Assembly: GCA_964106915.2 (NCBI GenBank)
Contig: OZ066914.1
Reading direction: 5' to 3' (one strand)
Origin: Podarcis gaigeae
Lineage: Eukaryota
DNA: 64,000 nt
Shown here: positions 1 through 64,000 of the stretch, piece by piece
Numbering within the stretch: position 1 is the first letter of the stretch
How the letters are laid out: each line of letters begins with the position of its first letter
Program-made: the position numbers and the translations under genes
The notes under the pieces: generated by a model
Database searches by the model: none
The model's input: the letters and a program-made list of their open reading frames with translations, nothing else
Told to the model about the DNA's origin: nothing

Positions 1-569
1 CTGTACCTTCAAGGCAAATCCAGAACCCAGAATACCCTGAAGAAAGGAGTGTTTTCAGAAGAGGAATGCCATATCAGTTATACCTTTTAAATTTAATTTC
101 AAGCAAATTCTGCTCAAATGGTATTTGCCCCAAATCTAAGATCGTCCCAGATTTCTTCTGGCTGGTTCTACTTGAGCTGCCACATTTTCCGTATTTCCAT
201 ATTTTTCATTATACTGGACCCAGATATTTTTGCACTTTTACAGTACTTACGGTCACACTTTTAAAGAGGCTGTACGGTACACAGGAACTACAGTGGGCAG
301 TTACCCGCATTAAAAGTTTGTGTTGTTTTTGCACATGGTTATTTTACATATGCCCACGCTAATAATTGTTTACGCAACAACAGCAGACCACAAAACTCAT
401 GATACAACATGCTTGTGATAAAAGCATGGATGCATAAATATCCAGGGCTTGTTTGTAACTATTGTATAAAAAATATGGTAGCCCCAACAGTATTGGGCAG
501 AATCTAACCGGCCAGATTAACACCCAAGCACAGAAATTCATCACTTTGGCAGTGATAAACAGTTGCTCA

Positions 570-824
<255 letters not shown>

Positions 825-2829
825 TTATCACATTATGAGGACATAAATTTATTGATGTTTCAATTTGCTTTGAGACTGAAACCGAGTGATGATAATTGTC
901 ATACATTGTAACAAACACATTTTTTAATTACTCTGAAAATGCCATTCATTCCCCCATGCACTCAGAAGAGCATGGTAAGGTCAGGTCTCTGAAGGACCAG
1001 AGTGTCTATGCTCTGTGGTGCACCAACAGTGACTTCTACAGGCAATGCTTTCTACGGAGACCAGATCTACTGCCACTGCGGATCCTTCTGCCCCAAGTGG
1101 TTGCCTCACCTTGCCTCATGGGTGGCCCTGCATTATTGCCTCTCTGACCTATGTATATACAAACCATGAAACCTTGTTAAGTATTTGGGTTCCTCCAGTA
1201 CTTACTTTCAGAGAGTTTGAAAAGCCGTGTTGTCATCAGCACACTAAGGAACTTCCAAGTCTTCCAAGTACACCGGAGGCCTTAATAAACTCTGTTTCTA
1301 AAGGCATGCTTTTAGCCCTCATTATTAAATATTTATTCATTAATTATTACATCTATACCCCATCTTTTCTCCAAGGAGCTTAAAACAGTGTATCTTGGTG
1401 CATGAAAATCAGAAAGATTTTGCAAGACAGTAGTCAGAAAACAAGTTACTGACTCCTGTTCCCCTCTTCTTTACACTTCTCTATGGTAGCTAAACATACC
1501 AGGCATTCCTTCCCGTTTTCTTCTTTACTAGGAACACCTCCAACAAAATATTTCAGATTCTGCACTTTAGGTACTAGCAGCTAATTTATGTAATTAGAAA
1601 TCTTTGCATTACTGTTGTGCCACAGCACATTTTGTATAATTTCACAAACAACTGCATACATAAGAAACCTATCCTTCTAGTGTAGTGCATTGAAGAAACT
1701 TATAATAGTAAAACAGTCTTTAATTCATGAGAAAGAAAAGAAGGCAGGAAATTGAATTACAACATAGCTCATGTTAACATGCTGTAAATTCAAAGCCTTA
1801 ATTTAGGCCTTTATGACTTGGAAAACTTTACGGTACATGAGGTTTCAGGGCCATGGGCAGCTTGCCCAAATCCCACTCTTCTCTTTTGGGAAAACCATAC
1901 CAGCCCAAGTAAAAACAAACTTTACATTGATAATTTTATTTATAACAAAGAAGGTATTTCCTAATGCATGGATACTATACATTAAGAAAACAGAAGGAAG
2001 GGTGAAAAATGCCACATGAAACAACTATATATTTTTAAAGTATTATAGTGGTGCAATGATGTCAAAAGGAAAAGGGACAGATCTAAAGTCAGTAGCTGAT
2101 CCCTGCAATATTATGATACACCGATTCACATATTTCATTCGAGGGTGTCTGGAAACTAATATGAAATGAAAATCAAACACCTGAGAAGAATGCTTTTAAG
2201 GAGATGATGGTCACAGCATTTGCACTGCAGACCAAAGTTTATATAGGTTGCAGTAAGCGATGACTAAATGTAAGTCAGACGTTATTCAAGACCTTACAGA
2301 AATAATGGAGTCCATTTCAGCAACAAAAGCAGAGGAGAGTATTCAGATGCCCTGAACATTTTTTTTCTTTTTCCAATAATATTTTCACACACACAAAAAC
2401 TGCATAGGTGTACTAAGCCCTGTGTTTTAGAGGAAAAGTTGAGAAAATACAAGTACTGTAGCAGAAGTACTTTTAGATATTCATTTTTTTTATCAGCACA
2501 TACAAGCAGTGCCATACTAAATGTGCATGTGTCTAGATTTCTATACAATAAATAATATATTCTTTAAAAATAGGATGACACTCTTGCACCAAATATCTGA
2601 AACTGATTGTATTATCCAGTATTTAAAAGAAGCAGTAACATCACTAAGATGATCACAATTGAATCTTGGAATTGAAGGATTTGCATCTGGATAACAACAT
2701 CAGTTTAAAACACTGCTTTGAAAAGAAATAGGCTGCTCATTATTGTGAATGAGAAGAAGAGATGATTTCAATTTCCCGCCAAATTTCCAATTTTTCATGT
2801 TAGGCTTTGGAAAAAGGCTGAAGCAGAAA

Positions 2830-2985
2830 GGACAGTAGCTTTGCATGCAGGAACCCCCAGGTTCAGTCCCTGGTACCTCCAGTTAAACAAATTAGAAAAC
2901 AAGTTGTAGTTAAACCACTTCCTGAGACTGTGGAGTGCTACTGGCAGTTGGAGGAAAGAACACTAAGCCAGTATGACTCAGTATA
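2830..2985 (+). mobile_element. Degenerate tRNA-derived squamate SINE (Squam3-like)
   Basis: Motifs 'ctttgcatgcaggaacccccaggttcagtccctgg' (B-box-like) and 'gactcagtataa' 3' end; homologous to the copy at 59497-59835; boundaries approximate. Confidence 0.55.
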
Positions 2986-2986
2986 A

Positions 2987-2987
2987 A

Positions 2988-3046
<59 letters not shown>
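2987..3046. repeat. (CA)n(GA)n compound microsatellite
   Basis: Directly visible. Confidence 0.95.
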
Positions 3047-3049
<3 letters not shown>

Positions 3050-5024
3050 TCCCTGTCCCAGTTTTGTTCAGGTCTTAATGCATGCCTCCATTAAAAACCT
3101 AGCAATTATCTTGTTCAGGAACATGTCCTGAACAAGCAGGTATAACAAAAGGTAGCAGCAATGTCAAAGACTCCATTGCACAATTCTCTTCCATCCTCTT
3201 GCACAATTTCGTGTTAATTACAATGGGGCTGGAACAGATTGTGGACTGTCCCAACAGCAGAGAATTTGCCATTTTATTTACAATTCACTTCAGTAAGCTG
3301 AGCTATCATAATACAAAGTTACCTTCAAGCCCAACATAACTGTTGTGAAATCTGTAAGCATGTTTTATTTACATAATATGGGAAAGGGCTGTACAGAATA
3401 AGTTATTTGCTCTTGAAAGCCTCTTTATTACAAACTAGAATTGTAAAAAATAAAAGGGAGACAATATTTGAATAGGTTTGTTTGGTCAGCTGGATAGTTT
3501 TACAACACTATTATTCACAGAAGGATGTATTAGCTCTTCCAACAGCTTTGGAGCCAAGCATTCAGCATTGTTGAAAAGTTTATGGTATCATTTTCCAGCA
3601 AAGGCCAGTATAGTTGAAAGTTATAAGAACATAACTCACAAAGAACAATGACAGTCAGATGAAAAGCCACCCATGAGACTAGGATGATGTATAAACAAAT
3701 AATTATGTTGTTTCATTAAAATGTTACAGCCTTGTTGGTGGGCTTTCATTGGCATGTAGACATATCCTAAGTCAATATGACAAAGAACCTTGTAACACAT
3801 TCTGTTCACTGCGGCATAAACCTTTGTATACTACATCCCACAAACTTATTATATAACTTGGACCCTAACCCATAATTACTCTAAGCATATTTTGAGGTGC
3901 CATAATACCCTTTTTTCTATAGTAAACTAACACAGTTTTTATTTTTTAATTTTTAATGTTTAATTCTTTGGAATTTGTCCCTTAGTAAATATATAAGAAG
4001 CTTAATTAAATGTATTTTTGTAAAATGCTTTGAGAGGTTTTTTTTTAAAAAAACCCCAATCAAATGGTATATAAATTTTATTAAATAAAAACATAAATGT
4101 CAATAATGGACAAGTGCAATAGCTGCACCAAATTCTGTGGGTCATGACTAGAATGGATTGTACAGTGTGGTAGGTACAGGCTAGTCACAGATATATACTG
4201 TAAGCAATTTTAGAAACATAAAATGGAAGCACCATGTTTAAAATAAGAGAGCTTAGCTAGCACAAATGCAGACCACTCTGTTATACATTCTGCATATACT
4301 AATTAGCCAAGAATTGAAGCCACTGAAGTAATTGCATGAGTAGAATGACTTCCTCTCCTTCTGCGTCTCTTCCACCTCCAAATCTGCTCCAGAAAGTAGG
4401 GAGACCCCAACAGCAAATTTGAGGGGCTTCAGTGGGTGCATAGGTGAGGTTCTATTGCACAGGCAAAATTCATTCTGCTCATGCAATGACTTCACTGGAT
4501 ACAACCCAGATGTAGTATTGCTCTTTTTAAAAAAGTCCAATTTAAATACTGTATGGGGGAAATTAAATACATAATTATTCCTGAGTTTCCACCTGATTTG
4601 GGGGCAATTCTTTCCCTCCAAAGGTTTTCTGTTCAAGAACATAAGCTTAGGTATAGAAACTCTGGGCAAGAAACGTGCTTCAAGTGTAGGTTGAATTAAT
4701 GAATAAATGATACGACGATAACTTGTCAACCACGTAAAATGATAGACAAGTTGGAATAATGTTTCTGTCTCCTAAAGATCAATGTGCAGATAACACAAGG
4801 ACTGTGAAAGGATTTCCCCACAGAGACCTGTGCTGCCATTATGTGGTGACTCACCACTGAGAAACATGCCTCAGTGATACAAGCTCTGCTTACATCCAGG
4901 CCAGAGGACTCTGTGTACAGCCGCCTTTGAAAAGGGTTCACAACTTCAATTAGGGTAGAATGCAGCAGCAACAATAATTGCATTAGTCAGGTGGTCGCAA
5001 CACGTTAACAATTCGGTACCTATT

Positions 5025-5289
5025 GTGTTTGTTGCCTGCTTGCTTACAGGCCAAATATCAAATGCTGGTCTTAGCTTTTTAAGCCCTAAATGGTTTGGGA
5101 CCAGGTTATCTGAAGGACCACCAGCACCCACATGACTTTAAGATCAGCTTCTGAGGCCCTGCTTTCCTGCCCATCAGTACAAACGTTAGTTGGGGGGTAC
5201 AAGGGATAGGGTCTTCTCTCAGGGTGGTCTCACATTTGTGGAGTTCCCCCTCTGAGGAAGTTTGTATGGCCTTATCATTGCTAACTTTC
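5025..5289 (+). mobile_element. L2 LINE 3' ORF2 remnant, interrupted by an RTE fragment
   Basis: Degenerate translation 'KALNGLGPGYLKDH...LRSASEALL' typical of the L2 ORF2 C-terminus; appears to resume after 6243. Confidence 0.65.
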
Positions 5290-6242
5290 CAACCCCTGTA
5301 TATGGTGTTTATTGACCTGACTAAGGCCTTCGACACTGTAAAACCATACTGCCCTGAGGACTGTCCTTCTGAAAATCAGCTGCCCAGATAAACTTGTGAA
5401 CATATTGTTGTCAGGAGTTCGTCCTACACTTGAGTAGGACCCTGGTATTGACTCATGCCCGACTGGCATGTTCTCTCCCTCCTGGTCGTTTGTTCGGGAG
5501 CTTCAAAAGCTTTCTTTTGCCCGAACATCACAGCGACCGATGCCAACAGACACCGGCACACTTAGGGATCCGCAGAGTCTTCGCAGCTTGCGTAACAGAC
5601 CTCAGCAACTCAGCATTTTGGCTAATCTACTTTATTTACATATAAACATTCAGAGCATTCTGACTTAGCTCCTTCCTCTTTCTCATCAGACAGCAAAGAG
5701 AAAGAACAAAGGACAATAATCCCACTTCACGGAACATAGTAACACAAACATCCTGTCTCCGTCACTTCCCACACTGTGGAGTCAAAACATACACGTCATG
5801 AGATAGACAACAATCCCATGACTGCAATCACGGAGCAGGAATCTTAACACATATTGGGCTCCTCCATGATAATACGACGACAACAATGGCTCTCAAAGTG
5901 AACCATTCACAGTGGGATCAGGCATTAAACAGATGTGTTATCGCCCCAACTCTATTATCTTCATCACCATGACCCTACACATTGTTGAAGGGAAACTCCC
6001 CACTGGGGTAGAAATCATATATCGAACAGAGTAGGCTGTTTAATCTGAGTAGGCTGAAAACAAAGAATAAGGTTACCATAACTTCCGTCATAGAGCTTCA
6101 GTATGCTGGTGACAACGTAGTGTGTGCACACTCAGAGGATGACCTACAAACCATCCTAAATATCTTTGCAGAAGCTTATGGAGAGCTTGGCCTATCACTT
6201 AATATCCAAATAACCAAAGTGCTGCACTAACAAGCACAAAAC
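5290..6242 (+). mobile_element. RTE-clade LINE reverse-transcriptase fragment (decayed), split by a solo LTR
   Basis: Translates as QPLYMVFIDLTKAFDTVNH..CPDKLVNI | ..CVIAPTL..FNLSRLKTKNKV..ELQYAGDNVVCAHSEDDLQTILNIFAEAYGELGLSLNI..TKVL (RT motifs FxDxxKAFD and degenerate YADD); flanked by AACTTTC at 5283-5289 and 6243-6249. Confidence 0.85.
5406..5849 (-). mobile_element. Solo LTR (444 bp)
   Basis: TGTT...AACA termini and perfect 5-bp TSD CATAT (5401-5405 / 5850-5854). Orientation inferred from AATAAA on the minus strand (5631-5636). Confidence 0.85.
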
Positions 6243-7979
6243 AACTTTCAAGAGAACTCTAGATACATTTTTATTTCAATCCACATTCAATTAATTACTG
6301 TGTTTTTATTCATTGTGACTGCTCTTTATAAAAAAAAAGTGCACAGTGGAGTTTTAATTTATGTTTATTGTATTGTTTTTAATTTCAGGTGTTTTTGTGA
6401 AGTCAATCTGTAGACTGTAATGTTGCTTAAAAAATATTTAAAAGAAAAACTTATTCATTTATTCTCCACCTTTCAAAGTATTTTCCCCAAGCCAGCTTAT
6501 ACTATCAGCAAAACAGCAGCATCAGTACAATAAAACAATTTAAAAGGACTATCTATCTAAAAAAGAAACAGAAATCTAACAGCAAATTATTACAGAGCAA
6601 AAGGGTTGGGGAAAATGCTTGGTGGACTGGTTCTGGAGTAAAATTGTTATGCCAAATCTCAGAAGTAATTGTCAAGAGAAAAGTCATAGTAACACTGGGT
6701 TCCAAGCATGTTGCCTGAAACTGTACCTTGTGTGGGTTTTCTTATTTGCTTTGCCCTCTACCCTCCCTCCACCCACAGTTGTGGACTCGTAATTTCTGAT
6801 AAAAAGATTAAAGGAATTCTGCAATTTCATTGTAAATGCACTGGAATGTCAGGGGGAGGAGCAAACAAAGGTCTATCCATAGGTTATCACATTAAAATTT
6901 CATCACAACTCAGCAGGAAAAGCTAAATGTTTCAATTAAAAGCATGGTCACACACAGTCATTTCTCACTGCAAGGCTTTGATCTAGTAGAATCACCACAG
7001 GAGTGGTTGTATGACTAATCTCATCCCTGTTTAATAGTCTAGAGAAATGAAGCTGCAGCAAAGTTAAGATTACCATCGGAAATAGCTGATAACAAAGAAA
7101 AAATAAACCATAACCAAAGGTACATGGATTAATAGTGACAAACACTGGCTTGCTTCATTTAAACTTGTGCGGGGGTGGGGGATATAATGCAAATGGAATT
7201 TTAAAGTATTTAGAGACTGCACAGACACCAGGGCCAAATACTTATCGGATAATAAAATACAGGCCTTTCACAGTGGCAGCAATTTTAAACCCTGGCAGAA
7301 TGCTAGTTTCATTTGAACTGGTTTTGTTAATGCTGCAAAGATAGAAACAGCCTGGGATGGATTCTGGAAACTGCAGGATTCTGCTCTGAGACTGACTGCT
7401 GTTGCATTCCTACCATTATTCCTGAACCTGCAATTTTAAAAAACAAACAAACAGATTTTCATACTACTGGATTTAGTGTAAGACACTTCTCCTCATTCAA
7501 GTCAGGGCACCTGACTTTTGCTGATCCCCTCCTGCCCACTTAAACCCTCTGACCTCCTAAAAAGCTGTTCCTGAGGTCCCTTCAGTCCACAATGTAATGC
7601 AATACAGAAGGCAACACTAAGAGTGTGGGACTACAATAATTAGGTGCACGAGTGTGTATTAGTGGGATTGCTTTCTGCTAGGGCAAAGTCATCATCAGCT
7701 GAAACATTATAAATCTGTAATCCTCTTTCCCAAAGAGAATGTTGCCCTGCAAAACCCCAGAGTACATAAAAATCAGATTATCAAAACAGTTCTGTATGTT
7801 CGTTTTAAATGACTGGAGCAGAAGGACCACTATATTACAAACAGAATTAGCACCCATGCCTGATTTAAGCCCATATTTATGCAAATGGTCTCACACTGAA
7901 GAATGATGTGTTCAAACCATGATCCTGCCTAGCACAGTCATGAAAATTAAGTTTATCCTCGTTCACACAATCCCCTAAA

Positions 7980-8330
7980 CCAAGGGTGCACAACCTGTGG
8001 CCCTCAAGGTGTTTCCAGACTACAAGTCCCATCAGCCCCTGCCAGCATATCCAGTGATTAGGAATGATGGGAGGTGTAGTCTGGAGGGGTGCACAACCTA
8101 AACCATGGTTTGAATTGAATTGATCATGAGCAAACTGTGGCAACCCTGAAGATTACATGCTTCTCCCATCTTCTCCTTTGTGCCATTGTTTAGGTCAGCC
8201 TTCCTGAATCTGGTGCCTTCCAGATCTTTTGGATTACAACTTCCACCAGTCCCAGCCAGCATAGTCAACAGCAAGGGATGGCGGGAATTGTAGCCCAAAA
8301 CAGTGGGACGGCACCAAGTGGGTGAAGGTT
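7980..8330. mobile_element. Two short non-autonomous DNA-transposon-like (MITE) copies
   Basis: Share the 'actacaa.tcccatca..cc..ccagcat...ggatg.tggga.ttgtag' foldback core with 9665-9790 and 37000-37110; boundaries approximate. Confidence 0.55.
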
Positions 8331-9834
8331 AGTTTTTAGGTGACCACCTGGAACCAGGCTTTTATGTATGAGAAAGAGTTCACAGTTTATGGAACAGATC
8401 ATAATGGGAAGAAATTTGCTGTGTAGCGACAGGTCCCAATGTTGTTGAAGGCAAAGAGCCCAAAGTGCAAGCTGCTGCATAATGGAAAATTGCTGGCTGC
8501 ATTTCAGTCACCTGTTGGATTGTGGCCATAGCCATTTACTATATACATGTCACTGGCAGGAATATACGGATGATTTAGAATTTCCACCTTACGACCTTTA
8601 AACTTGCCCAAATAAAAAATTAAAAAGCAGGCTGGGAATGTTGTTTTTTTCTTTAGAAAAGTGACTTCACTACTGGGCAAGGGGCAATTTTATATTTGAA
8701 AACATTTGCATCAATTGGCAATTGTGAGTGAACAATTATTCCATGACACCCCCTGCCTGAACCCGATATCTCTGTTGTAACTGAAAAAGATTCATTCTTA
8801 CATACCATTCATGTGGTTTATAATTACTTAGATATGTAATTTATTTATGGGAATATACAAGATGTTATTAATCAGGATGATTTTAGCAGATAACTCTAGT
8901 TGTGGATTGACAACAGATAGGGGTGTCTAAGGAGCACACCATTTAAAAAAGCTGGTCCCCATTTTCTTGAGAACCCAGCAGAAATCCAGGCAAAATAAAG
9001 AGAAGTTTCAAAGTAGCAGTGATTGGCAAATTATGCACGTTGCCTCTAAGTATAATTAAATCGTTGTTATTTTGCAACATTTTCTAGAACAAAAACTTAA
9101 TAGCCTAGTTGTTTTACTTCAGAAAGTATAGACTGCCGCATGCCAGCTGTTCTGTTTACTACTCAAATGCACTGGAAACAGTAGAAGGTTTGCTCTACAC
9201 TATCAATCACAGTGACACATGTGTGTGTTCTAGCCAAAATTAAACACTTTTATATCCCACTGAATTAAATAGGAAGAAGTTCAGTGCATGTTTACTCCTG
9301 CCACTTAAACCAATGGGACAGAAAAGTGCTGAGCTCAGTCTGATTCATGCTCACAACTAACAGTTAGTGCCATATATTAAAGCTTGTTCTTTTTAATCTT
9401 TCTTGTGTTGAAATAAGTATGTAAGAAATCTAAAGTCTAGGAGGTCTTATTTTATTTCTCTTTTCATCTAGTACAATCTAGTAGTGACAGAAGGGTTCAT
9501 GATTGAAGTGGCTATATTCCATTCAAACTACTCAGTGATGCCTTTGAAATACGGTTGTTCAAAGGTAACATATTTTTAGGGGCAATTTGCAACAATTACG
9601 ATGCAATCGTGATGCAAGAGCATCACGCAACAATCACCAAAAGGATAGCTTCCTATATTTTCCCTGCGGTTTCCCAAACTTGGGTCTCCAGCTGTTTTTG
9701 GACTACAATTCCATCATCCCTGACCACTGGTCCTGCTAGCAAGGGATGATGGGAGTGGTAGTCCAAAAATAGGAGGCGATCATAGTTTGGGATTAGTTTA
9801 ATAGCCACTGATTAGTTTAATAGCCTGTTGTCTT

Positions 9835-10153
9835 ATCAAACCTATCCATTCTGAAGGAAATCAGCCCTGAGTGCTCACTGGAAGGACAGATCCTGAAGCT
9901 GAGGCTCCAATACTTTGGCCACCTCATGAGAAGAGAAGACTCCCTGGAAAAGACCCTGATGTTGGTAAAGATGGAGGGAGGGCACAAGGAGAAGGGGACG
10001 ACAGAGGACGAGATGGTTGGACAGTGTTCTCGAAGCTACAAACATGAATTTGACCAAACTGCGGGAGGCAGTAGAAGACAGGAGTGCCTGGTGTGCTCTG
10101 GTCCATGGGGTCACGAAGAGTCGGACACGACTAAACGACTAAACAACAACAAC
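9835..10153 (+). mobile_element. BovB (RTE) LINE, 5'-truncated 3' end
   Basis: Diagnostic 'gaagctgaggctccaatactttggccacctcatg', 'gaaaagaccctgatg' and 'gagtcggacacgact' with (CAA)n tail; 17-bp TSD AGTTTAATAGCCACTGA (9795-9811 / 10154-10170). Confidence 0.92.
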
Positions 10154-10192
10154 AGTTTAATAGCCACTGACACTATGTTTTCCCCAACACCA

Positions 10193-10575
10193 GAACATAA
10201 GAAGAGCCTGTTGGATCAGGCCAATGGCCTGTCTAGTCCAGCATCCTATTTTCAGAGAGGCCTGTGGGAAACCAGCAAGCAGGATTTGTGCGCAACAGCA
10301 CTCTCCACTCTTGTGGTTCCAAGCAACTTGTATTCAGGAGCACTACCTCCTCCCACTGGCTGCAGAGACAGAGCATGGCCATCATGGCTAGTAGGCTTTG
10401 GTAGCCCTCTCCTTAATGAATTTGTCTAATTCTCTTTTAAAGCCATCTCAGTTGGTGGCCATCGCTGCCTGCTGTGGGAGTGAGTTCCATGGTTCAGCTA
10501 TGCTCAGCGTGAATAAGTTATTTCTTTTCTCTGTCCTGAATCTTCCAACATTCAGCTTGAATGGATGTTCACCAG
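10193..10575 (-). mobile_element. CR1-type LINE 3' end remnant
   Basis: 'agaacataagaagagcc..ggatcaggcc' terminus and 'ctgaatcttccaacattcagctt..atggatg', the reverse complement of the CR1 3' region also seen at ~18310-18350. Confidence 0.65.
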
Positions 10576-12488
10576 CTTCAGGAGGGATCTGGGCCTGGGC
10601 TGAATCACAGGGGGAAGGGTTTGACACTGCCCCCTCTCCAGTCCTTCATAGCATATCACACACACACACCGGAGCCGCTTGTAGCAAAAGAAAAATAAAA
10701 TCGAAATGCATTTATGCATCTCTAACATCATGGTTAATTTGATTTCTAGCTTCCAACCGAAAGCAATCAAACATAGTCTTAAAACGCCTAAATTTGGGGG
10801 AAAGAATGGTTGCAGTTGAGATTGTGGCTAGCTCGAACCTCCTATCTCTGAAACTCACGCTTATGTTTTAGTTCTTGACCACTTGGTTTGAAATCTTTTT
10901 GTTCCGATCTTCAGAGGATCATTCAGCAATGGGAATTGTATTCAGATTGTATGCATATTACTGCTTATGTTGCTGGGGACTGTATTTTCTTCCTTTTGCT
11001 TTGCCTTCTTTTTATAGGCTAATTTTTTCCATTCCTATTGAGGAAAGCTTTGCAGCCCTTACAAAGCGCCACTCATGCTTGACAAAAGTATACTTTTGCT
11101 GCCAAAATCAAGGCAGTGCCTTTTTTGCATATGGTTGCATCTGCCACCTTTAATTAAGAAGCCATGTGAGCCACTCCTCTGAAGAAGCTGAACACGTTGT
11201 GGTGTAATGTAGCCCCTTAGAAAGAGTTTAAAAGCTTAAAAAGCAAGTTTGCTGATCCCACAAGAGATTGCATTGTATTTACTATTTTACATATAAGAAT
11301 ATGGAAGGGGGAGATTCATAGAGTTCATATAGAAGGCTATATAAAAGAGATAAAAATCTGAAAAATGCCATCCTGTTTCTCAGTTACTGAATGTGTGGTG
11401 TACATGTACAACACGTATTTGGAGAACTGGATGTGCTCATTTAGCAAATCTGGTCCCCCCTGTCCAAATATCCCTGGACATTGCCTGTCCATGTTGTTGA
11501 CCAAGGTGGCTCCAGCAAAGACCTGCAGTCTGCATTATCTTGATGGTGGTATCCAGATTCAGCTTAACTGGTGTCAAGTGAAAGCAACGAGAGCAAACAC
11601 TGAGTAAATTTGCAATTGCAGGCCTACACACAGGAAACAAAGGTACAATACCAGAACAACAGAGGCTATGCTAAGAAGGGAAAAAAAACCTGTCCCAAGA
11701 AAGCACATTCCTGACTCAGATATAACATTTTCAGGACCAGCAGCAGTACAGTTGTTGCTCCAGTACTGGTCTGAACTTATTGAGCCCTCAGGTATTGCAG
11801 AAGCCAAGGAGATAGCCCTCCTGATGCCACCTGCAAATTTCCGCAAGAGTGAACTGAGTAGTTCTTTGATGATGGAAGGTGAGGAAGGCCTCACCTTCCA
11901 TTTTTCAGCCCAGTGACACAGGAGATTCTGGGTGCCTTTGGGACATGCAGAATTCTTGGCAAACTTCTGCTTTGCTGAAGCTGGATGTCACTTTGCTCCA
12001 CTATATTTCTGGAATCACTGTGGGCTAGTTTGACTGAAGGCATTTCTTTATCTTCCCTACAAGATTGAGGATTGTTTTCTGCTGCTTGCATTACTCACAC
12101 AATGAGTGGTAATCACAAGAACTAGAGCAGAAATCCTGAAAACTCCATTCATAAAAAGTGGGTTTTCAAGGTCTGGACTCACATGCAGGGTCTGGTCCAT
12201 GATACCAAGTTAAATGACATTCGCAAGTCCTTACTATTTCAAATCAGGAAAGTGCATACACAACAACCCAAACACAGTTAATAGGCTAAACATAGGACAT
12301 TTTATAGCAACAAACCACAGTGTTTCCTATATAAATGTTGTGAATAATGGTCAAACTAGATGCAACACCATCATTAATAGTTTAAGTGTTACACCTGAAT
12401 GAGGACATATTATAGAAATACTAGAAATTATCACATTAGGACAAAAAGGCTCTTCTAATTTTGAAAATGTACTATGGATTATACTTAC

Positions 12489-12629
12489 TACTCCCCACCA
12501 AAGGGCATCCGCATAGCTGCTAAATTCATGCTCGCCTGAATCATTCACAGCATCTTTTTCAGCCAAGTACACAAAATAAGATGAAAAAATCAGGCCTAGA
12601 AATCCAATGTACAGAGTAGTTATCAATTC
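12489..12629 (-). CDS. KCNQ1: KCNQ1 exon 6 (S5, turret, pore helix)
   Basis: 141 bp; cttttcag|GAATTG...GGAGTA|gtaagt; [47 protein letters not shown]. Confidence 0.97.
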
Positions 12630-13432
12630 CTGAAAAGAAGAATAAGAGCAAATTAATGAATAACTAGAGGCACATAGAATACTGCTGCTGCCAAATGTTA
12701 TTTTATAAAACGAATGACTGATTATTGGGCTCAGCTACCACACTGAATTTAACCAATTAAACATTAATCAAACAGTTCATTAATTTCAGTCACTCTACTC
12801 TGCCTAATGCTTAGTTGACTACCACCTGATATTTCCAATTTGCACTTAGCAAATCATTTTACCTTAATACTAGGTCAAAAAAATATTATTGTCAGTTACG
12901 TTAATGCAGCAGAATTGCAAACTGAAGTTGGAAAAATGATATTTTTAACCTTGTTCTCAAAACAACAAAGGATTAACTGACAGCACAATACTATGCACAT
13001 CTACTCAGAAATTAGACTTAATGGATTCAAGTGGCCATATGTGAGAGAAAGTAGGATCGGAACTAGCAGAACTGAAACAAATTACATCAAAACCACAGCA
13101 AATTATTTTTACAGGAGTTTGTTTGCACACACAGAGATTTTAAAATTATTAGGTCTGTCACCCAGTAAATGAAACCTTAGCGTTGAAGCATATGTCTACT
13201 TAAAAGTAAGCCCCATCACTGAGTTCAGTCAGGCTGACTCCAGGTATAGAATTGCAGCCTTGGTCAATCAAATAACATTAGTTAATCAGCTAATTAATTA
13301 AACTGATTAAATGTGATTAACTGTGAGTAAAGTCTGAAGCAGCAGGAAGGGGATTTCATTTAGTCCAAGATACCCCCAAAACAGTATATGGTCTATGGAA
13401 TCTGGCAGCCTAACAGTAAAATATCCTTATCA

Positions 13433-13633
<201 letters not shown>

Positions 13634-13955
13634 TTAAAATTGTTATTATTTAGTCAGTACATCCATACCCCACCTTTCCTCCAAAGAACTCAAGGCAGCG
13701 TGCATGATTTGCCCCCTCTGCATTTTATCCTCATAACGAGAGTAAGCTGCACTATGCGGGAGGGAGTGGCTCAAGGTCACACAGTGAACTTCATGGGGGA
13801 TTGGGGATTTGAACCTCCCAAGCCCCAGTCCAAATCTAACCACTCTAACATTCTAACCAGTACATGGCACTGGGATGGGGAAAAGTGAATTAAGAGATAC
13901 ACTTTTTAACAGGGTGGAAAAAGAAAGGATTTCAAAATTAGATTTAATCATTTTA

Positions 13956-14860
<905 letters not shown>

Positions 14861-14864
14861 TATA

Positions 14865-15088
14865 CAGTGGTACCTCGGTTTTTGAGCGTCTCGGAAGTCG
14901 AATGTTTTGGCTTTTGAACGCCAAAAACCCGAAAGTAACTGCTTCGGTTTTTGAATGCATTTCAGAAGCCGAACGTGCCACACGACTTCCGTACTGAGCT
15001 TCTAGAAAGGCATGCTTTGGTTTTTGAACGTCTCGGAAGTCGAACGGTCTTCCGGAACGTATTACATTCGAAAACCGAGGTTCCACTA
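14865..15088. mobile_element. Tc1/mariner (Tigger-like) MITE
   Basis: TIR CAGTGGTACCTCGGTTTT / AAAACCGAGGTTCCACTA; TA TSD. Confidence 0.85.
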
Positions 15089-15289
15089 TAATTGGTTTTA
15101 ATTTTTATTTGAATGTTTTAAATAGGTGTTTTTAACTCTTTCTACTGATAATTTTATTGTGTGTTTTTTTTGTAAACTGCTTAGAGGTTTTGGTGTTTTG
15201 CTTTGTTTTGCTTTTTTGTTTTTTTTACAAGAAAACACTTTCTCTTTATTTTTTGAAAATGAGAGAAATCACTATGGGAATTCCTTTTA

Positions 15290-15451
<162 letters not shown>

Positions 15452-16385
15452 CTAGAGGAAACAGACGGGGGGGGGGGGCACAGGTTAACATAACATGCTT
15501 TTAATACTTTTCAGGTGATATTAGCAGAAAATGAAATATGAGAACTGTGAGTCAGAAAATATATGGTAAAGCCCTGTAGGAACAAACAATCAGGAGAACA
15601 ATTAAAAGTTTAAAATCTATTACAGGGTGTTTTGATGATTTCCATGTGATAAAAACAAAACAAAATCCCGCTTGCCATAATTGGATCCTAATCTCATGTC
15701 CTCAAAGTCTTAGCCAAGTTCAATGGCACTTAATTCATGGGAAGTTTAATTAGGTTTGCAACTTTAATTTCAAACCCATTATTTATAAAACAATAATGTT
15801 ATTCAGATAGCATAAATACAGACCTTGTATCAGAAAAGTATAAGTCTCACGTCTATAAAGTGTGAGAAGGAAAAGCAGAAATATTTTTGTGTGCATTTCA
15901 TTTCATAGGAAAACTGTTCTCAGAATCTGATAATGGAGTTTAGCATGTGATGGAGCAGTTATTTTTCCTTTCATTCATGTTTTTAAGCACAATATTTAGT
16001 GGCGAGCAGAATTCTCCTTCTAATTTGAAAATACTGAATTGCAGTGAAATCTCAGATATATCTATCTGGGTGTAAGCCCCATTACATTCAATGGAGCTTA
16101 CTTCTGAGTTTGTGTAGGATTGCACTGTGAGTGATCCAGCTGCATACATGAAACTATCAAGAGACCTTTTTCTCTTAGCTTATATGTTATTAACTTTTAC
16201 ACATGCTCACAAATCCTAAGATTCTCTTGTGTCCTTTTCAGTGTATTAATAAAACTCCTAGGTCTTCTCACCCAATCCCGGACAAAAACAGCTAATAAGC
16301 AAACAGATAAGCCAGCTGGGTCTTTAATAATAATAATAATAATAATAATAATACAGTAATCAAGAGCAGTTGTAAGGGTTCTGTG

Positions 16386-16434
16386 CTATATATGTGATGC
16401 AAAACAACAACTATATATGTGATGCAAAACAACA
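16386..16434. repeat. 25-bp tandem duplication
   Basis: CTATATATGTGATGCAAAACAACA(A) x2. Confidence 0.9.
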
Positions 16435-17507
16435 CACCAAAATACAAATAAATAGTGATTAAGCAAAACCAAACTCTGAGAAAGGGAAGAGAAGGGTTGC
16501 TCTGAACAAAAACTCCACACATGCAAATTAGAGTTTAATTTTGTAAGAAGAGTACGAAAATAGAAAGAAACAAAAGACTAAGTTGTGAGTGCTTTCAGAT
16601 TTGCAAAGTGCAGGGGGGGGGGAGTGTTGTGTGAGAGAAATTTGCATGAGAGTTGTGTGTTTTTAAAGACCCTCCATGGTTCATTGGATAACAGGAACAC
16701 TGACAAATATGCAAATGTGGGCTGCCCTAAAGACAATGAAACAGACATGTAGTCAATGGTTACTGTCATCCAGTTCTTTGCATGACATGCAGACAAGCTT
16801 AGAGAACATTGATTGTTCTATAGACTCCTGCAACTGGAGAGAACGACCAGTCGGCTTACACCAAGACACATTTTTCACTCCTGACGTTTTGATAAAGGCT
16901 TATTGACCTAAATGAGACCCATGTTATTCAGGAAACATCAGAGGTGAAAGTTCACAAGCTGTTCTTCATGGTCATACACAAAAATGCCAGGTATCCGTTA
17001 GCAACTGGCAAATTCCCCCTCCCCTGCCCGTGGCTGGGTGACAGACAAAAGTGTATTTAATATCTCGCCTTGTATAAGTCCAATAAGTAATCGGGGGGGG
17101 GGGGGGGGGCTGGCTGACTGATTTTTGTCACTACATTTAGACACAGCTGCCAGAGAAAGTTGCAGACAGGCAAAAGACTATGCTATTTATATTCAAAATA
17201 AGTTGGGACACTCATTAGAAAGACAAACAAACAAGTCCTCATGAACTATAGTATATATACCATTCCACAGCAAGCTGAAATTTCGGTGATTTAGATGTGA
17301 AGGTATTTTACAAAAGCAGCAAGACTACATTCTGAGGATTCCGTTTCAGCTATTCCAGTTTTAAACAGGGACTAATAGCTTCAAATTTAGTGGGGTTATC
17401 AGGAATGAGTTGGGCACTAAACACACACCTCACTGTGGAGAGTTGTGTTTTCATTGAACAATTCAAAACAAGCTAGAAGTTCTGACACAATGTTGATGTA
17501 CCTCTGA

Positions 17508-17510
<3 letters not shown>

Positions 17511-17548
<38 letters not shown>
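17511..17548. repeat. (AAT)n microsatellite, probably the tail of a minus-strand L2 3' end
   Basis: Followed by 'atctggctgggtttccccagccac', the reverse complement of the L2 terminus seen at 43280-43305. Confidence 0.85.
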
Positions 17549-17549
<1 letters not shown>

Positions 17550-17774
17550 TTATTATTTATACTCTACTATCTGGCTGGGTTTCCCCAGCCACTATTTACA
17601 GAAGTCCACTCTGAGGTCTTATACAGTACATGGAGCAGACTGAAGCTGCAATCCTGAACACACTGGATTAATCCTCATTGGGCATTGTTAACTTCCAAGT
17701 AAATATGCACAGGATTGCACAGCACATATGTTAAAACAAACTGAATCCAATATACTAAGGCCATAAAGTGTGAG

Positions 17775-18021
17775 TGTTATGTACTGAAGTTCTCACCCTG
17801 GGCCAGCAGGGGGATACTGTAAATAGTTATGCAAATAAGGGATCGAAAGTGACGTTCAGTGATTGGATAGTTTTAGAAAGTTGTTACAGTAACGTTGTAC
17901 TGGAGCTCTATATAAGCAGGCTGACTGAACCCTTCAGTTCAGTTCTGTGCTGGCTTGTGAATAAACAAGAGCTGTTTGAAGAATCGCTGTGTCGTCTGAT
18001 ATGTTCACCCACAACTTAACA
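17775..18021 (+). mobile_element. Solo LTR, 247 bp (family A, copy 2)
   Basis: Highly similar to 14147-14388; TGTT...AACA termini; its own 5-bp TSD GTGAG (17770-17774 / 18022-18026). Confidence 0.9.
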
Positions 18022-18097
18022 GTGAGCAGAAGAGAAATGAGTAGATGTGTGTGTTGGAGGGAATAGTTGAAACAAGCAAAAAACGCAAAAAAGGGTT

Positions 18098-18545
18098 ATC
18101 AAAAAAGGTATGGTAGAGCTGGAAAGGATTCAGAAAAGGGCAAGTAAAAGAGCAGGAGGAACTCCCCTTATGGGAAGGAGTTATAACTTTGGGGGCTTTT
18201 TAGTTTAAAAGAGGTAAATAAGAAAGAACACCATAGACATGTAAGAGATGATGCACAGTGTGGAGAAAGTGGATAGAAAGAGCAACTCATCCCACCCAAT
18301 AATAATCAGGTACATCCAATGAAGCTGAATGCTGAAAGATGCCAGGCAGACAAAAGAAAGTACTTCTTCTGACAGCATACAGTTAAATTATGGAATTTGC
18401 TGGGAACCAGAATTGGGGAGGGTTCTGTTACGGTCAGGTCCTGCTTGTAGGCTTCCCGTAGGCATATGGTTGGCCAGTGGGAGAAGAAGTTGAATGATTA
18501 GATCAAGCCTTTGGTCTAATGAGGCAGGGCACTTCTCATGTTCTT
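18098..18545 (+). mobile_element. CR1 LINE 3' remnant
   Basis: 'gagctggaaaggattcagaaaagggc' (ELERIQKRA), 'aaagaaagtacttctt', and terminal 'cttctcatgttcttatg'. Confidence 0.7.
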
Positions 18546-21500
18546 ATGCCAAGAGGGAGAATCAGATCCAGCCAACAGGCTAGATCCTTATTTCCCATCT
18601 CTCAAGGCCCAATCTTTGGCAGGTGGGAGAAACAGACACATGCAAAAGGGGGGGGGGATGTTCCATGTGAATCTAAACTTCCTGAAAATGGGCTTCAAAG
18701 GGACTCCCTGTAACTGCTGATCAGCAGTTACAGCAAGCCCCTTTGAAGGCACAGTCTCAGTGTCAGGGAAGCTCCCTGTTACTGCCTATCAGGTGATCAG
18801 GGCTCACAGGGAGCCCTACTTGTGAAGGAATTCTCAGGAGCTCACCTTCAGCTCCCAATTATTCTTCTGTAGCCATGCCCATACTTGCCCCTCAACTGAC
18901 ATCACAGGTGTGGGACAGGTGAGCATGGTTTGTGGACAACGTTCTCCCGGGCCAAACTGGGACATAATTAGACCTGCAGAACAGATATTCCTAATTGTGC
19001 CTTAATGCAAATGACACTGTACCAGCGGTGACATGTGCGCACTATAACTTAGAGGCGGGCAACTTTCTGCCTTGGGAGAATGCCAAGATCCACCACCTGT
19101 CTTGTTTTCTGTTGAGCTTAAAGTCTGGGAGCCTTCCGGCTAGAAAATGAAAAGCCATTTAAATATATGTGTATGCAAAAAATATACCTTTAGAAATAAA
19201 GGACAGGTGCTTCTGATCAAGTTCTCTGCCCAGGAATTTGCATCCAGTACTAGAACAGAGCTTACAGCCCCTTCACACAAAAAGCCACTCTTCGTTTGCC
19301 CCCAAGCTGTCTATGTTTGAGCAGCTTAGTTTAGGCAAGGAGGGGAAAACTTATTTTCATTGTTCATTGCTACTGTTAAGCAAGTGGGAGTCAGTAACTC
19401 TTGCTGATCTGCTGCTGCAAGGGACCCAAAATTCTACCAGTAGATCCTAATCTGACTTTTGCCTAAATTATGGGAATAGTATATCACCTTGTTAAATATG
19501 ACAGAAATTATAAATTAGCAGTCGCACCTACACTTCTGACAGCATGGTCAAAGCTATATGAGCCAGAGCACATGCTACAAATCTCAGGGCTGAACCATAC
19601 AACACCAGTCATTACATCATGGCAGGAATATTCCATGCCAGCATTTCCACTTCCAGAAGAATCTGTTGCTGGTGTGGAAACTCTGCCCTCCCATCTCTGT
19701 ATGATATCCAAAACATGTGTCCAACTCTGTACATGTTATTGAAAAACTTTCCTGTAATTATTACATTCTTTATATCAGATGCTTTAAAGGTCATCACACA
19801 CTAAGAATCTTTTCATGTTTGATAGCCAGTTGCGAAGCAGCAACCTTGGCCTAAACACAAATGCTTCTGGTAGAAGAAACACTGATAATTAGGAGATTAG
19901 GGATATGTACCTGCAGAGCATCTACATTTATTAAAAAACTTTATGTCTGGTACACTTCAGAGAGGCAGGCAGAAATTCACAGTATCTAACCATCTTGATC
20001 CTCTTAGAATGAGGGACCCTTGTGTGTGCAAATTTTATTTCATGATGGGATTCTGCAGCTGACAATTGCTGTGCAGGAGGCAACATGCATGTGTACTTGC
20101 CAATCTTTGGACAAAGTCTTGGCTGCCTTTCTCTAAAGAGAAATATAATTTGTGAAGTAAACACAGGTTTGTAAACATATGAGGGGCAGTAGAGTTTTTT
20201 TGTTTTTCTATTTTTTTGAGATAAATTTTTGAGTATTTTTCCCTGAATGGAAACATTAGAGTAACTCTCATTTCTCTAGGCGAATTCTTGGTGTCTCAGC
20301 CCTCCATTTTTTGCAACCTTGGTAAATGCTGAGTTGGATCCTGACACTGTGCCTGAATCAGCTCCTTATTCACTTTGTTAGCACTAAGGACTTTGCTAGA
20401 CCCCATTTTAGGGACAAGAAACTAAGTAGCAAGTGATTTATCCCACAACATTATGTAGGAACTCTACTGTGCAGAAACATTTGGAATCAAGCTGCTTTCC
20501 CTTCAATAAATTAATCATAGGTGATAAGGTCTAACCAGAATTGTCCTAACACAGAGCGTACATAATAAAGAGCTAGGAGTTGGGTGTGCTTCACTGAAAA
20601 CTGCAACCATAAACACAAGCCAAATCCTAAATGAAAAGGATTATTGTCACTCTGCTGACTTCAGCAAGTGTTGGGCTAATGATTTTTCCTCTGCTTTGAG
20701 GAAAAGTTGTGCCTCCCAAGACAAGACCATGGTGCACCTGTGACTGACAAATTTCACATGCAGTCATTTCCAGCAAATGACTACACAGGGATATTTTTAA
20801 ACTTCTGGCTTGGCTAGACGACATTCATTTGGAATTTGCACGCAAACTATACTGAGTCCTCTGGTTTACTACAGTGATGGCCAGTTTAATTTAGAACTTT
20901 TAGATGTTGCAGAAAACATCTAAAAAAACACTAAAATTGTGAAATCATACACAATTTAACTGCACCCTTTTCAGAAGGTTGGCTTGGTATCACTTAAAAG
21001 AATAAACACTTCGTTCTGAGCTAGCAGAGCAGTTCACCATTTGATTATAGAAGAAAGGCTATTTACAGTTCAATGCTATGCAAGTTTACCAGAAGTCCCA
21101 CTGAAATCAATAGGGATTACTCCCTGGTACATCCACACAGCTCTAACATCCTGTCACCTCGTCCCACCCACTCTCCTTACTGGCCAGTAGTAGCAGCATC
21201 ACTGACAGGAAGTTAGGACAGCAGGGGTCATCATCGTTCCCCCCCATGCGTCAGCTGCTTCTCCAGGCAACAGGGTATATGATTGTGGCCTTAAACATGT
21301 ACATACAGTATAGCTTTATACACAAACTCAACTGCTCTCTTACACCAGAATGCTCAGATTTTGCAGGGCTAGAACTATTTAAAAATAGAGTCTGAGAACC
21401 TGTGACCTAAGGGCCAAACAGGGTTCAACAGGGGTTCAAATTTACCCTAAACTACACTAGCCTGCCCCACACTTCGTGTCACATGTAGAGGGCAAGTAGA

Positions 21501-23771
21501 GATGTAGCCAACAATGCACAATTGTGAGTCTTAAAGAGTGCTCCCAACAATGCTTTGACAAGGGAATTCAAACATTGGCTCTACCACCTTTAAGCTGAGG
21601 GGCAGTAAAGCTGACGGATCCTTTGCACTGGTGGGTTCCCTGTGGCAAACTTGAATTTGCAGCTGAAGACTGCAGAAATCAGGCTTCTCAGCTGATAAGT
21701 GGAAAAGCGAAAGCCTCACGTGCTCTAAAGCACCCTGCGGGACTCTTTGGACATCAAAGCACCCAGTCTGATGTCATTATGACATCATGTGATTGACAAG
21801 TGGACAGCCCCACTGACCTGTCAAATTTGGTCCTGAAGGCCAGTTCTGATAAGAATCTGGCCTGCAGAGCCAAGAATATTCCCCATTCCTGTTTTTAAAG
21901 CCTATCTGTTTTCTGAACCATCAGCTCCTAGAAATCCACAGTCCGTTTGGCAAGTGACTACGCATTTGTGGTCTGAATTGTTTGCTATAACTGGCAATTA
22001 TGTGACTCTTTGGGGAATGGGATTCAAGAGACCATACCAGACATTACAGTTAAGATCCAGCCCACTGGGCACAAGCAACAAGTGGTTCCCTAGTGGGAAG
22101 GGGGCTTTGGGAGAGCATGAGAGCTGCTGTTGCAAAAGGGGAGCAGAGAAGCCCCCATGTATAAGCAGAGCAATGCATGTTGCACTTTGAATCCCAGCCA
22201 TCGGTGGCACAAGTAGGAAACAGCTATTTTTACATGTGAAAAGATGAGGTACTGATCAATATCAATGTTTTTTTTTATGCAAGGTTCTTTTTAGTAAATG
22301 AAGAAACTAAACCGGGCACCCAAGCTCTTTACTGTGCCTCCCTTTCAAAGTCTTTATGTAATGAACTGTTAATGTAATCCAACATAATGAACTGTTAAGT
22401 ACACTTTTAAAAAGGACCAACTTTTATTTCAAGTCTTAGCAGTTTGCAACCAAATGAGAAAGCAAAGTTAAAGTAAGTGATTCTGTTTCTAAAAACCTAT
22501 TAAAAAGGCATGAAGCCATTTTGGTCCTGAAATTAAAAATAAATCTACCACATAACTGTTATTCATTCACATCTGTACAATCCCTAAGCTGTTCTTGATG
22601 TCACACTCCACTGTGATAAGCGTTCAAGCTCCATATTTCTGTTTGACATTTCCATAAACACAACCTGCTTTTGCCTCAACATATTTGGGTTTTCTCCCAA
22701 GGCCGCTCCAGGGAATACACATCATGCTCCTCCACACAGCTGCAATAACAGTTATACACTCAAGCTGTAGTCTGTGGGCACTTAATACACCTCACAAAAA
22801 AAATACATGCGCCAGTGGTAATTTTAAAAAACCTCCCAACTTATAAGCATGCAAAACTCGTTCAGTAAGCATTTTAATGTTGCCTCTAAAAGTTAGCCAA
22901 GGCGTACAAAAATATTTCCGTTCAAAATCTAGAAGCTGGCTGTAATGTAAACTACCCTGCAGCAAGAGATAGCTGGCAAGTACGATTCAGATATTCAAAA
23001 GAAATAATTCCCATCTTTAGCTAAGTTATGACTGGAGCGTCAATGCATGGTGCAAATTATTCCTTTGTTTGTTCAGAACTTTGGGGTTACAGACATCCTC
23101 AAAGAAAGGCATTGTTTACTTTTAATTGTTCTTTAAGTGTGATCCACTTACAGCTATAGCTACATACTATTTATAAGCCTGCTGAAAGGAGTGCTCACAT
23201 TCTGAATCTTGACTATTTGTGTGCCCCCAGCTGTTACATTTTTCTCCAAATGAGGAACAGTTATAAATTTGTGAACCTTCCTTTATGTTCCATGCTACAC
23301 TTGTGCACAGACCCATCTCAAAGAACCTGTCTGGCAAGTTGATACAGTGCAGTCCTATATAGGATTTCAACCTAAATGTCCTTCTACTTGCAGGGATTTA
23401 AGCTGTACCTTACCAGGTTCTCCAAAGTACCCTTTTAGATATTAAGATCAGGAGAGGGGCAGTTCCACCATCCACAGAAATTTAGGAGAGGGAATTCTCT
23501 TTGGCAGACCCAAAGTTTGGGAATTCTCCCCCTAAGAGGTGGGTCTGACACCTTCACTATACAGTTTTCAGCAACTGCTGAAGATAACTGTTTTTACCAC
23601 GGCATCGCCATCTGAAATGTGTGTTTTCAGGACCTACCCTATTCCTGTGGTTGCAATTTAATTGTTTTTAATACTGGATTATAAATTATTGAAGCCTGCC
23701 CTGGGACCTGCTGGTGCATGGTAGGTTTGAATTTAAATTTGAAGAAGATGAAGACAATGAAGATTCTGTGT

Positions 23772-23840
23772 TGAGATTTCTGCACTGCAAGAGGTTGGAC
23801 TAGATAACCCTCGGGGTCTCTTCCAACTCTACAATTCTAC
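23772..23840 (+). mobile_element. CR1 extreme 3' end
   Basis: 'ggttggactagataaccctcggggtctcttccaactctacaattctac', the CR1 3' hairpin plus ATTCTRTG-like tail. Confidence 0.75.
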
Positions 23841-26800
23841 ATTTTGTTTTTATTTTTATTTTTTTAGGGGTTGATCAAAATGTTAAAAAGATTGTGAGCA
23901 AGCTTTCGAGTTCTCCAAAACATTGACTTGATGCTGCAGCCATCTCCATGAAATTCTAGAGATCTTCTCAGTGAATACCAAGAGTATAATTAGAACACAA
24001 CGTGTGCTTAAAGGTGCATTATAAATTTTTGAATCACTCTACTGGGTAACCAAAAGCAGCAGCATTTAAATGGCTGCAAACTGTAAAAGTGAATTACACG
24101 CTCCCTGAGAGACTTATACAATTTTACCTAGGCTATAATCTTCAGCACTTAATTGATACTATGATCATAGCCCCCTTTGGGCCTTGACTCCACACAATTA
24201 AGAACCCCATTGATTAAAAATTCACAGAGGCTCCCCCCCCCCCATGATGTGGGACTCTGATTGCCCAAGGTCATGAGGGTGGGAGGAAGTCCCACAGTTG
24301 CAGCCCTGCTCTCTGTTTCCATGTGATTCTTAATTGCATGACTGAAAGCTCAAATAAGTCTCCTGTCTTTAGACTGAAGATGTAAGATTGCATGCAACTT
24401 ATTACCTGAAACAGAAGATCAAATTCTTTATCCTGAAGCATGCGTTTTCAAATGTACTATTCAAAATGACTGGATTTCCTCCAAATTTGCATCTAATACC
24501 AAAGTATTAGGCAATAAATTCTAATTGTTTCTTGCCCATTTTCCTAAATTATACTCTTTTAAAAGTACATTTAAAAGGCAAAACACCAGTCCATTTTCAG
24601 AGATCAATATTACCTTATTTCCTTGCATAAAAATTTCCCTACAGTGCAGCACAGGCGACCGTCTCTATCACTATCCCAGTTCCCTCTTTTCAAACCACGG
24701 CCATCTCTAGGTCTCTTCCTCTGTATTGTTGAAAGAGTGGTGAGGTGAAGTGCTTAACCTGACTGGGCAGTGGCAAAAGGTGGGAAGGTGGAGAAGCTAT
24801 TGAGAAACTTTTCAGCTATTTAAATGAGCTTTAAATGGGTAGGGAATGAGGCTTCAGAGAGACAGATGCATAGGATGCCACAACACAGATGAGATGAGAG
24901 GAGAGGAGAGAATTTAGCCATACTCTTATAGCTTGATGTACTGAGAAACACTGAAGACAGCAATAGAGTGAGTATTAAGGAAACTCCATTTCAGTGACAA
25001 TCTGGGCTTGAGTCAAGGGTAGGATTATATGAGAAGACTGCATGTATCAGGGCTGGGCCATGGACAACAGTCTGAGGTGAACCAGGAGCCATGGAACCAG
25101 GAGCCATGGAACCAGTCTGGACCCAAAGAATAAGTCATGACCACAGGGCAAACCTGGAGATAGGGTCAAGGAGCAAGCCAGGAATCAGTAGAAAAAAGTA
25201 AGTAAGAAACAGAGGGCAAACCAGGAGGCAGGACTGAGGGGCAAGCCCGAAGTCAAGATCAAAAGGTAACCAAGGACACAGGAAAAGACCAGATCTCAGG
25301 AAGAAGCTGCTTCATGAACAAAGGTCAACTTAATTAAAACAGGACTTCTTCCTGTCCAGGGGGATCCAACGGCCACCCTGGATAGGAAAAGCCAGTCCAG
25401 AGTCTGAAGGTATGTCACTGAGAAGCAGCCACTTGCAGTTGAAAACGTCAACACACAGGGAACATGCACAGAGATCCAGCAGTTCCTGTCGGCATGTGAC
25501 GGACTTGGGATGGGGTGGGTAGAAATATTTATCTAGGTACCATTAAGTGCAATTTGTTTCCAGAGTTGCCAGGATCAGGCTGCTTTCCCAGTGTCATACC
25601 TCTGCAGGGAGTTTCCAATTCGCCAGCTAGGCTGGATCTGAGTGTGCATTGGTAGAAGGCTGGAGTGGCAGTGTGGAAAACACACAGAGGTGGCAAGGAG
25701 ATAAAGGAAATCGCTGGAAAAAATGAGAACTAAGATGGAGATTCCAATAGATTCAAGAATTCTACCCACAATGGCTGCTTTATCGATAATCAGACTGGTT
25801 GACTATCAAAATGTCTGACCATGATTGATATTCAGTTATGCTCCTTTCCCATCAATGTGGTATCAGAAGTGTCCTACCATACCTCAGGGATCCTAAGGCA
25901 ACTGAAGAGGGATACAGTTAAAAATAAATTAAAGATACCCTGCTGTATCTTGGTTAATAAGGATGAGAGGGAGAGAGAAAATTCTAATGAAACATTTTTT
26001 AAGTTTTCATTTTCTTTCCACATCCACTAAAACAAAGACAAAATACTTTTACTGGATCAACTCAGTAAGAAGGGCTGAGTTTTCCTGTGTGCGCATAAAT
26101 GCAGAAAAGCATTTATGATGCTTTGCCAAATGAAAGGCCTGAGTGTAAATATAACTAATAAAACAAATAAACTGTGCAAAGGTACAGCCTGGCTTGGAAG
26201 ATAACAAGTAATCCAAAATTACTTTATGCCGATGCCAAAAATGGTAAACAAATGTTGTGCTCATTTCTGAATTACAATCTCACATACCACATCACGATGT
26301 GCTTTTAACCTCTGGCCTAGCAGGGGTCACAATGTGACATCATCACATTCCATTATCATGACACCACTTTGTCTCAAAAGGTCAAATTCCTACTGCTGTC
26401 AACATTGCATCCCTATATGCAACATGGCCCATAGAAAGTTACAGCTTTCGGTAAACACACTGCATTTCTCAGTACAGTTATTTCTACTAATTAATAACAA
26501 GCTAGTTCCAAAGAGCATGTTGCCAAATTTGTTCTAAACTGGATACATTCAGAACAAAATAAAAATAGGTTTTTTAAAAAATAATATAAAAATATTTCAA
26601 GAATCAGAAAACAATAAGAGCTGCATATAAGAAAGAGTTGTTCCATATATGACTTTGCTTTACTAGTCCAAAGTTAAATAGTTAGCCAACAAAATGCATC
26701 TTATTTTTTCCATAATGAATACATTGTAGATTTATTTTGGACAGAGGAAACACACTCCAAGTAGCTAAACTTGGGATATTTGTATATTCAAGCCAGTTAT

Positions 26801-28974
26801 ACATCACTGCACTGATGTTTTCCACAGAAATATTTGGCCATGGTGGTTTTGGCAGCAATCTTAGTCTAATTTTAGAACCAGTAAATATATCTCAGGTTCC
26901 TTTCACATTCAGCTTGCACTCTGCCTATTTTTACTCATTCATGCAACGAAAGCAAGTTCCTTCAAAACTTCAGCTCATTCCCTTAGAATGATAAATAGTA
27001 CAAACCTGACACAGTTATATTGATGGGAGTGGTTTTGTTTTCTTGTTTGCTGATAAGGCAGGGATAACCAAAAATTTTGGATCAGTGGGCACATTTTTAA
27101 TTTGGAGAAAGTGCAGGGCCACCAGTCACAACATGGTGGTAAAACAAAATTATGCTTACCATGCGAAGTCAGATATATCCTGGTGGTTCTGATTACAGAG
27201 CTTACATACACAGACAGTGAGAAATAGAGAAGAGATATTGTTGCTGTCTAATCATAACAGGGAGTATTCTTCAGTACTAGAAAAAAATATTCAAGGCAGC
27301 CACACCACTCTCATTTCACAGAAATCACTTAGAAGATACCTGCACATTTTGCCTCATAACTTTCCTTCTAGGAAGGCTATAGATTTCCTTTAAAAAGAAG
27401 TTCAGCCTGGCACATCCCTGAAGCCTCCCAGGGCACTAGACTGGCAACCCCTGCTACAAGTGAAATGGACCCTTAAATGTTGTCAATTTGCTTTTAGGTG
27501 TTTTATGAATTGCCAAAGGATGGAAATGTGATTCTTGTTGTATATTTCATTATGTCTGTGGGTTGTAAACTGCCCTGAGAGCAGTAATGTGGAAAGGCAA
27601 TTAACAAGCTAGAAATGACATGAAATTATTACTCTTCAGCAAATTACTCTTCAGCAAATTCTCGTATCTGGTCATCTTAGCTCATTAGAGACTCACAAGT
27701 GTAGAGAGGAAAATAAGGAAAAGAGGGGAAAATATATGCTGTTGTATGTTCTTCCAGGTTATGTCATTTTATTATTCCATAGCCTCGAGTTACAGTCTAT
27801 AGAAAGGCACAGCATATAGTTTACATTCATATAAACACAGACATTGGAGCCAGCAAGACGAAAAAGAGACTTTCCCCTTTCCTTCCCTTCCCTTCCCTTC
27901 CCTTCCATACCCATTTGAGAGAATCAAATTGTCCATCACATCATCTGCTACACCAATCAACAGTTGTATTATTAATTGTATTAATATATTAAGTTGCTAT
28001 ACTGTGGACCACCCTGTAGGTTGTGGAGACAGCGCACAACTTCTATAAACACACACACACAAACATAATTGTGTACCAGCCTAAGTATTGTGACACAAAC
28101 TTTATAACTTCACATTCAGTGGTTTGTTTTTGTTTTAAAGGGGGAAAGAAAAATGGCCAGCTATTGTTTTAAAAACTCTGTATAAAGCAAGTTTCCTTTC
28201 TTCATGAGAATGTATTATCTCCTCAAAATACTGTTTTTAACACTCAGATTATAACTACAGCCAAGATCATCTGAGGGAGACATTAGTTAAAGTCTCAACC
28301 TGAAGCAACAATCTGCCTAAACAAAGATTGGTTTTGACTTGCAGAACAGTTGAGCTAGTCTGCTATCTCCCCTGTTCATTATCACACTATTAAACAGAGT
28401 CCAATGTTTCTGTAGTTACTATCAGATGAAATGAGCTAATTTCCCTGGAGATTTATCTACACAGACCAGATGTCTTTAGCTAGCTATTCCCCAGATTGAG
28501 CAGAGTGAGGCACATCCAATGCCTTCACTGTTACCATAGAGACAGGCTTTCCCATCCACTGTGCAGCCGTGCTATAGTAGCTACCAGCTGTTGTCTAGTC
28601 AAACCCTCCACCAGAAGACAGTGAGGCAAAAGTGGGAGACCCAAAGCTGAGGTTCTCCCAGCATCTCAGACAGAATCTTCAATGGCAATTTCTCTATCTC
28701 CAGCCCCTTAGCCATCACTTTTAGGCCAGCTAGTATTGTTTAAAGCTGTTGGAACTCGTGTGTGCCTAATTCTCTACTACCCTATATTAGTTTGTGTGAG
28801 CAGACTGGTAGACATAATGCGCACTGTACTGTTGTAGCAGATGCTGCCAGACAGTTAAGAAGCTTAAGGCACAATCCGGCCACAGTTTTATTCTGTTTTA
28901 TTATTTAAAATACAATCATCTCTAACTGGGTTACAAGGATGCAATGCAAAAAGTTTTAAAAAATAATCAGTTAA

Positions 28975-29630
28975 TATGGCCTGCTGGAATAAAAATGGGT
29001 TCAGTAGGAGCCAATTGTTCAGTAGGGAGGGGCCTGCCTGACCTCAGCTGGAAGAGAGTTCCATAAAATTGGGTCCACAATACTAAATACATGGCTCCTG
29101 GTGGATATAAATTGTGCATCCAAGCTTTAAGGGACCACTAACAGTGATTCCCCCAAAGACCTTAGTGATCAGGCAGGGTTATAAGGAATTAGGTAGTCCT
29201 TGAAGTATGCTGGACCAAATTGTTAAGGGCCTTGTGAATTAATCTAAGAACCTTGACCCTGGTCAGGTAGAGCATTGCAGTTATGTGTTGCCAATAGTCT
29301 GTCCCTATTAGCAGTCTAGCCGCAGCATTTTGCAGCAGCTGGAGCCTCCGGACCAAACCCAAAGGGAGCCCCACACAGCACCCATTGCAACAATCAAGCC
29401 TTGAGGTTACCAATGCATGGAGCACCGTGGTCACACAATTCCAGTAGTTGAGAGTAGTTGACATACCAGCCATAGCTGGTAAAAGGCCACTGAGGCTACC
29501 TGAGCTTCTCGTGACAAAGCTGGATCCCAAACTCTGAGCCTGTTTTTTCAGAGGGAGTGTAATCCCATCCAGAACAGGCAACTGACCAATCTCTGGGATA
29601 TGAGAACCACCAACACACATTGCCTCCATT
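28975..29630 (-). mobile_element. L2 LINE ORF2 3' remnant
   Basis: ORF 29189..29629 contains HALVTSRLDCCN..VGLPL..VRRLQLLQNAAARLL, the L2 C-terminal motif. Confidence 0.85.
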
Positions 29631-30294
29631 TCCCCACTGATTTAAACAGGGAAGTGAAGCACATGCTTAATTATCTCCTACTTAAAGCGCAATCTCGTTG
29701 CTTAACTTTTAACTAAACCATGTCTGTAAATCCCAGTCTCGATGCTCTGTTGAACTAAGGATGAATACTATCAAAGGGAAAAGCTCTTCTTCAGATTAGT
29801 GTCTCTCTATCACTATGCTTCCTTCAAAGCTTTAGATATCTCATTTCAGTCCACTAATTCATCACTTGCTACTATGATGAGCCATAAGAGGAGAAAAACA
29901 ATTGTGGCCACCATTTTCATTCTTGCATTCTTCTCTTTAAATAGACTCAAGTTCAAATGTCTAATTATAACTTTGAAGAGTTAATGATCAATTCAACAAA
30001 GGCTTTAGAATGTCTTTGAAGCTGTAACAACAAGCCAAAGATGATGGAGAGGGAGTGTTAACTCCACAGGGAACTTACAGAGTAGGTTGTAAAGGTGAGA
30101 GGCTGGCTTATGTCTTCTAGTTAATAAAACTGTTGCTTTGACTTGATAACAATGCAACATACACAACACCAGCAAACATTATCTAGCTTTGAATACAGCT
30201 GATAGTTATTTCATTAATCAAGTGTAATCAATAAAATGGCACTAATGCAGTAAGTTATGTCTATGTTGCCTTGGTAGTTCACTTACACCAGGAG

Positions 30295-30384
30295 CATAGC
30301 TGTCAATGTTTTCCTTTTTTAAAGGGAAATTCCCTTATTTCGAATAGGATTCCTTGCAAGAAAAGGGGAAAGTTGACAGCTATG
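30295..30384. mobile_element. 90-bp hAT-type MITE
   Basis: TIR CATAGCTGTCAA / TTGACAGCTATG; perfect 8-bp TSD ACCAGGAG (30287-30294 / 30385-30392). Confidence 0.9.
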
Positions 30385-33300
30385 ACCAGGAGACAGATGC
30401 TGGTACTGGTGCTCTGTTGATGTGATATTGCCAACCATGGTATCCAATTGTCCTGGGCCACATGAAAAAGAGGAGCCCCGAAGCACTACTTTGCAGGGGC
30501 TCTTTTCTTGTCTGTCAGACCCCTCAAGGTGCTGCCGCTCATAGGATTAATCTTGTCCCTCGTGCTTTTTAACATTAATGTGAAACTTCTGGGAGATGCT
30601 GTTGAGAAATGCACCATTCAGCTCTTTTTCTCCTTGTCATGTAGCAATTTTCCAGTTTACACAAAGGAAGGGCTGAATTTTCTTTTATGAGTAAGGTCAC
30701 TCCAATGTTAAACCACTTGTGTGTTGTTACAACCAGTTCCACCAGCTAGAAATGTGGCTAGGCATTCTCTCAAAGTTAAGTCACCAAGAACCCCCAAACC
30801 AAATTATTTGTCTACCTTATCTTAAATAAATAGCCATTTGTCAAAGGAAACATAAAAAAGAGCCAACGCAGCTGAGTTCTTTTAGTTTTTGTCCTGGCAG
30901 TGTTGTGCTGAAACCCGTCCCCTAATTTCCTGAAATTTTTCTTCCGCTACAAAATATTCTTTTATTTTTCTGCCATATTCATAGGGCACACTAGAATTTC
31001 ATTGGGTTGTATCTAACATTAGTCATGCTCAGAGTAAACCACCTGAAATTGATGGACTGAAGTTAGTCATGTCCATTAACTGCAAAAGGTCCACTCTGAG
31101 TATGACTGACATTGGTTACAACCCTTGAAATTTTTGGTAGGTGTGGAGTTGAGCTTACTTTATTGTTGTGGATTTGTACTTTTGTTTTTGTATTTGATTT
31201 TTTCCCCCTGTTAAGCATTTCTGCAGACTCCCCAACTGATTTTGCTCCCTATACCATCACTCTCCTTGCCATTAATAAAATATTTGCACACTAGTTTCTT
31301 TAAAAGTAATATTTATGTGCCAAATATGCATGGTGGCCGATCACAGAAGCAACAATTTGTGATAAGAGAATCATTGTACTATTCCTAAGTAATTAACACC
31401 TATGATGGTATCAGAAGCCATTGCTTCTGTTATCTACACCCACATTTATCTGCATACATAACTAGCTTATCAACCACCAATAGACTATTACTCACCCCAA
31501 GGGTATAGCAACTGTAATTGCAAAACTGGATTATAGAGCCGATTTTGGAAAAGCAAATTCTTTTTCCACAAATCACAAAGTGCCCCCTCCTTCAAAGCAA
31601 TCTCATAAATCAAAAGACCGTTGCAAATATAATAGATTCCTTCATCAACTTAAAACAGAATGTTTATTTTTACACACATGATTTTTAGACTCTGTTACCT
31701 TGAAGCAATGGCTGTTTAAAAAGTGGTTTTTATAGAAAGGGAGAGAAAATATATGCTCATCGGTCTAGACATACACATCGCAGACTAATAGAAATAAGTG
31801 CATCTTTCATAAGATTTATTTTTATAAACAAGGGCTAGACCACCAGTTACATTCAATAAGTATGTTTTCATGTTTCAGCATTCTTGTTAACCGCAGTTCC
31901 CCTCTCCCCAGCTCTTCCTTTGATCCTACTTCACTGTGCACATCAATCACCTCCCCCAAAGGAGAATATATATATATATATATACATGGACAGTTCAGCC
32001 GACCAACTGTGCAAGGAACACATTGCCAAACCAATCTTCTTCATGGATAAAAAGAGAGCCCAGAGGAGAACTTTGCATACACATCACCTAGATGAGGCAC
32101 GTACGGATACATAAACATCAATGACACAAGGTTTAATTTACTGAAAGAAAGGGGAGAAGAAGCACAAGACTGAAGACATGTGGAGATCTTAGAAGCATCT
32201 AAGTGATCCATGTGTTCTGCTTTTTTAAAAAAAATGTATTACCATAAAAAGGGAAATACACACACATCACTATGACCATCTTCAATCAAGGTATAGGTAA
32301 AAGTGCAAACACTTAAAGAGAAACAGAAGTACTGAGTAAAGGATGATGACCTGATTATGGAATACAGCTGGTGTGAAGGTTAACCCAATAACTCCTTCCA
32401 GAAGACATGAGGAATATGTGTAGATGTGTTTGAGATACCATAGTTCACACTGGCACATCAGAAGCTACCTCAAAATCCAGACTATTGGTGCAGCTACTGT
32501 ACTTCAGTATTACTGGCAGAAGTCTCCAGAGTATGAGACAGGGGTCTTTCACAGCCTACCTGGAGATTGAAAGTCAGACCTTTTGTAATCAAAGCTTGAG
32601 CTATACCTCTTTTTAATACCAAAGTTTGACAGTGAGTTGGTATCACTGCAGCTATCACAACTGTTTAGCTCTGACAAATACTTATTCCCATGGTTCAAGA
32701 TATCAAAACTAAGAGCACTGGACTGCACAAGGTTCATCTTATATATTTTGGAAAACTCTGTCCTGCTGCAAAGAAACAAAAAGCAGAAATTAAATGACAG
32801 AAGTTCTCCATTGTCAGTCCTCTTCGAGATGTCGCCCGGTCCAGAGTTGCACTCTTGACAGCTGATTCCTGCACAGCATATTTCCCTCTTTCCAAAAATG
32901 GACTTATTGCTAATGATTACCTCATCTTAATATGTAAGTTCAAAAGAGAATGGATTCAGCGCTTCTGATATTATTAAACCAGCAAAACAGACACACACAA
33001 AACACCAGCAGCAGCTTGTACTGCACTACTACGGTCATTTTAAAATATCAAAAGATTTGCCTATTATAGGTGATTTGGAAACCTGTTTACGCTGAAACAC
33101 GGCTGACAAACAGAAAACGTGACCTTTTATTCTGTTAAAAACAGTACTTAGGAGAGAGAGAGAAAACAGAAGCTTGCGTGGAAATATAAATGATGAAAAG
33201 TAAAATAAAAAGTGCATTTCCCATTATCCCAGGCATTGTGATTTACTGAGTGATTTGCTCACCCACAGCTTTTTATTTTAGTATTTGAGGGGGGAAAACA

Positions 33301-33647
33301 CATCCAGAGGTTTATTACCCTTTACAGAGATATAATGAGAGATCTTTTCTCCAGGAGGAAAGCCTGCTGGCAAGGACACCAGCTGCATTGGTGCCCAACC
33401 CCCAGGGCAGAGGGACAGCCATCACACAGATGGGAAATGGCTGGGAAGAAAACAGGAAGAAAGCCCTGAAATAAGAGAGCCTCTACCTACCGTATCAAAG
33501 CTCAAGTCTGGAACCCAGATGCTGCAATCTGAACATGGTGGCATCATTGTTAAATATCTGATGCTAAGTGACGGATAGCATTATATTATGTAAAAGCTCA
33601 GTATCTTAACGGTCCTGCAGTGACTCAAAAAACCAAGAGCCTAAAAT

Positions 33648-33649
<2 letters not shown>

Positions 33650-33680
<31 letters not shown>
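33650..33680. repeat. (CA)n microsatellite
   Basis: Directly visible. Confidence 0.95.
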
Positions 33681-33682
<2 letters not shown>

Positions 33683-33854
33683 TAACCAACAGCATTTTGA
33701 GCTTTTTACCTGTAATGGTTTACTTGTCTAAACACGAACGTGTGACTTAATCATATTAGTAATATTTTCCTGACCAGCTTCATTTTTTAAAGAACATATT
33801 TGGTTATTAGCTAAGCAGTAGATGAAGTGGAGAAAGCTTACAGTATCAAGTCTG

Positions 33855-33863
33855 TCATCATCA

Positions 33864-33907
<44 letters not shown>

Positions 33908-33912
33908 GTTAT
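33855..33912. repeat. (TCA)n(TTA)n microsatellite
   Basis: Directly visible; source of the poly-N ORF 33728..33916. Confidence 0.95.
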
Positions 33913-36900
33913 TCATATGCCCTTAATATCCAGATTTACTGAGATCCATTAATATTGTAATCTTATCAATTTATTCACTTATGTATTTTTGTGTATGTAT
34001 ATGTGTTTGTATGTTTATGCACATGCACACTTTCTGTCTGTCTTTGGGTGTACCCAACATAGGGCTCCTAGCAGTAGCTGTTTTTTGAGAACCTGGAGCA
34101 CTTTGGAAGACAGGCTGTTGCTTGCTATGTGTGTATTCAAACCAATGTCATATCTGATAAACAAATGTCACAGGGTTTAGGTCTTTTGTCCTGTTTCTAA
34201 AAAATATTGACAAGGAAGGAGAGGAGACTATTCTTACAGGTGCTCTGCAGCTTTTATTTATTTCATTTTCTTACATTTTCATCCTGCTTTTCCACCAAAC
34301 GGTGCTCAGGTTAGTTAATAGCAACAGTAAAGATACAATAAAATATTGAAAGGATAGCAAAGGAGTAAAAACATTGTTGTTCTTTTACAAAGTTAAGATA
34401 ACCTTTAAAAACAAGGCAAATTAACATTGACTTTAACTGGTTGTTTTTACTGATTTTACCAATGACAACATATTTAGAAATCAGCTAAAGGACCTGACTA
34501 TATGTTTTGAGGAACATTCTGGAAAAACGAAAAGCTCATTTTTCAGTGTTTCTGTTCAGAAATGAGACTTGGGCTCTAAATCCTAAAGGATGCTGTGGAA
34601 TTAGCATTCTGGAGATGAAATGAGCCCTGCTAACCACAGAAGTGTACTGTGGCAGTGCTTGAAGGTAGCTGATCCAAAGGCCCCCTTTCCCCCTGACACA
34701 TCCCTAAGAAATCCACAAAAATCTACACCAGCCCCCAAACTGGCACAGAGCTTCCTGCCCTTCCCCATACACTAATATAAATGGGAAAGAAAGAGTACAT
34801 ATAGAAAAAGCAAGAAGGGGGCGGGGAGAAAGCGCTTCCCCACCACCTCCGCTGTCTGTGCCCCAGCAGAGTCGGGCCACCAGGGCTTAAGAGTGGCAGC
34901 TCCTCTGCTATGGATTCTCCCCACCAGCCTCTTAGGATTGCTCAGTTTGCAGAGCTTTGTATTCACAAGCAGCTAAAGAGAGCAAGAAATGCAAATTGCA
35001 GAGCTAGCGGTTGATTGTAGAACCACCGCTAATGGGGATGTGGCCAATGAGCAGACACAGTGGGGCAGCCATGTTGTTCTGGTTCAGCTGGGAGGGGGAA
35101 GAGACTGAAACCCTGGGAAGCCATGGTCCGTCAGCGAAGCCAACACTGAGGTAGACGGATCAATGGTCTGACTTGGTCTAAGATGGCTTCCTCAAAGATC
35201 AGAAGAAGACCATGGAGACATTTTCCTCTATGCTTAGGTCAGGTTTGCACCATTCCTGATCCACCAGGTCAGATGTTGGTCATTAGATATGTGCAGCACT
35301 CCACAAAATAACTCAATAAATCTCATGCTCAGGACTCCCAAAACAGGACTGTAGGTAAGTACCTCACAAATCAGAGTGTGTGGCTCTTAGAAATAATTCA
35401 GTGTGGTGGTCTCAAGTTGTTCAGCCCTCATTTAGTCTCTCAAATGTTTATATTCAGCTCAATCCCCAGCATCTGCAGCATGCCATGCCTTGCATCAGAC
35501 AATGAGGTTGGGCAGGCAGATTGCATTCTAAAGCAACTCTGACTGCTGATTATAAACTTGCATTCCTTCTTTCTTGGTAGTTGCATTGCCTAATTCAGTG
35601 TTCCTTTCCCCTGAAAGATTATTTCAGTAATATTTACACCTTAATTCATTTCCCCCTCCCAACCCAGCATACGACTTTTCTCAGTTTAACACTAATTGGA
35701 GCTACCTCAGAATGCACATTCCACATGTTTCTGTTGACAGCCGCTAGACTCCAATGTCTAGTCTGCCATATAAGGGGGGATTTAGGCCATGAACGGAGTA
35801 GAAGCCAACAAAATGAAGAATTACATAGCTTTGCATTCTTGCAAGTATTTACTTTTAAAAAATGCCTCAGTCTCCGGGACTTCATTCAAAATCTTCCAGT
35901 GTTTGTGCTTACACAATAATAATAATAATCCACAAAGTATGTAGAAACACCTCACAATAACTTACAGTATTTATATTTATGTATTTGTTACATTTTGAAA
36001 TTGCCCTTCTTCCTGTCGGAACTCAGAGCGACAAATGTGTAAAATATGTGAAATTGGAATGCGGTTGCTTTTAACACCCAAATCACAGTGGAAAGGAAAA
36101 TGGATTTCTAACATGTGCAAGGCCCACTCAGCTTAGCTTGAGTATCTTGCAAGTATCATATTTAAGCTTTTTTGATAAATGTGTATAGCTCATTTATTCA
36201 GTGAAGTCATCATGTACTTATTACTCCACTAAGTGCTACAATTTTCCCGATCACCGCTAACACAGAGTGGTCATAGATGACTGTGCACCAACACGGTCGC
36301 CATGGCCGGGGCAGGGGCAAGTACACCAAAGATCTGTATGTCTGCAGCATCAAGCCACACCATGATATTTGCCAGATGCCTGCCACACAATTTGCTGGTT
36401 TGCTGCAGGTACATAGTAAAATCCACCACATCATTTGGGTTGGATGCTATATAGATAAACATTTCCCAATTGCTCTGTAGTTAGATTACAAGTGGTAAAT
36501 TAGGAAGCTCTTGAAGTTTGCTGATTTGTGTGGTGTTGTTTTAGAATATTAGACTCTTTAGGACTAAGTTTATTTCCTTGTTATTGTAATTTAATGGTAC
36601 AGTTTTATTGTTTTGCTTGTAGGCTGCTTTGAGGGTCTTCGGTGGGGGAGCAGGAAATATATGTAAATATTGAAAATGCTATTTCAGATCCCATCGTTAG
36701 TGTGCATTGTTCTGTATTTGTTGAAAGACACACAACATTGAGCATAATAGGGAGTTTGATTTTCATGGAAGTTACGCTGTGATGACTATTGGACTGATAG
36801 ACGTATACATGGTTTATTATAAGAATATAACAGTAGGCAAAGACTGAAATGCCCTGAACAATTCACAAGCCTGGCTTTAGCACAAAGCATAGCATAACAG

Positions 36901-39237
36901 CATAGCATAGCATAGGTGCAAATATTTAAGACAAATTTTGGTGCCTTCCCCCCAGTGCGCATGGCAGCGAGAGGCATCACAACCACTGGGAGAGCACCAT
37001 TGCCGCTCCAGAGGTATTAGACTTCAGCTGCCATCAGCCCTGCCAGCATGCTAAAGCTCAGGGATAATAGGTTTAATCCAGAAACATCTGAAGGGCCACA
37101 GGTTCACCCCATTCTGAACTCTTATTTGCTTGCTCCATCTTAAACCACACAAGGCAGTAGCTCAGGGTGACGACAGGAAAATAAGAATCTGCCTTAACCC
37201 AAATCAGACTACTGCTCATCTAGCCCAGTCTACTCTGCCTGGCAAAGGTCGCAGACAGGATTTCCCACCATCAGCTCCTATCTTATTTTTGTTACTAGAG
37301 AGGCCGGGAAGTGAACCTAAGACCTGCTGCATGCAAAGTATGCACTCTTGTCTCTGATCTATGGTACCTCTCCTACCTGCCCAATGAACATACTTGCTGT
37401 TCTGGGCTGCAGCTGTCCTACCCTGCACAATATGAGCATTCTGTAAACGTTAAACAAACAAACAAAATCCCAAGGACAACAAACTGCAGTGCCTGGTTTA
37501 TCTATAAGTGCATAGCAAAAGATAATTTGTTTTTTAACCAGCTGAGTTCTAAAGAATACCCACCTCACAGCTAAGAAAATGACAGACCTAGCTAATATAT
37601 AATTGTTAGCAATCCTGGGCTAATATTCAGTTATTGTTTTAAGGTTGCAGTGAGACCTTCCTTTCCTATGTCACATTGATTCCTTTTTGAACTAAGAGCA
37701 ATTAGTTCGAAATTGTGCATCCATACAATACAAAAAAATAACAAATAATAAGCATTGAATAAGGTGCATATAATTTCCACTTTATATTTTCAGTTCACAA
37801 ATATTTCCTATGTATTAATAATAAAAGTGCTTAGCTTTGGTTAGAAAAAGCTCTTGAAATTCCACTGCTTTCAACAGCAATGCTAAGCAAATATTTCTCA
37901 CTGGAACAAAAAGGAACCTGAAAATTATCTCTGGATGGACCATGCCAAAACTAAAAGAAATGACTTCAGGTAATTAAGGGAAGAGCCTCAAAGTTATCTC
38001 CATAAATGCAAGTTCCTGAACCCATATTTCCGGAGATAATGCGAAGGTAGAAGGAAGGGGTGCTTACAGATTTTTCCCTTGAAAATCTCCCCTTCCCCCA
38101 CCAGCTGGTTGGGAGCCCAGCTGGGGAAGAAATTAATTTAAAGCAGCAAGGGAGGGCAATTGCAGAGGGGAAATGGTGAATGGGGAAGGATTAAGGACCC
38201 CCTCCCTCCAGGTATCTCCTTGCCCTGCATTTATCTTACAAAGGAAACACTGGGCTGGGGACTTCAAATTTCCCTTGTAACATCTATTCCTCCCCCCCCC
38301 CCCCAAAAAGCCTGCATTATTTTCTGTCCTTCCTCCAAACGTTTTAGGAAGCCCAACAACTTAATTCTATCCTTTCCCTCCCCCCCCCCCAAATAAAACT
38401 CAGTACCTGCATGTTGTAAATTAAAAGTTTATTTCAATATATTTATTTCACAGTCCTTTTTTCAAATTACTCATCAGTATTCACTGCAGTTATTCAATTA
38501 CGCCACACCTGCAATTTCAGGCTCTCTTTCCACACCAAGGGCCACTTAAAGCAATTCAATAGCTACCAGCTAGTGACAGCTGGCAAACCCAAACCTGCCT
38601 CCGGTAGTCTATCATATGCAATCAATTGCAAACAGAGCATCAGCAGGCTCATCTCATTATTTCCTGGATAATTCCCCCAGGGAAAACAAAAATCAGCCCT
38701 CCACTTCGAGTCAGGATGCTGTAATACCCGCCCCAACCCCTCAATTCCTTTCTCCTCTCCTTTCCATCAGTTCACTACGCTGCTTTGGCTTTTAAGCTTG
38801 ATATCCGTTATGTTATGTCAGCTGTTACATTACGCTTAAGACAATAGACTCCAGCTGGCTGAGGTCAGATGTAAAAACAAGGACCTAACAAAGCCATGGG
38901 CCCTCCAGTTATATTGAAATTGAGATACATACTGAATGTAGCACTTAATGACAAACTACTTCCCAGACTTTTGGACAAGACATAAAGGAAACACCTGTCA
39001 CTGCAAGTGTAACATGCTAATCCTGATAAGTTTAAAAATCCTTCTCAGTGTTCAATTCTGCTGTATGCCAGGGTTTAACAGGCTTAAGTTTCCTCTCCCC
39101 ATCTCAAGAACAGAAAAATTTTCCTCTCCTCTGCTTATTATATATAGTAGGATTGTAAGTCTAAAATCATTTCTGCATAGCAAAACTACTCTCATCCAGA
39201 TGCTCTGCGCGAAGTGAGATTTACGGTTCTAAACCTG

Positions 39238-39405
39238 GTTACAGATAGGTAGCCGTGTTGGTCTGCCATAGTCAAAACAAAAAAAAATTCCTTCCAGTAG
39301 CACCTTAAAGACCAACTAAGTCAGTTCTTGGTATGAGCTTTCGTGTGCATGCACACTTCATGCACACGAAAGTTCATACCAAGAACTGACTTAGTTGGTC
39401 TTTAA
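39238..39405 (-). mobile_element. Penelope-like element (PLE) terminal fragment with inverted duplication
   Basis: Minus strand reads 'gtgtgcatgcacacgaaagctcatacc..gttggtctttaaggtgctac..cagaccaacacggctac', resembling reptile Penelope pLTR ends; 50-bp inverted repeat; flanked by 13-bp direct repeat GGTTCTAAACCTG (39225-39237 / 39406-39418). Confidence 0.75.
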
Positions 39406-39793
39406 GGTTCTAAACCTGTAACTACAATCGGTCATAAAGTTCATCTAGTATTTTACGTCTGACGGTATTTCCAGAAAAAGCAAATGTATGTGGATTTCAG
39501 AGTTCCAATTTTTTAAAAGGCTTTACAACAATTCCCTAAAACTGTGTTTTCCTTCCAGGCTGTGTTTTCTCTTAACTCACATAGTAGCCATGGATTAACA
39601 AGACTCCATTAAACGGTGAGTGTGTGAGAGGAAAGATATCTATAATCAGCTGATGCCACATGGAAATATATGTTCATTGTTACTTCCACGGCAAAACTCT
39701 CTCTCAAAAGCTCTGAGTTCTTAAAAATCAGACTTTAATTCCCTGTAAAGAGCTCTGATATATCTTCCAGAATGCGCAATTGATATACCAAAG

Positions 39794-39808
39794 ATGATGA
39801 TGATGATG

Positions 39809-39853
<45 letters not shown>
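39794..39853. repeat. (GAT)n(AAT)n microsatellite
   Basis: Directly visible. Confidence 0.95.
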
Positions 39854-39856
<3 letters not shown>

Positions 39857-42180
39857 TATTTATTCATTTATTAATCGTTTCACATATAATATATTGGAAG
39901 CAATTTGACAGTTTAAAAAATAACACACACAACCCCCCCAAAAATGTTACACAATTTCATATATAAAGACAATTATAACTTCTTCTTTTAAAAAAGCTCC
40001 AACTTGGCATTTAAAAACAACTTCAAACCCAACACAGATAGAGTGGGATAAAGAGGTCGACTTTAAAAGGTTTCTTGAAACTAGAAAAGAGTTTTCAACA
40101 AGTAGCAATGGAAAAAGCTGCTCTTGCAAACTAGCACCTCAATAGGTACCATTTAAGATGTACCCAGTTTCAACTCCGTTATCCTCCCTCCTCAAAACCA
40201 ACAACTGTTCTTCCAGCTGAAAACTGGCCATGTTCCCCACCCCCATCCCAGCAGCAGATAACCTCCTCCACCCATTCAGCCTCCATCCTCTAAACTGAGC
40301 TTGCCAACAATGGTTTTTGTAACACAGATGCTCCACTTCAGTCATTATACTGAGATCACTATGTCATATCACGTTGGCCATGAGAAGCAGCCTGCCAATG
40401 GCAAGAACAATTTACCCCTATTGGTCTGTGCTGGATTGCAATCTGTCACATCCAAAAGTTCTGGCCAGAGCCCTTCCTTACAGGGTCAGGACCACGTGAA
40501 TTAAGGGTGTCTCTTCACTGAATTCACATTTTCTGTTTTTTCTTCTTCAACAAGAACATGAAAGGCCAGGTAATAAACAAGTAACAAGTGCAACGTAGTT
40601 TGCTACTTTTATTAATGGAAATGACAATTGAGACATAACGTTTGTTTTGCTTTTTAAAAATCAATCTGAAATATGTTGTTTACTCATTTTATTCCATTTT
40701 AATCCTGCATCCTGATTTCATGGAGCTCAGGGCCACATACACAGATCTTCCTCACCTCCAGTTTGATCCTAATAGTAACCCTTTGAGGTAGGCTACGCTA
40801 ACAGAGGTGCGCAGTAAAGGTATGAACCTGAATTTGATCCTCAGCTGACACTCTAACCACTGTACCACAATGACCCCTCTTAATGTATGACTGCTTTTTT
40901 ATGGGGACGGCTTTCATTGCATTGCATTGCAGTGCACTGCCTAACAATACAAGGCTTATTTTTCCCACTGAAAAGCTTAGAGCAGAATTACAGTTATGAG
41001 GGAATGGATGAAAGGACACTGTAGGAGACATAAAAACACTCGGAATATTATTTTTATAGAGGTACAAATCTTGTCTCCCTATACCTGATCTCCCCCTGCC
41101 TGTCTTACCAGGGCACTATAAAATTCATGAACTCAGTTACATATGCTGTGGGGGATTATACAAGAATTATATTCATTAACAATTAGCTCTGACCCTTATT
41201 TCCCCCCCCCCCCGTTCTTTGTTTACTTTAAAATATATATCTCACGTACTATTTGAAAAAAATATTTTTCATGATTACATGATGGCAGAATTAACCGTTT
41301 AACCATTAACGCACCCTCAGTTGCAGTTGCCTCACAAGACGGCTTAACACTGCCCCCTGTAGATTTTGCAAAGGAAATCTTTCCCTTCTGTGCCAATTCA
41401 TAGTTGAAAGATAGCAGCGATGTTCTTCCCTTCAATATTCTGGCCTCATTTTACACTCTCTTTCCAGAGCAGTATGGCCTGAGACCTTTTTTGTATTTGC
41501 CCAGGTACCATGCTTGCAGTATTATCTCCCTTTTAAAAGCAGACATGCAATAGTGAGGCCTCCACCCACATTTTAAGCTAAGATAGGGGTGGTAATAATA
41601 CACACGGTTGCAGTTCACAGTCCACGTGCCACTTGCGTATTTTGTGTTCAGGTGTTCACATTAAAATACAAAAAAGCCCGTAGAAACTGGCCGTAGTGTA
41701 TTTGGATTAGGCTCTTGAGGCAAAATAATTTCAGACCTTGCATTCACCCTCATTGTTTCTCACACTGAAGAGAAGAGGGCTACAGCTGGGGCAGCAATAT
41801 TCTTAGATACCCATTTAAAATCTCTAGAAGTGGTGTGTATATTATGTGCGTTCTCATCCTCCTCTCATGCAAACCATTAAAAGCACAGGTTTTGCTGGCC
41901 AGTGTGTGAAAATAGGTGCAAATGTTATACAATATGCAACTCTGTTTCAGAACAACAATAACAATAAAAAACCCAAGTGAACTATTTATCCGTTTTTCAA
42001 GTTTCATCATCCTTGGGTGTATCTTGGAGACAACAGTACAACTTCTTAGAGCAGTACAACTTCTGGTGAGATGGAGGGGAGGATTACATTTTTAAAAAAT
42101 CATGAAAAACAAACCTTGCTTGTAGAAAACTAGTACATCAGGGTGGGGTAGGAGTGTTCTAACCTACATTCGCCCTTATA

Positions 42181-42422
42181 CAGTGGTACCTCGGGTAACA
42201 TACACTTCAGGTTACATACACTTCAGGTTACAGACTCTGCTAACCCGGAAATAGTGCTTCAGGTTAAGAACTTCGCTTCAGGATGAGAACAGAAATCGTG
42301 CTCCGGTGGCGCAGCGGCAGTGGGAAGCCCCATTAGCTAAAGTGGTACTTCAGGCTAAGAACAGTTTCAGGTTAAGTACAGACCTCGGGAACAAATTAAG
42401 TACTTAACCCGAGGTACCACTG
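42181..42422 (+). mobile_element. Tc1/mariner (Tigger-like) MITE, family B
   Basis: TIR CAGTGGTACCTCGGG / CCCGAGGTACCACTG; TA TSD; near-identical to 47606-47847. Confidence 0.9.
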
Positions 42423-42919
42423 TATACTAGTTTACTAGTTGAAGGGAGGCTTTTTTTTTCATGAGTGAGCATTCAAGATTGTGACATACACCTGAAATCT
42501 AAAGTACTACAATTCCAGAAGAACTCTATCTCATGATTTTTCTACATGCTCAGAGTAGCCCTTGGTGAATAATGCCAATATTAGGAGTGAAATGCCCATT
42601 TTTCAGGTTCCTGAAAACGAAACACCTTCATTCAAGCCTTCAAATAAGCACATTTATTTACAAATACAATTTACAATGCAATCCTAAACATGCCTACTCA
42701 TCAGTAAGTCCCATTGAGTTCAACAGCACCAGCTGCCAGGAAAATGGGCATAAGATTGCAGCTTTAGTCAACTAACAAGTTAATTAACAGACAGCTAATT
42801 GATTAAGACATCATATGTAAGTTATAGAAATGTCACAATAAATATCAGCACACTTGGCAGCAGAGAAAGAAGCTCACTGCTATTACTTAGGCATTTTGCC
42901 AAGATGGGATGGAGAAAGC

Positions 42920-42938
42920 ATTCGCCACCTGTTGGTTA
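42920..42938 (-). promoter_or_regulatory. CTCF-like motif
   Basis: Minus strand TAACCAACAGGTGGCGAAT versus core consensus CCASYAGRKGGCR; motif match only. Confidence 0.45.
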
Positions 42939-43111
42939 CCTGTAGGATGCTCTGGATCTGTGGGAAGTTTAGGACCTGCTTATTGATTTAGAAACCGATC
43001 AGTCTGACACCTATGGGCTACCATCCAGCAACTAGTCCAGGTCACTTCAGACATTACATTGCCAAATTCCTACACTGAAAGCATTTCTATGTAAGAATTA
43101 ATGGAACACTT

Positions 43112-43321
43112 TTGGCCTTCTCGGTAGTGGCGCCTGCCCTGTGAAACGTCCTCCCAGCAGATGTCAAGGCAATAAACGACTATTTTACTTTTAAAAGACA
43201 ACTGAAGGCGGCCCTGTTTAGGGAAGTTTATAATGTCTGATACTGTATTGTTTTTAATATTCGGTTGGAAGCCGCCCAGAGTGGCTGGGGAAACCCAGCC
43301 AGATGGGCGGGGTATACATAA

Positions 43322-43369
<48 letters not shown>
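43112..43369 (+). mobile_element. L2 LINE 3' end with (TTA)n tail
   Basis: 'gccttctcggtagtggcgcc...gaagccgcccagagtggctggggaaacccagccagatgggcgggg' followed by (TTA)n. Confidence 0.8.
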
Positions 43370-43371
<2 letters not shown>

Positions 43372-43463
43372 TAAGACATTGCAATTTTAAGTGTATGCAC
43401 ACCAAATACCCATGACTAATCCATGTGTCCTATGATAACACTTTACACACAGGTTGCTTGGTA

Positions 43464-43466
<3 letters not shown>

Positions 43467-43502
<36 letters not shown>
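43467..43502. repeat. (GT)n microsatellite
   Basis: Directly visible. Confidence 0.95.
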
Positions 43503-43505
<3 letters not shown>

Positions 43506-44798
43506 GACATGTGCAGCAGTTCTTAAATCCAGATGAAAACCCCATTGATCTGAAAATGGGTTATGCAGGCTTTGCTGACCACAAAAGGATGAATGTTAGC
43601 TATAAGTTGCAAACCTCAATTCATGTTGTTTTTTTAAAATGAAATGAAATGTAGATGAATGACAAAGTTTATAATATTGGATAAGTTGTTTCACTCTGTA
43701 GTTGTTTCACTCTGTAGTAAAGGGCGGTGGCAGCTGTTCACATATAATGAAAATTATCTTTAAAAAAAAGCCCAGTGATTCAATTAACCACCCTCCCTAC
43801 CTTACTTCTTATCCTGAATAGCGAGGTGTTTGTGTGAGAAAGAACTTTTTAGGCTTCCTTTGACACTGACTCTGCCCTAGTTTCTCTTTGATACAACATT
43901 GAAAACAAACATCTCTGCCAAAAAACATTAATAGTAAAAACAATGGAAAGTAAACATTGAAGGGCTTATACACTTTTAAGCCAATATGAAAAATGCTCCA
44001 ATATTAGCAAGAGTTAAATCCTGAAGGGAAGAAAAGTAATCTAGCACATGTGATGTTGCATTTTCTCTACAAATATGTAGCCTTGTAATTCTGGGACCAA
44101 AACTGACAACAAAATGAGATTCGTGAGAGAAAATAGCTTTTTCAGGCACACTGTATATCCCTCTGTTCAGAAGAATATTTAATCCACTTGGATCATGTGC
44201 TTGGGTTTTCTTAGATCATGCTGAGATAACAACATTCTGCTGTGTCTTGGCACCATAAAACCTCTTGCTTATGAAAATAAAAGAAAAATATAGTCTCGCA
44301 GGGAGAATACGTGTTTGAATTTACTTTTTCTATAGTTTAAATATTGAACTCTCAAAAACAATTTTTACACAAATATGCCTCATTCTCTTTATGAGTCATG
44401 GCCAAAACTCTCTTACACCAATATTTTAAACGTGCCAAGTGTACATATACCCTGGCCTACAACATGATGATCCAGTCACAGGCCTGGATCCAACTTTAGC
44501 GGGTGTTGAAAAACTGCCAGCACAAAACAGAAAGGCAAAACCCTACCAGCACTGCCACCTAATGGCAGAAAATTAATCCTACAGCTAAAATCATTCAAAA
44601 CTAAAATTGCTTAACTGTGTATTATGCTCTGAAAGTCATTCCAACTGGCCATTACAATAACTATGTAACCAGGAACAATGCCCAAGCTTGCTTTTTTCCT
44701 CCTTCCATTTTCCTTTTGTGTTGTGCCTTTTAGCTTTAGATTTCAAATCCCTCCTCAAGAGCCAACTTTTCTATGAAGCATTTCACAAAAGCCCTTTA

Positions 44799-45050
44799 CA
44801 GTGGTACCTTAGTTTACGAACTTAATCCATTCTGGAAGTCCATTCTTAAACCAAAGCATTCTTAAACCAAGGCATGCTTTCCCATAGCAGCAGGGGACTC
44901 AATTTACAAATGGAACACACTCAACAGGAAGTGAAATATGTTCTGCTTCCAAGGCAAAGTTCACAAATCAAAACACCCAGTTCCTGGTTTTCAGCGTTCT
45001 TAATCCAAGTTGTTCATAAACTAAGCTGTTCTTAAACCAAGGTACCACTG
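44799..45050. mobile_element. Tc1/mariner (Tigger-like) MITE, family C
   Basis: TIR CAGTGGTACCTT / AAGGTACCACTG; TA TSD; interior differs from family B. Confidence 0.85.
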
Positions 45051-45568
45051 TAGTTATTTATTAGATGTGTGTTGCAACAGTTGTGTTCAAGGCAGTTAAC
45101 TGTAAAATATGGAATAAAATACAAAAATCAATAAATAGGACAGGCGACTGAATGAACTGCTACAATTTACAGTGGCCAAGACAGACAGACCCATGCTCTA
45201 TGAAATGAATGCATATTCCCTCGTTTTCCCCCTGCCTACATTTCCTTTCCCTTCTTCTGGTATCTCCAGTGTCAATTTTTAGATGGTGCGTATCTTCAAG
45301 CAGGGTTCTGTAAAGCGCCATGTGCCTGCATAGCCCTATAAAGCAATAATGGCCACAATGACATTAATAGTCAGTCCTTTGACACTTCGGAAACAACTTT
45401 TATAAGTTCTTTAAAAAACAAAACTGTGGTCTAAAACCCCTGGGGGGCATGAGGATGGGGCAGCTGGTTTAGGAGATTGCCAAATATTGCTTGTATGTTT
45501 TAAATTGTTTTTAATATTGTTTTAAAAGTTGTAACTTGCCCTGGGACCTTACAGCGAAGGGCAGGTAA

Positions 45569-45923
45569 AAGGTAAAGGTACCCCTGCCCGTACGGGCCAG
45601 TCTTGACAGACTCTGGGGTTGTGCGCCCATCTCACTTAAGAGGCCAGGGGCCAGCGCTGTCCGAAGACACTTCCGGGTCACGTGGCCAGCGTGACATCGC
45701 TGCTCTGGCGAGCCAGAGCCGCACACGGAAACGCCGTTTACCTTCCCGCTGGTAAGCGGTCCCGATTTATCTACTTGCACCCGGAGGTGCTTTCGAACTG
45801 CTAGGTTGGCAGGCGCTGGGACCGAGCAGCGGGAGCGCACCCCGCCGCAGGGATTCGAACCGCCGACCTTTCGATCGGCAAGTCCTAGGCGCTGAGGCTT
45901 TAACCCACAGCGCCACCTGCGTC
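45569..45923 (-). mobile_element. Sauria SINE, near full length, CpG-rich (young)
   Basis: Minus strand has a tRNA-like head (GACGCAGGTGGCGCTGTGGGTTAAAGCC; B box GGTTCGAATCC) and a (TACCTT)n tail. Confidence 0.9.
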
Positions 45924-46674
45924 GTAAATAAACAAACTCTCGAACCCTATGTAGAAGTTTGCTAATCTGTTTCCTCGTGAAAATTGTCCTGGTTATTCCT
46001 CAACTACCGCAAGTAGCTGTTCATGACCAGCTCCATTAATATATATATATATATATATAATTATTAATAAATGACAAAAAAGAGAAAAAAAACCAATATT
46101 GTACAAGCATAGTGAACTGTGCCTGAAAGACATAAGGACTGCGCCCGCCCCCCAATTATAAATATGAACATGAACTGTGAAAGCTGACTCGCTGGAAAAC
46201 GAAGGCTAAGGTTTTGCGAACATTAACAATTAATGCACGTATAATAGGGAATTCCCAACACACAAAACAACTGCAGGACTAATTGTTCAAAGAATGGCAA
46301 GTCAAATTAAATATAAATGCTGGCTTGCCCACCCTAAGAAATTAAGTCAGGTAATGCAATGCCAGTTAACTCCTACCAAAGGAGGGCAAGGACTGCTTAT
46401 GGTGCTATTAAGAGGCATTCCATGAACTTGATACAATTTACCTTAAGAGGATGTTGTGGATCCATGGCACACTCTTTTCTGTTTAAATGCACAGATGCAG
46501 AATCAGGGGACAATTAGCATGACTGTATTGGTAAGGATCAGTATGCATATTCAGAAATTGTGTTTTGGAAAAAAGAAACCAAAAACACCACCATAAATTA
46601 ATACAAAAAAAAAAAAAAACAAGAGAGGGCTGGCATGTACACATTACTGAAAGTCACATTTTCAAAGTAATTCA

Positions 46675-46872
<198 letters not shown>

Positions 46873-47605
46873 TCATTAGAAAGCTAGTACTTAAGGCAAA
46901 AAAAAAATTAAACAGCAAGCACATTTTTGTAAAAAGGCTATCCATACTCCAATATTGAATTGTCCATGAATGGGGAGAGAATGGGAAAGAAGTCTGTAGT
47001 TGCTCATTTGTTGCAGGGAAGAAAATAAGAGTTTGGAGAGGAGTGGAGGCCTGATGCTAACACCATGGCTACTTTTGTTGAACTAGAGAGCAGTGCAGAG
47101 TTTGGACAGAATCTCATAATCCATAAGAAATACATTGATACTATGTCAAAGCCTGACCTACAATTTTTCTTTTTCTTTTTCCTCTTCCAAGAGAAACTTC
47201 CATTTTCCTGCCTCACTCAGGGCACTTGAAATTTTCTTTAGAATTTCTGTAGATTTTGAGCTCACCTTACTCTTGTCAGACTGAAGAAATGTTTCCCCAC
47301 CCCTGCTGTAAACGTTTTTGTAGCAACCTGCAGCCGACCTACACTTCCTGATCTGAAAAACCTCTATGGGAGGAGTAACTTCCTGACGCTTTCATCCTGG
47401 TCCTGGGCTTAACAGCAAGGCGGCAGAGTGCAGAGCACCAGTGAGATGGTTTGTGGTATGAAAGAAAGGACATTCACAAACACACCTCAGCCACCTCACA
47501 AAAGTAAGGTAAGTGCAACAGAAAAACCTATCCACCCCTCCCATGAGAATTCCATATTGGCTTTCTACCAAATTGAAGGACAGAGCAGGAACTCGGGACC
47601 ATGTA

Positions 47606-47847
47606 CAGTGGTACCTCGGGTTACAGACGCTTCAGGTTACAGACGCTTCAGGTTACAGACTCCACTAACCCAGAAATAGTACCTTGGGTTAAGAATTTTG
47701 CTTCAGGATGAGAACAGAAATTATGCTCTGGTGGCGTGGCAGCAGCAGGAGGCCCCATTAGCTAAAGTGGTACCTCAGGTTAAGAACAGTTTCAGGTTGA
47801 GAACGGACGTCCAGAACAAATTAAGTTCTTAACCCGAGGTACCACTG
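47606..47847 (+). mobile_element. Tc1/mariner (Tigger-like) MITE, family B
   Basis: TIR CAGTGGTACCTCGGGTTA / TAACCCGAGGTACCACTG; TA TSD. Confidence 0.9.
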
Positions 47848-49239
47848 TATTAAGCTTTTCAACAGCAGTCGTAAGACTTTAAAACATTAAAAATGATTCC
47901 ATGTACTGGTATTTTGTTTTCATCAATGTCCACACAAGTACAAATTCATCTTGCAGCACTTCTCCCACCCGACCCTAGCAAACCCCTTCCATATCTGAGA
48001 TGCAGGTAACACACAGGCTGTGCAGTTGCAGCATTTGACATGCTATTGCCAATTCAACCAGCTGCAACAGCTCCTCTCTGGGAGCCATAAGCCCACCACA
48101 CATTGGGCCAACATGAAGCTACTGTTTCCGCTCATCAGTCACAGCTGCATGACCGACCATATAGCAAACAGCCATGGTTGTGGGCTGCTACCTGTGCAAT
48201 GTAGAAACAGAAAATCCCACAATTTCATGCAGTAGCTTTGTGGTAAATTAAGACTTAGCATTTAAAATAGTCATCACATTCAATCAGTGTGTGCGCATTA
48301 TGCCCCAATCCTGCCATCTTTCTGCTATTATTTGTGCAGAATATAAGAATTACTGTGCATGTCAAACAGTAGATATCCTTTTCCCCCCAATTCTGAACTG
48401 GATTTCCTGAAAGAGCTCTGAACAATGCAATAATATTTGTACTTTTTAAGAAAACAAGACGCACAAACAGGATACTTGTGCATGTGTGTTTGTGTGTGCC
48501 AGGAAAAGCTGAAATTGTTAATTTGAAACATGCAGCCCCATATTCCCATAATAATTGTTTAATTGTATAACCTCAACTATTTGACAGAAATATTTTTCCC
48601 AAAGCCATCTCCCCCAGAGAACAATTGTTTTCTAGATACATGTTTGCATAATTGGTGTCCACATTGTTAGATGTCCTTCTGCATGCAATAGTGTCTTCTA
48701 CTTACGAAAGGACTGTTTTACACTTTTTGCTAGAGTGCTCAATACAAAAGTGAAACTAAAACTAGAAATATTCTTCCGCTTCCATAAGTTTGTAAAAATT
48801 ATTGCAAAATGGAAGCATGAGGACAGTAATGGAACGTACATATTTCAGCGCTACGTGAACTCTTGCACAAGTTCGCATTTACAAAACAAAAAGCACTAGC
48901 AGCTCTTTTCCTTCTTCTAATGGCTTTTTGGATCCTGTTTAATGCGTATTAATTTTAAAGATTTCTAAACAAAGAGGACATTGATTTGCTTAAAAGTGCA
49001 AACATGCATCCATGTTACTAAATAAAACAAAAATGAAGGTGTCTAGAAAGCAACATTTATAGATCATAACACAAATAAAATGGGCAGCATCAATAATGGT
49101 TTCACGTCAAGGTAAAACCACATCTCAGATATCTGAATTTGGTTGTTGCTCCTCCCCCTCAAGAAAGTGGGCTATGAAGACCCTTTATGAATTCAACAGC
49201 TGATAGAGCAGCTATTAACTGTTGAGCCAAGTAGGAAAC

Positions 49240-49258
49240 TGACCACCAGATGGCAACA
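49240..49258 (+). promoter_or_regulatory. CTCF-like motif
   Basis: TGACCACCAGATGGCAACA matches the core consensus CCASYAGRKGGCR fully; motif match only. Confidence 0.5.
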
Positions 49259-50469
49259 TCTCAAAGCCTATGACAACTTTCTTCATCAATCAAAATAATA
49301 CAGAAACACAATTTTTTTTGCCAGTTGACACATTTCTAATGGCCATCTACTCCAGCCCCAGAAAAGAAAGATCCAGTAACTATGATAACCTAATGGAAAC
49401 AAATTATCCTGCATTGCTTCCAAAAGGAGAGTCCAGATCTTAATTTTTCTATCACCCAATTGACAACTGGTGACCAATAATTTAGACATCTAAGAATGAT
49501 GTGTTCCCAGAATTAGAAAATATATCTGCAGCACATAATTTAAATGAACAGCCACATATCTATGGGCCAATTGCAATATCACACCAAGCATTCTGATGTT
49601 AAAGAAGCAGTTTATATCATGTGCATCATGTTTTTACAACTTAGTTTCAAAACCTTCTTTATAAACAGAGGCAACTGAAGTACACAAATGCTTAAAAAGT
49701 TGTAATCTGTTTATCTTATGGACAAGAGCTACAGGAAGTCAGAGGATTCACTTACAGCAGCCTTCAGCTGCAGTACCCAGAATATACAATGAATTGTTTT
49801 GCATGTCTTTTGGATGCATATTGCAATTTTGTTTAACTACATATAATTATGTAGCTATTTTATATCTATAAAAATTTGTCTGTTCAATGAGACACTTTCT
49901 CATGTATCTCTGTTGTAAAATTAGAAATTGATTGGCATTTTTAAAATACTTGCAGCACCCTGCAACCTGCTCTGCATGTAAAGCTGCCAGAATGTATATT
50001 ACTTGTGCGATACATACTTTTTGATCAACTGGGCTCAGCTATCTATCCCTCCCATAAACTTTAAAATGTCTAGCATATCCCACTTTGCTAGTGCATTTAT
50101 TATTCTTCCCTATTTTACATAGCAACACACACACCTCATCTGGGGTCCATTTCAGTAGTTCCAAAAACATCTGCATACACAATTTCCCAGAAAGACTGCT
50201 TCGTGATTAGCTTTTGCATGGTTTATAAAACCTAACAATCTAACTGTTGCAGGTTAATTTCCTAACACAGTTCCAAATGTTGCCTTTAAAGACCAAACAT
50301 GGTCAGAGATCAAGGTATCTGTAGGAATTCCTGTTCCCACATCAATTTGCCTGTGTGTAGTAAGGGTTTTATATGTCAATACTATAAGCTTAAACATGGC
50401 CCAGTTTAAGCTTATTGGTATCTAAGTGTAATTGCTTAAAAAAAGTGTCACATGCTGGTGACATGTCAC

Positions 50470-51510
50470 TCCACGAAGCAGCTTAGCAGCCACATTTTGT
50501 ACCAGCTACAACTTCCAGACCAATATTAAGGGAAGCCCCACACAGAATGTATTGCAGAGGTTGAGCCTTAAGGTTATCTACTGTGATCAAGTTATCCAGG
50601 TCCAGGAAAAGTCATAGAATCATAGAATCATAGAGTTGGAAGAGACCACAAGGGCCATCGAGTCCAACCCCCTGCCAAGCAGGAAACACCATCAGAGCAC
50701 TCCTGACATATGGATGTCAAGCCTCTGCTTAAAGACCTCCAAAGAAGGAGACTCCACCACACTCCTTGGCAGCAAATTCCACTGTCAAACAGCTCTTACT
50801 GTCAGGACGTTCTTCCTAATGTTTAGGTGGAATCTTCTTTCTTGTAGTTTGGAACCATTGCTCCATGTCCGCTTCTCTGGAGCAGCAGAAAACAACCTTT
50901 CTCCCTCCTCTATACCTGGTGTACCAGCCAAAGCTGGCTTAAAGGTACTCCTAGCCACCAAGGACACTTGGCCCTCCGAGGGCAACAATGGAGCAAGGAA
51001 CACCCCAAGCTTTGTTACCTGACCCTTCAAAGGGAGTGTAATCCTCTCCAGAACAGGGAATTGACTAGATTCCCTGACTTGAGAAACACTCACACGGAAG
51101 GCTTCCATCTCGCTGGGATTCAGCTTCTGTTCGTTAGGCTTCATTCAATCCATTACTGTGTCCAGCCATTGGTTCAGCACATGTATAAACACAAGCAACA
51201 TATTTTAGAGCTGCCCAGGAAATTATCTTACAGCATTTAAGATCAAAATTGGGTATCTATTCTACCTCTGTTTTGGAACCCACATTTCACAGAGCACCTC
51301 CCTAATCGCTCTGCCAGAGCAGCAGACAAGAATCAATTGCCTCATGGGGCATTTGTGCTTTACATACTCCACCCCAGCTTCAACATCCAGCTTCAGCAAC
51401 AGAAACCAAGAGCACACAGGGCTCACTATGCTCCCAGCCTTATCATCAGTTGCACCCCACTCACCCAAATGATTGCCAAGGTGATCATCAATGCACTGGA
51501 GACTATTTTA
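50470..51510 (-). mobile_element. L2 LINE remnant interrupted by a CR1 3' end
   Basis: Minus-strand 'KLNPSEMEA...VLERITLPLKGQVTKLGVFL.PLL..EGQVSLVARS' and 'LCNTFCVGLP' L2 motifs; boundaries approximate. Confidence 0.7.
50613..50914 (-). mobile_element. CR1 LINE 3' end (well preserved)
   Basis: (ATTCTATG)n tail on the minus strand; translation 'EEGERLFSAAPEKRTWSNGSKLQERRFHLNIRKNVLTVRAV' matches the CR1 ORF2 C-terminus. Confidence 0.9.
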
Positions 51511-51768
51511 AAATCATATGTGCCAGCTCTGGGGCTAGGGTAATGTTGTGTCATCAATGGGGGCATGAATTGTAGGAGTACAGGCTTAATGTGCTCTTCT
51601 CCTGAGCCTCCCCATCCTGCCCCAGAGTCTGCCCTGTTTTAGCTGTTCCGCCATGCATTCCACAGAGATATCTGTCATGGCAGTGGTGTTTCTTGTATTC
51701 TGTTAGCATAGCAAGGCCCAATCTGATAGCCCTTTTGCTCCAGTATGGAAATGTGTCCTGAATATTTT

Positions 51769-52139
51769 AAAAGGTAGAGGTAAAGGACCCCTGACAGTTA
51801 AGTCCAGCCGCAGACGACTCTGGAGTTGCAGCGCTCATCTCGCTTTACAGGCCGAGGGAGCCGGCATTTGTCCGCAGACAGTTTTTCTGGGTCATGTGGT
51901 CAGCATGACTAAGCCGCTTCTGGCACAACAGAACAGTGAAACCAGAGCAGCGCATGTAAATGCTATTTACCTTCCCGCCAGAGCAGTACCTATTTATCTA
52001 CTTGCACTTTTTGACGTGCTTTCAAACTGCTAAGTTGGCAGGAGCTGGGAGCTCATACCGTCGCGGGGATTCGAACCGCCGACCTTCTGATCTGCAATCC
52101 CAAAAGGCTCAGTGGTTTAGACCACAGTGCCACCCGCGT
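51769..52139 (-). mobile_element. Sauria SINE (second subfamily)
   Basis: Head ACGCGGGTGGCACTGTGGTCTAAACC, B box GGTTCGAATCC, core 'aagtgcaagtagataaataggtac', (TACCT)n tail. Confidence 0.9.
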
Positions 52140-52865
52140 ATTTACTGTATCTTAAATGTTTTCTCTGAAGTAGTTCTCTATATTATATCCCCACCCCACA
52201 TAAAAAAGACTTCCTGTGAACAAGGGACAACCAGTAAATGAAAAGGGTAGCACCAATAAAAGTGAAAGACACACACACACTGTGACAAAAAGAATACAAT
52301 ATTTGGTTGCTTTTTTTAAAAAAAAAACCACCTGCTATTTTTAAAAGAGATAGGAAGCAGTGTGCGTAAGTAATCCAAGGCTGTGTTACTAGTAAAACAG
52401 GTTTGTCAGAAATGACACAATGCAGCTGATTTCAGGGCTCCAGCAAACTATTATTCTGCTTTGTGCTGTATTTCATTGTACAATTATTTCAAAGCAAGTG
52501 AGGTCAAAAGTGCTTTCCTACTTGAACATTTAATTATCTTGACGGCTATTTGTAAACAGCTTTTCAAAATGCCATCATTATATAGTGGTGGTTTAAGTAA
52601 AATATCCCCCAGATCTTCCTTGCACAAAAGGGTATTATCTCAATTAGAACATTAAGCAGAAGCCACAGCCCAGCGATTATAACCCCTGCACCACCTCTGA
52701 GAGGCTGCATATTTCTGGAGTTTTTTCCAGATTTATGGCCAATGCACATTTGAACATCACACAAATCAAGAGGGTGGATGTTATGTCCAGCAAGAACATG
52801 CAGCTGCAAGATCTGCAGACCATGCAATTAACTTGAGGATCATGTTGTTTGGTTAAAAGTTCTGC

Positions 52866-52929
52866 GTTAGCAGAGTCTGTAACCTGAAGCGTATGTAACC
52901 TGAAGCATATGTAACCCGAGGTACCACTG
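52866..52929 (-). mobile_element. Truncated mariner MITE (family B), one TIR
   Basis: Reverse complement of the family B left end: ...GTAACCCGAGGTACCACTG|TA. Confidence 0.8.
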
Positions 52930-55084
52930 TACACATTACTTGTTCCTAGTGTATTTGCGGCAGATAAGAAGTACTCAGAAAGTGATTTATTTAAAAATGC
53001 TTTTTTACATCTGTGAACACCTTTGGTCAAGGCTGCATCAATTGCTAACAAATGTAAGCAAACTTCTAGGTTTTTGAAGACATTTTATTTATGTATAAGA
53101 TTCTCCATTTTCCTGTAGATTCAAAATATTGCTCGTGTCCATTCAAATACCAGCTGAGGGGCACTTAAAGGATTCTTGAAATGAAAAATGTACCCATATG
53201 AAATTGCTATTTAGTAGTACAGGCAGAAGAGCAAACGATGTTGCTTTGGCATATATATAAAACAAGGTAACATCTGTCACTCTGCTTCATAATATACACA
53301 ATGACCAATTTGTCCAACTTCAATATGTGTGATTATGACAGGGAACAAACATCAGTTTCTGTACCCAATACTACTAGACAAGCAGTACACAACAGTGTGA
53401 ATGCCTACACTAGGAGAATACTTGTGAAAGCCTAATATTCATTCTGCTCTGTATCCAACGACATACTGAGAACCTGCTTAGTGTCTGCAAAGTGCTGCAT
53501 GGTCCTCTGGTGAAAAACAAAAGCTAAGCTTTGGTGTCTTTATGACATCACTTACAAATGGGGGTCAAGTACTATTCTCCGATTTCTGGACGGAGAGTAC
53601 AGCCTTGTCTGGGGTTCATTCATATTGCATGGTGCATAAGCAGCATCTTAGACACCAGGGCAGTTCAGCTGCTCATCAATTAAAAAGGTAGGCACGGTTA
53701 AGTCTCTTTCCCACATTTTATAAAGTGCCATACATATATGCAACACTGTTTTTAAATGCGGAATAGATAATAGCGCTGAAGCAAAACACTTCACAAAAGT
53801 TATTTTCCACAGGCTGACCCCACACAATTTGCTAGCATGTTTTATTATAACCACTCCCTCTTCTACCTTTTACTTCTAGTAAAAGGCAAAAATGGCACAA
53901 AGGTTTCAGCGGTCACAGAAAGAAGTGAACTTCGCTAAATGCAGGTTGGACAATGGCAGCACATTCAAACCTGATTATGTCTTACAACAAGAGCCAAGTC
54001 TGAACACAAAAGGCAAGTTAACTGCCCACATGTGATGGCCAAATTCAGCCTATACTAAAAGTCTGAAATAATAAGAAACTTCTAGTGTCATTCTACTACA
54101 GAAAACTTGCACCTGTGCAAACAAATTCTACTCTCCCCCCCCCCCCAGGATACATGTAGAGGAGGAGAAAACCAACATATTGAGCAATTGCCAAATGGAA
54201 AGCTATCATGGTGGGGAAGCGAAACTCGATGAAAGAAGGGAGGGAGCTAACAAAGGGATCCAAGGAGAAAATAATTTGCGAACCTAAAATGCATTTTCAC
54301 AAAATCACAGGATTGGGTGTTTCTGAGGGGGAGAGTGGGGAGCGGTGGTGCTGAACTCTTCCCCTGTTAGCCATGTTCCTCCTCCAAGTCATATATCAGC
54401 TACTTTTCATCCCACGGGGGATAGTGAATGCTGTGACATCTGCCTGAGTATTAAATATTGTACCTTCACCTAGGGCTAGCCCAAGGTATTTTGCTGCTTG
54501 AGGCAAAACAGAAAAGGATGTCCCACTGCCACCAATACCGCCTAAGGCAATTAGAGGCAGCCCAGGGAAGCTCTGGCACACTGAAGGTGGCATGGGGGGA
54601 AAAAGGCCAGAGAGGAGTAGGTGGGGGAGCAGTGGCAGTGGTGGCAGCCCCACACACTTCCTAGGCAGTGCCAAGCAGTGTGCTCCTCATGGGCCTTCTG
54701 AGAAGTGGAGGAAGAGGAAGAGGCGAGTCTCAGCTAGCAGGCAAGCAGGTGTCTCCAAGGTGGTGGTGGCTCCTATCAATAGCCAAAGGAGGAGGAGCGA
54801 AGGCATGCCACTGCCTCAGTGAGGCTAATGGGCCGTCTGGACCTCCCTTCAGCTGTGCTGAACCTGTTTGTTTGTAAATAAAGGCTAATATTATGAAATA
54901 GCAGTAAGCCTCCAGTGACCTCATTTCAAGGGAAACCAAACCCAGATAAGTGCTGCTCCTCTGGAGCATCACACAGAGAATTGGGGTGCACCTACTTAAC
55001 AATATAGAGACATCAACAAACCAATTACACTGGCATTCATTTATGAAACAATACTAGAATACACATCTGTGCATGTGCTAAGTT

Positions 55085-55750
55085 AGTGCTTGATAGCAAT
55101 CATGGGCTGGATGTGGGCCAATAAACTGAAGCTGAATCCAAACAAGACTGAGATGCTGTTAGTGAGTAGTTCCACTGACCAGCTGACTGGTGTGCAGTGT
55201 ACTGTAGATGGAGCCACACTCCCTCTGAAGGAGCAGGTTCATAGCTAGGGGGTTCTTCCAGATCCATTGCTGTCACTTGAGGTGCGGGTCATCTCAGTGG
55301 TGCAAAGTACATCAGCATAGGTTATGGCACAACTACAACCCTGGTTAACTTGACTACAGTCATCTATGCTTTGGTAACCTCAATACTGAACTATCGCAAT
55401 GCACTTTACACTGGGCTGCCTTTGATGACTGTTCAGAAGCTTCAATTAGTACAGAATGTAGATGTGCAGGTTCAAAGTGAACATGCCACTTAACACCATT
55501 TCTGTTACAACTATGCTGCCTGCCTGTATGCTTCTGAGCCCAATTCAAAATGATGGTTTTGCCTTACAGCTCGGGACCCCAACATCTTCTAGAATGCCTC
55601 CCCTGATATGAATATACCCAGACCCTTAGAGCTTCTTTTGGGGCTCTTTTCCAGATTTCCAGGTCTAAGGGAAGCTCAGAGGGTGATGACAAAGGAGAGT
55701 GAGGTCCCCACTCTCAGGGTCTGCCTGGTGCCTTCATTGACATCTTTCAT
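55085..55750 (+). mobile_element. L2 LINE ORF2 3' remnant
   Basis: 'IMGWMWANKLKLNPNKTEMLL..DGATLPLKEQVHS.GV..DPLL', the L2 KLNP.KTE motif. Confidence 0.85.
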
Positions 55751-56086
55751 TAACAATCTTAGGATTTCCCCCAGGTTTTGATAAATCAAGATCATGCTGT
55801 TTTGTCATTAGTGTGCTGCCAGAGCTTCCAGTGGCTGTAATGGGGGTTGTTTTGTTCTGTTTTTATGGTATAATTTATTTATATTCATGTTCTGAATGTG
55901 TTATAAGTCACTTGGAGACCTTTGGGTAACAAGTGACTAAAAGTCAAATAAAGAAACAAATAAATAATAGCAGCTGTCAACCTGAAGATGACTTCTCTGC
56001 ACCATCAGGTCACTGACTGTGTTTGGTGGTCAATGTAATGCACTATGCGGGTTGCTGTTTTTTAATAACAAATGTGGAACATTTTC

Positions 56087-56089
<3 letters not shown>

Positions 56090-56125
<36 letters not shown>
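56090..56125. repeat. (TC)n microsatellite
   Basis: Directly visible. Confidence 0.95.
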
Positions 56126-56127
<2 letters not shown>

Positions 56128-56210
56128 ATTAAAATAAAAGTCTTGTTTCACATTTCTCTTTCCCCAATAAATGAAAAATTTACCATAAGAGACTCTTGAA
56201 GCCTTCAGTA

Positions 56211-56793
56211 CAGTGGTTTTCAACCGGTGTGCCGTGGCAAACTGGGGTGCTTTGAATGATGGTCAGGGGTGCCCTCTTTCCTTCCCACCCCCCTCTGATA
56301 CCCTCTCATGTCTCTGCCTCCCGAAGGTGTGTACAGCTGTTTGTGCAGCAGTCCTGGCTACAAGCACCACAGGTGAGTGATGCCTCTAGGGCTGGTGAGG
56401 GGGTGTTGGTTGCCAGGAGGTGAGGCAGTCTCAGAATAAGCAAGCAAGCAGGCAAGGGAGCGCAGCCAGCCAGTCCACCATCTCTTGCTGTTGGGAATGG
56501 ACAGACAATTCCCAGGCCCCTGTGAGGCAGTGTGAGGAGGCACCTCTCCTTGGGGCAGGGGGGCACCTCAGAGACCAGGGGCAGCAGCTGCGGCTGCCCA
56601 GAAGACTCCCAAGGAGAGGGGAGAGGAGGCTGAGGGAACACTCCACAAGGGATGTTGTTCAAGAAAGGGTGAGAGACTGATAGCTCTGCAGGCAAGGGGT
56701 GACATAACTGGGCTCCTGAGCCCCACAGGAGTGCTGCAGAAACAATGTAGTTGGTCAAGGGAGTCCTGGACTCAAAAAGGTTGAAAACCTCTG
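56211..56793. mobile_element. hAT-type non-autonomous DNA transposon
   Basis: TIR CAGTGGTTTTCAACC / GGTTGAAAACCTCTG; TSD degraded; accounts for the overlapping ORFs at 56306-56824. Confidence 0.75.
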
Positions 56794-58756
56794 CCTTAGA
56801 TCCTCCAACTGTTAGCCGCCTCACCCACAGTCACAAACTGTGAAATGGTTGACAGTCCATGCAGTTTATGTTCTGAGTAGGTTTCATGAATTGAAAGAGC
56901 ACACATATTAAGCCCATTTAAGAAGTTTGTGGATGAGGAAGGCATTGCTAACCTGCCCCTGGATAATCAAATTGTCATGTGCATGCTGTCAGCAAAGACA
57001 AGATACCAGTTTCAGTCTGAGTTCAAAGACCCCGACATTAAGCTACTACTTCAGAGTGTATATTTAGATAGTGTTGAGAGAATGTATTGAAATGTATCAA
57101 GAACAAATGTCTGAACAACACATGTTCTTGATGTAACTAATTATGCTTTAAGATATTAACTTTCCCAGCTATTCCTGCAGGTTTCCAAAATATGCAAAAT
57201 GTTAATATTCAAATCAGCTGTTAAGACTATAGCAGATCATAGATCAATAATGTCAGAAGCAAGCACATCAAGGCTATGCCTGCACAAGCTGTCACTTGGC
57301 ATCCTTGTATTGAAGCTGGGGCTCAACTAAGTTGTTACAGGTGCAGAACAAGGTCTACTTCTGCAACAGGACTTTCCCCCTTGCCTCACCACATGAACCC
57401 TAAAGTCCTCCTTGGAGTGGGGGGTTAGGGGGAGGCCTGCATTCTTACCCTTCTGGAGCTTAAAATCTCCTTCTGTGCTCTCTGCCTTGCTTACTGCCAC
57501 TAGTTCTGTGATGCTCTCGCAAGATCTCATGGGGGCTGTGCAAGTTCCTGTGAACTTGGCCGGTAAGCAAGGCAGAGAGCTTGAAAACTCTTTTGTGCAC
57601 TGGGAAAACCCTGTGTGCATTTAATTAGCACAATCTAATCCAGCTGGCCTGCAACTGCACTAGGCTGAAACTGAACAAGTTAAATGCCCGTAAGATGCGA
57701 CCGTACTATACAAATAGCAACAACCTATACGCAGCCTCTCTTCTGCCAGGCTAACAGTAAGGGCCACACAATAAGGCTGCTATTGTAAAAGGTTCAATGT
57801 GTGTCTGCTTAACGCATATTTAAGCTCTGCTTATCACTGACAATAATTTTTGCATCATATTGCCATTCAGCTCCCACCTTACAGTTCTCTCCTTTATATG
57901 CCTGCCAACTTAGATTTCACTTCACGCATCTGGCAAAGCTTATGTCATAATAGATTCGCTGGTCTTGAAAAAAGAGACATCACACATACTTTTGTAAACC
58001 AAGAAATCTTTAATAAAAATATGTTTATAAGGAGCAACAAGGCTCTTTAACTGTTTTTGCTGCAAGAGGTTAACACAACTACATGCCTATGGCAAGGATG
58101 GAGTTGTAATTCCAGTTGCAACTAGACAGCTCCATAGTGCACAGGAGGCAACCACAGAGAAAAAGCAGGAGAAGGGTTCACCCCCATGCAAGAACTATGA
58201 TCCCGCCACAGAATACTCCTTACAACCTGAGCTGTAGGACCTCCCTCCCATTCTACCACCTAGAACATTTCCTTGGCCTCATCCCAGGACCAGGGACACT
58301 AGCAAATAATGGTACCAGCATCTGGGAAACTGCTGTTGCAGCATTCAAGGCAGCAGGAGAAGGCAGAAGCATGGCACAGCAGTTTTCATTATAATTCAGT
58401 TCAAAGAAGAATTTGGGGTGGAGAAGGGAGCTTGATGCATATGGAGGCAAACATGAAATGTTCAGCAATTTCATATTTTGAATCAAATAGTTGCAGATTT
58501 CAGTAATATCAGCCATGCCATTAAATGGACACCCATGTGCTAAATAGCCATTTCCTTTGTGCATTAACCTTTTGTATAACAAGCTAAGGTTGTGTTCTCC
58601 TCTTTGTCCTGAAAAAGATTGGCAGCAAGTTTGGAAAGTTACATAGCAAGTAACTTTCAGAACAGCAAGATAAATGATAAGGTGCAGCTGACAATATGAC
58701 ATAGCAATATAGTACTGTATTAAATTTCTCTTCTTTGAGAGAAGAAAAGGCTAAGG

Positions 58757-58960
58757 CAGAGCTTTCCAAACTTTTCATGTTGGTAACACACTTTTAAGAC
58801 ATGCATCATTTTGCGACATGGTAATTCAGTTTTAAAAGCAAACTGGAGGTTAAACTAACAACTTTCCAGCCCAAGGAAGAGTGTGGGGATCATTCACGCA
58901 ACACACCTACACACTGCAGCCGACACACTAACACCACAACATACATTTTGAAAAGCTCTG
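58757..58960. mobile_element. hAT-type MITE
   Basis: TIR CAGAGCTTTCCAAA / TTTGAAAAGCTCTG; perfect 8-bp TSD GGCTAAGG (58749-58756 / 58961-58968). Confidence 0.9.
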
Positions 58961-59496
58961 GGCTAAGGAGTAAATCCCACACAAATTCAGAGTGGAATCC
59001 CCAAGACGGTTGGATGGCCCCTTGTACGCCTCCTTCTGGCAACTCCTGCAGCCCAGCTGGTGCCAAATGTATTGCTCCGCTTTCCTTTGGGCCACAATAG
59101 CGAGTCCATACACACTGCCCAGGATTGCACCCCAGAGACGTCACTTCAGCAAAAACAATGAAAAAGGCAGCAGTTATGAGTTACCACTCTTGGCAGCCAC
59201 AGCAAACACCGTGATTCTCCAGTGGTTTGACTTTGTCCCCAGAGGCACACTCCACGGTCTTTCAAGACAGAGGGATGCCAACAAATTCCCCTTCCACACA
59301 AAGGCCAACCTCAGATGATCAGATGCTTAGAGGCAAGTGTGGCAATTTGCCAGGTGATAGTATTCATGCAATGCTGTGGCATGCTTCAGACACAGTATTA
59401 TGTACCGGTATGTTACATAATTATGCCAAATGGAAGGGGTGGATTATTTAAACAACAGCTTTACCCCTTAATATTTACAGAAAGTTCATTGGTTGG

Positions 59497-59835
59497 GAAA
59501 GGGCCAATGGTAGAGCATATGGCTTGTATGCAGACGGTCCCAGGTTCAATCCCCAGCATCTCCAGGTGGGGCTACGAGATATTCCGGCCTGAAACCATAG
59601 AGATTTGCTCCCAGTTAGTGTAGACACTGGTTTTTAACTGGTGAATTGGGATCCACTAGTGAGTCACAGACTGATCTAAAGTGGGTTGCAACAGGGGACA
59701 GGATCACTACCACCATGCAAATATATGGCAAAATGAATGTTTGGGTTAAAAGTGGGTTCCAGGGTCTGAAAAGATTGAAGATACCTAGTGAGCTATATGG
59801 ACCAATGGTCTGACTCAGTATAAGACAGCTTCCTA
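59497..59835 (+). mobile_element. tRNA-derived SINE (Squam3-like) with a hAT-like MITE nested at ~59625-59789
   Basis: A box 'tggtagagc', B box 'ggttcaatccc', 3' end 'ggaccaatggtctgactcagtataagacagcttcct'; interrupted after 'gtgtagac'. Confidence 0.7.
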
Positions 59836-60077
59836 GTTGCCACTACTGTGGTTTTTGTCAAGTTACCCAGCAATCTGTAGTAACAATCCATTTCATAACT
59901 TAGATGGTCCTGTACAGAGACTTTATTGGTTTCATGGTTCTACAGAGTAGCCCAAAGTTATACCTGATCCCCTTTTTCAAACACTGGTACTATACTTCCC
60001 CACACCATCAGTTACCATAGCATGTTTCTGCTGTAAGACCAATATATTTTTGTGCCTGAAATGGTCACTCCAAATGG

Positions 60078-61773
60078 GACTTCCGGGTCGGCGCCATCGC
60101 CGAATGGCGGACTCCCTCCGAGCTCCGGAGGGAGCCTGCTTGGCAGGGGCTGGGTCCTACCGCACCGGCGATGCGGGGACCCTTAAAAACCACGGCCAGA
60201 GGAGGCCGTGGACATGGAGACTCGGCTGGCACCGTTAGCGCCCTCCCGACTCGTGAAGGAGCCTTTTTAAAGGCTACGGATCGGGTGCCGGGGAGAAGCG
60301 TGGTGCTTTGAGTTCTCTGCTATCCCTGCCGAGCGCAGCCGCATGCCATCCGGCGGAGAGCGCTGACTTCTTCTATTGAAAATTTGGATCTAAAGAAGAA
60401 CCCGTGAGTAATTGGAATATGGACTAAAAAAAAAAAGGGATAAATTTTTAAAATTTGGAGCGAACGGGGGAGGCGGAAAAAAGGAAGTCAGCCCACCCCT
60501 AAATTGTAGAAGAGCCAAAACAAAGGACTGGACAACTAAGATCGAGTGTAACCTTATTTTGCCGAATTAGCAACTTCGCGAGGGAAAATTATAAGATTGA
60601 GCTGGAGGAGGAAAGTGGAATTGTTTTAAAAAAGCAACCCCCCCCCCCCCGGAATCCCTGGAGCGATTCGTGAAACTGCCTGGAGAAGAGCAATGGAGGT
60701 TTTGACAGCTGTCAAAGAGCTGTCAAAAAGAAAGATTAAAATAGAGACTTTGTTACGAGGACTTTGCCGGTTACATTTGTTATAAATTGAACATAAACTG
60801 CTTCAAATATGGACTAACAAGTTACTTGGATTGGTGGATGTGATTCTGGAAGGGAACTTTGTTACTGTAATCCATCTAGAGGAGCTGAGGGATATTGCAT
60901 GTGTTTTTGAGGAAACTTGAACAGTTGAATGGAACTTTTAATCTCCTGGGAAACTGCAGGAATGGAACATTATTTTGTCTACAGAGGTTTACACACTACA
61001 GGAAACAATGGAACTATTTGTTGAAAAATGAAAGGAACATGATGCAATGCTTTGCTCCTGAATAACAAGCCTCTGCAGAGACACTAGAACTTTTGGAAAA
61101 AGAACATTTCTGTGGGAGAACAGAGAAACAAAAAGGAGGAGAATGATTGACAAGAACAAGGAAACAACAAGAACTGGACAGAACTGGGAGAGGGAACATT
61201 TGGGATATCCAGGCTTGACAAGCTTATGGAAACAAAATTGGAGTTCTTACTCCTGGATATAAAAACCTGGATAGAAGAAATGGGCCCCTTTTTTGATAGA
61301 CTCCTTCTATGATTGGACACTCGTAATTAAAGACTGGCAAAGAACCAGAGGGACGTGGGCATAATGTAATATGGGAACTCCAGGAAGATACTAGAAGTAG
61401 AGGGATAGGTGAAACGCAAAGGGGAAAGAGGGGAGGGAAAGTTGGAATCCAAAGGTTGTAAAATCACTACTCATATTTATTTTATTTCCATCTGTACTAT
61501 GTTTGAAAGGGGGGAACTCGTGGAAGGGAATAGATCGATCTTAGGGGATGGGAATTTGGATAAATTGGGTTACTGATGATGAGTGTAATTTGGGGATAAG
61601 AACTTGTTGAATTTAATTGCTTATTTGGAAGATTTGGAACACAAGAGGGGGTAGGGAGGGGAAGTCCTGGTTATTGGCAAAAAGTTTATAAATTGGATTT
61701 AATTTGTTTTAATTTGTTTTAATTTGGAAAACCTTAATAAAAATTATTATAAAAAAATAAAAATAAAAAAAAA
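60078..61773 (+). mobile_element. Full-length non-autonomous poly(A) retroelement (L1-dependent, HAL1-like), non-coding
   Basis: 21-bp TSD TGAAATGGTCACTCCAAATGG (60057-60077 / 61774-61794); CpG-rich 5' leader starting GACTTCCGG; G-rich 3' tract; AATAAA at 61736 and an A-rich tail; no plus-strand ORF of 60 aa or more beyond the leader. Confidence 0.85.
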
Positions 61774-64000
61774 TGAAATGGTCACTCCAAATGGCTCCCC
61801 TCTCTATTAAAGAAAAAACCCATGGTAAAATCAGCTGACAATTTCTGTCTCTTTTCAAAGCTCAGCATCTGCTGACAGAGACAGGTTTCCCCTCTTCTAA
61901 CTCAAGACAGAGGTAAACCTTAAGCTTTAGTTCACAATAACATAAGAAGCATCCTGCTGAATTAGAAGGAGGCTCATCTGGTCCAGTGTTCCATCTACCA
62001 GGTGCCTATGGGGGAAACCTCACTAACAGGACATTAGTACAATAGCACTCTACAGCTCACGTTTCTCAGTTCACTCACTGTTGACTTCTCAAGTGAATTC
62101 AGTGGGAATGTTTGGGACAAGAATCAACACAAACAAAACTGCCCAAGCTGCAGTGGCTTGCGAATCTCCTAATGGAATGCTTTAAGCCCATTACAACACT
62201 GTCTAGAAATGTTTCCTTTTATAAATGTGCTTATTTGTATCAATGGTATACTGCAAAAGAGTAAACTTCTTTTCCATGTGCCAGAACAGGATTCTAATGG
62301 GATTCTAATATACCATTATAACATCCCAACCTTTTTCTGAACAGAAACGTTATGCCAAAATAGAAGTCTCAGCTAATTAAAACACACACATAGCGGGAAC
62401 TTTAGCAAGATGAAATATTAATGTCTGTGGCATGTTATATCTCTATCTCCCGCTGCTATTTCTTTCTTGTTGTAAGACATGGGCAGTACAGTGCAATCAT
62501 GTATTGCTGGGGCCCAGACATGTTATGAGGCACCCTGCCAAGAGTCAACACTATTATCTTGATTCTCATGCAAGGCATGTCCCTGGGGAACTCAGAGATG
62601 GCACACAATGCCTTTGACCTTGCCAGGCCATGAGCCGAGTGTTTTAACTCTTTTTAATACTGAATTTTAAACTGTTGTAACCCACTCTGGGCCCTGCTGG
62701 AGAAGGGCAAGTAACAAATTTAACCACTACCACCATCCTACCCAGCCCACCTTGGAAAAGGGCCATAGTGCACTCTGATTTTTAATTCGCGCCTGGTGCA
62801 TTCTTACTTGGATTGCAGTCTTTTAAAAAATAATAATATTAAAGCTTTTTATAATACAAAAAACTAAAAGAAACTAATCTAAATAAAAATAAAAGCAGAG
62901 AAGAAAAAAGAAAATGCAGAGTCCTCTCTCAAAGGTAGCTATTAATTCTCGCCTCACACAGAAAGTGGTGGACCCTCCTAGCTCTCACCTAGGAGCTTTC
63001 CTTTTTCTTCTCCCAGTCTCACCCTGGGAGGTCTTCCCTTTCCTGCCTCTCACTCAGGATCTGGGTCCTTCCACTAACCATCCACCAACTTCATGTGTGT
63101 GTAATCCTTGGACCCTTGCAGTATTTTGTTACTTAAAGTAAACATCACCATGGTTTCAATGCTGCTGCTGCTACCACTACTACTAACCTTATATACAATA
63201 GGATTACAAGTATGTCGCCACACAAACTGCAGCACAGGAATAGAATAGCAGGTGGGCAGCTCATGAGGGCAGGCGAGTTAGCAAGCTGGCTGCTCAGCTG
63301 AGTGCCATGGATGGTGAGTGGCCCATGCAAACCACAGACTGAGGAATAGTCAGGACAGAGCAGGGCAGCCCCCCACAACCATCCTGCTCTGCTGTCACCG
63401 CACACCTCACACCAAGGAGACAGAAGAGGAGGGAAGCAGCAGCACAGCAGGACCACTGCTGTGGAGCTGTAACAGCTTGTCTTGCCTGTTCCGCTGCAGC
63501 AACCCCTGGGTCACAGTTGGGCTGAGCTGTAAGAGAAGCTAGTATGGCTTGGCCAAGTGGGCAGGCATATGAAGAGGGAAGTGGAAGCAGGGAGGCAGGT
63601 GGGAGCACAGAAACAAAGAGTGGAAAGTCTCTCCTTCAACCTGTCCTCCCCTCACGCTGTTGCCACTGCCACAGCAGGGGGGGGGACTACATCTCTCCGG
63701 AATGAATGCTGACCTCCCTTTAAGGCCTTTGGTGATTTTCCTTTTAGCTGCAGCTAGACTGGTTATACCACAGGATGGAAGGATGCTTCTGTTATTAATG
63801 TGAACTGCTGTTATAAGAAGGCTTTGTTCTTACCTGTCTCAGAAAAAATTAACCCATCATCTTATGGTTTTGAAGGGGAGTGCTAAACTAGTGGACTTTG
63901 CTGCCAGTTGAAGGGCTATTGTGACGCACACGAACAAATGACATATGAAACCACTTGTCCCAGTGAAGTAGTATGACTCCGTTTGACTGATTGGTCCAAA

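Follow-up and report, generated by a model that had tools for sequence, protein, structure and literature searches.

The window analysed here, a stretch of 64,000 nucleotides from Podarcis gaigeae (contig OZ066914.1), bears on its minus strand what we take to be exons of KCNQ1, with exon 2 near 46800 and later exons at approximately 15350, 13980, 13520, 12520 and 780. Exon 1 of KCNQ1 was not found in the window. The plus strand carries an insert of 1,696 nt (60078–61773), flanked by identical direct repeats of 21 nt. Relative to KCNQ1 it is in antisense orientation, probably within intron 1, at a distance of about 13 kb on the 5' side of exon 2. No second copy was found within the window, and comparison of the element with the window gave only A-rich matches of 24–48 nt.

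The insert, its ends and its segments

The target-site duplication (TSD) and the segments of the element were assigned as follows.

60057..60077, plus strand: left copy of the TSD, 21 nt, or 20 nt if the first T is assigned to the tail; single in the empty-site contigs
60078..60136, plus strand: L1-type 5' terminus, likely internal Pol II promoter (motif positions compared with published L1 termini)
60078..60410, plus strand: CpG island and predicted multi-hairpin head (CpG count; fold z −6.33)
60404..60409, plus strand: GTGAGT resembling a splice donor, where the CpG island ends (sequence match; use only putative)
60411..60770, plus strand: A-rich continuation with scattered CpGs, likely more 5'UTR (CpG positions; indels at 60426 and 60638)
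60693..60785, plus strand: 30-codon frame ending at the TAA at 60783, without relatives in the searches
60771..61500, plus strand: purine-rich, CpG-poor middle with many GGAA and GAAC words (word counts; protein searches blank)
61501..61735, plus strand: G/T-rich 3' tract, likely 3'UTR, closing with a 10-nt tandem repeat (composition; unstructured)
61736..61773, plus strand: AATAAA signal, at 61736, and A-rich tail
61774..61794, plus strand: right copy of the TSD, identical to 60057..60077 (21/21)

The 21-nt repeat is a true target duplication, because empty-site contigs in each of the four sequencing runs aligned to this region hold one copy of it. The perfect 21-bp TSD reported in a preliminary description of this DNA was thus borne out, and so were its AATAAA signal and A-tail. 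The same description placed the insertion at a CT/GAAA site, and this holds only in part. A 21-nt TSD starts at T60057 and the site then reads GCC/TGAAA, whereas the CT/GAAA reading requires a 20-nt TSD with T61774 as the last letter of an A5T-type tail. On the 20-nt reading, the bottom strand of the target is TTTC/A at this one site, as compared with the L1 consensus TTTT/A (PMC4476161), and the 21-nt reading of the site fits that consensus more poorly.

The composition of the element also agreed with what had been described, namely a CpG-rich 5' end, a purine-rich body and a G-rich 3' tract. The first 293 nt have 66% G+C and contain 29 CpG (observed/expected 0.92, against 0.23 across positions 1–60056), and the remainder has 38% G+C and 61% purine. 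In 60411–60770, runs of A and of C vary in length between copies. The last CpG of this part lies at element position 691, and positions 692–1244 contain none. The word GAAC occurs 16 times in the middle, where 6.9 ± 2.5 are expected. The 3' tract at 61501–61735 has 30% G and 6% C (GC skew 0.70), and no canonical G-quadruplex pattern was found in it. Taken in other units, the first 1,270 nt have 45.6% G+C and 43 CpG, and the final 345 nt upstream of the signal have 36.8% G+C.

At the 5' end, GACTTCCGG lies at +1, ATGGCG at +27, GAGCTCCG at +43 and GAGGGAGCC at +51 of the element. The combined pattern matched once in the window and never in 100 shuffles; it was fitted to the element and shows rarity only. 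Anole clade-1 L1s start with GACTTCCGGTG, eight free bases and ATGGCG, and GACTTCCGG stands at the start or no more than 2 nt away in seven of nine anole clade-1 families (PMC5381506, cited here and below from its available part). Opossum and several zebrafish L1s likewise open with GACTTCCGG (PMC5381506), and therefore this motif marks L1 and not clade 1 specifically. Frog L1s carry GAGCTCCG about 40 nt from their start (PMC5381506), and GAGGGAGCC after a GAGCTCCG-type motif was also seen, by eye, in L1_AC3b (PMC5381506, supplement). ATGGCG follows the first 9-mer by 17 nt in the element and by 10 nt in the anole consensus (PMC5381506). From these motifs, the head of the element is taken as an L1-type 5' terminus, with the likeness at the motif level and in the first 60 nt only. 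The corresponding region of L1 is an internal promoter (PMC5381506), and by this analogy the element is probably transcribed by Pol II from +1.

The CpG-rich head is predicted to fold strongly. The stretch 60078–60410 gave −171 kcal/mol (z −6.33), with none of 100 shuffles as good, and the first 150 nt gave a z of −4.96; of 200 control stretches taken from the window, two reached −4 or lower. The 3' end is unstructured (z +1.6). The minus strand of the head folds too (z −5.52), and therefore the signal reflects inverted repeats and does not require a function at the RNA level. Five variant places listed in the head were compared with the predicted helices. At one of them the majority variant replaces a U-G pair with C-G. 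The indels at 60199 and 60200 both map to the loop of a hairpin, an insertion affects a base that is not paired, and the remaining change concerns a position whose pairing is uncertain. These variants are consistent with a kept structure, on thin support. A self-cleaving ribozyme in the head was considered and rejected, as Rfam gave no match. A 20-nt head pattern was met at 120 loci in metagenome contigs, which were judged to be chance matches; the best of them was 24 nt, in DNA of at least 56% G+C (median 71%).

The copy family and the age of the insertion

Words of the element were present in 20 of 23 sequencing runs, which carry nine organism labels. None of the runs listed with element words is designated as RNA; six that were guessed to be RNA contain 7–8% of the words, a figure that has no bearing on expression. 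Four runs from three studies were aligned to 59650–62350, namely X1 and X3 (organism A), X4 (organism B) and X7 (organism E). In each of the four, a single contig runs from 60065 directly to 61783, the two positions being adjacent in its record; this contig represents the unoccupied site, with the target in one copy. Over about 990 letters of flank, the differences from the window numbered 0 in X1, 1 in X3, 8 in X4 and approximately 14 in X7. Among the contig pieces listed for the four runs none spanned a flank-element junction, and none of the contigs listed spanned the whole element. If organism A is the species of the window, the insertion is polymorphic in it; if not, the insertion is younger than the split between the two. 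The insertion is young, since the empty site exists, in line with the recent insertion that had been proposed.

The element itself was covered far more deeply than its flanks. In all 18 element bins, the summed contig depth was 242–7,197 times that of the flank in the four runs, with median element/flank ratios per run of 4,013, 1,422, 606 and 1,425. Summed contig depth is not copy number, and the ratios are read only as hundreds to thousands of family copies. Contigs on the element span identities from above 99% to under 90%, and this gradation points to several subfamilies or ages. The variants were analysed from 40 of 151 substitution entries and 12 of 34 indel entries, and of the 30 in-element variant sites listed, 13, 13, 23 and 28 separate the window copy from the majority of the respective run. 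The 5' third was deeper than the 3' third in all four runs. A family of 5'-truncated LINEs would show the reverse, and thus it is likely that many copies are complete, or else that other families share the head. The multi-copy family suggested earlier is established by the depth of at least 242 times the flank and by the many divergent contigs over the entire length in all four runs.

These data also bear on the reading that the insert is a processed pseudogene, present once and derived from a cellular non-coding RNA, or that its direct repeat arose by chance. A TSD, a poly(A) signal and a tail are expected of a processed pseudogene too. However, each of the four runs holds thousands of contigs of graded identity, up to 52 of them at one variant site, and this refuted the processed pseudogene. 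In addition, the empty site is present in the runs, the L1 terminus motif coincides with the first base of the element, and a tandem gene array as the source of the depth is disfavoured, as no head-to-tail joints were seen. We consider this explanation very improbable.

Coding capacity and the origin of the element

The longest stop-free stretch of the element is 77 codons on the plus strand and 85 on the minus strand. Over 64 combinations of six indels, together with the majority variants of each run, the longest open stretch was 87–93 codons. Among the 30 variants listed, only five fall on any of the 81 stops of the plus strand; four create a stop. On the variants listed (40 of 151 substitution and 12 of 34 indel entries), the family seems to be non-coding. 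No Pfam family was found in any of the six frames with stops read as X, and frame 1 of 60630–61499 had no relative among 1.84 billion proteins. Word searches were blank for frame 1 of 60630–60911 against longer proteins, for frame 2 of 60889–61503 against proteins of near length and for frame 3 of 61088–61573 against longer proteins, each of which is weak evidence. Rfam gave no family at the gathering score, with three chance-level matches only (E 1.1–4). Neither an A nor a B box was found by pattern matching, and ARAGORN found no tRNA gene. The preliminary description had stated that the element holds only short broken frames, with one of 30 codons at 60693, that RT/EN motifs and Pol III A/B boxes are lacking, and that the family is non-coding, and these statements all agree with the present results.

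The middle of the element carries fewer stops than expected. On the plus strand of 60620–61500, 40 stops were counted against 59.5 ± 6.3 expected (observed/expected 0.68), a ratio beneath that of all 134 control stretches, and the deficit could be a coding fossil. An ORF fossil was first suspected on this ground, but a test of frame paths gave it no support: the best frame path was no better than simulations (P 0.12–0.21 with the order-1 model and 0.83–0.91 with the order-2 model). The deficit is mainly of TGA (18 vs 30.4), alongside an excess of GGA, and TGA is low upstream of the ATG too.

The deficit would be explained by a decayed HAL1, in which a 5'UTR of about 615 nt is followed by an ORF1 from 60693, broken in the source lineage before the spread of the family, and then by a 3'UTR. 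The lengths would sum correctly, the 60693 frame resembles by eye the coiled-coil start of L1 ORF1, and a common 2-nt insertion at 60909 links two open stretches. On the other hand, the arrangement of the stops is no better than in the controls, the shortage of TGA extends beyond the frame, some family variants add stops, and the Pfam, frame-1 and word searches were all blank. We regard a decayed HAL1 as unlikely. Descent from a HAL1 that lost ORF1 had been proposed before and is not supported, since no ORF1 remnant was detected in the protein searches.

The TSD, the tail, the empty site, the abundant divergent copies, the L1 terminus motifs and the lack of a detectable ORF are observed, and on this base we assign a probability of about 0.9 to a non-autonomous, L1-headed family that is mobilised by L1. 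As for how such a family arose, we lean slightly toward an ORF-less L1 derivative, which consists of the two UTRs and lost both ORFs by internal deletion. In anole clade-1 L1s, the 5'UTR has a mean length of 1,268 nt with 45.2% G+C and the 3'UTR a mean length of 345 nt (PMC5381506), values to be compared with the first 1,270 nt and the final 345 nt of the element. The sum of the two UTRs, calculated here for each family, is 1,259–2,035 nt, as compared with 1,696 nt for the element. The G+C content of anole L1 3'UTRs ranges from 22.5 to 40.2% (PMC5381506), and the last 345 nt of the element fall within it. ORF1 measures 762–1,125 nt in 12 anole L1 families (PMC5381506), and the UTR sum would grow by about 1,050 nt in a HAL1-like form that keeps it. 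This match in length and G+C favours internal deletion as the way in which both ORFs were lost, although the agreement is circumstantial. Several features count against the UTR-only origin. A second CpG island, at about 560–1,050, is present in most anole clade-1 5'UTRs, in contrast to the CpG-free 692–1244 of the element; G-rich 3' tracts are exceptional among anole L1s, being found only in L1AC_17 and 20; and the motif spacing, the stop deficit of the middle and the target site, one letter off the L1 consensus, are further points.

Some of the same features would suit an SVA-like chimera, in which an L1 promoter head acquired a non-coding middle and a 3' end unrelated to it and the composite was spread by L1 proteins. 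L1 likeness was seen in the first 60 nt only, the CpGs end at position 691, the G-rich 3' tract is atypical for an anole L1, and in three of the four runs no bin is deeper than the first full one, as if the head were common to other families. However, no strong joint or loose end was seen inside the element among the contig entries listed, and the composition changes gradually, with values that fit L1 UTRs. A chimera of this kind appears doubtful.

For the L1-headed family, the following course would account for the structure. The CpG-island head would start transcription at +1, and the AATAAA at 61736 would yield a poly(A) RNA. The ORF2p of an autonomous squamate L1 would capture this RNA and nick an A-rich site, and target-primed reverse transcription from the tail would lead to the duplication of 20–21 nt. 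Because the unit is as short as 1.7 kb, many copies could be completed with the promoter retained, and these could serve as new sources. Pol II drive with mobilisation in trans by L1, as had been suggested, is the likely mechanism given the L1-type 5' terminus.

Comparison with known retroposons and significance

The element carries no tRNA, 7SL, 5S or snRNA head with a Pol III promoter, as a SINE would. With regard to an autonomous L1, the 5' terminus motifs are present and the endonuclease and reverse transcriptase of ORF2 are absent (1.7 kb, Pfam blank). The anole clade-1 families L1_AC3b, 7, 8, 11, 12, 14 and 15 are like the element in the GACTTCCGG start and ATGGCG, and clade 1 also shares a GAGCTC-type motif near +40, a CpG island of about 300–400 nt, the AATAAA and the A-tail (PMC5381506). 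These L1s differ in having 6.2–6.7 kb, ORF1 and ORF2 and mostly two CpG islands (PMC5381506), as compared with 1.7 kb, no ORF and a G-rich 3' tract in the element. HAL1 is likewise derived from L1, lacks ORF2 and shows L1-type insertion marks, but encodes ORF1p (PMC5753468 and PMC5786205, available parts), whereas the element has no frame above 93 codons and no detectable ORF1 remnant. As it stands, the element is neither a SINE, an autonomous L1, a HAL1 nor a processed pseudogene.

Non-coding retroposons mobilised by LINEs are already known, and the element is not a new class. SVA and LAVA of apes are non-autonomous non-LTR elements mobilised in trans by L1, to which the element can be likened, but they are composites of Alu-like, VNTR and other repeats (PMC3287187 and PMC5174737, available parts), and the element has an L1-type head and no VNTR. 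Sadhu of Arabidopsis resembles the element in being non-coding, about 900 nt long, with poly(A), a TSD of 7–18 nt and no A/B boxes, and is thought to be mobilised by a LINE; it differs in its low copy number, the absence of a LINE-like head and its plant host (PMC2848041, available part). The category "neither SINE nor LINE" of the preliminary description thus has precedents in SVA and Sadhu.

The anatomy of the element appears closest to that of the bipartite ORF-absent LINE derivatives, a likeness made up of the 5' motifs and the lack of a protein. Several such derivatives are a few hundred nucleotides long. RIME, NARTc, RTESINE, WALLSI3 and the Vingi derivatives share with the element a LINE 5' end and the absence of any protein, are probably transcribed by Pol II, and are mobilised by their parent (PMC5786205, available part). 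In the available part of that account, they come only from RTE, Ingi, Vingi and R2, whereas the element has an L1 head. In the literature searched, mostly by title and the start of the abstract and with thin coverage of subscription papers and Repbase reports, no lizard family of this kind was found; a repeat so abundant may already sit in a de novo library as L1 or as unknown. A simple internal deletion of an L1 had been named as an outcome that would refute the preliminary interpretation. It is now the leading origin, and it is the interesting case, since the ORF-absent deletion forms in PMC5786205 (available part) derive only from the four groups just named.

More tentatively, we propose that an L1 stripped to its two UTRs may live on as an active parasite in related lizards, in hundreds to thousands of copies that are mostly full length, that these may exceed in number the copies of typical lizard L1 families (two anole examples have 75 and 144), and that the folded 330-nt head could let its Pol II RNA overcome the preference of L1 for its own transcript. 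L1 proteins show cis preference. If the proposal is true, the element would be the first bipartite derivative without ORFs to come from the L1 clade, and a natural minimal substrate for the RNA features that allow L1 proteins to act in trans. PMC5786205 (available part) does not decide between sampling and a requirement as the reason for the restriction to RTE, Ingi, Vingi and R2, and a successful UTR-only L1 derivative would settle the matter for L1. At this locus, the element would bring a CpG-island promoter antisense to KCNQ1, where an effect is only hypothetical. Young insertions that can be scored by presence or absence and are bounded by long TSDs also make clean population markers.

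Differences between the inserted copy and its family

To compare the inserted copy at 60078-61773, a non-coding, L1-headed retroposon, with its relatives, contigs of four sequencing runs were used. In run X1, 98% or more of the sequence depth disagrees with the inserted copy at eight sites of the element, and all eight differences are transitions. These mismatches are present despite the young age of the insertion; the source lineage of this copy may be rare in, or absent from, the X1 sample. Minor structural variants of the family were also found at three joints:

61466-61593, 126 nt skipped, in three of the four runs
61132-61181, a 48-nt stretch replaced, in run X7
61318-61151, a step back of 168 nt, in run X7

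From these joints, the contig sequences suggest that the family includes shorter and locally duplicated subfamilies.

Splice-donor-like site and the host gene

A splice-donor-like motif lies in the head of the element, 3' of a purine-rich stretch and where the CpG island ends:

60404-60409, plus strand, GTGAGT

Most of the anole clade-1 L1s (PMC5381506) also appear, as judged by eye, to carry GTAAG or GTGAG late in their first 400 nt. Together, the two observations hint, at the level of sequence, that such a donor could be common to the 5' UTRs of lizard L1s.

The element is antisense to the minus-strand gene with exons at 779-46800, identified by its motifs as the potassium channel gene KCNQ1, and lies 5' of exon 2.

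Other repeats and a hairpin in the window

A decayed SINE-like repeat with an interrupted middle is located at about 59500-59835, approximately 220 nt upstream of the insertion. It is similar to Squam3 or MIR-type SINEs, and its 3' part (59789-59835) matches hundreds of contigs in each of the four runs. Three further repeat families, with two or three copies each that are 70-92% alike, were detected:

14147-14388 and 17775-18021, two copies
42179-42425, 47604-47850 and 52860-52933, three copies
45570-45922 and 51778-52139, two copies

The last pair has the appearance of a Sauria-type SINE, and the frame at 9824-10150 resembles the C-terminal end of a reverse transcriptase of the BovB/RTE type. 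In the KCNQ1 intron that follows exon 2, a near-perfect hairpin is present at 39301-39407 (arms of about 50 bp, loop of 7 nt, fold z of -20). It may be a small palindromic DNA element, or it may represent a fold-back insertion.

Follow-up and report, generated by a model that had tools for sequence, protein, structure and literature searches.

LINE-1 (L1) RNA is usually said to need little beyond its poly-A tail, and the 5′ UTRs of mammalian L1s turn over too fast for covariation to be followed. Structured 5′ ends are known among non-LTR elements, most of them ribozymes. Ribozymes of the R2 type produce a precise 5′ end (PMC3414825; this and the other papers cited by PMC number are drawn on in excerpt). 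In the excerpt of Kojima (2018, PMC5786205), bipartite LINEs that lack ORFs are listed only from the RTE, Ingi, Vingi and R2 groups, and half-L1 elements (HAL1) are defined elsewhere as encoding ORF1p only (PMC5753468). The 5′ UTR of human L1 functions as an internal Pol II promoter, and lizard clade-1 L1s share the 5′ consensus GACTTCCGGTGN8ATGGCG (PMC5381506). The locus described here lies in a stretch of 64,000 nucleotides of Podarcis gaigeae DNA (the window). Judged by its sequence, the interval 60078..61773 (plus strand) is a young, protein-less repeat of about 1.7 kb that is mobilised by L1, which we designate family A, and its leader shares a predicted folded 5′ domain with autonomous L1s of this genome.

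A protein-less element with L1-type ends

The element is flanked by a 21-bp target-site duplication (60057..60077, with the same letters at 61774..61794) and closes with an L1-type 3′ end (61660..61773), consisting of the word GGAAGTCC, an AATAAA at 61736 and an A-rich tail. Over its last 76 nt it matches the 3′ terminus of one L1 (L141) at 68% identity. No Pfam family reached the cut-off in ten frames of the element, which holds no intact ORF and has no reverse transcriptase of its own. An autonomous L1 partner is present in the same genome: L143 carries ORFs of 357 and 1251 amino acids, the longer encoding endonuclease and reverse transcriptase, behind a homologous leader.

A search of the genome (1.51 Gb, 211 contigs) with the leader returned 1853 first-look candidates, 40 of which were scored, at 99-100%. 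All 30 fetched loci align to the element, 27 of them as a single block, with 95-99% identity when the window's own copy is excluded. Target duplications of 11-22 bp were found in 40 of the 45 copies having a 5′ start, and A-rich tails and A-rich insertion sites recur across the family, all of them hallmarks of target-primed reverse transcription (TPRT). A pure run of one to five extra G precedes 26 of the 40 duplicated copies, while eight have no extra letter and six have other letters; this variable G run is probably the mark of capped Pol II starts. When the top 40 copies were chosen by their 3′ ends, 36 reached the leader (19 coincide with 5′ matches, one of these being the window copy; two were recognised by the H4 hairpin pattern described below at the right distance; and 15 of 19 fetched copies reach the 5′ end), a full-length share that is biased by the sample being the top-scoring, youngest copies. 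Two 5′-truncated copies on different contigs (L119 and L127) both start at element position 1016.

Part of the element is held by twenty sequencing runs from eight studies, mostly as small shares, and none of these runs is on record as RNA. In four runs of two related organisms the interval 60078-60419 is covered far deeper than the remainder, at 80% likeness, which is in line with a leader common to many families; contigs from these runs carry no start, strand or expression-level information.

Elsewhere in the window, an exon encoding the pore region of KCNQ1 lies on the minus strand at 12354-12734 (E about 1e-24 to solved structures), and the element may be situated antisense within a KCNQ1 intron. 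A 54-nt inverted repeat, 96% complementary with a 7-nt spacer, occupies 39298-39412. A 250-nt repeat bounded by terminal inverted repeats, and therefore likely to be a small DNA transposon, has copies at 42174-42425, 47599-47850 and 52860-52933.

The leader is predicted to form one closed multibranch domain

A sequence-only reading of the window had described the leader as an array of at least six back-to-back hairpins. The stems that it named are all present in the letters where it placed them, and none of 200 dinucleotide shuffles folds as well as the interval to which it assigned them (60092-60325, plus strand; z -3.69). Structure beyond chance was thus correctly recognised, but the independent array was not borne out. 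When 50 more bases are included (60078-60375), z falls to -5.89 at a folding energy of -162 kcal/mol and the centroid nearly equals the minimum free energy (MFE) structure, whereas the 298 nt that follow give z +1.51. Within this longer context hairpins 2, 4 and 5 and the arm tip have pair probabilities of 0.91-1.0, whereas the mean for hairpins 1 (60092-60109) and 3 (60135-60147) is 0.0; the arms of hairpin 1 pair instead with 60345-60369 and those of hairpin 3 with 60323-60334. The prediction for the leader is therefore a single closed multibranch domain of about 290 nt that extends past 60325. The domain is retained when the whole 1.7-kb element is folded, and in 16 of 17 leaders z does not rise above -2.6.

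The predicted domain spans 60085..60369 on the plus strand and is closed by an outer helix (60085-60108 with 60345-60369). It encloses hairpin H2 (60109..60136), the long-range helix P3 (60138..60334, pairing 60138-60149 with 60323-60334), hairpin H4 (60152..60182), hairpin H5 with a variable loop (60190..60211) and a long arm (60216..60318), which comprises a base helix (60216-60233 with 60302-60318), a variable middle and a tip hairpin (60258-60277). The loop of H4 contains the conserved word CGGCGA, found in 83 of 94 leaders. The H4 loop could form a kissing pair with 60097-60102, but only in family A, and this pairing was dropped on inspection of the alignment.

A degenerate H4 pattern has 1020 exact matches in the genome, and a control has none. 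Among the first 100 matches listed, the free pair of H4, counted by hand, is A-T in 70, G-C in 18, T-A in seven and G-T in one, and is unpaired in four. The stretch G000:C2:11299085-11336651 has four H4 matches with one and the same variant sequence, at intervals of 10-14 kb, which probably reflect a tandem segmental duplication.

The leader is inherited from autonomous L1s

The leader aligns to the 5′ UTRs of autonomous L1s of the same genome with 62-68% identity over 350-470 nt; it is the best hit in seven of eight L1 elements fetched, and the eighth aligns too. The likeness between full-length L1s and the derivatives is limited to these 5′ 350-470 nt and the last 76-200 nt, with nothing clear between. 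The alignments identify the leader as a 5′ UTR that was handed down from a LINE-1 lineage of reptiles. The sequence-only reading had overlooked this origin and so also the probable internal promoter.

The 5′ terminal words of the leader (60078..60110, plus strand) are promoter-like, comprising GACTTCCGG, which is presumably ETS-like, and a YY1-like ATGGCG. They fit the consensus of lizard clade-1 L1s (PMC5381506), with ACTTCC at the start of 89 of 94 leaders and ATGGC in 89 of 94. By analogy with human L1, the DNA of the leader is probably also an internal Pol II promoter. A further word, GGAAGTC (60483..60489, plus strand), is the complement of the 5′ terminal GACTTCC and is found in 92 of 94 leaders.

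Sister families lie between the autonomous L1s and family A. Family B, recovered as 14 copies with a pattern that excludes family A, is about 73% identical to the element over the first 700 nt and carries a 212-amino-acid ORF. An ORF1-like fragment nested in one family B copy led to at least 150 scored L1 matches with 5′ UTRs that can be aligned to the leader; the fragment itself (L041:1925-2315) is a short piece of L1 ORF1 with a duplicated flank. Twenty loci picked for their variant H4 sequences brought to light a second lineage of L1, along with families that carry a 213-amino-acid ORF and others in which the ORF is decaying. The 3′ ends of the sister families are 62-73% identical to the 3′ UTR of L1s L137-L139.

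The 212-213-amino-acid ORF of the sister families (L110:952-1590, L040:2335-2970 and relatives) has dN/dS of 0.26-0.52 in five pairwise comparisons. Compared with ORF1, it gave an hhalign probability of 0.3% (with shallow profiles) and a best BLASTP E of 2.5e-5 at 20% identity. No homologs were found at E 0.001 among proteins of 116-371 amino acids, no Pfam family was assigned, and the best Atlas entry (score 0.84) is blank. The label ORF1 is our assumption, made from position ahead of the endonuclease/reverse transcriptase ORF and from known motifs; Pfam PF02994 (L1 ORF1) matched nothing in the genome, these ORF1 proteins included. In the lineage that we call L1a, an acceptor-like stretch lies just before ORF1.

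Decayed remnants of the sister ORF are detected by tblastn in the window at 60948..61252 (plus strand; E 0.004 for 60948-61058 and 2e-8 for 61121-61252), interrupted by stops and frame changes. The 1.2-kb middle of the element is a decayed descendant of coding sister families and not the product of a simple internal deletion. The families form a series, in which an L1 leader joined to a new ORF was followed by decay of that ORF and then by family A. The zf-RVT loci L031 and L032, with at least 150 relatives, were set aside: they belong to another, older L1-like family and have no useful similarity. Immediately downstream of one L1 there is a second leader copy (L140, about 6960-7400) that seems to be internally duplicated.

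Compensatory changes support the predicted helices

For comparative analysis, 116 loci yielded 94 complete leaders, with the GTGAGT word downstream of the domain as the cutting anchor. RNAalifold applied to 37 of them gave 60 pairs, of which 23 are changed on both sides; H5 was missed because its loop differs by one base. A relatedness-aware test was carried out on 67 leaders, leaving out 26 of the 29 family A copies and one duplicate. The structure under test was that predicted from the window sequence alone, and double changes that keep pairing were counted on internal branches, with all families coming from one genome and events assigned by parsimony on one tree. On the raw alignment this yielded 21 compensatory events against 3.0 in simulation, a total reached in none of 300 simulations; with the register of H5 fixed by hand there were 22 against 3.0, again reached in none of 300.

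The signal resides in five helices, each with P of 0.01 or less: H2 (four events against 0.8, P 0.007), P3 (five against 0.7, P 0.01), H4 (three against 0.2), H5 (five on the raw alignment and six after the register was fixed, against 0.3-0.4) and the arm base (three against 0.2-0.3). The swaps seen in P3 are C-G/G-C and A-U/U-A. The arm tip has one event (P 0.09-0.12). In the 67 leaders no event was found in the middle of the arm, where pairing is below the null, in the outer closing helix, where the sequence is nevertheless conserved, or in hairpins 1 and 3 of the sequence-only reading. As decoys, 256 helices that this sequence could also form were scored on the real data; they gave 0.022 events per pair against 0.202, none of them with two events. 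Slid controls were 40-47% paired against 77.5%, although the way this comparison is built gives the window-derived structure an advantage. The overall fraction paired, on the raw alignment, does not differ from the null (0.764 against 0.760), and a scan of all pairs did not stand out clearly from its own null (27 pairs with at least two events against 16.2 +/- 4.8, maximum 32 in 60 simulations).

Two compensations lie on the branch leading to family A: a G-C pair became A-U at 60164/60172, and another became C-G at 60196/60205. In the nearest relatives of family A the ORF is already broken. As these compensations followed ORF decay, the fold probably has a role beyond adjusting how the element's own protein is translated. 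With z-scores well below zero, and with compensatory changes spread across L1 and non-autonomous families, the selected RNA fold envisaged by the sequence-only reading gains support, and we consider it very likely that the leader fold is a selected RNA structure with some function.

What the fold may do

Since the fold has been kept without a protein product, it would serve a step required by every transposing RNA, the candidates being RNA stability, export or RNP loading. We put at about even the chance that the fold protects a capped 5′ end and aids export of the unspliced RNA and its capture by L1 proteins acting in trans. Under such a scheme the DNA of the leader would serve as an internal Pol II promoter, the transcript would be capped, the closed multibranch domain would shield its 5′ end, and the unspliced RNA would be exported and then captured by L1 proteins supplied in trans, with selection acting on the RNA fold itself.

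Alu RNA is thought to sit on ribosomes near nascent ORF2p, and the selected fold could similarly act on ribosomes, stalling or shunting scanning 40S subunits as a control on ORF1 and holding the non-coding RNA near nascent ORF2p. The leader is very stable and contains four AUGs, L1 ORF1 begins about 920-1000 nt downstream, and the covariation evidence serves this explanation equally. However, compensation went on without an intact ORF, which counts against control of the element's own ORF, although not against capture at the ribosome, and the leader has no Rfam match: a search at E up to 10 over 57000-64000 gave four weak hits, none of them within the leader. We regard action on ribosomes as unlikely.

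Selection might also have acted on DNA only, the leader being a CpG-island internal promoter in which template-switch mutation or DNA-binding proteins maintain the palindromes and RNA folding is not under selection. The composition (CpG observed/expected 0.93, GC 65%) and the promoter-type 5′ words favour this, as does the equal folding of both strands. The reverse complement of 60092-60325 has z -4.50, so the plus-strand z is not diagnostic of strand; the plus strand is the stronger fold in only 11 of 17 leaders; and the alignment folding energies are -145.6 for the plus and -136.8 for the minus strand, with equal covariance terms. Template switching can, moreover, yield compensatory changes in hairpins (PMC8794818). 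The events in the excerpt of that paper are local, however, with longer distances merely possible, whereas the compensated arms lie about 180 nt apart in P3 (five events) and about 85 nt apart in the arm base (three events). Several changes passed through G-U steps: on internal branches, changes from Watson-Crick pairs to G-U outnumbered those to A-C by 32 to 15 (P 0.019), in a helix set chosen after the alignment was seen, compared with 49 to 41 on terminal branches, a difference between branch types that is not significant (Fisher P 0.145). Nested helices have also been kept together. The strand evidence for selection at the RNA level is modest. We regard a role as DNA alone as improbable.

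The splice-like word GTGAGT (60404..60409, plus strand), 35 nt past the domain, raises a further alternative, in which the domain presents a U1 snRNP site there and thereby aids elongation or blocks early polyadenylation, with no splicing. GTRAGT is found in 89 of 94 leaders (GTGAGT in 87, GTAAGT in two), but this count is inflated by use of the word as the cutting anchor. As this alternative would have it, searches with the family A and L1a patterns found no spliced genomic copies (the single family A match is a point mutant, and L1a gave none). Contigs of four runs from related organisms, three of them guessed to be RNA, mainly cover 60078-60419 and contain no GT..AG joint. A similar word, GGTAAGC, was located by eye near position 300 in two Anolis L1 5′ UTRs in the supplement excerpt of PMC5381506. 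The conserved donor of human L1 is, however, retained as part of a RUNX3 site (PMC5860796), making a DNA site an alternative account of such a word, and we judge a U1-linked role very improbable. Least probable of all, in our estimation, is that the domain sets the 5′ end by cleaving itself, as a ribozyme of a new class; the sequence-only reading had brought up 5′ self-cleaving ribozymes. The 5′ structure is large, compact and conserved and 5′ ribozymes occur in several non-LTR clades (PMC5786205, PMC3414825), but no Rfam family falls in the leader, an HDV-like descriptor matched 0 of 94 leaders and a hammerhead core word four of 94 (neither with a positive control, and the descriptor uncalibrated), the element has promoter-like words of its own, and the variable 5′ run of 0-5 G would fit capped Pol II starts and argues against a fixed cut.

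Returning to a fold that protects the transcript and assists its export and capture, the two ends of the RNA might be connected. At 61660-61667 the window has an 8-mer whose letters are the complement, with G-U allowed, of the 5′ terminal GGACTTCC. A scan of the terminal 200 nt in 19 elements (L137-L144 without L140, and a subset of L097-L115) located it in 17, at 100-180 nt from the 3′ end, against a background of 0.05 per 100 nt. Variants of the 8-mer retain pairing by wobble; they share ancestry and show no compensatory change, and end-to-end pairing is not chosen by the MFE structure of the whole element. The 8-mer could possibly mediate pairing of the 5′ and 3′ ends or be a protein site. 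More broadly, we propose only tentatively that the 290-nt domain of reptile clade-1 L1s is a cis signal for full-length retrotransposition, one important enough for selection to preserve it in a protein-less Pol II parasite, and one that may act with the complementary 8-nt word of the 3′ UTR to join the ends.

Comparison with known systems

Like Alu and SVA, family A is non-coding and has a poly-A tail and L1-type target duplications. It differs from them in that its head is L1's own 5′ UTR rather than 7SL-derived, with no Rfam match to SRP RNA, and in its length of 1.7 kb. The sister families resemble HAL1 in combining an L1 5′ UTR, a single ORF and an L1-type 3′ end; with shallow profiles, however, no link could be detected between their 212-213-amino-acid ORF and ORF1, so we do not assign them to HAL1, and in family A that ORF is lost. 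With the 5′ HDV-like ribozymes of R2 and L1Tc the leader has in common a structured 5′ RNA on a non-LTR element, but it is predicted to form a nested multibranch structure in which no pseudoknot is supported, it gave no hit in Rfam or with the descriptor, and it starts with a variable G run.

The bipartite ORF-absent LINEs (RIME, NARTc, the R2 SIDEs and derivatives of RTE and Vingi) are a further parallel: family A too consists of LINE ends, encodes no protein, is moved in trans and is likely transcribed by Pol II (PMC5786205, PMC3414825). In comparison with them, as they are described in these excerpts, family A is derived from L1, arose through a decayed coding intermediate and shows no ribozyme. 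By its sequence relationships it is an ORF-absent derivative of the L1 clade, outside the four clades listed in the 2018 excerpt (PMC5786205), although the families described here may already be catalogued.

The 5′ UTR of lizard clade-1 L1s shares with the leader the 5′ consensus GACTTCCGG...ATGGCG, great length, a CpG island and conservation across families, whereas the RNA structure analysed in the excerpt of PMC5381506 is that of the ORF1-ORF2 spacer and not of the 5′ UTR. The H4 and donor words are absent from its supplement text, in which long runs are incomplete, and the likeness to Anolis lies in the 5′ words. Human L1 gives rise to spliced copies, the SpIREs (PMC5860796), whereas the family A and L1a patterns are without such copies. 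We found no description of a covariation-supported domain in an L1 5′ UTR in the openly accessible literature that was searched. With two L1 lineages and with coding, decaying and non-coding derivatives, this one genome offers a graded series of natural compensatory mutants, and the 1.7-kb protein-less element isolates the cis requirement, making an RNA-level role of the L1 5′ UTR directly testable. If the domain does prove to be a cis signal, it would be the LINE-1 counterpart of the leader and export elements of retroviruses.
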